From an uncultured Acidobacteriota bacterium (GTDB lineage Bacteria > Acidobacteriota > Terriglobia > Acidiferrales > UBA7541), in NCBI GenBank assembly GCA_963838475.1, contig CAWIRJ010000005.1, forward strand, positions 35,520 through 99,519: DNA of 64,000 bases. Direction: 5' to 3'. A program made the translations under genes and the position numbers. Each line of letters begins with the position of its first letter. Position 1 is the stretch's first letter. Of the stretch, positions 1-64,000 are shown one piece after another. The notes beneath the pieces were generated by a model that worked only from the letters and a program-made list of their open reading frames with translations, was not told the DNA's origin and did not search any database.

Positions 1-1058
1 CCATTTCGCAGATTGAGAAACAGTATGGCAAGGGTTCGATCATGCGCCTGGGGAACAAGGATGTGTTGGTGCCGGTGAACGTGATTCCGACGGGGTCTAT
101 TTCAATTGACGCTGCGCTGGGCGTGGGCGGTTTTCCACGCGGGCGGGTGATTGAGGTGTATGGACCGGAGTCTGGCGGCAAGACAACGCTCACACTTCAC
201 GTAATCGCGGAAGCGCAGAGGCTGGGGGGACAGGCAGCCTTTATCGACGCAGAACACGCGTTGGATCCATCGTATGCGCGAAAACTGGGAGTGGATGTTG
301 ACAATCTTTTGGTGTCGCAGCCGGATAACGGAGAGCAAGCGCTGGAGATTGCGGAAGCGCTGATTCGCTCGAACGCGGTGGACATTATTGTGGTGGATTC
401 GGTTGCTGCTCTGGTTCCGCGCGCGGAACTGGAAGGCGATATGGGCGACGCGCAAATGGGCTTACAGGCGCGCCTAATGTCGCAGGCATTGCGGAAGCTG
501 ACAGCAATCGTTTCGAAATCGAAGACCTGCCTGATATTCATCAACCAGATTCGCGAAAAGATTGGGGTGATGTTCGGCAATCCGGAAACAACTACCGGTG
601 GGCGCGCGCTGAAATTTTATTCTTCGATTCGCGTGGATATTCGTCGCATACAGTCCATTAAGGAAGGAGACCGCGTAGTGGGTTCGCGAACGCGCGCGAA
701 GATCGTAAAGAACAAAGTGGCTGCGCCTTTCCGCGAGGCTGAGTTCGACATCATTTACGGTGAGGGAGTTTCGCGGGAGGCCGACTTGATCGATTTGGGC
801 GTGGCCAAGGGCCTGCTTGAAAAGTCGGGCACGTGGATCTCCTACAAGAACGAGCGACTTGGTCAGGGACGTGACAATGCGCGGCTGTTCCTGAAAGAAA
901 ACAAGGATATTCGCGCGAAGATCGAACACGACCTGCGAAAGCAACTGGGATTACTTTCAAACCTGGCGGTGGTGGAAGAAAAGCCGGCAACGGCGGCCGA
1001 TACTCCGAAACAAGCTCCGAAAGCAGTAGCGGCGGCTCAAGGTCGAGCGGCGCGCTGA
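1..1058 (+). CDS. recA: Recombinase RecA (5' end cut by window edge)
   Basis: Frame stays open back to position 3 ([17 protein letters not shown]). Walker [10 protein letters not shown] and the full RecA core are present, with an Ala/Pro/Lys-rich C-terminal tail. Confidence 0.97.
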
Positions 1059-1220
1059 CACCGGCTCGGACGAAGAAGAACGTCACACAGAACGCTGGTA
1101 CTCCGGACCAGCGTGCCTGGCAGGAAAGCTGTCCTCCTTTACAGTTGCGCAACCCTGTGACATTTCCTTAAACTACGGTCACAGCCTGAGTCGAGGCGTT
1201 TACGGGCCTACACAATTCAA

Positions 1221-2309
1221 ATGCGCAGCAAGCCAGTCCACTACCAAGCGGTTTCGATATTTTGTCTCTTTCTAGCAGGCGCCCTGGGGGCTACATTCGG
1301 GGCTACACCTACTACTCGCACTCATCATAAGAAGAGCGGCACTCCTAGCTACGCTGATCCAGGAAAAGGCGATGCGGTGGAATACGACGACCCGGTGGTA
1401 CGTCAGATCGCGCTTGACGCTTTAGGACACGCGAACGGCTCGGTTCTGGCCATGGACCCTAGCACTGGGCGAATCCTCACGATCGTTAACCAAAAGATGG
1501 CTTTTTCTTCTGGATTCGAACCGTGTTCCACAATAAAACCGGTAATTGCGCTCGCAGGCTTGGAAGAAGGGGTTATCACGCGCGATACGATGCTCAAGGT
1601 AGGTCGGCGGCGCTACATGGACCTGACCGAGGCGATGGCACATTCCAATAACACTTATTTTGAAGAGGTAGGTACACGATTGGGATTCGAGCGCGTAACA
1701 AAGTACGCGACGCTGCTGGGGCTTGGCTCTCGCGCAGGGTACAACATACGCGAAGAGCAGCCGGGTTTGCTCCCGGCGCGAATTCCGGTGTACGGTGGAG
1801 TGGCTCGGATGTCGAGCTTCGGCGAAGGCATACGTATCACGCCGCTGCAGCTCGCCTCGTTAGTTTCTACTCTGGCGAATGGCGGAACGCAGTACTACCT
1901 GCAATATCCGCGCACGGAACAGGATCGGCAGAACTTTCAGCCTCGCATCAAGCAACAACTTGATATTGGGCCGCTACTGCCGGATTTGCGCGAAGGCATG
2001 CTGGCCGCGGTGATGTATGGTACGGCGAAACAAAGTTACGATCCTGACGGTGAACAGGCATTAGGAAAAACCGGGACTTGCAACGACGAATCGCTCGGCG
2101 GCCGCCTCGGCTGGTTTGTTTCTTACGCGGATCAGGCGCACCCGAAAATCGTGTTGGTTGTATTGATTCGCGGTGGAAGCCGGGCAATCAGTGGACCTCA
2201 CGCATCGGAAATTGCGGGCCGAATCTATCACGGCTTGCGCGAAAGAAATTACTTTGCTGAATCGATTCATCATCCGACGTACGCGACCTCCGCAGTCGGC
2301 TCGCAATAG
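1221..2309 (+). CDS. Penicillin-binding (transpeptidase-fold) protein, minimal single-domain form with N-terminal signal/anchor
   Basis: Carries the three acyl-serine transferase motifs SxxK (STIK), SxN (SNN) and KTG(T). Hydrophobic N-terminus. Only 362 aa, so no class A/B N-terminal module. Confidence 0.8.
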   Translation: MRSKPVHYQAVSIFCLFLAGALGATFGATPTTRTHHKKSGTPSYADPGKGDAVEYDDPVVRQIALDALGHANGSVLAMDPSTGRILTIVNQKMAFSSGFEPCSTIKPVIALAGLEEGVITRDTMLKVGRRRYMDLTEAMAHSNNTYFEEVGTRLGFERVTKYATLLGLGSRAGYNIREEQPGLLPARIPVYGGVARMSSFGEGIRITPLQLASLVSTLANGGTQYYLQYPRTEQDRQNFQPRIKQQLDIGPLLPDLREGMLAAVMYGTAKQSYDPDGEQALGKTGTCNDESLGGRLGWFVSYADQAHPKIVLVVLIRGGSRAISGPHASEIAGRIYHGLRERNYFAESIHHPTYATSAVGSQ

Positions 2310-2458
2310 TTTCGGACTTCTGCGTCTGCTAGAACTCCACGACTTTTTACACGCTGCAGGGTTTACTTCCTGTATTAGAACTGAGCATTATCCCATTTCG
2401 ACTAGCGCCTCGTTGGGCTAAGCTTCGTGTTCCAGTGGATTAAGGCGGTTTAAGAAAT

Positions 2459-3763
2459 ATGGGCAAGTTTGGAAAAATTCTTTTTTGGTTCGCTCTTGTA
2501 GCGCTTAGCTCGGCCTTTATCGCAACGTCCTACTACGTTCGGAATTCGGCCGAGGGCGAAGTTTCTGTGCAGGCATCTTCCGCACGCGAAGAAGCGCGGC
2601 GAATTCAAGAACAGGTTGTTCTTTACAGCGAACGCCTGGTGCCGGCCGGGCTTCCGTTTCAAATGTTACTGCGCGGTGTGGGGATCGATACAGAGACCGC
2701 TGGACGGCTAGCAGCTTCCGCGCAATCTGTGTTTGACTTACGGCATTTGCGGGCTGGAAATCGCCTGGATGTAGGGCGCTCCGTCCTGGGTGAACTCCGT
2801 TCAGTTCGTTACAGAATTGATGCAGACAGAGTGCTCTCGATTGCGCCCCAGGGGAGCGAAGTTCACTCGGAGATCGAAACCATACCTTCGGAAATGCAAA
2901 CCATCGGGGTCATGGGAGAGGTTCACGGCTCGCTATTTGAGGCGGTGATAAACGCCGGAGAAAAGCCGGAGCTCGCCATGCGCCTGGCGCAGATTTTCGG
3001 ATGGGACCTGGATTTCTATACGGACCCGCGCCCAGGAGACACGTTCCGAGTGGTGGTCGAAAAAAAGATGCTTTCAAACGGCGAACTTCTTTCGTACGGA
3101 CGAATTCTGGCCGCCGAGTATAAAAACGCCGGGCATCCGTATGGAGCCGTGCTGTTTCATGACACTTCTGGCGCCCCGGCATATTTCACCCCAGAAGGCA
3201 AATCGATGAAGAAGGCATTTCTGCATTCGCCGCTGAAGTTTGCCGCGGCGATTACATCTCATTTCAGCGAACACCGTTTCCATCCGATCCTGAAAGAGTA
3301 TCGACCGCATCTGGGGATTGATTACGCGGCTCCCAGCGGCACGCCGGTTCAGACGATCGGCGAGGGGCGCGTGGTTTTCGCTGGACCGAAGGGCGGGGCC
3401 GGCAATCTGGTCCAAATCCAACACACTAATGGGTATACGACGTATTACATGCACTTATCGCGACTGCTTGTGCGATCCGGGCAACATGTGGAACAAGGAC
3501 AGAGTATCGGGCTGGTGGGAATGACCGGGCTGGCCACCGGCCCGCATCTCGATTTCAGAATACAACGCCAGGGCCAATTCTTGAACTTCGAACGCCTGCC
3601 ATTGCCGCCATCGGATCCGGTTGCGAAGCGGGATTGGAACGAATTCGCGGGCTTGCGGGATCGAGCGCTTGCTTTAATGCCAACCAAATTGTCGCAGCCG
3701 AATGCAACGCTTGCGAAGAATTCTCCGTTATTTCCCGTGGGACAACCTGAAAACAACCGGTGA
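2459..3763 (+). CDS. M23/LytM-family metallo-endopeptidase with N-terminal membrane anchor
   Basis: HLGIDYAAP (HxxxD) and GPHLDF(R) (HxH-type) zinc motifs in the C-terminal domain. One TM helix at the N-terminus. Confidence 0.9.
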   Translation: MGKFGKILFWFALVALSSAFIATSYYVRNSAEGEVSVQASSAREEARRIQEQVVLYSERLVPAGLPFQMLLRGVGIDTETAGRLAASAQSVFDLRHLRAGNRLDVGRSVLGELRSVRYRIDADRVLSIAPQGSEVHSEIETIPSEMQTIGVMGEVHGSLFEAVINAGEKPELAMRLAQIFGWDLDFYTDPRPGDTFRVVVEKKMLSNGELLSYGRILAAEYKNAGHPYGAVLFHDTSGAPAYFTPEGKSMKKAFLHSPLKFAAAITSHFSEHRFHPILKEYRPHLGIDYAAPSGTPVQTIGEGRVVFAGPKGGAGNLVQIQHTNGYTTYYMHLSRLLVRSGQHVEQGQSIGLVGMTGLATGPHLDFRIQRQGQFLNFERLPLPPSDPVAKRDWNEFAGLRDRALALMPTKLSQPNATLAKNSPLFPVGQPENNR

Positions 3764-3787
3764 GATCGGATTATTCGCGCTAAGAGC

Positions 3788-3835
3788 AAAAAAAAAGGCG
3801 CCGCCGAATGATCCAGCGGCGCCATTTTAGTTTTC
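3788..3835. terminator. Bidirectional intrinsic terminator between convergent M23 and sedolisin genes
   Basis: GGCGCCGC (3797-3804) pairs with GCGGCGCC (3816-3823) around an 11-nt loop. It is preceded by an A-run and followed by ATTTTAGTTTT. Confidence 0.8.
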
Positions 3836-3850
3836 AGAAGGGGTCGATTG

Positions 3851-5962
3851 TTATTTCTTGACGTCCGACCCTGCCGCGAAGAAATCGGCAAACGCTTGTC
3901 CGTTTGGCGTACCCAAGCCAGTGACATTATCCCAGCCTACTTTTGTTCTGAGCGACGAGTCGGTGCCGAAGGTGATGATATCCCACTCGTCGTCAAAGGG
4001 ACTGTTATAGATGCCGCTGTAGAACTTTGTGGTGCCGTCCAACGGTGCAGCAAGTGCTGCCGCTGAGTAGTGGTGGAAGCCACTGGAGTCCTGAATGATG
4101 CCCGTGGGGTTAGTTGCCGAGCCTACCGGCACAACGTCAGTGATAGTGCCTGCCGGCATGCCGTAAAGGTAAGGAGCAGCTTGTCCGAGCGGTGCGCCGG
4201 CTTCCTGGTTAGCGATTGCCCAGAGAGCGGAGAACATCGGAGTTGCCAGGCTGGTGCCACCGTAAACCGCGACGGCTTCACCCGATCCGTCGAACAACAC
4301 GATTTCCGCTCCGGTGTAGGGATCGGCCAGCCAGGAAATATCCGGGAGTCCACGGCCTTTGCCCGAAACCTTCTTCTGGAAGCTCGGTTTGCTAAAGAAC
4401 CCGCTATTGCCGCCGCCCGAGCCAAATTGAAAACCAAAATTCAGAGGAGGATCTGCGACATAGCCGCCAAAGAACGGAGGAGCAACGATTCCGGTAGCGT
4501 TGGTGCCCCATCCGCTTTGCCATGCCAGAGTGTTGTCGGGATTGGTTGCCAAACTGACCCCGCCAACGGCGGTGGCGAAGGGCGAATCGGCCGGTGTACT
4601 AACCGTTGGTGGACCACCGTAGACGGTGTCATCGCCATAGTCGCCGGTTGCATAGTTTGTGGAAATTCCGGAAACTGCCGCCAACTCCGAAACCAGGCTG
4701 TTTTGCTCGAGGAAGACTGGGGCTACGAAGGCCTCCGGAGCGCCATAACTGCCGGAAATGACGTTTCCAAGGCCGTAGGTGATCGCGTACACAGTCGCGT
4801 TGTTGATGTCTGCGAAGCTAGCAGACGGCGGAACTAACAAGATAATGCTAGCTGCCGGCGCGAGCGCGTGGGACCACTCAACGTCCAAGTTAATTTCCGG
4901 ATCTACGCCGCCACAATTGCAATTGTACGGATAGTAGATGATGTTGAAGTTGGCAGAAGTTAGCGGCGGCAAACCGTTCAAGCTGCTGAACACGTTTGCG
5001 TCCGCAGTAATGTAGGGAGAGCCGTACCAGTCAATAATTACGATTGTCTGACCCTCACCGTGGAAGCCTTCCGTATAGAGGCCATTCAGATTGTAAGCAG
5101 TTTGGACCTCTGCCGGATCGTATCCGCATGGAGGCAAGCTCCCGAGACCACCGCCGTTCGCCGGCTGCCCGTAGGTATTGCCAGTGTAGGTACCGAAAGG
5201 CAACGCTCCTCCAGTGGTGAATACTTCGGTCGCGGTTCCAGGGAAGCACTGCCCGGAGTAGAAGATTCCGTCGGAGGTGACGCCACTGAGCTTTGTGGCA
5301 GTCGCAGCCTGCGAATTGGATTTGAATGCGTTGGTGACCTGTGCAACCGGGTGCGTGGCGGCGTAATCATCCATGCCATACACGGCAGCCACCACAGCAG
5401 CGGCGGGGCCTACAATCGTGGGATTGTTGACATTGCCGCGATGGGTTTCGGAACCTACAGTGAACTTGTCGATCTGAACAGAAAAAGCTCTTTGGACTTC
5501 AGCGACAGTTCCCTGTGCGGTGACCGAGAAGTTCGCAGGGCCGACATTCGTAACTTTGAGGTTGTGCTGGGTCAGAAATTGCTTCGCGACAGCCAGGTCC
5601 GCTGCCGTTGGCGCGAATTGAGAGATCAGTTGGGCCGGTTTTAACCACTGGTGATAATTCGGCGAGCTCTTGTCATTGAGCTGCTCTGCCAGAGTATCGA
5701 GAGTGGCTCGATTGCGAGGCTGAAGCCACAGAGTAACGCTAATTGTCGTGGATGCTTCTTCTGGTCCAATATTTTTCCCAGTTGCGACAAATCCGGGAGT
5801 GTTACCTGCGATTACTTGGCTGGTCACTGCCCCACTGGCTGATTGAGCGCCCACACCACTGGCCAATGACAAGACCATAGTGAGCGCTGCCAGGACAACG
5901 AAGCCAAATCGGGCGAATTTAACGAGAAATTGCGACGATGCGTCCGCCTTCCTGTCCTTCAT
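3851..5962 (-). CDS. Secreted sedolisin (S53) family serine-carboxyl peptidase with propeptide
   Basis: Signal peptide, pro-kumamolisin-like activation region, and a C-terminal GGTSLATP serine-nucleophile motif. 703 aa. Confidence 0.85.
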   Translation of the reverse strand: MKDRKADASSQFLVKFARFGFVVLAALTMVLSLASGVGAQSASGAVTSQVIAGNTPGFVATGKNIGPEEASTTISVTLWLQPRNRATLDTLAEQLNDKSSPNYHQWLKPAQLISQFAPTAADLAVAKQFLTQHNLKVTNVGPANFSVTAQGTVAEVQRAFSVQIDKFTVGSETHRGNVNNPTIVGPAAAVVAAVYGMDDYAATHPVAQVTNAFKSNSQAATATKLSGVTSDGIFYSGQCFPGTATEVFTTGGALPFGTYTGNTYGQPANGGGLGSLPPCGYDPAEVQTAYNLNGLYTEGFHGEGQTIVIIDWYGSPYITADANVFSSLNGLPPLTSANFNIIYYPYNCNCGGVDPEINLDVEWSHALAPAASIILLVPPSASFADINNATVYAITYGLGNVISGSYGAPEAFVAPVFLEQNSLVSELAAVSGISTNYATGDYGDDTVYGGPPTVSTPADSPFATAVGGVSLATNPDNTLAWQSGWGTNATGIVAPPFFGGYVADPPLNFGFQFGSGGGNSGFFSKPSFQKKVSGKGRGLPDISWLADPYTGAEIVLFDGSGEAVAVYGGTSLATPMFSALWAIANQEAGAPLGQAAPYLYGMPAGTITDVVPVGSATNPTGIIQDSSGFHHYSAAALAAPLDGTTKFYSGIYNSPFDDEWDIITFGTDSSLRTKVGWDNVTGLGTPNGQAFADFFAAGSDVKK

Positions 5963-6225
5963 CGATTATCTCCTTTGGAAAAACGTCCAAACTTGTCTGG
6001 AATTTGCGCTGAGCTCGGCTGGGAATCTACTCACGCCTCGCGGTACTCCGGGTACTTGGCGGACGTCAATAGCTGAAAGGGACCGACCGAGTGGGAGTCG
6101 TAATATAGCTAATAGCGAAAGAAGTCAAGAGAATCTGACGAGATTTCGTATTGAGTCTTCTCAGAGGTTCTAATTTCTTGAAGCGTGTTAAGACTACGCA
6201 AAAAAATTACCTAAAAGAAACGAAA

Positions 6226-7254
6226 CTACGCTTTTAGTTCCCAAGTGTCGCCAGAACGGAGAAGTTTTGCCAGGTCACCTTTGCCGCGCTTAGCCTGGAC
6301 TTGGCGAATCTGATCGTTAATTAGGTCTTCATAGCGAGGCACTTGATCCCAGGAACGAAGGACACCGATGGGAGTAGGGAAACCAGGCCGTTGCTCCATG
6401 TGCGCGAGCAGGAAAGCGTATGCTGCGCGGGGGTGTTTTTCATCATGGACGAGTAGGTCTTCTTCGGCGATGCCGTTGCCCAATTGAACGACCTCGAGGT
6501 CAAGACCGTTTAGGCGAATCCCTTTATCGCGATTCTTGCCAAAAATAAGAGGTTTGCCATGCTCGAGCTGAACGATATTTTCGCTGCGCGCGTCTTTTTC
6601 TGTAACGGTCTCCCAAGCCCCGTCATTGAAGATATTGCAATTCTGGAGAATCTCGACGTAGGCAGAACCTTTATGCGCCGCTGCCTTCCGCAAAACATCC
6701 TTCAGGTGCTGTTGAAACACGTCCACAGAACGGGCGACAAAGGTGGCTTCCGATCCGATGGCGAGAGAAATAGGATTAAATGGACGGTCGGTGGTGCCGA
6801 AGGGAGTGGATTTTGTTTTCTTGCCGACTTCGGAAGTGGGCGAATACTGACCTTTGGTGAGGCCGTAGATCTTGTTGTTGAAGAGAAGAACTTTCAGCCC
6901 GACGTTGCGGCGAAGCATGTGAATAGTGTGATTCCCGCCGATGGAAAGCGAATCGCCGTCACCAGTGGCGACCCATACTTCGAGATCGGGACGAACGATT
7001 TTCAAGCCTGTAGCGATGGCAGGTGCGCGGCCGTGAATCGTATGGAAGCCAAACGTGTTCATATAATACGGAAAGCGGCTAGAGCAGCCGATACCAGAAA
7101 TGATTACGAACTTTTCGCGCGGGATTCCCAGGTCAGCAAATACCATTTGTACGGCGGAGAGGATTGCGTAATCACCGCATCCTGGGCACCAGCGGATTTC
7201 CTGGTCGGTTTGGAAATCTTTCTTTGTGTAGACGGGCAATGTGGCGGTGGTCAT
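6226..7254 (-). CDS. korB: 2-oxoglutarate/2-oxoacid:ferredoxin oxidoreductase, beta (TPP-binding) subunit
   Basis: WCPGCGDY N-terminal motif and TPP-binding GDGDSLSIGGNH. Start overlaps the stop of the alpha subunit gene by 4 nt. Confidence 0.93.
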   Translation of the reverse strand: MTTATLPVYTKKDFQTDQEIRWCPGCGDYAILSAVQMVFADLGIPREKFVIISGIGCSSRFPYYMNTFGFHTIHGRAPAIATGLKIVRPDLEVWVATGDGDSLSIGGNHTIHMLRRNVGLKVLLFNNKIYGLTKGQYSPTSEVGKKTKSTPFGTTDRPFNPISLAIGSEATFVARSVDVFQQHLKDVLRKAAAHKGSAYVEILQNCNIFNDGAWETVTEKDARSENIVQLEHGKPLIFGKNRDKGIRLNGLDLEVVQLGNGIAEEDLLVHDEKHPRAAYAFLLAHMEQRPGFPTPIGVLRSWDQVPRYEDLINDQIRQVQAKRGKGDLAKLLRSGDTWELKA

Positions 7255-9161
7255 AGCTGCTCTCCTGCTTGCTCATCGGCGTCGTCTTCGACTGCTACAG
7301 ATGGAGTCAAGCCAAGCATTTCTTCGATCTTTTGTTCGATCTCGGAGGTCTTGAAAGGCTTGCCCTGAATTTTGTTGTAGCCCTGCGCGTCCACCAGGTA
7401 TTTTGCGCGAAGGATCATCAAGAGCTGGCCCATGTTCATCTCTGGCACGAGCACTTTCTTGTATCGGCTGATGATCTCTCCGAGGTCGCGTGGCAGCGGA
7501 TTCAAGTGACGCAGGTGCACGTGTCCGATGCGGCGGCCTTTTTCTCGTTGAGCATTTAACGCGGCAGTGATCGGGCCGTGCGTAGATCCCCACGCGATAA
7601 TTAGTAAATCACCCGATTCATCGCCTTCTGGAATCACCGGTGGGATATCGTTCGCGACTGACTCGACTTTCGCGGCACGCAGGCGAACCATGTGCTCATG
7701 GTTCAAAGGTTCGTAGTTGATGTTGCCGGTGACATCCTGTTTTTCGATACCACCAATGCGATGCTCGAGGCCGGGCGTTCCTGGAATTGCCCACGGACGA
7801 GAAAGCGTGACTGGATCGCGACGGTATGGCAAAAAACCTTCGGGGTTCGTTTCAAAGTGAACTGGAATTTCCGGTAATTCTTCGATGGTCGGGACTTTCC
7901 AAGGCTCCGCGCCGTTAGCTAGATATCCGTCGGACAAAACTATAACCGGAACCATATGTTTGATCGCGATTCGGCTGGCTTCGAGTGCAATCCAGAAACA
8001 ATCCCCTGGTGAAGAGGGAGCGAGGACTGGAATAGGAGCTTCCGAGTTTCGTCCAAACAGAGCTTGCAGCAAATCCGCTTGCTCGGTCTTAGTGGGAAGG
8101 CCGGTGGAAGGGCCGCCGCGTTGAATGTCGCAAATCACCAAAGGTAATTCCACGGCTACAGCCAAGCCGAGCGCTTCGGTTTTTAGCGCCATGCCCGGGC
8201 CTGAGGTGGAGGTGATACCGAGTGCCCCGGCATATGCTGCGCCGATTGCCGAGGTGATAGCGGCGATCTCATCTTCGGCCTGGAAAGTGATTACGCCGAA
8301 ATCCTTATACATCGAAAGTTCATGCAAAATATCTGAAGCCGGCGTGATCGGATAAGAGCCTAAGAAAAGCGGGATCCCTGCTTTTTGAGATGCGGCGACG
8401 AAACCTAGAGCCAGCGCAGCATTTCCGCTGATATTGCGATACACGCCGGGAGCAAGTTTCGCTGGCGGAATTTCATAGCTGATTTGAAATGCTTCCGTGG
8501 CTTCGCAGTAGCTGTAACCCGCCTGCATGGCGAGCTTATTGGCTTGAACTAATTGCTGCTTATTTTTGAATTTTTCCTGCAGCCATCCGTGTGTCGGCTC
8601 CATGGAACGGTTGTAGAGCCAATAACACATTCCGAGCGCGAAGAAGTTCTTGCAACGATCCATGCTCTTGGCGTCCAGCCCCAAATCTTTGAGAGCGGCG
8701 CGAGTCATCTTGGTAAGTTCAACGGCGAATAGGCGGTAACCGTCAAGGGAATGATCTTCCAGTGGGTTCGTCACGATCTGCGCTTTGCGCAGATCGTTTT
8801 CCTTAAAGCTATCAAGATTGACGATCAAGATTCCATTTGTCTTCAAGTCCGGCAAATTCATTTTCAAGGCGGCGGGGTTCATGGCTACCAGAACGTCCAC
8901 CGAATCGCCGGGAGTGTAAACGTCGCTGGACGAAAAATGCACTTGGAAACCGCTGACGCCCGGCAGCGTTCCAGCAGGGGCGCGGATTTCAGCAGGGTAA
9001 TCCGGAAAAGTAGCCAAGTCATTGCCGTAGAGGGCGACCGTATTGGTGAACTGGCTCCCGGTAATCTGCATACCGTCGCCCGAGTCACCGCAAAATCTGA
9101 TTACTGCTTGATCGATTACCTCACGCTTGCGTTTAGGAAGCTCGATGGTCGTCAATGGCAT
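7251..9161 (-). CDS. korA: 2-oxoglutarate/2-oxoacid:ferredoxin oxidoreductase, alpha subunit (fused gamma-alpha type)
   Basis: 636 aa. N-terminal gamma-like domain (FCGDSGDGMQITG) is followed by pyruvate-flavodoxin/ferredoxin oxidoreductase core domains. Operonic with korB. Confidence 0.93.
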   Translation of the reverse strand: MPLTTIELPKRKREVIDQAVIRFCGDSGDGMQITGSQFTNTVALYGNDLATFPDYPAEIRAPAGTLPGVSGFQVHFSSSDVYTPGDSVDVLVAMNPAALKMNLPDLKTNGILIVNLDSFKENDLRKAQIVTNPLEDHSLDGYRLFAVELTKMTRAALKDLGLDAKSMDRCKNFFALGMCYWLYNRSMEPTHGWLQEKFKNKQQLVQANKLAMQAGYSYCEATEAFQISYEIPPAKLAPGVYRNISGNAALALGFVAASQKAGIPLFLGSYPITPASDILHELSMYKDFGVITFQAEDEIAAITSAIGAAYAGALGITSTSGPGMALKTEALGLAVAVELPLVICDIQRGGPSTGLPTKTEQADLLQALFGRNSEAPIPVLAPSSPGDCFWIALEASRIAIKHMVPVIVLSDGYLANGAEPWKVPTIEELPEIPVHFETNPEGFLPYRRDPVTLSRPWAIPGTPGLEHRIGGIEKQDVTGNINYEPLNHEHMVRLRAAKVESVANDIPPVIPEGDESGDLLIIAWGSTHGPITAALNAQREKGRRIGHVHLRHLNPLPRDLGEIISRYKKVLVPEMNMGQLLMILRAKYLVDAQGYNKIQGKPFKTSEIEQKIEEMLGLTPSVAVEDDADEQAGEQL

Positions 9162-9387
9162 AGTCTAGAACCCATCCTTATAAAGGCGGAGAGATAGAAA
9201 ATCTTGGTCCTGCGCCAATATTATTCATGCGGAATAGGAAACCTGTTGTCTCACAGAAAAGCGTAGCACAAGGAGGGTAACAGGAAAACGGAATTTGAGA
9301 CGCGCTCATTACGCTTCGGGCATAGTTAGGATGCCCATGCCGTATGGCACGTTGTCCGACGAATTCTCCGCCATATCGTCTAGTCGT

Positions 9388-11193
9388 CTAAACATCGAGA
9401 CCGATGGAGCGCATCAGTTGCAACGCATTGCTAGTTTGGACGATTCCATGGCTTAAATGATGATCGAACCGTAATTTGCCGTCTTCCAGGTGATCCTCAA
9501 AATGAAAATTCGCGCCGGTAGATCCTACGTCAACGGCGATTTCGGTGAGAGCCAGATCGTGCGTTGTAAGCAAGCCGATAGCTCCTCGCTTCAACAAATT
9601 CCTGACGACAGCTTCGGCGCCAATGCGACGGTCGTGCGAATTTGTGCCTTGAAGTAATTCGTCTAACAAGAACAGGACGGGCATGGCTCCGTCGGTCAAA
9701 TCCGAGATAACTTTCAGGCGCGTGATTTCGGCGTAGAACCGGGAGATTCCACCCTGCAGCGAATCTAGTACGCAAACGGAAGCGCCCACGGCGAGCGGAG
9801 AAAGCCGGAGTTGGTGCGCCCGAACTGGTGCGCCACATTGAGCGAGAACTGCGTTGATTCCTATCGAGCGGATAAAGGTGCTTTTCCCAGCCATGTTGGG
9901 GCCGCTGATAATAATGAGTCGCAGATTTCGTCCGAGAGTCAGATCGTTTCTGACAGCGCGATTTTCGGGGATCAACGGATGCGCGAGACCTTCCGCCTCA
10001 AAAAGAGCGGGTTCATCGGTGAACTCGGGGAAAACATCTTGGGGATGTTCGTAGGAATAGCCCGCGAGATCCAGAAGGGATTCAATTTCACCCAAGGCCG
10101 CGAGCCAACGGCGGATAGCGGTCCCGAACTTTGCTTGCCAGGCTTCGATACTAAGCGTCCATTGCAAACTCCAAAACACGAATGGATCGATGGCCTGCAA
10201 GGCGAGATGGCGTCGGGAAACCAGGAAATCCACGCGGCGATTCAAGGTGGCGATAGAGCACGATGCGACTAGGTCGTCCCGCTGAAGTACGGAATGAAGG
10301 GCCTTCAGTTTCGGTGCGGCGAAAGATTCTCGTTCAACGCGCGCAAGGACTTGCGAGAGCAATTTTAGGTCTTTGGCGGATTGCTCGATTGCGGAAGCGC
10401 TCTTCGAAGTACGTTCGCGAAATTTCAACATTATTGCCAGGTTCACGACGGAGATCACCAAGGCGGGGTATCTAACGCTAGAAACGGACCACGCAACTAA
10501 ACTGCCAATCCAAAGAATAGCGAGGATAGGCAAAACTATTCGCAGTAGTCCGGGTGAGAGCGTCTGAGAATCTTCTCCCCATGCGACCAATGCTTCCGGT
10601 TGGACGCCTGACCGAAAGTCCTTTCCCAATACAGAAAGGTCTTCGCGCAGATCGAGACGTGTCTTCAATTCAGTGACGGCTTCGTTCCGGAGCTGAACCT
10701 CTTTCGGTGACGCGGGAAAGAGTAGCCACTGAGCCAGAGTTTCTTCGCCCGCCCGCGTCCGCGCAGTGCAAAGCAATTCGAACAATGATCCCGTACCAAA
10801 AATATCCAGATCACGCGCGTAGGGATGCGAGGGGTCAGAAAAACGATCGCCGGTTTCTCCGATTCCCATCCATTTGTTATCGAGGCGCGCCAGTGCGCGT
10901 TCGTAAAATGCCTTCCTGCGTGAACAAATGCGAATCGTGCGAATCACACGTTCGTGAAAGATCGCGAAGAAAGTCAGTACGCCGAGAGGAAGCAGAACCC
11001 AATAAATGGCGCTGATCCTAGAGATGAGGAGCCACGCCGCCGACACCAGTGAGATTCCGAGAAAAAGCAATGTTGCGACTCCGAGCGTGCCGGAGGTCCG
11101 CTTAGAGCGGCACTCGGCCTCTCGCAGCGCATTTAAACGCCGATGGTATTCAGCCGCCGGATTGTGGGGAGCTGTAGACGAATCGATTGGCAT
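9388..11193 (-). CDS. MutS-family ATPase with membrane-spanning segments (MutS domain III/V only; no mismatch-binding or Smr domain)
   Basis: C-terminal MutS ABC-ATPase with Walker A GPNMAGKST, Walker B LFLLDELLQGT and TTHD. Hydrophobic helix pairs near residues 37-80 and 215-255. Confidence 0.85.
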   Translation of the reverse strand: MPIDSSTAPHNPAAEYHRRLNALREAECRSKRTSGTLGVATLLFLGISLVSAAWLLISRISAIYWVLLPLGVLTFFAIFHERVIRTIRICSRRKAFYERALARLDNKWMGIGETGDRFSDPSHPYARDLDIFGTGSLFELLCTARTRAGEETLAQWLLFPASPKEVQLRNEAVTELKTRLDLREDLSVLGKDFRSGVQPEALVAWGEDSQTLSPGLLRIVLPILAILWIGSLVAWSVSSVRYPALVISVVNLAIMLKFRERTSKSASAIEQSAKDLKLLSQVLARVERESFAAPKLKALHSVLQRDDLVASCSIATLNRRVDFLVSRRHLALQAIDPFVFWSLQWTLSIEAWQAKFGTAIRRWLAALGEIESLLDLAGYSYEHPQDVFPEFTDEPALFEAEGLAHPLIPENRAVRNDLTLGRNLRLIIISGPNMAGKSTFIRSIGINAVLAQCGAPVRAHQLRLSPLAVGASVCVLDSLQGGISRFYAEITRLKVISDLTDGAMPVLFLLDELLQGTNSHDRRIGAEAVVRNLLKRGAIGLLTTHDLALTEIAVDVGSTGANFHFEDHLEDGKLRFDHHLSHGIVQTSNALQLMRSIGLDV

Positions 11194-11226
11194 GATCGAG
11201 CTAATGAAAACTGAGCGGTATAGAAG

Positions 11227-11239
11227 AACTTGTCAAGTT
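11227..11239. promoter_or_regulatory. Perfect palindrome AACTTG-T-CAAGTT in the MutS-like/lexA divergent region (candidate operator)
   Basis: 6-bp arms with a 1-nt centre, 33 nt upstream of the MutS-like ATG. Function unproven. Confidence 0.3.
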
Positions 11240-11270
11240 TATAGGCAAGGACAGGATTACAGGCCCGGGA

Positions 11271-11292
11271 AAGTACACTGACCGGAAGTACT
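11271..11292. promoter_or_regulatory. AAGTAC direct repeat / AGTAC-N11-GTACT inverted repeat upstream of lexA (candidate operator)
   Basis: AAGTAC at 11271-11276 and 11286-11291, about 60-80 nt upstream of the lexA ATG. No GTTC-N7-GTTC box is present. Confidence 0.3.
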
Positions 11293-11350
11293 ATTGACTT
11301 TCGCTTTTGATTCGCCCACACTTGCTATGCTAGCGGCCATAGGGGGTCGG

Positions 11351-11974
11351 ATGACACTCACGAAGAGGCAGAAAGAAGTGCTGGATTACCTGGTTGGATT
11401 CCTCAACAAAAACGGCTATTCGCCGAGTTTCGAGGAAATCGCGAACTCGCTGAAGCTCACCTCCCTGGCGACGGTGCACAAGCATCTTTCCACCCTCGAA
11501 AAAAAAGGTTTCATTCGCCGCGGCTACAACCAGAGCCGGTCGATCGAGGTGATGCAGCTCCCCAAGCCGATCCGCGAACAAGTATTGGAACGCCACGTAG
11601 TCGAATTGCCCCTGGCCGGGCGTATAGCGGCCGGACGACCTCTAGAAGCTGTGGAAGAACACGAGACAATCTCCCTGGCGGACTTCGCGCGCGGCCAAAA
11701 CACGTATGTTTTACAGGTGTCGGGCGAATCGATGCGCGATGACCATATTCTGGATGGGGATTTTATTGTGGTGGAGCAGACGCAGGTAGCCAATCCCGGC
11801 GAGATTGTAGTTGCGCTGGTGGGAGAAGATCAAGCTACCGTGAAACGATTTTACCGCGAGCCCGGTGGCAAGATCAGACTGCAGCCCGCCAATTCTCAAA
11901 TGTCCCCAATCATCGTTCAGGCTACCGACGTGAAGATCCAAGGCCGCGTTGTGGGCGTGCTTCGTAAATATTAG
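11351..11974 (+). CDS. lexA: LexA repressor (S24 autopeptidase)
   Basis: Winged-helix N-terminus (LTKRQKEVLDYL), AG cleavage site (RIAAGRP), Ser (SGESM) and Lys (VKRF) catalytic dyad. ATG 11351 follows AGGGGG. The ORF-track TTG at 11294 is probably an over-extension. Confidence 0.93.
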   Translation: MTLTKRQKEVLDYLVGFLNKNGYSPSFEEIANSLKLTSLATVHKHLSTLEKKGFIRRGYNQSRSIEVMQLPKPIREQVLERHVVELPLAGRIAAGRPLEAVEEHETISLADFARGQNTYVLQVSGESMRDDHILDGDFIVVEQTQVANPGEIVVALVGEDQATVKRFYREPGGKIRLQPANSQMSPIIVQATDVKIQGRVVGVLRKY

Positions 11975-11994
11975 TCTGCTAAAATTCGCCTCCT

Positions 11995-12510
11995 ATGGGT
12001 CTACCTCAGCGGACGGAGGCGGCTCCGTTTTATTTCACCTACATTGACAGAATCAGCGGCGACAACATTCTGGAAACGATGAGGGGGCAGTTAGACGATA
12101 CCTTTGAACTCCTTTCGGGGATCTCCGAGGAACGATCTCTTTATCGTTATAGTCCCGACAAATGGAGCATTCGCCAGGTAATGAATCACGTGAATGATGC
12201 GGAACGAGTGTTTGCGTTTCGCGCGATTTGGTTTGCACGGGGTTTTAACGACCCATTGCCAAGCTTCGAACAAAATGTTGCATCTAACGCCGCTCAGGCA
12301 GACGAGCATTCGTTGGCTAGTTATTCCGAGGAGTTTCGACATATTCGCGAAGCGAGTCTTTCCCTCTTTCGGAATCTGCCGACCGAAGCGTGGACACGAA
12401 CCGGGGTGGCCAGCGGGAATTCCGTAACGGTGAATGCGTTGGCCTACATAATTGCAGGGCATGTGGCGCACCATGTCACCATCCTGCGAGAACGTTACCT
12501 GTTAGGTTAG
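11995..12510 (+). CDS. DinB/YfiT-like (DinB_2 superfamily) putative metal-dependent protein
   Basis: 171 aa four-helix-bundle-type sequence with conserved His residues (NHVNDAER...GHVAHH). Lies 20 nt after lexA on the same strand. Confidence 0.7.
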   Translation: MGLPQRTEAAPFYFTYIDRISGDNILETMRGQLDDTFELLSGISEERSLYRYSPDKWSIRQVMNHVNDAERVFAFRAIWFARGFNDPLPSFEQNVASNAAQADEHSLASYSEEFRHIREASLSLFRNLPTEAWTRTGVASGNSVTVNALAYIIAGHVAHHVTILRERYLLG

Positions 12511-12716
12511 CTGCGATCGAGTTTCAAAACGCGCTTGCAGTTTGCCAGTCGCGGGCTTAACATCCATTTCCCCAGCTTTACAAGCACGCGTTACCTCAAG
12601 GGACACAACTGTACCATTTTGGATTTGGCTTACGTTTTAACTGGGACTACATTGAGAAACCAGTCCTTATTTATTGATTGATAGTCCAGCGGCAAAAAAG
12701 GGGCCAAGGAGGGTAA

Positions 12717-13295
12717 ATGTGGGGAGACAAGAAAGCGGACGCTCCGGCAAAGGGTCCGCTCCCGCAGCAACAACCGCAACAGCAGTCGCCAAAATCTACC
12801 GCGCCAGCCGAAAGGCCGGCAACATTTCCTGGGGAGGCTAAGACTATGGCACCTATCGATTCAACGTACCCTGCAACATCTTCATCGTCATCGAGCGGTT
12901 TGGCAAGGCTCGGTGCAACGCTTCACGTGAAGGGTGAAATTACCGGCAACGAGGATCTGCATATCGATGGCACGGTTGAAGGGCTCGTACAACTGGAAGA
13001 CCGCAAACTGACCGTCGGGGCCAGCGCCAAGGTGACCGCAGACATCATAGCTCGGGAAGTGGTGGTTTACGGCAACGTAAAAGGAAATTTGCGAGCGCGC
13101 GATCGCATAGAGATCAAGAAGGACGGGTCGGTTGTTGGCGATCTGACCACTGCGCGAATCATGATCGAAGACGGAGCTTACTTTAAGGGCTCGATCGAAA
13201 TTGACAAGACGGGAGACGCGGGCGACAGCGACTCGAAAGCTGCGTATACTCGAAATGCTCGCAGCACCGCGGCAACATCTTCGTCCGTTAGCTAG
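12717..13295 (+). CDS. Bactofilin-family cytoskeletal protein
   Basis: Central beta-helical DUF583-type repeats (VKGEITGNEDLHIDGTVEG...VYGNVKGNL...GSVVGDL) flanked by low-complexity Pro/Gln/Ser termini. AAGGAGGG Shine-Dalgarno. Confidence 0.88.
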   Translation: MWGDKKADAPAKGPLPQQQPQQQSPKSTAPAERPATFPGEAKTMAPIDSTYPATSSSSSSGLARLGATLHVKGEITGNEDLHIDGTVEGLVQLEDRKLTVGASAKVTADIIAREVVVYGNVKGNLRARDRIEIKKDGSVVGDLTTARIMIEDGAYFKGSIEIDKTGDAGDSDSKAAYTRNARSTAATSSSVS

Positions 13296-13359
13296 GAAAA
13301 GAACGATCTGCGACGTGCTGGCATGGCACGCGCAGCAAGCTCGAAACTCTCCGATATTG

Positions 13360-13396
13360 CGGAGGGCCGCGCTTTACGGCCCTCCGGCGTTTCTTC
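13360..13396 (+). terminator. Intrinsic terminator after the bactofilin gene
   Basis: CGGAGGGCCG (13360-13369) pairs with CGGCCCTCCG (13377-13386) around a 7-nt loop, followed by a T-rich tract (GCGTTTCTTCT). Confidence 0.6.
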
Positions 13397-13443
13397 TGGC
13401 GCGGGTAACAAAGTCGATCTCGTGTTTTCCTCTCTGACTTCCG

Positions 13444-13472
13444 TTGACAGAAATCGCTTCGTAATCTAAACT
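13444..13472 (+). promoter_or_regulatory. Sigma70-type promoter for rplM-rpsI
   Basis: TTGACA (13444-13449), 17 nt, TAAACT (13467-13472), about 40 nt upstream of rplM. Confidence 0.6.
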
Positions 13473-13510
13473 CGTGGTTTGCCTTTAGATGGAAAGGTGT
13501 GACTGGACTG

Positions 13511-13960
13511 ATGCAGACGCATATACCAAAGGGCCGTGAGGCCGAAGACTTACAAGTTGGAAAGAATTGGTTCGTAGTGGATGCCGAGGGAGTGGTCCTT
13601 GGCCGGCTTGCAACGCGAATCGCGCGCATGTTGATTGGTAAGGACAAGCCAAATTACACTCCGCATCTCGATTGCGGCGATCATGTGGTGGTTATTAATG
13701 CAGAGCGTGTGAAGCTGACCGGAAACAAGATCGATCAGAAAATTTATCGTCACCATAGTGGTTTTCCCGGCGGACTGAAAGAAATTCCGATCCGGGTGAT
13801 GTTGCAACGCCGTCCGGAAGAAGTTGTGCGCGAAGCAGTGCTGGGAATGCTGCCCAAGAACAAGCTACGCGCGCGCCGGGCCAAGAAGCTGCGTGTTTAT
13901 GCCGGAAGTGAAGCGCTCGCCCGCCACGCCGGACAGAAGCCTCAGCAACTCGCGCTGTAA
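13511..13960 (+). CDS. rplM: 50S ribosomal protein L13
   Basis: WFVVDAEGVVLGRLATRIARML and the L13 core. Start is ATG 13511, or alternatively GTG 13499 as in the ORF track. Confidence 0.95.
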   Translation: MQTHIPKGREAEDLQVGKNWFVVDAEGVVLGRLATRIARMLIGKDKPNYTPHLDCGDHVVVINAERVKLTGNKIDQKIYRHHSGFPGGLKEIPIRVMLQRRPEEVVREAVLGMLPKNKLRARRAKKLRVYAGSEALARHAGQKPQQLAL

Positions 13961-14084
13961 CCACGAAACAGTGTTTTAGAATTCTGTGCCCAGCGGAAAG
14001 TGCTGCTACGGGCGCACTTGTGACGCGTCTCTCTCCTGTAGTAGGCGAAGGCGTTTCCTGTAGAAGAATTGAGGAGGAGGAACT

Positions 14085-14507
14085 TTGAGTTCAGCTTCGA
14101 GCCCAGTTTCGAGTAATGCCGGGAAGCAGTTCTATGGTACCGGCCGACGCCGAGAATCCATCGCGCGCGTTTACATTAAGATGGGGCCAGCGCGATTTAC
14201 CGTGAATGGCCGTCCAGTCGATGAATATTTTCGGAATATCGCGTGGCACACGGCCGCAGTGGAACCCTTGAAGTTCACCCAGATGCAGGATCAGATCGAA
14301 GTGAAGTGCGTCGTGAAAGGCGGCGGGGTTGGCGGTCAGTCCGGAGCCGTGCGCATGGGGCTCTCTCGCGCGCTTTCGAGAATCAATCCTGAGCTGCGGC
14401 CTGCGCTGCGCAAGAACGGGTTTTTGACGCGCGATTCGCGCATGAAGGAACGCAAGAAGTACGGGCAAAAGGGAGCCCGTCGCCGCTTCCAGTACAGCAA
14501 GCGCTAG
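14085..14507 (+). CDS. rpsI: 30S ribosomal protein S9
   Basis: C-terminal ...[11 protein letters not shown] signature. TTG start directly after GAGGAGGAGG. Confidence 0.95.
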
Positions 14508-14632
14508 TTTTTTTGCGGCCGGGCTCGAGCAATCGGGCCCAGCCGAAATTCACGGCCGGGAAGGACCGGCAAAAAAGGATGCTGCTCCGATCCGTCGCGG
14601 AGAAAAAGCACCCCTCTACAGGAGGAGGTACA
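14508..14632 (+). promoter_or_regulatory. GC-rich structured leader upstream of rpsB (possible autoregulatory 5' UTR)
   Basis: TTTTTTGC (14509-14516) can pair with GCAAAAAA (14569-14576). The enclosed region has a direct CGGCCGGG repeat (14516-14523, 14553-14560) and a GGGCCC palindrome. Confidence 0.3.
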
Positions 14633-15520
14633 TTGGGAGTCGAAATCACGATGAAAGAGCTTCTGGAGGCCGGCGTTCACTTCGGCCATCAGACGCGGCG
14701 CTGGAACCCGAAGATGAAGGAATACATTTTCGGCGAACGAAACGGTATACACATTATTGATCTGCAGAAGACCTTAAAGATGTTCCGCGATGCGGCCCGT
14801 TATGTTTCCGAACTCGCCGGACAAGGCAAACGAATCCTCTTCCTCGGAACGAAACGCCAGGCACAGGAAGCTATCGCAGAAGAAGCCAATCGTTGCGGCA
14901 TGTTTTATGTGAACCACCGCTGGTTGGGCGGCACGCTGACGAACTGGGCCACGCTACAAAAATCCATCAAGCGCCTAAAGTTGCTAAAGGGCATGGTGGA
15001 AGATGGCCGTATGGCGCAATTTTCAAAGAAGGAAGCGGCGCGGCTCGAACGTGAATTGAAACATCTGCAACAGAATTTTTCGGGCGTCGAGAATATGACG
15101 ACATTGCCAGATGCCATGTTCGTGATCGACCCTAATGCCGAAATGATCGCAGTGCGCGAAGCCAGACGCATGGGTATTCCGGTGGTGGCCATCGTGGACA
15201 CGAATTGCGACCCTAATGTGGTGGACTGGGTCATTCCAGGAAACGACGATGCATTGCGCGCGATCCGGCTCTTTACATCAAAAATTTCCGACGCGGTTAT
15301 TGTTGGGCATCAATCGTTTGAGCAAACACAAATCGCTGACCAGAAAACTTCCGAGGGTGCCGGCGAAGAGACTGTCGATTACGTAGATACGAGCGCTTAT
15401 GAAGTTTACGAAAAGCAGGAAGGCGATTTCGTAGAACCTGATGCCGAGCCGCCCCTTGAGGCGAACGCTGCAGCCGCGGGAGAAGAAGATTCTGTGGCTG
15501 AAACGCCGCACAAGCAGTAA
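14633..15520 (+). CDS. rpsB: 30S ribosomal protein S2 (acidic C-terminal extension)
   Basis: [22 protein letters not shown] motif. TTG 14633 sits 5 nt after AGGAGGAGG (alt ATG 14651). The ORF-track start at 14513 is over-extended. Confidence 0.95.
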
Positions 15521-15575
15521 AACCGACCTTAGTTCAGGCGGACTACCCAAATCTATTGAAGAGGAAAAGAATCGG

Positions 15576-16250
15576 ATGGCAACACCTGGAAATTCAAACA
15601 TCTCTGCTCAACTGGTGAAAGAGTTGCGGGATCGTACCGGCGCAGGATTTACCGCATGCCGCGAAGCCTTGCTTGAGTCCAAGGGTGACATTGAGCAGGC
15701 CATCAACATTCTCCGGAAGAAGGGGCAAGCCGCGGCGGCTAAGAAATCGCAGCGTGCCACGTCCGAGGGTTTGGTTAGTTCCTACATTCACGCGGGTGGG
15801 AAAATTGGTGTGCTGGTGGAGATGAATTGCGAAAGCGACTTCGTCGCGCGCACAGCTGACTTTCAGCGTTTATGCCACGACGTTGCGATGCATATCGCCG
15901 CGCTCGATCCCCGATTTTTGCGCCGGGAGGAAGTAACGCAGGCAACACTCGATCGCGAGCGCGACATTTACAAGGAACAGGCGAAAGCGACCGGTAAGCC
16001 CGAAAACGTGATCGATAAGATCGTCAGCGGTAAGATGGAAAAATTCTACGAAGAAAACTGCCTTTACGAACAGCACTTCATAAAGGATGAGGGCTTGACC
16101 GTGAAGGAGTTAGTTGATCAAGCCATTGCCAAACTGGGCGAAAACATTGCCATTCGCCGATTTTCACGTTTCAAGGTCGGCGAAATGGACGGCTCCACGT
16201 CGGCCATGGGAACCACTACGGAAGCGGACTCGCCTAACCCGTCGTCTTAG
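15576..16250 (+). CDS. tsf: Elongation factor Ts
   Basis: [27 protein letters not shown]-like N-terminus and the EF-Ts core. ATG 15576 is the likely start and the ORF-track start at 15441 is over-extended. Confidence 0.95.
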
Positions 16251-16264
16251 AGCTTTTCTCGTAT

Positions 16265-16291
16265 AAACAAACTGAGCGGTTCTTTGTTTTT
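16265..16291 (+). terminator. Weak AT-rich hairpin plus T-run after tsf
   Basis: AAACAAA (16265-16271) pairs with TTTGTTT (16283-16289), followed by TT. Confidence 0.35.
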
Positions 16292-16388
16292 GCATTTCCC
16301 AACCTTGCGGATGAAATCTTGCTCTGCGTTTAATACTGCGAAGATTCTCTGCTAGAATGCCACTGGCAAAAAGTCAGTTTGCCCCCGA

Positions 16389-17159
16389 ATGGCGAAAACA
16401 AAACTCATAGCACGCGAACCTTCTTCAGGAAAATTGACGATCGGCACGCCTGTTTACGACCGGCTGGTGTTGAAGCTTTCCGGCGAATCGCTGTCCGGCC
16501 CTCAAGATTCCGGCATTCATGCCGAGACGATCCAGGGGATTGCACGCGAAGTGAAGGAAGTCCAAGAGTTGGGAGTTTCCGTCGCGATTATGGTTGGCGG
16601 CGGCAATATTTTTCGGGGCACGCGCCAGAAACAGCTTGCGATCGACCGGGCTACGGGGGACTACATGGGCATGCTCGCGACCGTGATCAATGGGCTCGCG
16701 TTGCAGGATGCGCTTGAAAAATCAGGCTGCCAAACACGTCTGATGAGTGCGATCGAAATGCATCAAGTGGCCGAGCCTTTCATACGGCGCCGAGCAACAC
16801 GCCATCTGGAAAAGGGGCGCGTTGTAATTTTTGCGGCTGGAACTGGTAACCCATATTTTTCAACGGATACGGCCGCGGCGTTGCGCGCGATGGAAATCAA
16901 GGCCCAAGTGATTCTGAAGGCTACCCGGGTCGACGGCATTTATGACGCGGACCCCGAAAAAGTGGCGGACGCAAAAATGTTTCAGAGCATTACTTATCTG
17001 GACGTTTTGAAAAAAGGACTTATGGTAATGGATTCGACGGCGATTTCACTGTGCATGGACAACAAGATGCCGATCATCGTGTTCAATATGAACGTGCCGG
17101 GAAATCTGAAGCGCGTTGTGCTGGGCGAGCGAGTGGGCTCGGTCGTCACAGCCGCTTAA
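16389..17159 (+). CDS. pyrH: UMP kinase
   Basis: [18 protein letters not shown] and the amino-acid-kinase fold. Canonical position between tsf and frr. Confidence 0.95.
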
Positions 17160-17184
17160 AAATGCTGCGGAGGCAATTTCTCAG

Positions 17185-17760
17185 ATGACCACGATTGCAA
17201 CGAGCAAAGAGGCTCTAGCGCAAGCGAAGATCCGCATGGAGAAAGCGGTGGAAGATTTTCGCAAAGAATTGTCCGGAGTGCGCACGGGACGCGCGAACGT
17301 TTCGCTGCTGGATCATGTGCGCGTGGATTACCATGGCACTTCCATGCCGATCAATCAACTGGGCACTCTGAGTGTCCCGGATGCGACGATGATAATGATT
17401 TCTCCATGGGATACCAGCGCGGTTCCAATGATCGATAAAGCAATTCGTACTACGGACTTGGGACTGAATCCAACAAACGATGGCAAAGTGGTGCGTGTTC
17501 CGATTCCGCCACTCACTGAGGATCGTCGTAAAGACCTGGTGAAACACATTCACAAGGTTTTGGAGAATCATCGGACGGCGGTGCGAAACATCCGGCGCGA
17601 CATCAAAGAGGCGGTCGAGAAACTCGAAAAAGACAAGAAGATTAGCGAGGATGATCGTAAAAGATCACTCGACGAGCTTGAGAAGCTAACTCATTCAGAA
17701 ACCAAGAAAATCGAAGATCTCTCGGCTTTGAAAGAAAAAGAAGTGATGGAGATTAAATAG
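17185..17760 (+). CDS. frr: Ribosome recycling factor
   Basis: RTGRANVSLLDHVRVDYHG and a C-terminal coiled-coil. ATG 17185 follows GCGGAGG. The ORF-track start at 17116 overlaps pyrH and is over-extended. Confidence 0.95.
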   Translation: MTTIATSKEALAQAKIRMEKAVEDFRKELSGVRTGRANVSLLDHVRVDYHGTSMPINQLGTLSVPDATMIMISPWDTSAVPMIDKAIRTTDLGLNPTNDGKVVRVPIPPLTEDRRKDLVKHIHKVLENHRTAVRNIRRDIKEAVEKLEKDKKISEDDRKRSLDELEKLTHSETKKIEDLSALKEKEVMEIK

Positions 17761-17832
17761 TCCAATCCGCAAATGCCAAGCCAGAGTCGTGAGAGCAATT
17801 CTGCGTATCCCATTCCAACGTCGTTCGAAATT

Positions 17833-20800
17833 TCAATTCACTGTATGAAGGTCTTCTGGAAGGATTAGGGTAAAGGTGCAGTTTGCCGTATCTGCGGAGC
17901 AGGCAAGCGTTCCGCGCCTGACGATCTTAGCGGGTTCGGTGTTGGGAAACATGGGACCGAAATCCACGCCCCGAAGCCGATCCGCGAGTGGGCGCAAGGT
18001 TTGGCTTCCGCTCACGAATTTGACAGCTTCCACTTTGGGATCCTTAGTTCCCGGCGCTAACAGAAGGAGGAAATCGGCTCGGGAATTTTCGCTCGGTCCC
18101 TTGCCTATGGAAAATGTGCGACGAGCAGTGAGTTCAGGCTTGGCTTGGTTTACCAAATCTTCGATCTTCGCATGAGGTCCGAGCAGTGCAATAAGACGTG
18201 CGCGAGTTTCGGGAACAGAGTGAGCCGCGCCAATAGATAAAGAATAGTAGTGGATCGCTTGATCCCTTTCTCCGAGTTGTTGAGCAATTTGCGCCAGGTG
18301 ATCAGCCACCTCACCATGCTGATTCAAAAGCCAGGCGGCTTGGACGTAGCGTTTGGCCTCGTCTAAATCTCCCTTTTCGAAGTGAACCCAGCCAAGCGTG
18401 TCCCAATAAATACCGAGATTCGAGACCGCCTGTAGCTCATCAAGGGAAAGGCGTGACAGATCAATATTTCGGAGATTAGCTGTCGTCGCCGATACGGCGG
18501 ATTCGGCATATTGCTGAGCTTTGTCGAGTTCGATTTGATGCTCTGCCAGATTGTAGGCCACGTTATTCCAAACTGTGGGTGTCTGCGCCAGCTCGACAGC
18601 TTTGTCGAAAGCTTCTAGAGCTTTTTCTTTTTCGCCTGTGTTGATATATGCCTGACCCAAACTGACTTGCAGCGGTGCATTTTCTGGAAGAAGAATTGTG
18701 GCTTTGTCCAACTCGGGAACTGCATCGGCGTATTTGTGCTCTTCGAGAAACAGAGCACCGAGAGCTGCGTGAGCCACCGGATCGATTGGATTTACTTCGA
18801 TCTGTTTTTGGAAAGCCTTTGCAGCGTCTCTGTAATTTTGTTGTTGCTGCAGGGTGAAACCGAGATAGTTATAAGCGTGCTCGTCAAAGGGATTCAACTC
18901 GATCTGCTTTCGGAATGCCGCGCCGGCATCGTCCAGTTGGCCCAGCCGCATGTAGGCGAGACCCAAATCGTTCCAGCCAACTTTGTTTTTCGGATCGAGT
19001 TCAAGCGCACGCTTTAAAAGCGGGATCGCAGCATTTAAGTTTCCGGAATTGAGAGCGGCAACGCCTGCTTCAAGAAGTTCACCAGGTTTCGCGGATTCGA
19101 GGATCTCCGGCGCAGCAGTGGCAGAGTTTTCTGCAACCAGCACCTGGCTCTCATCAGATTCAACCGCGCGAGTGAAAGCGAGGTAGTCGCCGACTCGGGA
19201 AGCGGGGAGTTCGCGCATCTTAAAGCTAAGGGTGCGTTCGGCGATGAGCGTATGAGATTCGAAATGATAGCTTGATTTGAACGTCGCGTAATCCCTGGCA
19301 ATGGAAACTGCGACAGGAACCCGCGCCGTAAAGCTGTCTGGCAACTTCAGCGTCAGCGTCATGGTGACGTCGAGAGGACTTCCGAGATAAATCGGATCGG
19401 ACGTGTCTTTCGGGGCGTCCGGCAAGCCGATCATCAACAGTGGTACGGTAACTTTACTTTTCTTGCTGGACCAGTCGAGAAAATTTGCTTGCGAAAACTC
19501 GAGGTCGAGCTCGAACGGATTTTTTGTGTCAGAAGGGTCGCTCGGTTTTACCGCGGTCACGTCGCCGTGGATGCCATCCAGAGTGGCGATCGTTCGGCCG
19601 AGTTCTTGCCATTGTGTTTGTGGAGTGCGACGAAAGGCAGCGCGTAGAGCCAACTCGTTGTCACCACGAAGAAAATATCGCAGTTTTGCTGAGAGCTTAC
19701 CGAGGTTGCTGACTTCAGCGTCAATTTCCACACGCTGCGTGGAGAGGAATGGAGGATCGATAGGAGTTTCCACGATCTTGCCATCGCCATTCGGCGCAAC
19801 TAGTAACGCGGATTTGTTGCGGAGCGCAGGCGAAAGTAGACGGAAAGGCGCGACTTCCGCAGTCGAATCCATCCAGATGAGGCCGTCTTTTCCGGGAACC
19901 ACCGTAATTACATGGTCGAACTGTGAAGGCGAAGGTACAGATGTATCCAGCTTTCGCGAGAAGGGAATCAAGACTGCATCGGAGCGAATATTTGCGGCTT
20001 CGAGCATCGCGGCGAGCAAAGTGTGCTTATCCTTGCAGTCGCCATATTGATTTGCGAAGACTTCGGCGGCAGGATGCGGTTGGTAGCGCCCAAGCCCGAA
20101 CGAAAGACTTACATAGCGAATGTTTTTGGAAACGTATTCGTAGAGAGCTTCGATTTTATCGAGTTCGTGCTGCTGCCCCTGTATCAATTCGAGAGTCTTC
20201 GCGCGAATTTCCGGTGCGGGATCGACGCGGCCGTTTTCGAGCTTGGCGTACCATTGCGCCACTTTTTCCCAACTCTCAAAAGTAGTCAATTCGATGTCGG
20301 GTCGCTTCGTCTCAACGCGCGGCGCCTTTTTCTTGGCGTCTTCGTCCTGCGCCGAGCGAACCAGGTTTGCACGGTGCCAGCGATAGAGAGTGCGTCCGTT
20401 TTCTTCTAACTTCGAGAACGGAGTTTTGTCCAATCCGGTGTTGTTCCCTGAACCAGGCTTAACACGTAATTGGTAATCTTCGCGACCGTTGGTTAGAGAA
20501 AATTCAGGAGAGCGCACGGTGATCCGACGTCCTTGCGGGACGTCAATTTCCAGACGCTCGTCGAGGACGATTGAATCTTCAATAAAGTTGTAAGCGAACC
20601 AAAATTCGCCGGGCGCCAGGGAGCTTTGTGTTCGCGTAACGATTTCATATTCCAGTGTATCGCCTGCATGCAACGACGGAACGGTGATATGTTTTTCTTT
20701 GTAATCCGTGTACAGGGGGGCATCGCGCGCGACGCTAGCAGTCATTTCTTTTATGGAGTCGGCGGGTGCATCGATTAAGGTTCCGTCCGGCTTGTGAACT

Positions 20801-21138
20801 CGCACGGTCCGAACTTCCATTTGTTCGTTACCGGAGTTGTACCCGAAAACGAGTTCACCGAGCTGTTGAACTCCGGAATCGCTTTGGACTCGGATTCTTA
20901 CGGCAAGATCGCGCTGGCTTGTACCGTCGTTCTCGAATTTTGCAGTGGTGTAGTACTGCTCGATGACGAATGGTTCCTCGGTGAAATCTTTGGCGGAAGG
21001 ATTTCCCGGCGTAGCTTTCCTTGCGGCGACGTCGGACTTAGTTGGACTTTCGGCCTGCTGCGCGGCGATCGTACGCACCGAGACAAGCAGAGCGAACACA
21101 GCAATATCGATACATAAACGCTTCATTCGAAATCCCAT
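17833..21138 (-). CDS. Secreted DUF3857 / transglutaminase-like cysteine protease core / DUF3858 protein with C-terminal TPR array
   Basis: Signal peptide (alt start 21126). Transglutaminase-core Cys motif QYGDCKDKH. At least 6 TPR-like repeats around residues 690-900. 1101 aa. Confidence 0.85.
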   Translation of the reverse strand: MGFRMKRLCIDIAVFALLVSVRTIAAQQAESPTKSDVAARKATPGNPSAKDFTEEPFVIEQYYTTAKFENDGTSQRDLAVRIRVQSDSGVQQLGELVFGYNSGNEQMEVRTVRVHKPDGTLIDAPADSIKEMTASVARDAPLYTDYKEKHITVPSLHAGDTLEYEIVTRTQSSLAPGEFWFAYNFIEDSIVLDERLEIDVPQGRRITVRSPEFSLTNGREDYQLRVKPGSGNNTGLDKTPFSKLEENGRTLYRWHRANLVRSAQDEDAKKKAPRVETKRPDIELTTFESWEKVAQWYAKLENGRVDPAPEIRAKTLELIQGQQHELDKIEALYEYVSKNIRYVSLSFGLGRYQPHPAAEVFANQYGDCKDKHTLLAAMLEAANIRSDAVLIPFSRKLDTSVPSPSQFDHVITVVPGKDGLIWMDSTAEVAPFRLLSPALRNKSALLVAPNGDGKIVETPIDPPFLSTQRVEIDAEVSNLGKLSAKLRYFLRGDNELALRAAFRRTPQTQWQELGRTIATLDGIHGDVTAVKPSDPSDTKNPFELDLEFSQANFLDWSSKKSKVTVPLLMIGLPDAPKDTSDPIYLGSPLDVTMTLTLKLPDSFTARVPVAVSIARDYATFKSSYHFESHTLIAERTLSFKMRELPASRVGDYLAFTRAVESDESQVLVAENSATAAPEILESAKPGELLEAGVAALNSGNLNAAIPLLKRALELDPKNKVGWNDLGLAYMRLGQLDDAGAAFRKQIELNPFDEHAYNYLGFTLQQQQNYRDAAKAFQKQIEVNPIDPVAHAALGALFLEEHKYADAVPELDKATILLPENAPLQVSLGQAYINTGEKEKALEAFDKAVELAQTPTVWNNVAYNLAEHQIELDKAQQYAESAVSATTANLRNIDLSRLSLDELQAVSNLGIYWDTLGWVHFEKGDLDEAKRYVQAAWLLNQHGEVADHLAQIAQQLGERDQAIHYYSLSIGAAHSVPETRARLIALLGPHAKIEDLVNQAKPELTARRTFSIGKGPSENSRADFLLLLAPGTKDPKVEAVKFVSGSQTLRPLADRLRGVDFGPMFPNTEPAKIVRRGTLACSADTANCTFTLILPEDLHTVN

Positions 21139-21430
21139 TGGGCAGTTTGACGGATGCTAGTTTAGAAGGCTTCGCCGACTCGGTAAAGCACGTTGGACAC
21201 TGGTGGTTAGTAACTTCAAAACACCACGGCCGCCGGCGTCCCCGCCCTTGATGGGGCGCGTTAGAGACTTGACCCTTCGCGATTAGCTCGTTGTGCTTAG
21301 TAAATATATTATAATCAGATACTTACCTGCTGATTCAGGGCGGGGTTGGAATCTAGCTTCGTAGTCAATCGCTAGCGGGGTCATGAATAGGTCCAAAGGC
21401 TGCGAATGCGATAAGCTGCCATAACCGAAT

Positions 21431-21492
21431 ATTTTTTAGAGTTTATTTTTGCAGGGAATCGAGTTGACAACATGGGCTACATCTCCTATACT
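21431..21492 (+). promoter_or_regulatory. Near-consensus sigma70 promoter with AT-rich UP-like element for the rpsL...rplQ array
   Basis: TTGACA (21464-21469), exactly 17 nt, TATACT (21487-21492). Preceded by ATTTTTTAGAGTTTATTTTT. Confidence 0.75.
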
Positions 21493-21498
21493 CCTCCG

Positions 21499-21811
21499 GT
21501 TGCATTGAGGCCGTTGGCCTCGGTGGTGATAAGGGAAGTCTTCCGACCCCGGAACATAGAAGGACGGAACGGGGACAAGAAGAACGGCCGAAATGGGGCG
21601 CCAGCCCCGCAAAGCCGTGTGAGCCTCTCCGCAATTGCAAGAGATGGAGTTCACTCCTCGGGGTGAAGCATCATCGCGGAGTACCTGGTAATTCCTTCGG
21701 GTTATGGCGCCTTTTCTGTTCATTCACCCGCAGAATTTTGCGCGGGCGGATTCGCTATGCGCGGAATTGTGCCGATACATCATCCGAGTTGTTTGGATTG
21801 GGGGGGCAAGA
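21499..21811 (+). other. About 310-nt structured 5' leader of rpsL (no recognised RNA family)
   Basis: Hairpins GAGGCC-gtt-GGCCTC (21507-21521), CGGC..GGGGC-gcca-GCCCC..GCCG (21585-21617) and GGAG-ttca-CTCC. No convincing ORF. Confidence 0.45.
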
Positions 21812-22195
21812 GTGCCGACGTTTTCTCAGTTAGTGCGGAACGGCCGGGAAAAAATCCGGACGAAAACAAAATCTCCGGCGCTGGAGGGATGTCCCGAAAA
21901 GCGCGGAGTTTGTGTTCGCGTTTATACCCAAACGCCGAAGAAGCCGAACTCGGCGTTGCGGAAAGTTGCGCGCGCGCGCCTAACTAACAGCGCTGAAGTG
22001 ACGACTTACATTCCCGGTATCGGCCACAATTTGCAGGAACACTCGATCGTGCTTGTACGTGGGGGCCGTGTGAAGGATTTGCCCGGAGTTCGCTACCACG
22101 TGATTCGCGGAACGCTGGACGCAGCGGGCGTGGAGAATCGCAAGCAGGGGCGCTCGAAATACGGCGCGAAGCGGCCGAAAGCCGCCCAGAAGTAG
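21812..22195 (+). CDS. rpsL: 30S ribosomal protein S12
   Basis: [14 protein letters not shown]...[18 protein letters not shown] 21812 follows a GGGGGG run. The ORF-track start at 21704 is over-extended. Confidence 0.96.
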
Positions 22196-22207
22196 GAGAC
22201 CAAAGAG

Positions 22208-22678
22208 ATGCCACGTAAAGGATGGGTTCTTCGTCGGAAGATTCCGGGCGATCCGGTTTTCGGCAGCGACCTGGTGCAGAAGTTTATTTCCAGCATGATG
22301 TACGACGGCAAGCGCGCGACCGCGCAGGCAATTTTTTATAAGGCTATGGACCAGGTGGCGAAAACGACCAACGACGATGCGTTCAAGCTGTTCAAGAAGG
22401 CTGTCGAGAACTGCAAACCGGTTTTGGAAGTCAAGTCACGACGCGTAGGCGGAGCGAACTATCAGGTTCCAGTGGAAGTGAATCCGTTCCGTCGGCAATC
22501 GCTGGCGATTCACTGGCTGGTTTTGTATTCGCGAACCCGCGGCGGCAAGACCATGACGGACAAATTGGCTGGAGAAATTGTGGACGCTGCGAATGGCCGC
22601 GGCGGCGCTGTAAAGAAGAAGGAGGACGTGCACCGCATGGCGGAGGCTAATAAGGCCTTCGCTCATTATCGCTGGTAG
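22208..22678 (+). CDS. rpsG: 30S ribosomal protein S7
   Basis: Full-length S7 (…[13 protein letters not shown]…[11 protein letters not shown]…AFAHYRW). Confidence 0.97.
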
Positions 22679-22698
22679 CGCGCGAACAGATTTTTCAG

Positions 22699-24972
<2,274 letters not shown>

Positions 24973-24987
24973 AGGAGCGAGAAAGAT

Positions 24988-26175
24988 ATGGCGAAGGAGA
25001 AATTCGAACGAAATAAGCCGCATGTGAATATTGGGACGATCGGGCACATCGATCATGGCAAGACCACGTTAACGGCGGCGATTACGAAAGTGTTGTCGAA
25101 GAACAATCCGAAGGTATCGTTTCGGGCCTTCGATTCGATCGACAACGCGCCGGAAGAGCGCGAGCGCGGCATCACGATTGCGGTATCGCACGTGGAATAT
25201 GAGACGGCCAACCGCCACTACGCGCATATCGATTGCCCGGGTCACGCCGATTATGTGAAGAACATGATCACCGGCGCGGCGCAAATGGATGGCGGAATCC
25301 TGGTGGTGGCGGCGACCGATGGTCCCATGCCGCAGACACGCGAACACATTCTTTTGGCGCGGCAGGTGGGTGTGCCGGCGATTGTGGTTTTCTTGAACAA
25401 GTGCGACATGGTGGACGATCCGGAATTGCTGGAACTGGTGGAGTTGGAAGTGCGCGACTTGCTGAAGACCTATCAATTTCCAGGCGACACGATTCCGGTG
25501 GTACGCGGTTCCGCGCTGAAAGCTCTGGAAGGGGACGCGAAGTATGAGAAGTCGATTCTGGAGTTGATGGAAGCGGTGGACAAGAGCATACCGATGCCGG
25601 TACGCGACATCGACAAGCCGTTTGCCATGCCGATTGAAGATATATTCTCGATTTCAGGGCGCGGCACGGTGGTTACGGGAAGAATCGAGCGGGGCAAAGT
25701 AAAAGTGGGCGAAGAAGTGGAAATCGTGGGCTTCCGTCCGACCATGAAGAAGACGGTAACGGGCGTGGAAATGTTCCGCAAGCTGTTGGACGAAGGGATT
25801 GCGGGAGACAACGTAGGGTTGCTGTTACGCGGCACGGAAAAAGATGAAGTGGAGCGCGGGCAAGTGTTGGCCAAGCCAGGATCGATCACACCGCACACGA
25901 AGTTCAAGGCGGAAGCGTACGTGTTGACGAAGGAAGAAGGCGGACGGCACACGCCGTTCTTTACCGGCTACCGGCCGCAATTTTATTTCCGCACCACAGA
26001 CGTTACGGGAGACGTGAAGTTGCCGCAAGGTGTGGAGATGGTAATGCCGGGCGACAACGTGTCGATGGAGATCAGTTTGATCACACCGGTAGCGCTGGAG
26101 AAAGGGTTGCGATTCGCGATTCGCGAAGGCGGCCACACGGTGGGAGCCGGCGCGGTTGCCGAGATCATCGAGTAA
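24988..26175 (+). CDS. tuf: Elongation factor Tu
   Basis: [22 protein letters not shown]. 395 aa. Confidence 0.98.
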
Positions 26176-26177
26176 AC

Positions 26178-26513
26178 ATGCCAAACGGAGAGAAAATTCG
26201 AATTCGTTTGAAGGCATATGATCACCGCATTCTCGATCAATCAACGCGGGAGATCGTGGAGACCGCGAAGCGGACCGGTGCGGATGTCGCAGGGCCAATT
26301 CCGCTGCCCACGGTGATTAACCGCTGGACCGTTTTGCGATCGCCGCACGTTGACAAGAAATCGCGTGAGCAGTTTGAAATGCGCACGCACAAGCGGTTGA
26401 TCGACATCCTCGATCCGACTCCGGATACGGTCGACGCTTTGATGAAGCTCGATTTGCCGCCGGGCGTGGATGTCGAGATCAAGGCTTTCGGACGAGAGCA
26501 CGTAGGCAAGTAG
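26178..26513 (+). CDS. rpsJ: 30S ribosomal protein S10
   Basis: [16 protein letters not shown]...HKRLIDI. ATG is 2 nt after the tuf stop, so the str and S10 operons are fused. Confidence 0.96.
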
Positions 26514-26551
26514 CGAGGCGCGAAATAAACGCGAGGGAAAGAGCGAACGAA

Positions 26552-27193
26552 ATGGCCGTTAACGGAATACTCGGAATAAAGTTAGGGATGACCCAGGTTT
26601 TCGCCGAAGACGGCGCCGCTGTTCCTTGCACTGTTCTGCAAGCGGGACCGTGCGTAGTCGTTCAGCGACGGACGAAAGATAAAGACGGCTACGACGCGGT
26701 GCAGCTCGGACTCGTGGAGTTTATCAAGCCGCAGCGTGTGAACAAGGCGCTGACCGGCCACTTCAAAAAAGCCAGCGTCGCGCCGCTGCGATATCTTGGC
26801 GAATTTCGGATTGACGATTCGAAAGATGAAGCCAAGCCCGGCGACCGTGTGCTGGTAGACAATTTCAAAATCGGCGAATTGGTCGATGTTACTGGCGTTA
26901 GCAAAGGCAAGGGGTTTCAAGGCGGCGTGAAACGCTGGCACTATCGCGGCGGCGACGCTTCGCACGGTTCGATGTTCCATCGCGCGCCCGGCGGCATCGG
27001 AGCGAGCTCGTTTCCTTCACGCGTATGGCCCGGCCAACATTTTCCGGGTCATATGGGGCACGAACGTAAGACGTCCAAGAATCTGCGCGTGGTAAAAATC
27101 GATTCAGAAGAAAACTTGCTGCTCGTTTGCGGCGCAGTCCCTGGCCCGGCCGGCAGATACATTTTCATTCGCAAGGCCAAAGCGGCCCTGTAG
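26552..27193 (+). CDS. rplC: 50S ribosomal protein L3
   Basis: [13 protein letters not shown]...[12 protein letters not shown]. Confidence 0.96.
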
Positions 27194-27203
27194 AGAGACG
27201 ACA

Positions 27204-28040
27204 ATGCCAGTTGCGGACGTAAAAAATCTCGAAGGCAAGAAAGTCGGCACGATTGAGCTGGCTGACGATGTGTTTGGCGTGAAGGTGAACGCGCACTTGC
27301 TGCATGAAGCGGTGAGGCATCATCTCGCGAGCAAGCATGCCGGAACGCATAAGACGAAAGATAAGAGCGAAGTAAGCGGCGCCGGTCGGAAGCTTTGGAA
27401 GCAGAAAGGAACCGGCCGCGCTCGCGTTGGCTCGATTCGTTCGCCTCTATGGCGTCACGGCGGCACAGTGCACGGTCCAACGCCGCGCAGCTACTCCTAT
27501 GCGCTGCCCAAGAAAATGATTATCGGCGCGCTGCGTTCGGCACTTTCGTCAAAACTGGCTGAACAGAAAATGACGATTGTCGATGCGTGGGAGCTCGAAA
27601 CGCACAAGACCAAAGCGTTCCGTCAAGCGCTGACCAAGCTGGATAAGGAAACGCCTTCGATCCTGTTGGTGGACAACAGTTCGAATGTGAATCTCGAGCG
27701 CGCGAGCCGCAATATCGAGGGGCTCACGCTAGTGCCAACGAATGGTCTGGAAGCATACGATTTGCTGCGACACGATCACTTAATGATGTCGCGTGAAGCA
27801 GCAGTAAAGTTGAGCCGGGCGCTTTCCCCGAATCCGCAGGAGCAGGAAGAGCCGATTCAAATTCAGCCAGCGCCGGGAGCGTCTTCAAGGCAAGCAGTCG
27901 CCGAAAAGACCGAGCACGCAAAACCTGCCGCCAAGGCGCATTCGAAAGTAGAGGCGGCACCGAAAGCTGCCAAGAAGCATGCGGCTGCAAAGAAAGAAAA
28001 GCCGAAAGCAAAGTCCAAGCCCAAGGCGAAAAAGGAATAG
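27204..28040 (+). CDS. rplD: 50S ribosomal protein L4 with ~70-aa Lys/Ala/Pro-rich C-terminal extension
   Basis: L4 core (SGAGRKLWKQKGTGRARVGS) followed by the tail ...KPAAKAHSKVEAAPKAAKKHAAAKKEKPKAKSKPKAKKE. Confidence 0.95.
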   Translation: MPVADVKNLEGKKVGTIELADDVFGVKVNAHLLHEAVRHHLASKHAGTHKTKDKSEVSGAGRKLWKQKGTGRARVGSIRSPLWRHGGTVHGPTPRSYSYALPKKMIIGALRSALSSKLAEQKMTIVDAWELETHKTKAFRQALTKLDKETPSILLVDNSSNVNLERASRNIEGLTLVPTNGLEAYDLLRHDHLMMSREAAVKLSRALSPNPQEQEEPIQIQPAPGASSRQAVAEKTEHAKPAAKAHSKVEAAPKAAKKHAAAKKEKPKAKSKPKAKKE

Positions 28041-28043
28041 GCG

Positions 28044-28340
28044 ATGGATACGAGGCTTTATCAAGTGATCAAGCGGCCCATCATTACGGAAAAGGGTCTT
28101 GGTGTGAAGGAAACCCAGCACACGGTGGTATTCGAAGTCGCGTCGGATGCTACCAAGACAGAGATCAAGGAAGCAGTACAACGAGTTTTTAAAGTAAAAG
28201 TAGATCACGTTCGCACGGCAAATTTTCATGGGAAGTTTCGCCGCCGCGGTCGCGCAGAAGGTTTCCGCAGCGACTGGAAGAAAGCCTACGTGCGTTTGGC
28301 TGAAGGCGAAAAAATGATCGAGTACGCCGACAACATTTAG
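28044..28340 (+). CDS. rplW: 50S ribosomal protein L23
   Basis: YQVIKRPIITEKG...FEVASDATKTEIKEAV. Confidence 0.96.
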   Translation: MDTRLYQVIKRPIITEKGLGVKETQHTVVFEVASDATKTEIKEAVQRVFKVKVDHVRTANFHGKFRRRGRAEGFRSDWKKAYVRLAEGEKMIEYADNI

Positions 28341-28385
28341 TTTCGACAGTTATTGAGCGAGTTCAGGAAATAGCTAGAGGAAGCA

Positions 28386-29207
28386 ATGCCATTAAAAACA
28401 TTTAAACCATACACGCCGGCAAGGCGTTTTCTCACCATGCTCGACAAGAGCGAGGTGACCAAACAGACGCCGGAAAAATCGCTGGTGGAATCCAAGAAGC
28501 GCACTGGCGGCCGCAACGCACAGGGAGAAATCACATCCTGGCACCGCGGTGGTGGACACGCGCGTAAGTATCGCAACATCGATTTTCGGCGTGACAAGAC
28601 GGGCATTCCGGCGAAAGTTGCGTCGATTGAGTACGACCCCAACCGTTCTTCGCGAATTGCTTTACTGCACTATGCGGATGGCGAGAAGCGTTACATTTTG
28701 CAACCGGTTGGTTTGGAAGTTGGTATGACGGTACAGAACGGCGAAGGCGCGGACATTCTGCCGGGCAACGCAATGAAGTTCCGGCACATTCCGCCTGGGA
28801 CCATGGTTCACAACCTCGAGCTTTTTCCGGGCAAAGGCGGCCAGGTGGTTCGCGCCGCGGGCGGTGCAGCGCAGCTTTTGAGCAAAGAAGGCGATCTCGC
28901 GCTGGTGAAATTGCCTTCGGGAGAAGTCCGGCGGTTCAGTGTGGAGTGCATGGCTACCATCGGCCAACTTGGAAATCTGGATCATGAAAACGTGACCTAC
29001 GGAAAAGCGGGCCGCACACGTTGGCACGGCAAGCGTCCCACGGTTCGCGGTGTCGCGATGAACCCGGTAGATCACCCACACGGGGGCGGTGAAGGCCGTG
29101 TGAAAGGTAACCATCCGCAAACTCCTTGGGGTTTTCCGACTCTAGGTGCGAAGACGCGAAAGAAGCGCAAGAGCAGCAGAATGATCGAACAGCGACGTAA
29201 TCCGTAA
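28386..29207 (+). CDS. rplB: 50S ribosomal protein L2
   Basis: GGGHARKYR...[11 protein letters not shown] signature. Confidence 0.97.
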
Positions 29208-29223
29208 GCTAGGGCTGAAACGA

Positions 29224-29574
29224 ATGAACCTGGCGCGGCGAAGAACAGAGAGCAACCTTATGACAGCCACCCGAGCAAATCGGCGTTCAGCACGTCGAAC
29301 AACACGGCGCCCGGCGCGTGCGCGGAAATCAGTCGTGCGGCGTGCAGTGAAGCCAGTGGTAAAAGCAGTTTCCAAGTCGGTGCCAGCTCCGCAAGTGCAA
29401 CTTCGATTGTGCAAGACGGGCTGGGCGGTCATTGTAGAAAAGATTCCAAACGCACAAGGGACTCGTTTCGTGTGTCCCTTCTGTCCGCTATCGCACCGCG
29501 TCTCTGGCCCGGTGCGAGGATTCAAGAAAATGCGCCGCGCGCAGTGGATTAAGCTGCGTCGCGTGGAGGAGTAG
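29224..29574 (+). CDS. Hypothetical small basic protein (Arg-rich tail plus C-x20-C-x2-C-x3-H module) embedded in the S10 operon
   Basis: Same-strand ORF filling the abnormal 375-nt rplB-rpsS gap. Its 3' end (GTGGAGGAGTAG) supplies the rpsS Shine-Dalgarno. Weak own SD (alt ATG 29260). The antisense frame is also open, so coding status is unproven. Confidence 0.45.
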
Positions 29575-29582
29575 TACAACCG

Positions 29583-29936
29583 ATGCCGCGCTCGCTCAAA
29601 AAAGGACCGTTCGTCGACAATCACCTGCGGGTTAAGGTGGAAGCGCTGAACACTCGCAATGAAAAGAAAGTTTTGAAGACGTGGTCGCGCCGTTCGACGA
29701 TTCTGCCGGATATGATCGGCCACACCATCGCCGTTCACAATGGAAAGAAATTTATTCCTGTGTATATCACGGAGCAGATGGTTGGACACAAGCTCGGTGA
29801 ATTTTCGCCGACGCGCACCTTTAAAGGTCACGCGGTAAAAGCAGCGCTCGAAAGGGCTGCTGCGGCGGCTGCTCCCGCAGGAGCGCCAGCGGCAGGAGCC
29901 GCTGGTGGTGGCGCGGCGCCGGGACCAAAGGCATAA
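29583..29936 (+). CDS. rpsS: 30S ribosomal protein S19 with Ala/Gly/Pro-rich C-terminal extension
   Basis: [11 protein letters not shown]...[23 protein letters not shown], then ...[26 protein letters not shown]. Confidence 0.96.
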
Positions 29937-30452
29937 ATGATGGCAACTGCGATTCAAGCTTCAACGCAAATTGAGGGAGTGGCAAAAGCAAGATACATCC
30001 GCGTGTCGCCACAAAAGGCGCGGCTGGTGATTGATTTGATCCGCGGTGTGCGCGCTGAAGAAGCGTTGCACACTCTGCGTTTTACGAAAAAGCGTGTGGC
30101 AAAAGAAATCGAGAAAACGCTACGCAGCGCAATTGCGAATGCCGAACGCAAGGCAGAAGACTCCGGCGAATCGCTGGATGTGGATGCGCTGTTCGTTACT
30201 CGCTGTTACGTGAACGAAGGCCCGCGGTGGAAGCGTATGCGTCCTGCGCCAATGGGGCGCGGGTTCCGATATCAGAAGCGCACTGCACACATTGTTGTGG
30301 AAGTAGCCGAACATCACCGCGCCGCGGCGGACCGCGTTGCAGCCGCCGTTGAGGAAGCGCAAGCTTCCAAGGGCGTCCGCGGAGCAGTTCGGAAGGCTCG
30401 CAAAGCTTTTGAGCAGCGCTCGAAGCAGCAGAAACCGAAAAAGAAGAAGTAG
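29937..30452 (+). CDS. rplV: 50S ribosomal protein L22 with Lys-rich C-terminal extension
   Basis: ARYIRVSPQKARLVIDLIRG core. About 55 extra C-terminal residues ending QQKPKKKK. Confidence 0.95.
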   Translation: MMATAIQASTQIEGVAKARYIRVSPQKARLVIDLIRGVRAEEALHTLRFTKKRVAKEIEKTLRSAIANAERKAEDSGESLDVDALFVTRCYVNEGPRWKRMRPAPMGRGFRYQKRTAHIVVEVAEHHRAAADRVAAAVEEAQASKGVRGAVRKARKAFEQRSKQQKPKKKK

Positions 30453-30461
30453 GAGGATCGT

Positions 30462-31124
30462 TTGGGGCAGAAAACACATCCGTATGGTTTTCGGCTGGGC
30501 TACAACAAGGTTTGGAAGTCGCGCTGGTTCGCCAAGCGCGATTACGCCGACTTGCTGTATGAGGACATCCAGCTGCGCAAGCAGCTAAAGGATCGTCTCA
30601 AATCGGCTGGTATCAGCGGCATCGATGTGGAACGCGCCGCAAACAAGCTAGTAGTTCGGATTTACACTGCGCGTCCCGGAATTATTATCGGCCGTAAGGG
30701 TTCGGAAATCGACAAGCTGAAGAGTGAAGTGCAGAAACGCACCAAGCGCGAAGTGCACATTGACATTCAGGAAGTGCATCGTCCCGAGCTCGATGCTCAG
30801 CTTGTAGCCGAGTCAATTGCTTTGCAGCTTGAAAAGCGGGTGGCCTTCAGACGCGCGATGCGGAAAGCCGTGGATTCGGCACTTCGTTTCGGCTGCAAAG
30901 GCATAAAGGTTCGCGTAGCGGGTCGGTTGAATGGCGCCGAAATCGCGCGAAAAGAATGGTATCTGCAAGGGCGGTTGCCTTTGCAGACTTTGCGCGCGGA
31001 CATTGATTTTGGTACCGCCGAGGCGCACACGACGTACGGAGTGATCGGCGTAAAGTGCTGGATTTATCAGGGCGAAAAAATTCCGCAACGTGGCGGAAAA
31101 ACTGGAACAACCAGCGAAGTTTAG
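30462..31124 (+). CDS. rpsC: 30S ribosomal protein S3
   Basis: [14 protein letters not shown] domain. TTG start after AGGAGG. Confidence 0.96.
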
Positions 31125-31149
31125 AGCTTAAGGAAACGGACTAAATACC

Positions 31150-31566
31150 ATGTTGATGCCGAAAAAAGTTAAGTACCGCAAGCAGCAACGCGGGCGGCGT
31201 AGCGGAAAGGCGTGGCGTGGCGGCGCTCTCGCGTTCGGTGAATACGGGTTGAAGGCGATGGAACCGGCTTGGATTACGGACCGGCAAATTGAAGCCGCAC
31301 GCGTTGCGATTACTCGATTTATTAAGCGCGGCGGAAAACTTTGGATCCGCATATTTCCCGACAAGCCATTTACCAAGAAACCGGCTGAAACTCGAATGGG
31401 TAAGGGCAAAGGGCCACCGGAGCATTGGGTTGCAGTAGTGAAACCAGGCAGGGTGATGTTCGAGATGGCGGGTGTAGACCTTGCGGCGGCTACGGAAGCT
31501 ATGGCGCTTGCGTCCCACAAGCTGCCAATTCGAACGAAGTTTGTAAGCCGGGCGGAGGAACTGTAA
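31150..31566 (+). CDS. rplP: 50S ribosomal protein L16
   Basis: [16 protein letters not shown]... Confidence 0.97.
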
Positions 31567-31770
31567 ATGGCGGCGCGCGCTCAAAAATTGCGGGAGATGA
31601 ATCATAGTGAGCTCGAAGTGCAGCAGCAGGAGCTCTCCGAGCAGATTTTCCGCTTGCGATTCCAACTCTCCACCGGCCAGTCCGAAGGATTGAAGAAATT
31701 GCGTGAAGCGAAGCGAGATCTGGCGCGGGTGAAGACTCTGCTACGCGAGACCGAATTGAGGAAGGCGTAA
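31567..31770 (+). CDS. rpmC: 50S ribosomal protein L29
   Basis: 67 aa helical protein ([17 protein letters not shown]) in the canonical position. Confidence 0.93.
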
Positions 31771-32078
31771 TGGCAAACGAATCACAAGCCGGAGCTGCGG
31801 CCGTTCAAGAAAGTGCTCGTGCACGTGGAGTGCGCCAGGAACTGACCGGCGTAGTTACCAGCGCGAAGATGCAGAAAACGATAGTGGTAAAGGTTATTCG
31901 CGCCGTTCAGCATCCACTCTATCAACGAGTAGTGCGGCATTCGAAAAAGTATTACGCGCACGATGAAACCGGGGAAGCGCGGGTGGGCGATACAGTTCGA
32001 ATTGTTTCTACTCGACCGCTTTCAAAATTGAAGCGCTGGCGACTTCAGGAAGTTATCGCGAAATCTACGCGCGCCTAG
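31770..32078 (+). CDS. rpsQ: 30S ribosomal protein S17
   Basis: TGVVTSAKMQKTIVV...KYYAHDE...GDTVRI. Overlaps the rpmC stop by 1 nt. Confidence 0.95.
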   Translation: MANESQAGAAAVQESARARGVRQELTGVVTSAKMQKTIVVKVIRAVQHPLYQRVVRHSKKYYAHDETGEARVGDTVRIVSTRPLSKLKRWRLQEVIAKSTRA

Positions 32079-32116
32079 GCGAAGTAGTGGAAGCGTATTA
32101 AGGGAGCACGACGAAC

Positions 32117-32485
32117 ATGGTTCAGATGCGGACATGGCTGACGGTGGCCGACAATTCAGGCGCGCGCCAGTTGACTTGCATTCTTCCGGTCGGAGGGGAT
32201 GCAGGATTGGTTGCTGGCCTCGGCGACGTGATTACAGCCGCCGTGAAGGAAGCGACGCCTGACAGCCAGGTGAAGAAGGGCAAGGTAGTGCGCGCGGTGG
32301 TGGTACGCACGAGGAAAGAGCAGCGCCGAAGGGATGGCACCTACATCCGGTTTGACGACAACGCTGCAGTGCTAATTAACGATGCGGGCGAGCCGATCGG
32401 GACGCGCGTTTTCGGGCCAGTGGCCCGCGAGCTGCGCGACAAGAAGTTCACTAAGATCATCTCGCTTGCCCCGGAAGTGTGGTAG
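32117..32485 (+). CDS. rplN: 50S ribosomal protein L14
   Basis: [17 protein letters not shown]... 122 aa. Confidence 0.97.
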
Positions 32486-32487
32486 CG

Positions 32488-32835
32488 ATGAGAGAACCTA
32501 AAGAAAAACCGGCAGCGCACGGAATTCGCCATGGCGACACGGTGAAAGTAATGGCAGGGCGTTCAAAGGGCAAAAGCGGGAAGGTGCTGTCCGTGAATCT
32601 GTGGAAGAGCACGGTGACGGTGGAGCACGCGAACATCATCAAGCGGCACACGCGGCCGAATCCGTCGAAAAATATCAAGGGCGGTATTCTGGAACGCGAA
32701 GGCCCAATTCATGTTTCCAACGTAATGCTGGTTTGCCCCGGTTGCGGCAAGCATACCCGCGCAGGGCATACGACGCTGCCGGATGGCACCAAGGTACGCA
32801 CTTGCCGCCGTTGCGACACGACTTTTGAGAGCTAG
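32488..32835 (+). CDS. rplX: 50S ribosomal protein L24
   Basis: KOW motif ([18 protein letters not shown]). ATG 32488 (alt GTG 32479 overlapping rplN). Confidence 0.94.
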
Positions 32836-32850
32836 AGGCAAAGAGACGAA

Positions 32851-33393
32851 ATGATTACGCGTTTGCATGAAAAATATCGCAAAGAAGCCATTCCGGCGCT
32901 TTCCAAACGATTCGGGTACAAGAACACAATGGCAGTCCCGCGCGTGTCGAAGGTAACGGTGAACATCGGTTTGGGCGAGGCTAGCGCGAATGTGAAGCTA
33001 CTCGACACCGCTGTGGGTGAACTCGGCCAAATCGCTGGACAAAAACCGGTCATCACGCGCGCGAAGAAGTCGATCGCGAATTTTAAAATTCGCAAAGGCA
33101 TGCCCATCGGTTGCATGGTCACTTTGCGCGGCGAACGCATGTACGAATTTCTGGACCGGCTCTCGGCCATTGTGCTGCCCCGCGTTCGCGACTTTAAGGG
33201 CTTGGCGCCGAATTCTTTTGATGGCCGGGGCAACTACACTATCGGAATCAAGGACCAACTGGTGTTCCCGGAGATCGATTACACGAGGGTGGACAAAATC
33301 AAGGGCATGAACGTGACCATAACGACCACAGCACGAAACGACGAAGAAGGGCGCGAGCTGTTGAGATTGCTCGGCGTTCCTTTCAGGGCTTAA
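32851..33393 (+). CDS. rplE: 50S ribosomal protein L5
   Basis: ...[10 protein letters not shown]...[22 protein letters not shown]... Confidence 0.97.
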
Positions 33394-33408
33394 GGAGACC
33401 AAAGAAGC

Positions 33409-33594
33409 ATGGCGCGTACCAGTCAGTTCGCGAAAATGAAGCGGAAGTTGAAATTCAAGATCCGTAAGCGGAACCGTTGCCGCATCTGTGGACGACCGCG
33501 TGGTTTTTTGCGCAAATTTGAACTGTGCCGCATCTGTTTCCGCGGCCACGCGCTCAAGGGAGAAATTCCCGGCGTGGTGAAGGCAAGCTGGTAA
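33409..33594 (+). CDS. rpsN: 30S ribosomal protein S14, zinc-binding type Z (61 aa)
   Basis: [20 protein letters not shown] (CxxC...CxxC) and the C-terminal KASW. Confidence 0.95.
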
Positions 33595-33604
33595 GGAAGG
33601 ACGA

Positions 33605-34003
33605 ATGACGACTGATCCTATCGCTGATTTTTTGACTCGAATTCGAAACGCTTCGACCGCAAAGCACTCGCGCGTGGATATGCCGTCTTCGAAACTGAAG
33701 ATAGAGTTCGCTCGCATTTTAAAAGAAGAAGGCTACTTGGCGAATTACAAAGTAGTGGAAGAGCAAAAGGGCAAGAAAACTCTGCGCTGCTTCTTACGTT
33801 ACACGCCGGACCGGCGCCCGGTTATCACAGATCTTAAGCGCGTTTCGAGGCCCGGATCCAGACGCTACGTCCCAAAGACCGGGATTCGTCCCGTAGTGGG
33901 TGGAATGGGAATATCAATACTTTCCACGCCACGCGGACTTATGACCGGCCAATCGGCGCGCAAAGCAGGTGTTGGCGGCGAATTGATGTGCGAGGTTTGG
34001 TAA
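33605..34003 (+). CDS. rpsH: 30S ribosomal protein S8
   Basis: TDPIADFLTRIRNA... 132 aa. Confidence 0.97.
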   Translation: MTTDPIADFLTRIRNASTAKHSRVDMPSSKLKIEFARILKEEGYLANYKVVEEQKGKKTLRCFLRYTPDRRPVITDLKRVSRPGSRRYVPKTGIRPVVGGMGISILSTPRGLMTGQSARKAGVGGELMCEVW

Positions 34004-34036
34004 GAATATTAGCCAGTACAAGGATTTGAGAGAGCT

Positions 34037-34579
34037 ATGTCGCGAATTGGAAACAAAATAATTCCGGTACCGTCGGGCGTAAAGATTCAAATCAAAGATG
34101 GCGCCGTTGATGTTCAGGGTCCCAAAGGCAAGATGCATGTAAACGTGCCGGGCGGGATTACCTTCGAGCAGAAGGATGGCACTCTCGTGGCCAAGCGCCA
34201 TTCGGAAGACCAGCGGGCGCTGCACGGCCTTGCGCGGGCTCTGGTCGCTAACGCCGTCACCGGCGTCACCACCGGATTCAAGAAAGATCTCGACATCGTA
34301 GGCGTCGGGTATCGCGCTGAAGTGAAAGGCAAGAACGTGGTGCTGGCGCTGGGGTACTCGCATCCAATAGAGTTTCCGATCCCTGAAGGCATCGTCATAG
34401 CCATTGAAAAGCAAACACATATGTCCGTTTCGGGTGCGGATAAGAATCAGGTTGGCCAAGTAGCAGCAAATCTACGCGCGCTACGGCCGCCTGACCCCTA
34501 CAAGCAAAAAGGTATTCGCATCACTGGGGAGCGGTTGAAGAAGAAAGCAGGCAAGGCTGGCGCCAAGTCGGCGGCCTAG
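34037..34579 (+). CDS. rplF: 50S ribosomal protein L6
   Basis: [14 protein letters not shown]...GVGYRA... Confidence 0.97.
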
Positions 34580-34597
34580 GTTAGAAGGAGAAAAAAC

Positions 34598-34975
34598 GTG
34601 GCAGCTCCAGTTCGAAGATTATCGCGGGAAGCGCATCGCCGCCGGATTCATGTGCGAACGCGACAGACGCTGGCTGGAACCTCGGAGCGTCCGCGGCTTT
34701 GCGTGCATCGCTCGTCCAAACACATTCGCGCGCAGGTTGTGGACGATCAAACCGGAAAGACGCTCGCGTCTGCCAGCTCGCTTGATGGCGAAGTTAAGAA
34801 GTCGATCAAAGGTGGTGGAAATATCGCAGCCGCAAAAGTGGTCGGTAAAGCGATTGCGGAGCGCGCACGTAACAAGGGAATCGAAAAAGTTGTTTACGAT
34901 CGCGGAGGCTATCAGTATCACGGCCGCGTGAAAGCGCTCGCCGAAGCGGCCCGGGAGGCGGGCCTGAAGTTCTAA
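34598..34975 (+). CDS. rplR: 50S ribosomal protein L18
   Basis: ...[20 protein letters not shown]...[29 protein letters not shown] start. Confidence 0.95.
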
Positions 34976-34980
34976 CAATT

Positions 34981-35517
34981 ATGCCGAAACAAGAGCTCAA
35001 AGATACGTTATCGGTTCGTCGGCCGGTCGAAACCAACCAGGCGAATCTGAAAGATCAAGTCGTTTCGATCAATCGCTGCACGAAAGTCGTCAAGGGTGGC
35101 AAGAACCTTAGCTTCTCGGCGCTGGTAGTCGTGGGCGATCAGGGCGGTCACGCTGGCTTCGGCATGGGCAAGGCGCGCGAAGTGCCTATGGCCATTCGCA
35201 AAGCGATCGAAGCAGCGAAAAAGAATATGGTGAAGTTGAATTTAAAGGGCTCGACGATTCCGCACCAGGTTCTAGGCAGCTATGGCTCGGGCCAAGTGCT
35301 CCTGAAGCCAGCGCCGGAAGGAACGGGCGTCATCGCAGGCGGCCCCGTGCGCGCAGTGATGGAGGTTGCAGGGATTCAGAATGTGTTGACGAAGTCCCTG
35401 GGTACTTCGAATCCTCACAACGTGATTAAGGCCACCTTTGATGCGCTTTTGCATTTGAAGGACGCTGCGAAAGTGGCAGAAGGCCGCGGAAGAGGGGCGG
35501 AAGAGCCGGTTTCGTAG
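34981..35517 (+). CDS. rpsE: 30S ribosomal protein S5
   Basis: [24 protein letters not shown]... Confidence 0.97.
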
Positions 35518-35536
35518 GCGCCTTTTCAAAAAGAAT

Positions 35537-35755
35537 ATGACACCGACAAAGAAAAAGACGACTGGCAAGTCCGATAAGCCTGGAACCCTGAAAATAAAGT
35601 GGGTGGTGAGTTTTATCGGTTGCCCGCGTGGCATGAGACAAACGATTCGCGGCTTGGGTTTTCGGCGCATGCAACAGGTGGTGGAACATCCCGACACGCC
35701 GTCGATACGCGGCATGATCGCAAAAGTTCATCACCTAGTGAGGATTGAGGAATAG
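35537..35755 (+). CDS. rpmD: 50S ribosomal protein L30 (Lys-rich N-terminal extension)
   Basis: LKIKWVVSFIGCPRGMRQTIRGLGFRRMQQVV core. Confidence 0.92.
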   Translation: MTPTKKKTTGKSDKPGTLKIKWVVSFIGCPRGMRQTIRGLGFRRMQQVVEHPDTPSIRGMIAKVHHLVRIEE

Positions 35756-35757
35756 TG

Positions 35758-36213
35758 ATGGCCATTAAACCGACACTTTCGAATTTGAAGCCGGCGCGTG
35801 GCTCGCGCCACCGCAAGGTACGTGTGGGACGCGGTATGGGATCGAAAATGGGGAAGACTTCCGGCGCGGGCAACAAGGGCCAGCAGTCACGTCGAGGATA
35901 TTCTAGACGCCCTGGGTTCGAAGGCGGCCAGATGCCCCTGCATCGGCGCTTACCGAAGCGCGGTTTTTCGGCTCCGTTTCGAAAAACTTATGCAGTGGTA
36001 AACGTCGAGAATTTGAACGTGTTTGAAGCAGGCGACACAGTTTCGCCGGATATGTTGTTTGGCCGGGGCATCGTTCGTGTCGAGCGGGAAGCATTGAAAA
36101 TTTTGGGCAGCGGCGAATTGAAGGTGGCGCTAACCGTGCAGGCCCACGCATTCAGCAAGTCGGCGGAAGAGAAAATCGCAGCCGCCGGAGGAAAAGTCGA
36201 ACTTTTGAAATGA
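35758..36213 (+). CDS. rplO: 50S ribosomal protein L15
   Basis: LSNLKPARGSRHRKVRVGRG. ATG 35758 (alt GTG 35755). Confidence 0.95.
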   Translation: MAIKPTLSNLKPARGSRHRKVRVGRGMGSKMGKTSGAGNKGQQSRRGYSRRPGFEGGQMPLHRRLPKRGFSAPFRKTYAVVNVENLNVFEAGDTVSPDMLFGRGIVRVEREALKILGSGELKVALTVQAHAFSKSAEEKIAAAGGKVELLK

Positions 36214-37622
36214 GTCCGCTAAGAAAACTTGTCGAGGCTTTCCGGAACATTTTCAGCACGCCAGACTTGCGTAATCGAGTCTTGTTTACTCTGGCATTGC
36301 TGGGAGTGTATCGACTTGGCGCTTTCATTCCCACTCCCGGAATCAATACGGCCTTGCTGCAACAGCTTTTTGAACAGAGCAAAGGTTCGGTCCTGGGAAT
36401 TTTTGACCTTTTCAGCGGCGGCAATCTTCGTAGGCTCACGATTTTTGCCTTGGGAATCATGCCGTATATCACGGCTTCCATCATTCTTCAGCTGATGGTG
36501 GTTGTATGGCCGTATCTTGAAAGATTGCAAAAGGAAGGCGAACTCGGTCGACGCAAGATCACGCAGTACACGCGTTATTTAACCATTATTCTCAGCGCCT
36601 TCCAGTCGTTTACGATTGCCGAAACGTTGACGCGTCAGAGTCTGGCAGGTCAAGCGTTGGTCTATCACCCTGGCCCGCGTTTCATCTTGATGACCATGCT
36701 CACGCTGACCACTGGATCCGCCTTCATTATGTGGCTGGGGGAACAAATCAGCGATCGTGGGATTGGCAACGGAATGTCGCTGATTATTTTCGCAGGCATC
36801 GTTGTTGGTTTGCCCCGTGCGGTGGGCGACTTGTGGGAGAAAGCGAAGACGCAGCAGTGGGGTTCGTTCACACCGATTGCTCTTCTCGGCCTAATTGCAC
36901 TGATGTTAGCGGTCGTCGCCTTTATCGTATTTATGGAAGGTGGCCAGCGGCGCATACCCGTGCAGTACGCCAAGCGCGTGATGGGCCGCAAAGTAATGGG
37001 CGGGCAGATGACTTATCTGCCTCTGCGAGTGAATTCTGGTGGCGTGATTCCTCCGATTTTTGCGAGTTCACTGCTTACTTTCCCGCAGACATTGGCGCTG
37101 TTCTTCCAGAAAAAATCGCCGTTCTTTGAAAAATTTGCGAACCAAATCAAATGGGGCGAGCCGCTCTACACCTTGATATATGTAACGCTTATCATCTTTT
37201 TTGCGTTCTTCTATGTGGGCATTATTTTTAATCCCACTGAACTCGCGGACAACATGCGGAAGTACGGCGGGTTCATACCTGGTATCCGGCCGGGACGCAA
37301 TACGTCCGAATACATCAACCGAATACTGACTCGCCTTACGTTCGTAGGCGGAATCTATCTCGCTATCGTCTGCTTGCTGCCGGAATGGATGATCTCGGGG
37401 ATTCACTTGCAGCATTTGTGGTTGGTGGGCAACTGGTTCGATCAGCACATGTGGCGGTTTGTGCTCGACGGCTTGAATGTGCAGTTCTATTTCGGAGGCA
37501 CTTCGTTGCTGATCGTTGTAGGCGTAGCCATGGACACAGTACAGCAACTCGAGGCACAGCTCGTTATGCGCAATTACGACGGGTTTGTTCGCAAGGGCCG
37601 AGTGCGGGGCCGTCGCAGTTAA
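36210..37622 (+). CDS. secY: Preprotein translocase subunit SecY
   Basis: 10-TM SecY sequence. The ATGA overlap with rplO is canonical. Confidence 0.97.
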   Translation: MSPLRKLVEAFRNIFSTPDLRNRVLFTLALLGVYRLGAFIPTPGINTALLQQLFEQSKGSVLGIFDLFSGGNLRRLTIFALGIMPYITASIILQLMVVVWPYLERLQKEGELGRRKITQYTRYLTIILSAFQSFTIAETLTRQSLAGQALVYHPGPRFILMTMLTLTTGSAFIMWLGEQISDRGIGNGMSLIIFAGIVVGLPRAVGDLWEKAKTQQWGSFTPIALLGLIALMLAVVAFIVFMEGGQRRIPVQYAKRVMGRKVMGGQMTYLPLRVNSGGVIPPIFASSLLTFPQTLALFFQKKSPFFEKFANQIKWGEPLYTLIYVTLIIFFAFFYVGIIFNPTELADNMRKYGGFIPGIRPGRNTSEYINRILTRLTFVGGIYLAIVCLLPEWMISGIHLQHLWLVGNWFDQHMWRFVLDGLNVQFYFGGTSLLIVVGVAMDTVQQLEAQLVMRNYDGFVRKGRVRGRRS

Positions 37623-37644
37623 TGGTGGCTCATTGGCGGTGAGC

Positions 37645-38325
37645 ATGGCGCTCAATCGGGCGATGATTTTCCTAGGCCCGCCCGGTGCCGGTAAAGGCAC
37701 CCAAGCCAATCGCGCAGCAAAGCGATATGGAGTGCCCCATCTTTCTACCGGCGACATGTTGCGTGAAGCGGTCGCGCAAGGCACCGAATTAGGCCGCTTA
37801 GCTAAACCGCTGATGGAGCGCGGTGAGCTGGTCCCGGATAACATCGTGATGGGGATGGTAGAAGAGAGGTTGGCCCGGCCGGATTCCGCGCAAGGATTCA
37901 TCTTCGACGGTTTTCCCCGGACCGTGCCGCAAGCGGAGCAACTGGACAAAATTCTTGTCCGCCGGGGACTAGGGAAGCCGCTGGTTGTTGAGTTTCACGT
38001 CAGCCCAGAGACCTTGCTGCATCGGGTTTCTGGACGCTGGACCTGCAGTGTGGGCGGCGAAACGTACAATATTTATGAGCGTCCGCCGAAGGTTCCGGGA
38101 GTCTGCGATGTGGACGGCGGAAAATTAATTCAGCGCTCCGACGATAGTCCGGACATCGTGCGAGAACGTCTAGCGGCGTATGATCGCAAAACGAAACCGC
38201 TCGCGGATTATTACCGGCAGCACGGCGTTCTCGAAACGGTCGATGGCTCGAAGGGCGTTGAAGAAGTAAGTCGTGCACTGAATGAGATTTTTGCACACGC
38301 GGCAGGGAGAGATGGTCATCTGTAA
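37645..38325 (+). CDS. adk: Adenylate kinase
   Basis: P-loop [10 protein letters not shown], with a LID region that has only a partial Cys set. Start is ATG 37645 (alt 37663). The ORF-track start at 37585 is over-extended. Confidence 0.94.
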
Positions 38326-39085
38326 ATCGCCGAAAGAGCTCGAAAAGATGTACCAGGCGGGGCAAATCGTCTGGGGAGCTCTCGAAAAAATGCGCACCAT
38401 TGTTCGGCCGGGCGTTTCTACGAAGGAACTCGACGAATTTGCCGAGGAATTTACCGAGAAGCACAATGCACGGCCGGCATTTAAAGGATATCGGGGGTAT
38501 CCAGGTTCCGTATGCACCTCGATTAATCAGGAAGTTGTGCACGGAATTCCTTCTGCTTCGAGGAAAGTTCGCGAAGGCGACATTTTATCCATGGATTTCG
38601 GCGTCGAGCTGGACGGTTACTTTGCGGACGCCGCGCTCACTGTGCCGGTCGGGAAGGTAGCTCCGGAACGGCAGAAATTGCTCCGAGTCACCCGTGAATC
38701 GCTTGAGCAGGGAATCGACAAGATCCGGGCTGGCAACCGTCTAGGTGACGTATCGGCAGCGGTGCAGCAGTGGGTTGAAAAGAACGGTTTTTCGGTAGTG
38801 CGCGAATTTGTCGGTCACGGCATTGGAACAAAAATGCACGAAGACCCGCAGCTCCCGAATTATGGCTCTCCGGGCCAAGGGCCGAGGCTTCAAGAAGGAA
38901 TGGTGCTTGCCATCGAACCAATGGTGAACACGGGTGGACCTGGAGTCAGAATTCTGGACGATGATTGGACGGCGGTCACCACGGACGGGAGTGATTCGGC
39001 GCATTTCGAGCACACCGTTGCCGTGACGGCAAAGGGCCCTTGGATTTTGACGCGTCCGCGAGAAGCCAGCGGACCGTGCTGGTAA
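38312..39085 (+). CDS. map: Methionine aminopeptidase type I
   Basis: Pita-bread metal ligands (D..D..H..E..E) and [11 protein letters not shown]-terminus. ATG 38312 overlaps the adk end by 14 nt. Confidence 0.95.
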
Positions 39086-39125
39086 ACGGAAAAACTATAT
39101 CTTATCGAGTTCGATCTAGGAGCGC

Positions 39126-39389
39126 ATGATTCGAAGGCCAGAGCCGGAAAAAAAGAAATCGAACGAAGGCAGCGGAAAAGAAGATGCCATCGAAGTGATG
39201 GCAACAGTGGTCGAACCGCTTCCGAACGCGATGTTTCGTGTGGAGCTGGAAAACAAGCACCAGGTGCTGGCCCACATTTCGGGAAAGATGCGCAAGAATT
39301 TCATACGCATCCTGCCCGGAGATCGCGTCGCAGTGGAACTTTCGCCGTATGACCTGACGCGCGGCCGCATCGTGTACCGCTACAAATAA
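39126..39389 (+). CDS. infA: Translation initiation factor IF-1 with ~15-aa Lys/Glu-rich N-terminal extension
   Basis: KEDAIEV...[26 protein letters not shown]1-fold. AGGAG SD before ATG 39126. There is no alternative start next to the conserved KED. Confidence 0.94.
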
Positions 39390-39421
39390 TAAGGCCGCCA
39401 GCGCAGGAAGGGACAGTAGAA

Positions 39422-39535
39422 ATGAAAGTAAGAGCATCGGTAAAGAAAATTTGCATGAAGTGCAAGGTCGTTCATCGGCGGGGTGTGGTGCGCGTGATTT
39501 GTGTGAACGCGAAACATCGCCAGCGCCAGGGTTAG
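39422..39535 (+). CDS. rpmJ: 50S ribosomal protein L36 (zinc-binding form, 37 aa; below ORF-track cutoff)
   Basis: My own translation gives [37 protein letters not shown] with C-x2-C...C-x4-H. Canonical position between infA and rpsM. Confidence 0.93.
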
Positions 39536-39553
39536 GAAACAGGGAGAAAACGG

Positions 39554-39940
39554 ATGGCTCGCATTGCAGGTGTTGATTTACCGCCAAATAAAAGGCTGTG
39601 GGTTGGGCTGACCGCCATTTATGGCATTGGCCAGCAGCGCGCGCGTTCGCTCGCCGCCGAGGCGAATGTGGACCCAACGAAAAAGATCAAGGATCTGACG
39701 GAAGAAGAAGTGACCCATCTGCGCGCTGCCATTGAATCGGAAGGCCGTGTCGAAGGCGACCTTCGCAAAGAAACCCAGATGAACATTCGCCGGCTGATTG
39801 AAATTCAATGTTACCGGGGCTTGCGTCACCGCCGAAATCTTCCGGTTCGCGGACAGCGCACGCATACCAACGCGCGCACACGCAAAGGTCCGCGTAAGGG
39901 TGCGGTGGCAGCGAAGAAGAAGACGATGGCTCGCAAGTAA
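39554..39940 (+). CDS. rpsM: 30S ribosomal protein S13
   Basis: [13 protein letters not shown]...[17 protein letters not shown]. Confidence 0.97.
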
Positions 39941-39976
39941 GGATCAAGGCGTAGAGAAAACAGGAGAGACACGAGC

Positions 39977-40426
39977 GTGGCTAAAGAACCTCAAAGCGCA
40001 GCGGCTGCACCTGCAGGAGCAGCGGCGAAGAGCACCAAGCGCAAGAAAGAATTTCGCAAGAAGAAGGAAAAGCGCGTGGTTCCTCACGGCGTGGTGTGCA
40101 TTCAAGCAACGTTTAACAACACAATTATCACGCTCACCGATCCGGATGGCCGCGCCGTAAGTTGGTCTTCAGCCGGCTCTGTGGGCTTCAAAGGATCGCG
40201 CAAGGGCACGCCGTACGCAGCACAGCAAGCCGCCATGACCGCCGCTGGAGTCGCGCGCGATCAATACGGAATGAAATCGGTGGAAGTGCGCGTAAAGGGT
40301 CCCGGCGCTGGACGCGAATCCGCCGTACGCGCTCTGGCTTCCTCCGGTTTGCACATCAATGCAATCAAGGACGTGACACCGGTGCCGCATAACGGCTGCC
40401 GTCCGCCGAAGCGCCGTCGGGTATAG
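39977..40426 (+). CDS. rpsK: 30S ribosomal protein S11 (Ala/Lys-rich N-terminal extension)
   Basis: ...[18 protein letters not shown]...[16 protein letters not shown] start. Confidence 0.95.
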
Positions 40427-40467
40427 GGCGTGAAGAGATTTGAGAAGTAAGAAAAGGAGACAAGGCT

Positions 40468-41100
40468 TTGGCAAGACATCGTGAAGCAGTTTGCCGCTTG
40501 TGCCGAAGGGAAGGCATGAAGCTCTTCCTCAAAGGACTGCGGTGTTTTACGGAAAAATGCGCGATCGAGAAGCGCAATTTCGTTCCGGGGCAGCATGGCC
40601 AATCCCGCCGTCCGAAAATGGTGGGTTACGGAATTCAATTGCGCGAAAAGCAAAAGGTCAAGCGCACCTACGGATTACTCGAGCGCCAGTTCCGCAACTA
40701 TTTTGAGAAGGCGGAACGGACCAAAGGTCCAACCGGCTCGAATCTCATGGTTACACTCGAACGCCGACTCGACAACGTCGTCTATCGAATGGGCCTTGCG
40801 GGCTCGCGTTCGCAAGCGCGCCAGCTCGTGCTGCATGGGCACATTCGTGTGAAGGGACGCAAGGTCAATATCCCGAGCTATCTGGTGCAAGTAGGCGAAG
40901 ATATCGCGCTAAAGGAAAAGATGCACCAGAACGCGATGGTACTAGAAGCGCGGAACCTAGCAAACAGCCAGGGCGTTGCTCCGTGGCTCGATATCGATCG
41001 GGAAAATTTCAAAGCGCGCGTCGTGGCGATGCCTCGCCGCGAAGACGTGCAGACACCGCCGATGAACGAACAGCTCATCGTCGAGTTGTACTCCAAGTAG
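40468..41100 (+). CDS. rpsD: 30S ribosomal protein S4
   Basis: [15 protein letters not shown]...S4 RNA-binding domain. TTG start after AAAAGGAGA. Confidence 0.96.
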
Positions 41101-41161
41101 CGCATAAAAAGATCGTCAACCTTGAATAGTTTGTGGGCTCGCCGCTGGCGAACCAGGAGGA

Positions 41162-42205
41162 ATGTCGCATATGTGGAAGGGATTTCAGAAACCAAAGCGC
41201 TTGGCAGCAGAACCGGAAACACTCACCGATAAGTATGGAAAATTCTCCGCGCAGCCTTTTGAGCGCGGGTGGGGAACTACGGTTGGGAATTCGTTGCGGC
41301 GCGCGTTGTTAAGCTCGGTCGAAGGTGCGGCCATTACCGCGGTCAGGATTGAAGGCGTACTTCACGAATTTTCGCCGATTCCCGGTGTGGTCGAAGATGC
41401 TACCGATATCATTCTTAACCTGAAGCAAGTGCCGTTGAAGTTGAATACGGACCAGCCGAAAACAATCACGTTAGTTGTCGATACGCCCGGACCGGTAACC
41501 TCCGCGAAAATCGAAGAGGATGCCGACATCGCCGTGCTCGATAAAAATGTTTATATCGCGACAGTTAGTGAAGGTGGCAAGCTCGAGTTGGAACTGCGCG
41601 TGAAGAACGGCCGCGGGTATGTAGCCGCGGACCGGAACTTCGACGAGGACTTGCCCATCGGTTACATTCCGATCGACTCGGTTCACTCTCCGGTGCGCAA
41701 GGTCAACTACGCGGTGGAAGCGGCGCGTTTGGGCCAGATGACTGACTACGAAAAGCTCACCCTCGAAGTCTGGACTAACGCGGCAATTACGCCGCAGGAT
41801 GCTATCGGACTCGCTGCGAAACTGATGAAGGATCATATGAGCATCTTCATCAATTTTGAGGAACAGCCGGATTTGCCGGAAGAAGTAGTTGAGAATTACA
41901 GCGATCCCCGCTTGGAATATCTCGACCGATCGGTGGAAGAACTGGAACTTTCGGTGCGTTCTTATAATTGCCTGAAGAACGCAAATATTCAAAACCTGCG
42001 CGAATTGGTGCAGAAGACCGAATCCGAAATGCTGAAGACCAAGAACTTTGGACGCAAGTCGCTAAACGAGATCAAGGACATCTTGGTAAAGATGGGCTTG
42101 AGCCTCGGAATGAAGTTCGACGAGCACGGGCGCATTATCTGGCCGCCATTGCCGAGCCAGACTGCTCCGCCTCCGTCCGAAGAAGGGGAACACGGGGCGC
42201 TTTAG
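41162..42205 (+). CDS. rpoA: DNA-directed RNA polymerase subunit alpha
   Basis: NTD ([11 protein letters not shown]), CTD ([16 protein letters not shown]), and a short Pro-rich tail. Confidence 0.97.
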
Positions 42206-42220
42206 CCCGCGGAATAAATC

Positions 42221-42658
42221 ATGAGACACCTCGTTTCAGGGTCTAAGCTCGGAAAGCAGCCGGCACACCGTCGCGCGGTATTGCGCAATCTCGTTACAAA
42301 TCTTATCGAGAAAGAGCGCATTCAAACCACTATCCTGCGTGCAAGAGCGGCTCGTCCGCTCGCCGAGCGTATGATTACGCTGGGCAAGCGCGATTCGCTG
42401 CACGCACGCCGCCAGGCAGCTTCGTTCCTGACCACGCCTGGCGCTACAAAGAAACTCTTTTCCGACCTCGCTCCTCGCTTTGCGGACCGTCCAGGCGGCT
42501 ACACGCGCATTGTTCGTGTCGGCTGGCGTATCGGCGATGGCGCTGAACTCGCGATTCTTGAGTTTATCGGCTCCGAGCTAAAGAAGAAGGAAAAGAAACC
42601 CAGAAAAGTGGCGGAAGAAGAAGTTCCCGAAGAAAAGGAAGTTGCCGCTAAGAAGTAG
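42221..42658 (+). CDS. rplQ: 50S ribosomal protein L17 (Lys/Glu-rich C-terminal tail)
   Basis: MRHLVSGSKLGKQPAHRRAVLRNL... Confidence 0.96.
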   Translation: MRHLVSGSKLGKQPAHRRAVLRNLVTNLIEKERIQTTILRARAARPLAERMITLGKRDSLHARRQAASFLTTPGATKKLFSDLAPRFADRPGGYTRIVRVGWRIGDGAELAILEFIGSELKKKEKKPRKVAEEEVPEEKEVAAKK

Positions 42659-42680
42659 TTCTCAATGCGATCGAGTAAGC

Positions 42681-42717
42681 AACGGCCCGCAGGCTAAACG
42701 CCAAGCGGGCCGTTTTT
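42681..42717 (+). terminator. Strong intrinsic terminator closing the rpsL...rplQ array
   Basis: AACGGCCCGC (42681-42690) pairs perfectly with GCGGGCCGTT (42705-42714) around a 14-nt loop, followed by TTT. A third arm copy lies at 42733-42742. Confidence 0.85.
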
Positions 42718-42740
42718 AGTTTCGCAGGTTAAGCGGGCCG

Positions 42741-44585
42741 TTATTTGATTCCCATCCAACTCTTGTAAATAGCCTGCTGCTCCTGGGTAGGATGTTCCAT
42801 CGGTTTCAACGTGTAGGTGGGATAAGGACTGGCGATTAAAGTGACCGGAATTTCTCTCACCATGCCCAAACGGATCACCGTAATGCGCAGCCTATCTCCA
42901 GGCTTGTGATCTGAGATGGTTTCGGAAAATCCTTCTGCGTCCACGGTGCGTCCATCAATTCCGATAACCACGTCGTCGCGGTCCAAACCTGCATTGTCAG
43001 CGGCGCCGCCGGGAATCACATTCGTGATTTTTGCATGACCATCGTCACTCTTGCTTTGGCTGATGCCCAGCCATGGCTTTTCGGAGTCTACTTTCTTTTC
43101 AACCGCGATTCCGGCATAAGCAAAATATTCGTCATACGGAATCGGTTCCTTGCCGGAAATATATTTGCTAAACACAGCGCTGAGATCGGTTCCGGCCACC
43201 TCCGACGCCGTTTTTACCGCATCATCGGGTTGAAATCCCGGCTTCGGAAGTGCATAGCGTGAGTACATCAGGCGCATCCAGTCGTCGAGCGACTTTCGGT
43301 TATTCGTATTCTTGCGGATGACGAAATCCAGGATGTGCCCCATGATTTGGCCGCCGTCGTAATAGGAGTAATTTGTATTTTTTAAATTGTTAAACTGAGT
43401 TATGACATCGCCGTTGTACCAGGTATCCCAGCTTGTGTCTTCGATACTGCGTTCGCTCCTGCCGGGATTCTGCTCGAACTTTGTAATCATATAGGCAATC
43501 TCATCCAGATATTGCTTTGGCGTAATAAGCCCGGCACGTTCCAAGGCGAGTGCTCCGTAATAACTAGTCAATCCCTCGGATATCCACAACGACGGAGTAT
43601 GTACCATCTGCGAATAATCAAACGGGCCGAGTGGAAGCGGCCGCAATCGCTTCACATTCCAAGCATGGAAAAACTCATGCGCGGTAACGAAGAGTTTCAA
43701 ATTGTATTGCGAGCCGTAGCCTGGGACGGGGTCTTGCGAATCCCAATCTCTAGAAAAATCAATCTGTGTCGAGTTCAAATGTTCTAGGCCACCGCCAGCA
43801 TTCGGCCAAACATGGAAGAGGAACCAGTAATCCTTGAATGGCGCGGGTTGCTTCGTGCCGGTTACCGAGCTGAACATCGGCACGATCGTTGCCACGAATT
43901 TTTGCATATCCTCTGCGAATTGCGAAAAATCCTTCTGTCCTTCTACATCGTGGACGATCACGTGGTAAGTTGACCCGAGAACCTCGAAATTCTTTTCTGC
44001 GAAATCTGAAATTTCTAGCGGCGCGTCAGCGAACCAGTCGTAATTGGAGGCACGAAATGTATGATCGGAGGTGCGCTCCATTCCCGTAGCCACTTTCCAG
44101 CCCTGGGGTGTCTCAATAGTGACGTCAACCGGGCGCTCTTTCCCTCCCACTAGATACATCCAAACGGACGGGCCGCCAATGAACGCATGTCGCTCGTTGT
44201 ATTGAGCTTGATTGTTACGCAGCGTATCGCCGAAAACCTGATAGGAAATCGTAACTGCATTTGCGCCCGCAAGATCGATGCGCCAGGTCTGGCTGTCCGT
44301 TTTATGCCAAACCAATTCTTTGCTGTTCGGGCCGAACGCGCGAAATCCCTGGATATTCGCGGAATAATTTTGCAGGTAATACGAGCCCGGCGCCCAATCG
44401 GGAATCGCGAAATCCACGGCGGGTCCTTCCAAATCCGCCGCACGTATCGATACGTCCATCAAATGTGTGTTTGGCCGCTCGAAACGCAGTTCGTAATGCA
44501 GGGCATCAGCCGCTTTTATGGAGCCGCAACTCAGAACGACAAGTATTGCGAGAATCCATAATCTATCCAGAATGCGATGTGACAT
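42741..44585 (-). CDS. Secreted M61 (glycyl aminopeptidase) family metallopeptidase with C-terminal PDZ domain
   Basis: HEFFHAWNV zinc motif, signal peptide after ATG 44585 (GAAAGGA SD), PDZ-like C-terminus. The ORF-track start at 44708 is over-extended. Confidence 0.88.
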   Translation of the reverse strand: MSHRILDRLWILAILVVLSCGSIKAADALHYELRFERPNTHLMDVSIRAADLEGPAVDFAIPDWAPGSYYLQNYSANIQGFRAFGPNSKELVWHKTDSQTWRIDLAGANAVTISYQVFGDTLRNNQAQYNERHAFIGGPSVWMYLVGGKERPVDVTIETPQGWKVATGMERTSDHTFRASNYDWFADAPLEISDFAEKNFEVLGSTYHVIVHDVEGQKDFSQFAEDMQKFVATIVPMFSSVTGTKQPAPFKDYWFLFHVWPNAGGGLEHLNSTQIDFSRDWDSQDPVPGYGSQYNLKLFVTAHEFFHAWNVKRLRPLPLGPFDYSQMVHTPSLWISEGLTSYYGALALERAGLITPKQYLDEIAYMITKFEQNPGRSERSIEDTSWDTWYNGDVITQFNNLKNTNYSYYDGGQIMGHILDFVIRKNTNNRKSLDDWMRLMYSRYALPKPGFQPDDAVKTASEVAGTDLSAVFSKYISGKEPIPYDEYFAYAGIAVEKKVDSEKPWLGISQSKSDDGHAKITNVIPGGAADNAGLDRDDVVIGIDGRTVDAEGFSETISDHKPGDRLRITVIRLGMVREIPVTLIASPYPTYTLKPMEHPTQEQQAIYKSWMGIK

Positions 44586-44610
44586 AGCCGTCCTTTCATG
44601 AAAGTGAAAA

Positions 44611-45102
44611 TCAATGAGGTGCCATGGCGTTCGGCTCGGCCGGTGGCAAAGGATCACCTCTTCGCTTCCTTCGGAGATCTCCAAAAAGCACAACAAGGGC
44701 AACAACAATCTGTGCAGCGATCCCGCCCGCTGTATCGATCAGCACATCAGAAACTGCTGCCGTCCGGCCCGGAACGAATGATTGATGGAACTCATCGAGC
44801 GCCGCATAGCATGCCACAATCGCGATCGCTACGAGGGCCCAGCCCAAGTGAGTACCGGGTTTCCCGGCGCGAATTCCTCGCAAAATCAAAAGGCTCAAGA
44901 CAAAATATTCGGTGACGTGACCCATCTTGCGTATGAAATGATGAACAAGGAATAGCGTTTCTTGTGACGCGTGCGGAAAAAACCATCTCAAAATTGGAAC
45001 GATGATCCGGCTGGTATTATCTGAGGAAAATACACCGGTAGAAAATGTGGATATCACGATCGCCCATAAAAGTGCGGGCCACCAACGTTGGAGCCATCGC
45101 AT
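44611..45102 (-). CDS. VanZ-like integral membrane protein
   Basis: 4-5 TM helices and VanZ-type motifs (HFIRKMGHVTEYFVL...DEFHQSFVPGR). Confidence 0.8.
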   Translation of the reverse strand: MRWLQRWWPALLWAIVISTFSTGVFSSDNTSRIIVPILRWFFPHASQETLFLVHHFIRKMGHVTEYFVLSLLILRGIRAGKPGTHLGWALVAIAIVACYAALDEFHQSFVPGRTAAVSDVLIDTAGGIAAQIVVALVVLFGDLRRKRRGDPLPPAEPNAMAPH

Positions 45103-45165
45103 GCTACAGGACCAGCTCGGAAGTCGGAAAGTTGTTTAACGAATTTACTTCGGCTGGCCTTGACA

Positions 45166-46626
45166 TTATTCCAGACGGTAGTTCGGGGCTTCCCGCGTGA
45201 TGATTACGTCATGTACGTGGCTCTCACGCAGCCCGGCTTGCGAGATGCGTATGAACTGGCTGCGTTCCCGCAGTTCGTTAAGATTCGCCGTGCCGCAATA
45301 ACCCATTCCGCTGCGCAGGCCGCCGACCAACTGCTCCACGAGGGCCGACAAAGGGCCCTTATAGGGAACTTGGCCCTCGATGCCTTCCGGCACAGATTTA
45401 CCTCGCTCCGCGTTTTCTTGCGCGTAACGATCGGCGGAGCCCGCTTCCATGGCTCCGATTGATCCCATGCCGCGATAAGACTTGAAAGTGCGGCCTTGAT
45501 ACAAAATCGTTTCGCCCGGAGATTCTTCTGTCCCCGCAAACAGCCCACCAATCATCACGGAGGAGGCGCCCGCCGCCAGAGCTTTGCTGATGTCTCCTGA
45601 AAACTTAATGCCGCCATCGGCGATCAGTGGAACTCCTGTATCTTTTGCTGCGCGCGCGCACTCCAGAATTGCAGTTATCTGCGGAACGCCTGCTCCGGTA
45701 ACCACACGCGTGGTGCATATCGATCCCGGACCGATTCCAACTTTCAAACCGTCCACTCCGAGCGAAATAAGTTCCCGCGTACCATCCGCGGTGGCCACAT
45801 TTCCAGCGACCACTTGCATATTCGGCAGCTTGGATTTTACGGCGCGAATAGCGTCCATCACCCGAGTCGTATGCCCGTGTGCCGTATCGATAGCGAGTAC
45901 GTCGGCGCTTCCGCGCGCTAGTTCTTGCGCACGCTCCAGAAAATCTCCGGTCGCGCCAATCGCTGCACCCACACGAAGCCGACCATGCTCATCTTTTGTT
46001 GCGTTCGGAAATTCGATCTTTTTCTGAATATCTTTTACGGTAATCAGGCCTTTCAAATTGAAATCCGCGTCGACCACTAAGAGTTTCTCGATGCGGTGGC
46101 GCTGCAAAATTTTCTCAGCTTCTTCAAGCGTCGTGCCCACTGGAACTGTGACCAGATTATCCTTAGTCATGATTCCACTGACGGGCTGATCCAGATTTCG
46201 TTCAAACCGCAAATCCCGATTGGTCAAGATTCCCAGTAAGTGCGAGCCTCGCGTAACCGGCAGTCCTGAAACTTTGTACTTGTTCATGATGTCCAGAGCC
46301 TGGCGCACGGAAAGCTCGGGCGCAATCGTCACCGGATCCACAATCATCCCGCTTTCGGAGCGCTTTACCTTGTCCACTTCCTCGGCCTGGCGGTCAATGG
46401 ACATGTTCCTGTGAATAAAACCGATTCCGCCCTGCCGCGAAATGGCGATGGCGAGAGGCGAGTCCGTCACCGTGTCCATGGCCGCAGACACGATGGGAAT
46501 ATTCAACGAAATAGTGCGCGTGAGGCACGTGCGCGTATCCGCCTGCGCCGGAAGCACTGATGACCTGCCGGGCAAGAGCAGCACGTCATCGAACGTCAGA
46601 CCCTCGGGAATAGCTCCTTCAATCAT
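45166..46626 (-). CDS. guaB: IMP dehydrogenase
   Basis: Catalytic loop [11 protein letters not shown], tandem CBS insert, GGIKFSGDI. 486 aa. Confidence 0.97.
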
Positions 46627-46666
46627 CTATACTCCTGTGCTTGTCCAATCGGCCATAAACTACAAT

Positions 46667-46687
46667 GCCCAGCAAGGCTCGCTGGGC
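46667..46687 (-). terminator. Hairpin between the anti-sigma gene and guaB (possible terminator, weak U-tract)
   Basis: GCCCAGC (46667-46673) pairs with GCTGGGC (46681-46687) around a 7-nt loop. Confidence 0.3.
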
Positions 46688-46794
46688 TCGAAGGATAGAT
46701 TCATTTGTCGCGAAAGACCTTCATTGTGGAATTCACGATTTTAGGCTTAACGGAGGCCGAAATCAAGGCGGGCAGTGCAGCGATAAACAACCGC

Positions 46795-47550
46795 TTATCT
46801 GCTAAGAAGATCCGCGAACTGACTGAGTTCGGTGGTATTCAGGTCGGACACGGCGTAGTAGTTCATGCCATTATGTGACCAGAAAACTAAGTTGTACCCT
46901 TGAATGGTCTGAACTTCCGGGGTCTTCGCGCTGTTCTTTTCTTCGGGCCAAATGAACACGTTGATGAAGTGTTTCTGTCGCTGATAGACAAGAGCGGCCA
47001 CATTGCGCCGGCCGACGTAATCAAGCCGACCGCCAACCAGTGGAAAACCCTGTGTTGCGAGATCGACAACCGGCGGGGCAAAATCCAATTTGCCGTCGAA
47101 CCACGGCTTAACGGTATGCTGGTCGGTGGACTCGACATCCATTAGATGTCCTGGCTGAAGCGAGCGAATGTGACTGGCAACGATTTCCTCGGCAACCAGG
47201 TCTTGCTTCTGCCCTCCGATATCGGGGATCACCTTGGCGCCGAGAAACACCGCTATCAGGATGGCCGCGGCAATCACAAGCCACTCGATTACGGGCCGTC
47301 GGGATGTTGAAATGGATCGCGGTCGCGCCTCTGCTGGGAGTGCCGCTCGAAGGCGAGCGCGCAGGCTATCCGGTGCGCGTTCATAGAGATTCGCTGCCCG
47401 CAATGAATCGCGCAAGGCCTTCTGTTCGCTCAGTTCAGCAGAGCATTGAGCGCATGTCTTCAAATGCTCCTCGAATTCGAGGCTGCGAACGAGATCGAGT
47501 TCGCCGTCGAAATATGCGCGGAGCAAGCGTTCGTTATTTTCGCAGGCCAC
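46795..47550 (-). CDS. Anti-sigma factor (zf-HC2 N-terminus, one TM helix, extracytoplasmic C-terminal domain)
   Basis: H-x3-C-x2-C motif (HLKTCAQC), TM helix VIEWLVIAAAILIAVFLGA, and a 17-nt overlap with the upstream sigma gene. Confidence 0.85.
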   Translation of the reverse strand: MACENNERLLRAYFDGELDLVRSLEFEEHLKTCAQCSAELSEQKALRDSLRAANLYERAPDSLRARLRAALPAEARPRSISTSRRPVIEWLVIAAAILIAVFLGAKVIPDIGGQKQDLVAEEIVASHIRSLQPGHLMDVESTDQHTVKPWFDGKLDFAPPVVDLATQGFPLVGGRLDYVGRRNVAALVYQRQKHFINVFIWPEEKNSAKTPEVQTIQGYNLVFWSHNGMNYYAVSDLNTTELSQFADLLSR

Positions 47551-48091
47551 GTTGCTTCTCCTCGGCGCGCACTCGAATCAGCCGCTCCTTTAATTGGCTG
47601 CGGGCGCGAGCCAGGCCTGACATGATCGTGCCGACAGGTTTACCCATCACCTCAGCGATTTCCTTGTAAGACATACCTTCAAGCTCGCGCAGTACTATGA
47701 CTTCGCGAAAGTTTACCGGCAGTTCGTCGAGCGCTTCGCGAAGCATCTGACTGTCGACCGACCGCAAAAGCGCGCCTTCAACACCGGATTGCTCAGACAC
47801 GCTCGTATGTATGGCCTCGTCAAATTCTTCCACGAGGTTAGCGGGCCGATTTTTCTCAAGAAACGAATAGCTCGTATTGCGCACGATTTTTAGCACCCAG
47901 GCGCGAGCATCGCCACCCTGATAACCACTGAAGAACTTGAAAGCGCGGAGATACGCCTCCTGAACGATGTCCTCGGCGTCCTGGGGCTTACGCACGAGCC
48001 AGCGCGCAAGATTGTAGGCCGCATCCAAATGCGGCAGCACAACCTGCTCAAAACTCCCGGCTTGCCTAGGCTCCCAGGTTTCATCCCGCAT
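47534..48091 (-). CDS. ECF-type RNA polymerase sigma-70 factor
   Basis: Region 2 (DAEDIVQEAYLRAF...) and region 4 HTH (LEGMSYKEIAEVMGKPVGTIMSGLARAR). 185 aa. Confidence 0.92.
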   Translation of the reverse strand: MRDETWEPRQAGSFEQVVLPHLDAAYNLARWLVRKPQDAEDIVQEAYLRAFKFFSGYQGGDARAWVLKIVRNTSYSFLEKNRPANLVEEFDEAIHTSVSEQSGVEGALLRSVDSQMLREALDELPVNFREVIVLRELEGMSYKEIAEVMGKPVGTIMSGLARARSQLKERLIRVRAEEKQRGLRK

Positions 48092-48116
48092 GAGAGCATT
48101 AGACTCTCAGCCTTCC

Positions 48117-48143
48117 AGACCGGATATCAACCACTTTTATTCC
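48117..48143 (-). promoter_or_regulatory. Putative ECF-type promoter of the sigma/anti-sigma operon
   Basis: Minus strand reads GGAAT (48143-48139), 17 nt, GGTCT (48121-48117), with 25 nt to the sigma ATG. Confidence 0.5.
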
Positions 48144-48199
48144 ACCTAGTTAAAAAGAACTCACTATTTCGACTTGTTCGAATTTTCTCGCAATTAGCG

Positions 48200-48226
48200 G
48201 GAATTTTTGCCGAGCCGTTGGTGTCT
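48200..48226 (+). promoter_or_regulatory. Putative ECF-type promoter of the phosphoesterase-cupredoxin-DUF2231 operon
   Basis: GGAAT (48200-48204), 17 nt, TGTCT (48222-48226), with 53 nt to the ATG. Same architecture as the divergent promoter. Confidence 0.5.
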
Positions 48227-48279
48227 GGATCGGTGAGCGCAACGCACAGACTTCCACAAGGCGGCGCCGGGGAGGAAAA

Positions 48280-49239
48280 ATGTCGGACTACATCAAAGAA
48301 AACCTTGATCACGACGGAGTGGATCGTCGCGGCTTTCTGAAGTGCATGGCCTGGGCGGGAACGGGAACGCTCTGTCTTCTGCAAGGCGGTGTTTTGAAAT
48401 CATTTGCTTTGGCCGATGTCTTGCGAAAAAACGTTGGAAATCTGAAGGGTGATCTCAGCTTTGTGCAAATCAGCGACAGCCATATCGGCTTCAATAAGCC
48501 GGCAAATCCAGACGTGACTGCGACTTTGCGCGAAGCCATCGCGAAGGTCAATGCTCTTCCCACGCCCCCTTCATTCGTTCTTCACACAGGCGATCTGACG
48601 CACCTTTCAAAACCGGAGGAATTCGACACGTTGGCTGAGTCGTTGAAAAGCCTGAAGACCGACAAGATTTTCTACGTTCCAGGCGAGCACGACGTCCTCA
48701 ATGATAACGGCGAAGCGTTTCACGAACGTTTCGGCCAAGCGACTCAAGGCGATGGCTGGTATAGCTTCGACCAGAAGGGCGCGCATTTCATTGGACTCGT
48801 TAATGTCCTGAACCTCAAAGCTGGCGGTCTTGGCAATCTTGGCCACGATCAACTCGAGTGGTTGGAGAAAGACGTCGCTAGCTTGAAAAGCAGCACGCCC
48901 GTTGTTGTCTTTGCTCACATTCCGTTGTGGTCAGTTTATCCACAGTGGGGTTGGGGAACAGATGACAGTGAACAAGCGCTCTCTTCCCTAAAGCGATTTG
49001 GCTCTGTAACGGTTTTGAACGGACATATCCACCAGACCATGCAAAAAATCGAGGGGAACGTTGCCTTTCACACGGCCTGTTCCACGGCTTTCCCTCAACC
49101 ACAGCCGGGGCAGGCCGATTCTCCCGGTCCAATGAAAGTTCCAGCTGAAAAGCTCCGCAGTTTGCTTGGTATTACGGACGTGAACTTCGTCCGCGGCAAA
49201 CACACATTGGCGATCGTTGACTCACCACTTCAAGGCTAA
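48280..49239 (+). CDS. Tat-exported calcineurin-like metallophosphoesterase
   Basis: Twin-arginine motif RRGFLK. Metal motifs ISDSH, TGDLTH, PGEHD, FAHIP, NGHIH. Confidence 0.88.
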   Translation: MSDYIKENLDHDGVDRRGFLKCMAWAGTGTLCLLQGGVLKSFALADVLRKNVGNLKGDLSFVQISDSHIGFNKPANPDVTATLREAIAKVNALPTPPSFVLHTGDLTHLSKPEEFDTLAESLKSLKTDKIFYVPGEHDVLNDNGEAFHERFGQATQGDGWYSFDQKGAHFIGLVNVLNLKAGGLGNLGHDQLEWLEKDVASLKSSTPVVVFAHIPLWSVYPQWGWGTDDSEQALSSLKRFGSVTVLNGHIHQTMQKIEGNVAFHTACSTAFPQPQPGQADSPGPMKVPAEKLRSLLGITDVNFVRGKHTLAIVDSPLQG

Positions 49240-49250
49240 GGAGAATTCTA

Positions 49251-49637
49251 ATGCGTCATCAAAAAATGCAAATAACTAAAACAGCAAAGATTCTCGGCAT
49301 GGTGATCTTCACAGCAACTTTATTTTCATTGCCGCTTGCGAGCGGGCCTTTGCAAATGGGCCCAGTCGCCGCAGCGGAGGCGAAACCCAACGTGACTGCG
49401 ATAACCATCGATAACTTCAGCTTCGCGCCGATGCAGATTGAAATCGCGGCGGGCACCCAGGTTACATGGATTAATAAAGACGACGTGCCGCACACCGTCG
49501 TAAGCGTCGATCACAAGTTCAAATCGCGAGCGCTTGATACGGACGAGAGTTTTTCGTTTACGTTCCAGGATCCGGGAACTTATGAATACTTCTGCTCAGT
49601 CCATCCCAAAATGACCGGCAAAATTGTTGTGAAGTGA
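49251..49637 (+). CDS. Secreted cupredoxin (plastocyanin/amicyanin-like type-1 copper protein)
   Basis: Signal peptide. Ligand pattern H (VPHTV) ... C-x2-H-x2-M (FCSVHPKM). 11 nt after the upstream gene. Confidence 0.85.
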   Translation: MRHQKMQITKTAKILGMVIFTATLFSLPLASGPLQMGPVAAAEAKPNVTAITIDNFSFAPMQIEIAAGTQVTWINKDDVPHTVVSVDHKFKSRALDTDESFSFTFQDPGTYEYFCSVHPKMTGKIVVK

Positions 49638-49647
49638 GCGCCAATCC

Positions 49648-50097
49648 ATGAATCCATATAACCTCCGCGAAGCTTTGCTAGCAAAGCACGCCCAACACGT
49701 GGTCTTGATCCACTTTCCCATCGCTCTGTTCTTAGCGGGTGTGATCTTCGATTTCGCCGCCTACTTTACAAAGCGTAGTGCCTTAGCCGCAGCCGCATAT
49801 TACAACTTCGTCGTGGCCGCGATCTCGACTGTGCCGGTCGTTGCGACAGGTTTACTTGCCTGGCAATTTCAGCTGGAAGGGCAACGGCTCAAAGGAATAT
49901 TGTTGCAACACTTGCTGCTGGGTCTAACGTCCAGCGTGATGATCTGCGTCACTTGGTATATGCACTTTCGATCGAGGCGTGCTTCGGAGCAGACGCCGCC
50001 GCGGTTTCGTCTACCAGTCGAACTTGTGGCCGTAGCAATCATTGTTATGACGGCGCACCTGGGCGGATATTTGACCGGCGTTAATATTCCAAGCTAG
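49648..50097 (+). CDS. DUF2231-like integral membrane protein (4 TM)
   Basis: IHFPIALFLAGVIFD-type first helix and four hydrophobic segments. 10 nt after the cupredoxin gene. Family label is from memory only. Confidence 0.7.
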   Translation: MNPYNLREALLAKHAQHVVLIHFPIALFLAGVIFDFAAYFTKRSALAAAAYYNFVVAAISTVPVVATGLLAWQFQLEGQRLKGILLQHLLLGLTSSVMICVTWYMHFRSRRASEQTPPRFRLPVELVAVAIIVMTAHLGGYLTGVNIPS

Positions 50098-50166
50098 GGC
50101 CACCCATGGGAGTTGAGTTGGTCGTGCACCTTGCGCGTCATTCTCTGAGTCCCTACCATAAGAAGG

Positions 50167-51162
50167 GTGAAAGAGTTCGTCCCACACAAGCGACTTCGCA
50201 ATCCGCATTTGATGACCATCGCAGCTGCGTTCTGGCGCCGCAAGTACCCAGGATTGCCCAAGGGCCATGCGCGCTTCTTCAACCTTGAAGAGGGAACGCA
50301 AGTTCGAGGAGAGTGCCACTGGCAGGAGAATCGCCAAACGCATCCTACGCTTGTTCTGCTTCACGGCCTCGAAGGCTCGAGCGAATCAGCGTACATGTTC
50401 GGGACGGCCGAGAAGGCCTTCGTTTCAGGATTTAACGTAATTCGACTAAATCAACGAAACTGCGGTGGCACCGAGAAACTCACTCCCACGCTTTACCATT
50501 CCGGCTTGAGTGGCGATATCGCGGGTGTCTTGCTCGAATTGATCAACCAGGACGGTCTGCCGGAGATCTTTGCTGCCGGTTTTTCCATGGGCGGCAACCT
50601 GGTACTAAAGATGGCCGGTGAATTTAGAGATGCGGCGCCTCTAGAGCTGCGGGCAATCGTAGCGATTGCCCCGGCTCTGGATTTGGCCGCTTGCGCTGAT
50701 GCTCTGGCTCAGCCTCGAAATTTCTTATACAACCGCCATTTCGTGAAGAGCCTGAAGAAACACATGCGCTACAAATCAAGTCTATATCCCGACCTTTTTC
50801 CGCTTGAATTCTCCTCTTTCAGACGTATTAGAACCGTGCGGGATTTCGATGATGTAGTGACCGCACGTTTCTGTGGCTTTCAGGATGCTGCGGATTACTA
50901 CAAACGCTCGAGCGCCTCAAACTTGATTTCAGCAATCAAGCGCCCTACTCTGATATTAACTGCGCAGGACGACCCTTTCGTTCCGTTCAGACCGTTTCAA
51001 AATTTCGCGATTCAGGAAAATCCGTACATCACCTTGGTCGCGCCACCCCACGGCGGCCATTGCGCGTTCATTTCTGAGGAGCGAGGCGCAGATCGATTCT
51101 GGGCTGAAGCGAGAATAGTCGAATTCTGTCTGAGCAAATCCTCGATGAACGAAAGTCGTTAG
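50167..51162 (+). CDS. Alpha/beta-fold hydrolase (YheT/COG0429-like)
   Basis: Nucleophile elbow GFSMGGN. The N-terminal NPHLMT motif is retained only with GTG 50167. Confidence 0.82.
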   Translation: MKEFVPHKRLRNPHLMTIAAAFWRRKYPGLPKGHARFFNLEEGTQVRGECHWQENRQTHPTLVLLHGLEGSSESAYMFGTAEKAFVSGFNVIRLNQRNCGGTEKLTPTLYHSGLSGDIAGVLLELINQDGLPEIFAAGFSMGGNLVLKMAGEFRDAAPLELRAIVAIAPALDLAACADALAQPRNFLYNRHFVKSLKKHMRYKSSLYPDLFPLEFSSFRRIRTVRDFDDVVTARFCGFQDAADYYKRSSASNLISAIKRPTLILTAQDDPFVPFRPFQNFAIQENPYITLVAPPHGGHCAFISEERGADRFWAEARIVEFCLSKSSMNESR

Positions 51163-51209
51163 CGCACTTGGTTGGCCAGTTTAGGAGGAATCGTCAAGCA
51201 ATCGGCATT

Positions 51210-52487
51210 TCAAGAGAGGGTTGAAATCCACGGGTAAGAAGCTGAGCCGCCCCCCGACTCGCTGATCACCATGTCATCTTCGCAGCGCATGCCGTACTTT
51301 CCGACGACGTAAATGCCAGGCTCATTTGAAAACGTCATCCCAGGTTTCAAAATCGTCCGGTTGCCACGAACCAGGTAGGGACTTTCGTGTCCATCCATTC
51401 CGATTCCGTGTCCAAGACGATGTGAGAAATATTTATAGGCCGGGCCGAAGCCAGCGTCAGTGATTACTTTTCTTGCGGCATCGTCCACCGATCCGCACTC
51501 ACGTTCGGCGATTGCCGCTGCCAGCGCAGCATCTTGGGCATTCCTCACGATTTCGAATGCCTGCTGCAGCTCCGTAGGTGGTTTACCCAGTACCCCCATT
51601 CTGGTGATATCTGATTGGTAGCCTGCGACCGTGGTGCCATCGTCAATCATCACGCCGATACCTTCCCGCAAAGTCTGTTCCTTGCGCGAACCATGGGGAA
51701 GGGCTGAGGAAGGCCCAAAGAATACCGACGCTTCGCCGCTCAGACCCATGCGCTCATAACCACGAACAACCATATCCGCGACCTGGCCTTGGGTCATGCC
51801 CTCTCGCAGTGATGCGAACGTGGCTTTGTACACATCGAAGGTCGCGCTGCAAGCAAGCCGCATAAGTTCAAGTTCGTGCTCGCTCTTTTGCGCCCGGCAT
51901 CCTACTGTGACAGGATCGCCGCTAACGTACTCCAGTGAGGTCGCAACGCTGCGCAGCCCATCGTAAAAAACGTATCGCGTGGTCTCTTCGACGGCGATTT
52001 TTCCCGTGAAAATGCCTCGTTCACCCAACCATTTTGCCGTAATCGTGTAGGGGTTATCGTCTTCCTGCCAAACGCGGATTTCGATCGGATTGCGAAGTTG
52101 TTCGCGCAGCCGGTTTTCTTCAAAAGCCGGACAAACAAGCAACGGATTTCCTTGGCGCGGAACCAAGAGAGCAAGAATGCGCTCGCTTGGCCACCAACCT
52201 ATACCTGTGTAATACAGCAGTGTGGTTCCCGGTGTGACAAATAACGCTTCAAACTGTGGCTTTGCATCAGTCATTAACCGCTGTGCGTGTACCACGCGAC
52301 CTTGCAATTCTTCAGGAGTGATGGGTTTCACGAGGTCGCCCAGCGGTTTCAATTTATCAAATGCTGCCGGCAACGATTGCGATTGGGTCTGCGCCGGATG
52401 TTGAGAAAGTCTAAACATTGATTTCGCAGCGACAGTTCCGGAGGCTACCGAGGCAGTCCTAAGTACATCGCGGCGAGAAATTTTCAT
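51210..52487 (-). CDS. Tat-signal M24 family Xaa-Pro peptidase
   Basis: RRDVLR twin-arginine N-terminus and a pita-bread domain with metal ligands (D..D..H..E..E: HRLGHGIGMDGHE, SNEPGIY, EDDMVI). Confidence 0.85.
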   Translation of the reverse strand: MKISRRDVLRTASVASGTVAAKSMFRLSQHPAQTQSQSLPAAFDKLKPLGDLVKPITPEELQGRVVHAQRLMTDAKPQFEALFVTPGTTLLYYTGIGWWPSERILALLVPRQGNPLLVCPAFEENRLREQLRNPIEIRVWQEDDNPYTITAKWLGERGIFTGKIAVEETTRYVFYDGLRSVATSLEYVSGDPVTVGCRAQKSEHELELMRLACSATFDVYKATFASLREGMTQGQVADMVVRGYERMGLSGEASVFFGPSSALPHGSRKEQTLREGIGVMIDDGTTVAGYQSDITRMGVLGKPPTELQQAFEIVRNAQDAALAAAIAERECGSVDDAARKVITDAGFGPAYKYFSHRLGHGIGMDGHESPYLVRGNRTILKPGMTFSNEPGIYVVGKYGMRCEDDMVISESGGGSASYPWISTLS

Positions 52488-52505
52488 CAGCTTTCCGATC
52501 GGGAA

Positions 52506-55337
52506 CTACTGAAAGTGCGAAATTAGCACAGCGTCGGTGACCACATGCCCGTTTGCGTAGATAATCTTTCTCCCGTCGGGCGACAAAGTATAGGAGTCCC
52601 ATTTGAAATCGGGGCCGAGACTCATTAGTTGCTTTGCAGGAACGGCCTTCGCACCAGGCGACGAAACCGGCTGTGCCCATAGCGTAACAACACCATCTTT
52701 ATTGATCGGATAAAGAACCGTTCGACCATCTTTTGTCCAGACGAGCTTGTGACCGCCGTCCCCGCCGAGTGCGACGTCCTGTGGCAAGTCGTACGTACTC
52801 TGGATTTCGCCGCCATTTAGCCCCACGATGGCGAGAAGTTTGCTCGTTTTAGTTGGGTCGGGAGTGTAAGCCACCGCAACCGAACTTCCATCTGGCGAGA
52901 TGGCGGGACTCTCCGCTTCCATCTTGCTGATTTCCGCTGCAGCGCCGCCATCGATCCCAATTTTCATCAAACGGTTCACGGGATCTAATATATTAACGTA
53001 AATAACAAATTTGCCATCCGGCGAGCAAGCAGGCTGAACATCTATTTTATCCGTCGACAATTGCGTGAGGTTTGTCCCATCGATATCCGCTCGCCATATG
53101 GTGCTGCCTCCTCCTGAGCCGCGACTGTTAAAAACAAAATGGCGTCCGTCTCCACAACCGGAAAGCCATCCGGGGGATTCGGCGCTTGGCGAAATATCAT
53201 GGATATTTGTACCGTCGGGCGAAGTGCTGGCCAATCTAAGAGCTCCTGACGAGTAGTATCCGTAGATTATCTTGTCCCCGGGAGCCCAAATAATTCCGGA
53301 AATACCATCGGCGCGGCTGATGCCACTCGTGATCTGTCGCGGCGGCGACAACGAAGCGCTACTGCCGAAATTTGTAATCCAGAGGTTCCCAGTGAGCCCG
53401 ACCTGCACGGTGGCAAGAGTCGATCCGTCGGACGTGATGCTGGCGTCAATGTAGAAATTCAAATCGTTTGTGATTCGACGCGCCTCGCCTCCCGGATAGC
53501 TCACTTCAAATAACTGGCTGTTTAGGGAGGTCTTATTCACACGCGCAGGAAAGAGAACGGCAGAACCCTCTGGTAGCCAAGCCATCTGGTCCGGCACGAT
53601 CCACTCGTTCGAACCGAGGCGTGTTTTGGCTTTGGAGTCCGTGTCCACGATCTCAATCGTAAATTTGTTGAACTCTCCGTTAGGGTTATCTGATATTGCA
53701 ATTTTCTTTCCGTCCGGAGACCATGCCGGTCCTGCGTTGGACAAAAAGTTCGGACGATTAAGCGTGAGCAGGGTTTGCTCCCCAGTCCCGTCCGCATTTG
53801 CAACAAGCAAGCTTGAGTTCTTTAGCTTGGTGGAAAAACGCACAAAAACAAAGCGCTTACCGTCAGGAGAGAAGCTAATGGGACTGTCAATGTCGGTGAT
53901 CACCTGGTGCGGAGAGCCGCCCAACGAAGGCACTTGGAACAGTGTTCCAAGCCCGGACAATTCATCGTGTTTCACAAAATAAAGATAATTTCCGTCCAGA
54001 GAAAATGTAAGGCCTTCAATCTCTCCGGGAGAACCGATTTCAACCTGTACCGTGCTGCCTGTAGCCAGTTGGCGAATCCAAATTGCGTGCGTTCCTTTTT
54101 CATCCGCAACATAGCAGAGCCATTTGCCGTCAGTCGATATGGCGACGGAATGAATGTTGCCGGTAGAGGTCACCGGCGTAATAGTCATTTGTGAAAACGA
54201 CGACGAGCTTTCGTGATGCGGGGCTCGATAGTGGAGGAACAAAGCGATCATCGCAGCCAGCCCGACGATAACGGGAACGATTTTCGCCAGAGTGCGCCAA
54301 CTTGACGTTGGAGGCGGTACCCCAGCGACTGCAGTCTGTGAACTTGCGGGAGCCGCTGTGGCTGCCGGTGAAGTCGGATAAGTACCCGATCGAGCTCCGC
54401 CGCCCGCGCCAGACCATGCGCTTCCGCTGCCACTGGCAGCGCGCCCTGAGTCCGAATCACGCTTGAGACGTTTCAGATCCCCTCGAAGCTCCGCCGCTGT
54501 TTGATAACGAAGGTCGCGGTCTTTCTCAAGAGACTTGCCTATGATCTCTTCCAGCTTTGGCGGCACGTTGGGATTCAAGGACGTCGGCGCAGCCGGACTT
54601 CGATTCAAAATCGAATCGAAAATTACCGCCGAAGTATTACCGGCGAACGCTGCCTGCCCCGTGGCCATTTCGTACAACACCGCGCCCAGACTGAAAAGAT
54701 CGGTGCGGGCGTCTAACTCTTCACCTCGTGCTTGCTCGGGAGACATATAAGCGATGGTTCCAATCGCCGAACCAGGGCTCGTGAGCAGAAGATTATCTGA
54801 AGTTATGTCGGTCGCCGTGCGACCAGCCCCCACAGATTCCGCAACTCGCCGAGATGCCGTTTGCTTTGCGAGACCGAAATCCAGAATCTTGGCTTGAGAA
54901 CGTGTGGTGATAAAAATATTTGCGGGCTTGATGTCGCGATGTACGATGCCGCGCGCGTGGGCCGCATCCAACGCATCCGCGATTTGCGCGCCCAGATCCA
55001 AGAGAACATCGGCGGCAATCGGCCGCCCAGAAATCCGTTCCCGCAGCGTCTGTCCTTCGAGTAATTCCATGACAAGAAACGGCCGGCCGTTATGTGAGCC
55101 CACGTCATAAATTGTGCAGATGCCAGGATGGTTCAACGAGGATGCGGCTCTAGCTTCGCGCTGGAACCGCTCCAAAGATCCGGAATCGCGTGCCAAATCT
55201 TCCGACAGGAATTTCAGCGCCACTTGGCGGCCTAACCGCGTATCTTCTGCGCGGTAAACCTGACCCATACCGCCGCTTCCCAAGGGATCGATGATTCGGT
55301 AATGCGAGATAGTTTCGCCCAACATTCGCACCAACAT
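52506..55337 (-). CDS. Ser/Thr protein kinase with TM helix and extracytoplasmic TolB-like (PD40) beta-propeller repeats
   Basis: Hanks kinase motifs ([28 protein letters not shown]), a TM helix, then repeated SPDG-type blades. ATG 55337 (alts 55325, TTG 55346). Confidence 0.9.
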
Positions 55338-55574
55338 CGTAAACAACTAGTGAGTAGCACGCAAGCGCCCTGCACTAGTTCAATAAACAACCGTCGTCTG
55401 ACGAAAAAGTCTTACAAAATGTCAAAAAACGTCACGCCCTGCCAATAATTGTCCGGGCCATAAATACTACAATCATCGTGACAACTTTTTTTGGTTGCTT
55501 GGGTTTCACTTCCAGCAGCCGAACCGGGCTTCGGCCCTCGGCAATTATCGAATACCTAAATTAGGAGAAAATTA

Positions 55575-56978
55575 ATGTTAATCCGCAAAGGTATGGGTGT
55601 GTTCGTTGCGTGTTTCGCTGCAGTTTTGCTCTCAAGTTGCGGCGGAGGCTCCACCAGTTCTACTTCTTCGCCCGCGCCAAGCAGTCAGGCTTCCGTATTC
55701 ACAATTGGCACCGACGCTCCGCTCCCGAGCGTGGTGTCTTGCCAAATCATGGTGACCGGTATCACGATTTTCAACGGGACAACGAATGTAAGCGTGTTAC
55801 CGGAGCCTCAGGTAGTAGACTTCGCGCAGTTCAACGGCCTGCATCAGCTTGTCGATCTAAGCTCGGTGCCAACTGGCACGTATACGTCGGCTACCGTTAC
55901 ACTCGCATCCCCGGTCATTGGGTACGTAAATGTAAATCCGCCGAATCCTCCGACCGCCTCCACAATCAGCGCAACTTTGTCGGAATCTTCCGTCACCGTA
56001 AATTTTACTCAGCCGTTCGTGCTGCAAAACAGTGACCTAGTGGGCTTGCGCATGGAATTTGATTTGCGCCAGTCAATACAAACCGATACCAACGGCCAAG
56101 TAACCGGCGTGATCAATCCGGTGTTTGAAATGCAGTTGCTTAATTCCACCGATGCGGGCGTTTCCATTGATGATTTTCACGCCGGCGTCGTTGGTGTCAC
56201 TAGCGGCAACACATTCACCGTTCAGGGGCCTCATGGGCGCCAGTGGCAGGTGAGTACGGATAGCAATACCATTTTTGACGATCCCGACTCGCCGATCAGC
56301 TCTTTCACTACGAACACAATCGTATCCCTTACCGGCACGCTTGATCCAGTCACTCATGCGATTGACGCTTCCGAAGTGGAAGTAATTTCGAATGACAAGT
56401 TTTACCTCGGTGGGTTGCTCACCTACGTCAACCCCGCTTCGCCTCTGCCAGCGACGCAAGCGGACATCTATGTGCGTGAAGAACTCCCCGCAATCCCAGG
56501 GATTTCAGACGGCGAGATTGAATCTCTCAGTTTGAACGGCAGCGAGATTTACAGAATCGGCCACATCGATCTGCCTCTTACTACTTTGTTGTTCAACAAT
56601 ACTCTGATGGCTCCGGGACAGCGCGTTGACATTGGAGGTCCACTTACGACCTCGAATGGCACAGATACCTTAACCGTTCACCGGGTCATTTTGCGTCGTC
56701 AAGGGCAAGCCGGTTCGTGGGTCCCGGGGAGCACTGTCGTCCAGTCGGGAAATATGGGAAGCTTTCAGCTAGCCGACGAATGGACGGCAGGAATTCTGCT
56801 GCCGAGCCCGCTTACTGTGCTCACGACTAACGACACAAACTTCATAAATCTGAGTGGCTTGAGTGCGCTTACTGGCGCGGGACCGATTCAGATACGTGTG
56901 GTTGGTTTCATTTTAATCAATCAAATTACGGGTCAGCCGGTGATGGTGGCTCGGTCTGTGGAACAACTCAATTCATAA
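55575..56978 (+). CDS. Lipoprotein of unknown function (DUF4382-like N-terminal region, tentative)
   Basis: Lipobox LLSSC followed by a Ser/Thr-rich linker. All-beta-looking sequence. AGGAGAAAA SD. Confidence 0.75.
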   Translation: MLIRKGMGVFVACFAAVLLSSCGGGSTSSTSSPAPSSQASVFTIGTDAPLPSVVSCQIMVTGITIFNGTTNVSVLPEPQVVDFAQFNGLHQLVDLSSVPTGTYTSATVTLASPVIGYVNVNPPNPPTASTISATLSESSVTVNFTQPFVLQNSDLVGLRMEFDLRQSIQTDTNGQVTGVINPVFEMQLLNSTDAGVSIDDFHAGVVGVTSGNTFTVQGPHGRQWQVSTDSNTIFDDPDSPISSFTTNTIVSLTGTLDPVTHAIDASEVEVISNDKFYLGGLLTYVNPASPLPATQADIYVREELPAIPGISDGEIESLSLNGSEIYRIGHIDLPLTTLLFNNTLMAPGQRVDIGGPLTTSNGTDTLTVHRVILRRQGQAGSWVPGSTVVQSGNMGSFQLADEWTAGILLPSPLTVLTTNDTNFINLSGLSALTGAGPIQIRVVGFILINQITGQPVMVARSVEQLNS

Positions 56979-57004
56979 CTGACGCGAAGACTGCCGTCAG
57001 CGTC

Positions 57005-57050
57005 GCTGCCCCGTATTCGGTTAACCCCGAGCGGGGCAGCGGATTTTTGT
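57005..57050 (+). terminator. Intrinsic terminator after the lipoprotein gene
   Basis: GCTGCCCCG (57005-57013) pairs with CGGGGCAGC (57032-57040), followed by GGATTTTTG. Confidence 0.8.
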
Positions 57051-57126
57051 TCGCGAACCACTTTGATGCCACGCAAGTATAGTTCCCACAAGCGTAGTCC
57101 GACCGAATAGGAAAACCGTTTCGAAG

Positions 57127-57348
57127 CTAACGAGTCCACCACGCAACTGCGATGCCGGCTGCGACCGCAGTCACTATCGTGAGCGTAAGCCACCGTGGCG
57201 GCATTTCTAGCTCGGGCACTTTTAGTTTAATTGCTTTCGGGATGTTGATTGTCTTAACCGAACGTTCTTGCGGAACTGGCACTCCGGGTATTAAAGGTTG
57301 CTCAGGCTTAAAAGGATCGCGTGGCTGATTTTCGTCGGACATAACCAT
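57127..57348 (-). CDS. Hypothetical small Pro-rich protein with C-terminal TM anchor
   Basis: 73 aa with a C-terminal helix WLTLTIVTAVAAGIAVAWW. No clear SD and no recognisable family. Confidence 0.4.
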   Translation of the reverse strand: MVMSDENQPRDPFKPEQPLIPGVPVPQERSVKTINIPKAIKLKVPELEMPPRWLTLTIVTAVAAGIAVAWWTR

Positions 57349-57464
57349 CCAATGAAAGGGATACCTAGATTGAATGGTCCAATGTCAAATTGCAAGAATG
57401 CCCTGCGCTAGTGCTGTTAACCCTTTCGCATGAGCGAAAAGAACCTTAACGGTGGCAGCGACAC

Positions 57465-57803
57465 TCAAGCAGGGCGTTCAATTTGTACCGAATGGTGCGC
57501 AACGTATTCGTGGAGGTTTGCGAGGATCAAAAGAAGTTCGAGCATGCGATCTCTTTGCTCGGGTTTCGGCTCGTCCGCGCCTTCTTCTAGATTCTTTACG
57601 ATCGTCAGCGCATCAGAGAGCAGCCATTGAAGTCCGGCCGGATCAATCATGCGCCCTTCGCGGCATCGTTCAAGAGCTAAATCCGTACGAACAAAAGCTT
57701 CGTCTACAAAATGGTCCAGGCATAGCCGTACAGCGGCGAGCGCCGTTGGAATCGAGTTAGGACACCCGGCCCTCTGACATTTTCCGGGTACGTTCGCGTC
57801 CAT
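57465..57803 (-). CDS. Hypothetical 112-aa cytoplasmic protein with N-terminal Cys cluster
   Basis: C-x4-C-x13-C-x2-H (KCQRAGCPNS...RLCLDH) then a helical acidic region. The plus-strand overlapping ORFs are Arg-rich shadow frames. ATG 57803 (alt GTG 57806). Confidence 0.5.
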   Translation of the reverse strand: MDANVPGKCQRAGCPNSIPTALAAVRLCLDHFVDEAFVRTDLALERCREGRMIDPAGLQWLLSDALTIVKNLEEGADEPKPEQRDRMLELLLILANLHEYVAHHSVQIERPA

Positions 57804-57951
57804 CACACACCCCAGGTTCTCGAGTGATTACTAACTCAAGATAGGCGCGAGAGTAACACATTTTTTTGGAAGCAAGCGAAGATGCGCCGAAAAGCGCAAT
57901 AGCGTATCGAAACGCGAGCAAAACTCAAACATCTCACGCGGACGATGAGAA

Positions 57952-57975
57952 GGGCGCTCAAATGCAGCCCTTTTT
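57952..57975. terminator. Hairpin just downstream of the DUF4097 gene stop (A-run/T-run flanked)
   Basis: GGGCGC...GCAGCCC stem with one bulge, at 57952-57970. TTTTT on the plus side and UUCUC on the minus side. Confidence 0.4.
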
Positions 57976-57986
57976 CCGACAAAGCT

Positions 57987-58970
57987 TTAGTGAATTTCGA
58001 TTGTTCCTGAACTTGTGCTCAGTTCCACCAAGGGACCGCCCGCGCCTACTTTACCTTGTAACTCTCGAGGGCTGATCTTGCCGTGAACACTAATTTCATG
58101 GGCCGTCTCGATATTCCCGGAACTGGTCCGCGCAACTAGGTTGAACGCAGCTTGCGGCGGGAAATCCACGCTGACACTTCCTGAGCCGCTGTGGAGCCTC
58201 CAGTCGCCAGTCGGATCCCCTTGAGCAGTGATGCTTCCGCTTCCTGTTGTTACCTTGGCTCCGCCTTTCACCCCCTTTATCTCCACATCGCCCGAGCCTG
58301 TGCTGATCTCCACATCTCCGGCCGCAGTTTGTTCCAATTTTACGTCGCCGCTCCCACTTGAGGCTATCAGGCCCCCGCCAATCCCGATCGCTCGTATCGT
58401 CCCGCTGCCTGCGGACGCGTGAGCATTTCCGCGAATCGTTTCGAGTTCAATGTCGCCCGATCCCGTCCGAGCGCGCACTTCGCTGCCAATGTTTTTCACG
58501 TGTAAACTGCCAGAGCCGCTGTTCATATCGGCCGGACCGCTGATTCCATCCGCTCGTTGATCGCCTGATCCGGATTCAGACCGCAGCTTCGTTTGTAACG
58601 GTACAACTAGTTCGTAGCTAATCGAAATATTATGTTTCCAGTCGCGGTTTTCGATGTGGCCTATGCGAATCGTATTCCCGCTCTGTTCGATAGGAGGATT
58701 GTTTTCGATTTCGTGGATATGCTGCTCAACATCGCCCCAGCCGCTTCCGCGGATCTTAGCGTGAATTTCTACTTTGGATGAATCACCGGTGCGCAAGGTA
58801 ATGTCACCAGAGCCGGTCTGCACATCCAAATCTACGGCCCCGGTTACATTCAAGGTACGATCAAAATGTCCTTCGCTGCTTCCAGCTAAAACTGGAGACG
58901 CGACTATAGCAACGGCCAACGCCATCATTACGAGCAATCCCGAAACTGCGCGCAAACGAACTTTCATCAT
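57987..58970 (-). CDS. Secreted DUF4097 (LiaG-like, putative beta-helix/adhesin) protein
   Basis: Signal peptide after AGGAGG-ATGATG (58970/58967). Many GSGD/GSGS-V/I repeats typical of DUF4097. The ORF-track start at 59015 is over-extended. Confidence 0.8.
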   Translation of the reverse strand: MMKVRLRAVSGLLVMMALAVAIVASPVLAGSSEGHFDRTLNVTGAVDLDVQTGSGDITLRTGDSSKVEIHAKIRGSGWGDVEQHIHEIENNPPIEQSGNTIRIGHIENRDWKHNISISYELVVPLQTKLRSESGSGDQRADGISGPADMNSGSGSLHVKNIGSEVRARTGSGDIELETIRGNAHASAGSGTIRAIGIGGGLIASSGSGDVKLEQTAAGDVEISTGSGDVEIKGVKGGAKVTTGSGSITAQGDPTGDWRLHSGSGSVSVDFPPQAAFNLVARTSSGNIETAHEISVHGKISPRELQGKVGAGGPLVELSTSSGTIEIH

Positions 58971-59075
58971 TTTCCTCCTAGGCGAATTTGTCCTGTCTAG
59001 GCAAAAGGTACGCAATATGCGGGTAAAAAGTTCAGATGAAGATTAACGTTTCAGGTGAGCGCGGCATTTAAGGTT

Positions 59076-62066
59076 CTAGGCTGCTGTGCCGTGGCACTTC
59101 TTGTACTTCTTGCCCGATCCGCAAGGACAGGGATCGTTGCGCCCGACTTTTGCCGCAGCGCGAATTGGTTTAGGCGCCGTTTCCGCTTGCGCTGGGCCTG
59201 CCTGGAACTGCAGATCTCGTTGCTGACGCTGCTGACGTTGTTCGATTTTCTTGGCCTCATCTTCGGGCCGGGCGGGCTGCATTAGGAATAAGAAGCGAAC
59301 AGCTTCCGTATCGATGCGGTCCATCAAAGAGTCAAATAGGATGAAGGCTTCTTTCTTGAACTCTACGAGCGGATCTTTCTGGCCATAACCGCGCAGACCG
59401 ATTCCTTCTTTCAAATGATCAAGCGTCAGGAGATGGTCTTTCCATTGAGCATCTACAACGTCCAAAAGTATGTGGCGTTCGAGCCAGCGAAGAGTCTGCG
59501 CGCCGAAAAGAGTTTCCTTTTCTTCGTAACGCGCTTTCGTTTTCTCCACCATGGCATCCGCAAGCGTGTCCTGATTCAGAGCAGCAAAATCGAAGCCAGC
59601 CCCCTTAGGATCAAAGCCAAACTGATTCAGTACTTCGTTGCTGAACTGTGTGACGTTCCACTGGTCAGGGTGTTGCTCGCGCGGGCAATATGTTTCCACC
59701 AACTCGTTCGCAATCGCTTCGGCGCGCTCCAGAATGTAATCTTTTTGATCGCGGCCTTCCAGGAACGAGCGGCGCAGACCGTAGATCGTTTCGCGCTGCT
59801 TGTTCATCACATCGTCGTACTCCAACAGGTGTTTGCGCGCTTCGAAGTTCTGGGCTTCCACCGCCTTTTGCGCGTTTTCGATTCGTCGACTGATTAGCTT
59901 GGACTCGATCGGCACGCCTTCGGTCATCCCCAGGCGGAACATCAGAGCTTTCACGCGATCGCCGCCAAATATTCGAAGCAAGTCGTCTTCGAGCGAAAGA
60001 AAAAACCGTGATGCTCCGGGATCTCCTTGGCGTCCGGCGCGCCCTCTTAGCTGATTATCAATGCGCCGCGCTTCGTGCCGTTCTGTTCCCAGAATGTGTA
60101 GGCCACCCATCGCCACAACTTCATCGTGCTCAGACTTGCACTGTTCCGCAAACTGATCGAATATCGGTTTCCAGTGATCGAGAGGCACCTGATAAATCTT
60201 GCCTTCCTGTTGGAATAGCACCATCGCACTGGCTGTGGCGCTCGATCCATTTGAGCTGCCGGTCGAAGTTGATGTTGCCGCGCTCGTGGTAGTAGCCGTC
60301 GCCGTAGAGGTTGACGCAATGCTAGTTCCGCCGACAGCCGAAGATGCGGTTGCAGCGTCCGCCTGCGCCGGTGTTTCCGTTCCGGGAGCCGCTCCGATTA
60401 CCGCGCTCGCCGGTGCGTACGGAATCGCCATCTTATTTTTCAGAAAATACTCGCGCGTCATCGCTTCCGGATTTCCGCCCAACAGAATGTCCGTGCCGCG
60501 CCCGGCCATGTTGGTGGAAACTGTCACTGCGCCTTTGCGTCCTGCCTGCGCAATGATCTTGGCTTCCCGCTCGTGTTGCTTCGCGTTCAACACCTGAAAC
60601 GGTATGCCCGTCTTCTTCAATATCTCCGCGATCTTCTCCGATTTCTCGATCGAAATGCTGCCTACCAGCACCGGCTGCCCGCTCTCGTGAAATTGTCGAA
60701 TGCCACCAACGCGCGTACCGTCTTCCTGAATGATTCCGTTGACAGCCGCTTCAAATTTTTCAGCCTCGGTGCGGTAGACCACGTCGGGGTTTTCAATCCG
60801 AATCAGCGTCTTGTTGGTAGGGATCGCCACAACTTCCAATTTGTAAATTTTGTCAAATTCAGCCGCTTCGGTATCCGCCGTGCCTGTCATGCCGGAAAGC
60901 TTCTTGTACATGCGGAAGTAATTCTGGAACGTAATAGTCGCCAACGTCTGATTTTCGCGCTCGATTTTCACGCCTTCTTTCGCTTCCACCGCCTGGTGCA
61001 ATCCGTCGGACCATCTCCGACCGGGCATTTGGCGGCCGGTGAACTCGTCCACGATTACGATCTGGCCGTCTTTGATGACGTAGTCCACGTCTTTCTGGAA
61101 GAGTGCGTGCGCGCGCAACGCTTGATATACGTGATGAATGACGTCCATGTTCGCCGGGTCATATAAATTGCCCAGGTTCAGCAGACGTTCGCATTTCGAC
61201 ACACCTTCTTCCGTCAGAGTCGAGGTGCGATGCTTTTCATCCAGCGTGTAGTCAATATCCAAAATCAGCTTCGGAATGATTTTGTCGATGCGGTAATACT
61301 TGTCAGTAGATTCTTCGGCCGGCCCGGAAATAATCAGCGGAGTGCGCGCTTCGTCAATCAAAATCGAGTCCACTTCGTCTACAACGGCGAAGTGGTGTCC
61401 ACGCTGTACGCAATCTTTCAAATCGTACTTCATGTTGTCGCGCAGGTAATCAAAACCAAATTCGTTGTTGGTGCCGAAAGTAATGTCCGCGCCGTAAGCC
61501 GCTCGCCGTTGCACGTCGTCCAAATCGTGGACGATCACGCCCACGGTTAGCCCAAGCATCTTGTAAATCGGCCCCATCCACTCCGCGTCGCGACGGGCCA
61601 GGTAATCGTTCACTGTTACGATGTGGACGCCTTGCCCCGTAAGCGCGTTCAAATAGGCAGGCAGGGTGGCGACGAGCGTTTTGCCTTCGCCAGTTTTCAT
61701 CTCGGCGATTTTTCCTTCGTGCAGCACGATGCCGCCGATTAACTGAACGTCAAAATGGCGCATTCCCAGCGTGCGACGTCCCGCTTCACGGACCAACGCG
61801 AATGCAGGAATCAGCGCAGGCTCCAGCGCCTCTTGTAGTTTCTTCTTGTAGTCCGGATCGTCACGTTCCAGGCCGGACATCCGCGCTTGAACCTCGGCCC
61901 TGAGTACCGGAGTTCGCGCGGTAATCTCCGCATCCGAGAGTTTTTTCATCTCCGGCTCGAGTTCGTTAATCGCAGCCACCATCGGCTGAATGGCCTTCAC
62001 GTCGCGCTCGTGTTTCGTTCCAATAAACCGCGCGACTACGCCATTTATAAGTTTTTCTACATCCAT
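59076..62066 (-). CDS. secA: Preprotein translocase ATPase SecA (996 aa, with a Ser/Thr/Ala low-complexity insertion)
   Basis: Walker [39 protein letters not shown], and the C-terminal zinc finger [14 protein letters not shown]. Confidence 0.97.
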
Positions 62067-62228
62067 AATTTCGGCTGCGTTCCTTAGACTCGTACTTTAC
62101 GCGCGAAGGTCTGCCGGTCTCTTCAATTTCGCAAACCCAATACTCCATTGTATCCGCTCGCGCACCTTCGTGCAAAGCGCCCGCTCCATCATCGTTTTCG
62201 CCTTATTTTCCCCTGTTTTTGCGGGCCT

Positions 62229-62255
62229 GTACGAAAAGTACGTTCGTACTTGAAC
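62229..62255. promoter_or_regulatory. Palindromic element AAGTACG-TT-CGTACTT (AGTAC-N4-GTACT) with an extra GTACG copy and an overlapping GTTC-N6-GAAC
   Basis: Perfect 16-bp palindrome at 62236-62251 in the secA/CAP divergent intergenic region. Candidate operator. Confidence 0.35.
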
Positions 62256-62345
62256 TTTCGACCAGCATCTTTTTCTGCACGTATTCGCTAGCCTTTAGAT
62301 ACGAAGTCCTAGGCACGCAGGCCTGTTTTTCGTCCGGAGTTCCGC

Positions 62346-63104
62346 ATGCCGCTAGTAGCTCGCATCGCAGTCTTGTTCATCACTATCAGCCTGTTAGCCT
62401 CGCCGGCCGTGTATGCTCGCCCGCCGCAAAGTGCGTCTCCTGAAGGTCAGCTTTTCAATGCCGTAAATCGTGAGCGCGCCGCCCAAGGCCTTTCTATCTT
62501 ACAGTGGGATGACGCGCTGGCCTCCGCCGCCCGCGACCATGCTAGCCAAATGGCGCTCCATAATTTAATGTCACACCAGCTGCCTGGCGAGCCGGCGCTA
62601 GTAGCACGCGCCAACGCCGCCGGTGTTCGGTTCAGCGTTATTGCGGAGAATGTCGCCATCGGCCCCGACGCTTACGCCATCCATACTGCCTGGATGCGCT
62701 CCCCCCATCATCGAGAAAATATTCTCAGACCCGAGCTCAATGCGCTTGGTATTGCCGTTGTACCAGGAAGTGGAGGCCTTTTCGCTGTACAAGATTTTGC
62801 ACAAACTTCCGCGAATTTGAATCTTGAGCAACAAGAACAACAAATGGCCTCGCTGTTGGCCGCCCGTGGCCTGCAAGCCATTGCTTCTCCGGACGCTCAA
62901 CAATTCTGTAACGCCCAGCGCGTGTACATGGGAAATCAGTCGGCCACCATCCTGCGTTTTGAAACTACCGACCTCAGCACCCTCCCGGCGTCCTTAGCAA
63001 AGAAAATTGAAGATCGTTCATTTCGCACCGCTACTGTAGCCGCATGCACTCCCGCAAACTCCTTGGGCTTCTCGCGCTTCCGCTTCGCCGTACTTCTTTT
63101 CTGA
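62346..63104 (+). CDS. Secreted CAP/SCP (PR-1-like, YkwD-type) domain protein
   Basis: Signal peptide and a CAP-domain core (NRERAAQGL...HASQMA...SHQLPGE...AENVA...WMRSPHHRENIL). Confidence 0.82.
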   Translation: MPLVARIAVLFITISLLASPAVYARPPQSASPEGQLFNAVNRERAAQGLSILQWDDALASAARDHASQMALHNLMSHQLPGEPALVARANAAGVRFSVIAENVAIGPDAYAIHTAWMRSPHHRENILRPELNALGIAVVPGSGGLFAVQDFAQTSANLNLEQQEQQMASLLAARGLQAIASPDAQQFCNAQRVYMGNQSATILRFETTDLSTLPASLAKKIEDRSFRTATVAACTPANSLGFSRFRFAVLLF

Positions 63105-63231
63105 GTGCTCGCTGACTCTACGAAAACCGGTCTCTCTCCCTTGCTGCCATCGATTCACAGGTCTATGATTGAAAGCTCATCAAAAGTGATTTGCTGTTGG
63201 AACGAAGCTGTACTTATTTGAAAGGAAAACC

Positions 63232-64000
63232 ATGGCAAGCGGACCAACTGGACCAGCGGCAGGCAAGCGTTTTCAGGATAAAGCGCCAATCACCGGCGTG
63301 AAAAATCTCGTCGCAGTAGCCAGCGGTAAAGGCGGAGTAGGAAAGACCACCGTCGCAGTAAATCTCGCCATTGCTCTTAGAAATCTGGGCAACGCGGTTG
63401 GCTTACTTGATGCAGACGTTTACGGCCCAAACGTTCCGGTGATGCTCGGCACTAACGAGCAACCGCGCGCCGTTGACGAACGCACGATTATTCCAGTGGA
63501 AGCTTATGGCCTGAAAATGATTTCTATGGGCCTGCTGAATCCCGGCGACAAGCCCCTCGTTTGGCGCGGCCCGATGCTGCACAGCGTGATCCAGCAATTT
63601 CTGCGCAGCACGCAATGGGGCACTCTCGACTACCTCATCGTGGACCTGCCGCCCGGCACGGGCGATGTTCAGCTCACGCTGATTCAGAGTGTTTCTGTTA
63701 CCGGTGCCGTAGTCGTCACCACGCCTTCCATTGTCGCGCTTGCTGACGTTCGCAAAGCCATCGAAATGTTCCGGCAAGTAAACGTCGAGGTTCTCGGAGT
63801 GGTCGAGAACATGAGCTATTTCAACTGCCCGCATTGCAAAGGGCGCATCGACGTATTCGGCCACGGCGAAGGCCAGCACATGGCGAAGAGTTTCGGCGTA
63901 CCCTTTCTTGGCGAAATAGAAATTGACCCGCAGATTCGGATCGGAGGCGATACCGGCAAGCCCGTTGCCTCGCTCGGCGAGGACGCTCCGGGCAGCAAGA
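63232..64000 (+). CDS. apbC: Mrp/ApbC/NBP35-family Fe-S cluster carrier ATPase (3' end cut by window edge)
   Basis: My own translation from ATG 63232 gives deviant Walker A ASGKGGVGKTT, DLPPGTGD and a CPHC motif. It is absent from the ORF track because no stop lies in the window. Confidence 0.9.
   Translation, partial: MASGPTGPAAGKRFQDKAPITGVKNLVAVASGKGGVGKTTVAVNLAIALRNLGNAVGLLDADVYGPNVPVMLGTNEQPRAVDERTIIPVEAYGLKMISMGLLNPGDKPLVWRGPMLHSVIQQFLRSTQWGTLDYLIVDLPPGTGDVQLTLIQSVSVTGAVVVTTPSIVALADVRKAIEMFRQVNVEVLGVVENMSYFNCPHCKGRIDVFGHGEGQHMAKSFGVPFLGEIEIDPQIRIGGDTGKPVASLGEDAPGSK

Follow-up and report, generated by a model that had tools for sequence, protein, structure and literature searches.

Few features of bacterial genomes are as conserved as the order of genes in the S10 operon, and rplB-rpsS is among the most invariant junctions. 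What, then, is an additional gene doing at this junction in an uncultured Acidobacteriota bacterium, and does its product belong to the ribosome? In the 64,000-nt stretch of DNA analysed here (the window), the str-S10-spc-alpha cluster runs on the + strand and is canonical except for this one gene, hereafter X, with rpmC, Zn-type rpsN, rpmD, infA and rpmJ at their usual positions (Table 1). The first-pass annotation had pointed out that the rplB stop at 29207 and the rpsS start at 29583 leave 375 nt, and that this gap is filled by a + strand ORF of 116 aa (29224-29574) with an in-frame ATG at 29260; these coordinates were confirmed. The public annotation of X is 'hypothetical protein', and no published description of an rplB-rpsS gene or of the X protein was found in searches of the full-text literature.

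Table 1. Features of the rplW-rpsC segment of the window and parts of gene X.
Feature	Position	Strand	Basis
rplW	28044-28340	+	Pfam-confirmed
rplB (ribosomal protein uL2), upstream neighbour	28386-29207	+	Pfam Ribosomal_L2_N and L2_C, E 3e-53
ORF X, long form, 116 aa including leader	29224-29574	+	TAG stop 29572-29574; 1534 homologous clusters
Leader, first ATG to second ATG (optional coding sequence)	29224-29262	+	Nucleotide-level conservation; third positions nearly invariant in 45 distinct orthologues
Universal start (ATG ACA GCC, 'MTA') and basic tail, residues 13-54	29260-29385	+	Alignment; pLDDT ~50; dN/dS ~0.20
Conserved C-terminal domain, residues 55-116	29386-29571	+	dN/dS 0.063; invariant columns; AlphaFold2 pLDDT 88.2, pTM 0.72
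GGAGGAG in last codons of X, likely rpsS Shine-Dalgarno	29565-29571	+	Sequence; ending and spacer conserved
rpsS (ribosomal protein uS19), downstream neighbour	29583-29936	+	Pfam Ribosomal_S19, E 7e-39
rplV	29937-30452	+	Pfam-confirmed
rpsC	30462-31124	+	Pfam-confirmed

The region might have been a non-coding structured spacer or leader RNA in which the ORF is fortuitous, an alternative already raised in the first-pass annotation. Two observations would fit such an RNA: the antisense strand too has an open frame across the region (29142-29957, 271 aa), as noted before, and the first 39 nt of the gene are conserved at the nucleotide level. However, over the C-terminal 62 residues dN/dS was 0.063 in the ORF frame (Nei-Gojobori, 75 distinct nucleotide sequences). 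Four of the other frames gave 1.3-3.9, and the antisense frame whose wobble positions coincide with those of the ORF gave 0.15. The same calculation at the same loci gave 0.054 for L23, 0.057 for L2 and 0.050 for S19, indicating that the X domain is under a constraint comparable with that on core r-proteins; the tail, which is harder to align, had a dN/dS of about 0.20. Variation in the C-terminal module was clearly codon-periodic, with 60 of 62 third codon positions varying among the 75 sequences and a mean entropy of 1.08 bits at position 3, 0.26 at position 1 and 0.11 at position 2. In the final 300 nt of the gene, 110 of 111 distinct orthologues had the ORF frame open, whereas the other five frames contained stops in 46-108 of the 111 (41-97%), with antisense frames interrupted in 46-89 depending on the frame. 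These 111 distinct sequences are not assembly artefacts of a single sequence. On the RNA side, Rfam gave no match near X (28000-31000) at E up to 10 and nothing relevant in the whole window at gathering score, and RNAalifold returned 3 pairs with 0 compensatory changes, hence no covarying RNA structure. When codon-aware selection and RNA covariation were set against each other, purifying selection was found and covariation was not. The non-coding reading is refuted by this codon-level evidence and retains a negligible likelihood, and X is a genuine protein-coding gene, consistent with the earlier proposal of a translated, lineage-specific product.

Orthologues of X were abundant in one clade, and relatives elsewhere were not found. 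Among 5.8 billion clustered proteins, 1534 homologue clusters were retrieved at E up to 1; the best 120 of these (E 1e-62 to 4e-38) were all unnamed or 'hypothetical protein', and the named sources among them were Candidatus Acidiferrales, Acidoferrum or Acidobacteriota MAGs. With each of 185,579 GTDB species represented by one genome, a pattern scan found an X relative encoded in 542 of these genomes. The order L23-L2-X-S19-L22 was kept in the best 80 genome loci wherever the flanks were present, with an L2-S19 gap of 346-470 nt except in one locus with a disrupted L2 reading (L066, 263 nt). The same position was seen in the two clean members that diverge most (56-62% full-length identity) and in 34 metagenome loci, so that X lay between rplB and rpsS in each of the 116 orthologous loci compared.

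The boundary of the family was scanned in metagenome contigs with S19 of the most divergent member as query, yielding 82 loci (80 plus L081 and L082), one of them uninformative. X was present in 36, with a gap of 346-556 nt and an L2 at least 71% identical to that of the window wherever at least 255 L2 residues were present. It was absent from 45 outgroup loci, in which L2 was at most 67% identical to that of the window and the rplB-rpsS junction measured the usual -1 to 138 nt. Among these loci, the unusual spacing noticed in the window goes with the presence of X. No proto-gene was found in the 90-138 nt rplB-rpsS spacers of the outgroup, which held no ORF and no similarity to X, only AGCT-rich repeats, and no compensating loss or change in L2 or S19 was found between lineages with and without X. 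As far as the compared loci can tell, X is confined to one clade, the NCBI order Candidatus Acidiferrales of the class Terriglobia, where it was gained once at the clade base and has been held at the same site since. This clade is an uncultured soil lineage, represented as family UBA7541 in PMC13348298, and the X loci include some from the Stordalen 'palsa' and SPRUCE sites.

The view that X is integral to the S10 operon, not dropped in, was borne out by the synteny across all family loci and by the absence of separate transcription signals: on the + strand, neither a promoter-like nor a terminator-like site was found within or adjoining X. A gene that is codirectional with the r-protein operon and devoid of its own signals has the arrangement of the r-protein class. 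The repeat search likewise agreed with the earlier remark that no repeats lie beside the gene, as there were no flanking direct repeats around X and the sole 12-nt inverted pair does not bracket it. Insertion by a mobile element was considered and rejected, given the lack of flanking direct repeats and of phage or plasmid relatives (tblastn with X gave nothing below E 0.7 in either the 50,697 phage or the 72,556 plasmid records).

As the first reading of the window had it, the last codons, GTG GAG GAG TAG (29563-29574), set GGAGGAG 11-17 nt before the rpsS ATG, and this is likely a Shine-Dalgarno-like sequence for rpsS. The GTGGAGGAG/GTGGAGGAA-type ending of X and a stop-to-ATG spacer of 5-9 nt were kept in most loci; a few genome loci had up to 19 nt, and L081, the member that diverges most, had 81 nt. 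The start assigned earlier held only for part of the family: the ATG at 29224 is present in the window, and both ATGs occur in most orthologues (common peptide MNPARRGIESxxMTATR), but the first ATG is absent from several subclades, so that only the second, at 29260, is shared as a start by every clade. Nucleotide-level conservation was high from the first ATG to the second (39 nt) and in the codons that open the shorter form (ATG ACA GCC), where entropies were 0-0.6 bits, third positions included, compared to 1.08 bits for third positions of the domain. No conserved secondary structure was found in this leader by RNAalifold, and no consistent pairing partner within the X mRNA by RNAduplex; its nucleotide conservation may reflect a signal for initiation or standby, or else a site to which a protein binds.

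The encoded protein is small and extremely basic. The long form (116 aa) has a mass of 13.3 kDa and the second-ATG form (104 aa) 11.9 kDa, both with a pI of 12.0, 28-31 Lys+Arg versus 3-4 Asp+Glu and a net charge of about +27. The tail alone, Arg/Lys/Ala/Pro/Thr-rich and variable in length, has 15 Lys+Arg and 0 Asp+Glu, and the C-terminal module of 62 residues is nearly invariant and ends in (R/K)KxRRAQWxKLRRVEE. The C-x20-C-x2-C-x3-H motif reported from the window is present (Cys63, 29410-12; Cys84, 29473-75; Cys87, 29482-84; His91, 29494-96), and its four residues were invariant in every alignment made. AlphaFold2 modelled the full-length protein as a disordered tail (pLDDT ~50) and a folded C-terminal domain (pLDDT 65 for the full model), and predicted the domain alone (residues 50-116) with confidence, at a mean pLDDT of 88.2 and a pTM of 0.72. 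Alignment and model thus agree with the basic tail and ~60-aa Cys/His module described before; the module stood, while its designation as a zinc knuckle did not, a five-stranded β-domain with a zinc-ribbon-like C...CxxC...H being the better description. In full-length numbering, the predicted strands span residues 57-61, 67-72, 80-83, 90-93 and 97-102, followed by a short helix at 105-109, with Cys63 in the β1-β2 turn, Cys84 and Cys87 (CPFC) in the β3-β4 turn and His91 on β4. This modelled arrangement resembles a zinc ribbon, and the four residues probably hold Zn2+ and stabilise the β-domain. Foldseek retrieved no match for the full-length model and nothing significant for the domain model (PDB best E 2.8, TM below 0.37; BFVD best E 1.7), nor any zinc-ribbon match.

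Sequence searches for known families and distant relatives were equally empty. The Pfam-A scan of X and 45 members gave nothing above threshold, the best match being DUF7836 (E 0.11, 12.8 bits versus a cut-off of 26.7), and NCBIfam and PADLOC scans of the same sequences gave 0 matches; the sub-threshold Pfam matches of the 45 members were all to zinc-ribbon families (DUF7836, Zn_ribbon_FGT1_1, zf-Sec23_Sec24 and Zn_ribbon_Elf1). The domain profile was also run against 1.84 billion representatives clustered at 50% identity; of the 25 clusters retrieved, only about five were genuine, and the others were frameshifted or chimeric X copies, several reading through into S19. This exhaustive HMM search detected no distant relatives, and we consider X an orphan family. 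Origin as a duplicate of an r-protein of the cluster was rejected, since hhalign against 29 translation proteins of the window (28 r-proteins and IF1, all from its r-protein gene cluster) gave at most 4% probability, with 0.2% for rplB and 0.1% for rpsS. These scores and the lack of a significant family match uphold the initial impression that X is unlike any universal ribosomal protein. The sequence family, the predicted fold and the genomic position of X are all new.

With regard to function, the context of X suggests a new lineage-specific ribosomal protein or a factor that is constitutively or stably bound to the ribosome, a reading to which we give about an even chance. A stricter version, which makes X a bona fide r-protein whose small zinc-binding β-fold has not been seen before, born or diverged past recognition at the Acidiferrales base and fixed in the rplB-rpsS junction, is plausible but falls a little short of even. 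Under either version, X would be an integral cistron of the Candidatus Acidiferrales S10 operon, transcribed and translated with it, and its product would be made with the r-proteins and in roughly ribosomal amounts. Its compact five-stranded β-domain, probably Zn2+-stabilised via Cys63, Cys84, Cys87 and His91, would dock on an rRNA or r-protein surface, and its disordered Arg/Lys-rich N-terminal tail would thread along rRNA, as is the behaviour of many r-proteins with extensions. We count in favour of a ribosomal role that X is a real gene with r-protein-like selection, operon integration, a charge of +27, a folded domain and a clade-specific gain. Against it, we count that codon bias does not separate X from non-ribosomal genes (codon-usage scores of -0.004 for X and +0.007 for its C-terminal domain both fall inside the overlapping ranges of r-protein and other genes in a genome with weak bias), and that X has no homology to an r-protein family, no Foldseek relative and no compensating change in L2 or S19. 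Operon membership alone is no proof of ribosomal function either: these clusters also include secY, adk, map, infA and rpoA, and RNase P subunits are encoded in S10-like operons of archaea.

A ribosomal role could also have been imported, if X were an archaeal/eukaryotic-type eL43 (L37ae) that was horizontally acquired and remodelled and lost its second CxxC knuckle. The best PDB sequence match of X, and the only one near threshold, was indeed eL43, at E 0.064 over VIKKIEIAQHSKYVCPFC (20 residues). In hhalign, the X profile aligned over 21-23 columns with human eL43 (65-68% probability) and with an alignment of three eL43 sequences (78%), when the 29 translation proteins of the window, eS27 and L31 scored at most 4% in the same test; the eL43 sequences used matched PF01780 at 2e-45 and 8e-33. 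However, this similarity spans only 21-23 residues around one CxxC and is limited to eukaryote-type eL43, the archaeal eL43 of Haloarcula scored 4.5% and aligned at a different place, none of the 45 members matched Pfam Ribosomal_L37ae (PF01780) at E up to 10, and just 2 of the 6 PDB matches at E up to 10 were eL43 sequences. Structure speaks against this origin as well, as the matched segment, an α-helix in established eL43 structures, is predicted to form a β-strand plus loop in X, Foldseek did not retrieve eL43, and in place of the four-Cys ribbon CxxC-x14-CxxC, X has a single CxxC (C84, C87) with no second knuckle downstream. The similarity is probably a chance resemblance around the CPFC knuckle, and descent from eL43 is highly improbable. 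Departing further from the ribosome, X could be a general nucleic-acid binder, nucleoid-associated or DNA-binding or part of another RNP, that is hitch-hiking in a highly expressed operon. Its AKP/RRA-rich tail recalls the histone-H1-like tails of bacterial DNA-binding proteins, but L4, L22 and other r-proteins of the same genome bear similar Lys/Ala/Pro tails, so that a basic tail appears to be a habit of r-proteins in this lineage. The Foldseek matches include a WRKY DNA-binding domain and Tudor, SH3 and Sm-like small β-barrels, yet all of them are far from significant (E > 1.7, TM below 0.45). Non-ribosomal genes are known in S10-spc-alpha clusters; X, however, lies deep in the most conserved run of r-protein genes, unlike secY, adk and map at the operon end, and its short spacing to rpsS suggests translational coupling. 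We therefore regard a general binder as distinctly unlikely.

X might instead not be a structural r-protein but serve in ribosome biogenesis, or as an autoregulator of translation in the distal S10 operon, binding nascent rRNA or its own mRNA near the X/rpsS start and thereby tuning the synthesis of S19 and downstream proteins. Such a role would be served by the extreme basicity of X, by its apparent co-expression with r-proteins, judged from operon position and the lack of own signals, and by the rpsS Shine-Dalgarno embedded in its last codons, and the nucleotide-conserved 5' region (29224-29262 plus ATG ACA GCC) would fit an operator or initiation-control element. However, the leader showed neither a conserved RNA secondary structure nor a consistent long-range partner, and the known r-protein autoregulators (L4, S8, L1, S4, S7, S15 and L20) are themselves ribosomal proteins. 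Order-wide near-invariance of ~40 residues is also more typical of a structural RNP component, and we find this role unlikely.

The possibility that X is a ribosomal protein or a stably bound factor matters beyond this locus. To our knowledge, the bacterial r-protein set is considered essentially closed, bar a few tiny lineage-specific peptides, and X is order-wide, found at a single locus and as constrained as L2 and S19, without homologues or fold relatives. If X sits on the ribosome, it would represent a new, sizeable r-protein family and a dated example of recruiting a component into both the ribosome and the core operon, and the Acidiferrales, abundant uncultured Acidobacteriota of acidic soils and peat, would have a modified translation apparatus. 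Should the bona fide r-protein reading hold, abundant soil bacteria would run a structurally distinct ribosome. X is, in addition, a clean synapomorphy and marker for the Acidiferrales clade.

Among known systems, X recalls the lineage-specific bacterial r-proteins bTHX (Thermus), bS22 and bL37 (Actinobacteria) and bL38 and bS22 (Bacteroidota). Like X, these are small and very basic, occur in one lineage without homologues elsewhere and are presumed to be rRNA-binding additions. They differ in their length of 24-60 aa, in mostly having no folded domain and in being encoded outside the S10 operon, and they were found in ribosome structures. PMC10081302 and PMC10085706 mention bS22 and novel r-proteins. 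X, by comparison, is longer (104-116 aa), has a confidently predicted β-domain that includes a putative metal site, and is encoded between rplB and rpsS.

In its cysteines, X recalls the zinc-ribbon r-proteins, which include bL31, bL32, bL33, bL36, Zn-type uS14 and bS18 as well as the archaeal/eukaryotic eL43, eS27, eL37, eL40 and eL42. These are likewise small, basic and encoded among r-protein genes, and have a Cys-rich β-hairpin knuckle (CPFC in X); the likeness of X to them extends to the sub-threshold zinc-ribbon Pfam matches and the local eL43 resemblance, but not to a significant sequence or fold match. Moreover, the ligand pattern of X is C-x20-CxxC-x3-H with one CxxC, whereas zinc-ribbon r-proteins have two CxxC knuckles, and X has five predicted strands in contrast to their three-stranded ribbon. 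Finally, X shares with the passengers of r-protein operons, such as secY, adk, map, infA and rpoA in bacteria and the RNase P subunit Rpp29 in archaeal S10-like operons, that it is not a universal r-protein gene and is codirectional in the S10-spc-alpha cluster. Those passengers are ancient and widespread, have known functions and occupy other positions, whereas X occurs in a single order and splits a junction, rplB-rpsS, that is invariant elsewhere.

Nucleotide-level conservation, extending to synonymous positions, was found among 45 distinct orthologues in the stretch linking the first and second ATGs of X, the 116-codon orphan ORF between rplB and rpsS, while third positions were saturated in the rest of the gene. 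Neither a structure nor a pairing partner was found for this stretch with RNAalifold and RNAduplex. On the opposite strand, antisense frames carried stops in 41–80% of orthologues, depending on the frame, so that the long antisense ORF of the window is not conserved; it has apparently arisen as a side effect of GC-rich codon usage.

The presence of X was compared with a highly conserved loop of L2. In all lineages with X this loop reads GGGEG(R/K), 11 residues not spelled out here, and (F/A)PTLG, whereas nearly all relatives lacking X have a differing version (23 residues, likewise not spelled out). Given that one locus without X (L147) has a loop like that of X-bearing lineages, the change in L2 is not strictly linked to X.

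Frameshifted or chimeric gene calls account for many "representative" X-family proteins (P0126–P0143), and in some of them the reading passes out of X into that of S19. In two of the 80 genome loci (L047 and L057) the N-terminal tail of X contained a frameshift or a run of Ns, and in one (L066) the L2 reading was disrupted; the C-terminal domain of X was unaffected in all three. Such frameshifts and chimeras would fit errors of assembly or long-read sequencing in the tail, which is GC-rich and repetitive. Some contigs with near-identical Acidiferrales-type S10 operons including X (L003, L037, and L077) are filed as belonging to MAGs of Candidatus Binatus, Dormiibacterota, and Binatia, labels that probably reflect mis-binning. 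Two MAGs each had two rplB-X-rpsS loci on different contigs (L030/L032 in CAVWFO01 and L026/L061 in JBEKTG01), which suggests strain or species mixtures in these bins and not true operon duplication.

In outgroup lineages without X, the rplB-rpsS spacer was often enlarged (64–138 nt), and no ORF was found in these enlarged spacers. Immediately 5' of rpsS they had tandem AGCTnAGAGCT / GCTAGGAGCTAA-like repeats, which may represent repeated Shine-Dalgarno-like or regulatory elements.

Coordinates of features in the window and in compared rplB-rpsS loci
Feature	Position	Strand	Remarks
rplD (L4)	27204-28040		278 aa; Lys/Ala/Pro-rich C-terminal tail of ~70 aa
Highly conserved L2 loop	29050-29140		L2 C-terminal region; compared in L083-L162
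Antisense ORF	29142-29957	-	271 codons; covers X and rpsS
First-to-second-ATG stretch of X	29224-29270	+	Consensus ATGAACCCGGCGCGGCGGGGAATnGAGAG...ATGACAGCCAC
rpsS (S19)	29583-29936		Ala/Pro/Gly-rich tail at end
rplV (L22)	29937-30452		Basic C-terminal extension
Enlarged rplB-rpsS spacers	e.g., L128:2363-2500		L127, L128, L136, L138, L141, L148, L154, L156, L157

Several ribosomal proteins of the window genome have long low-complexity extensions, and the tail of X is similar to those of L4, S19, and L22 in the same genome.
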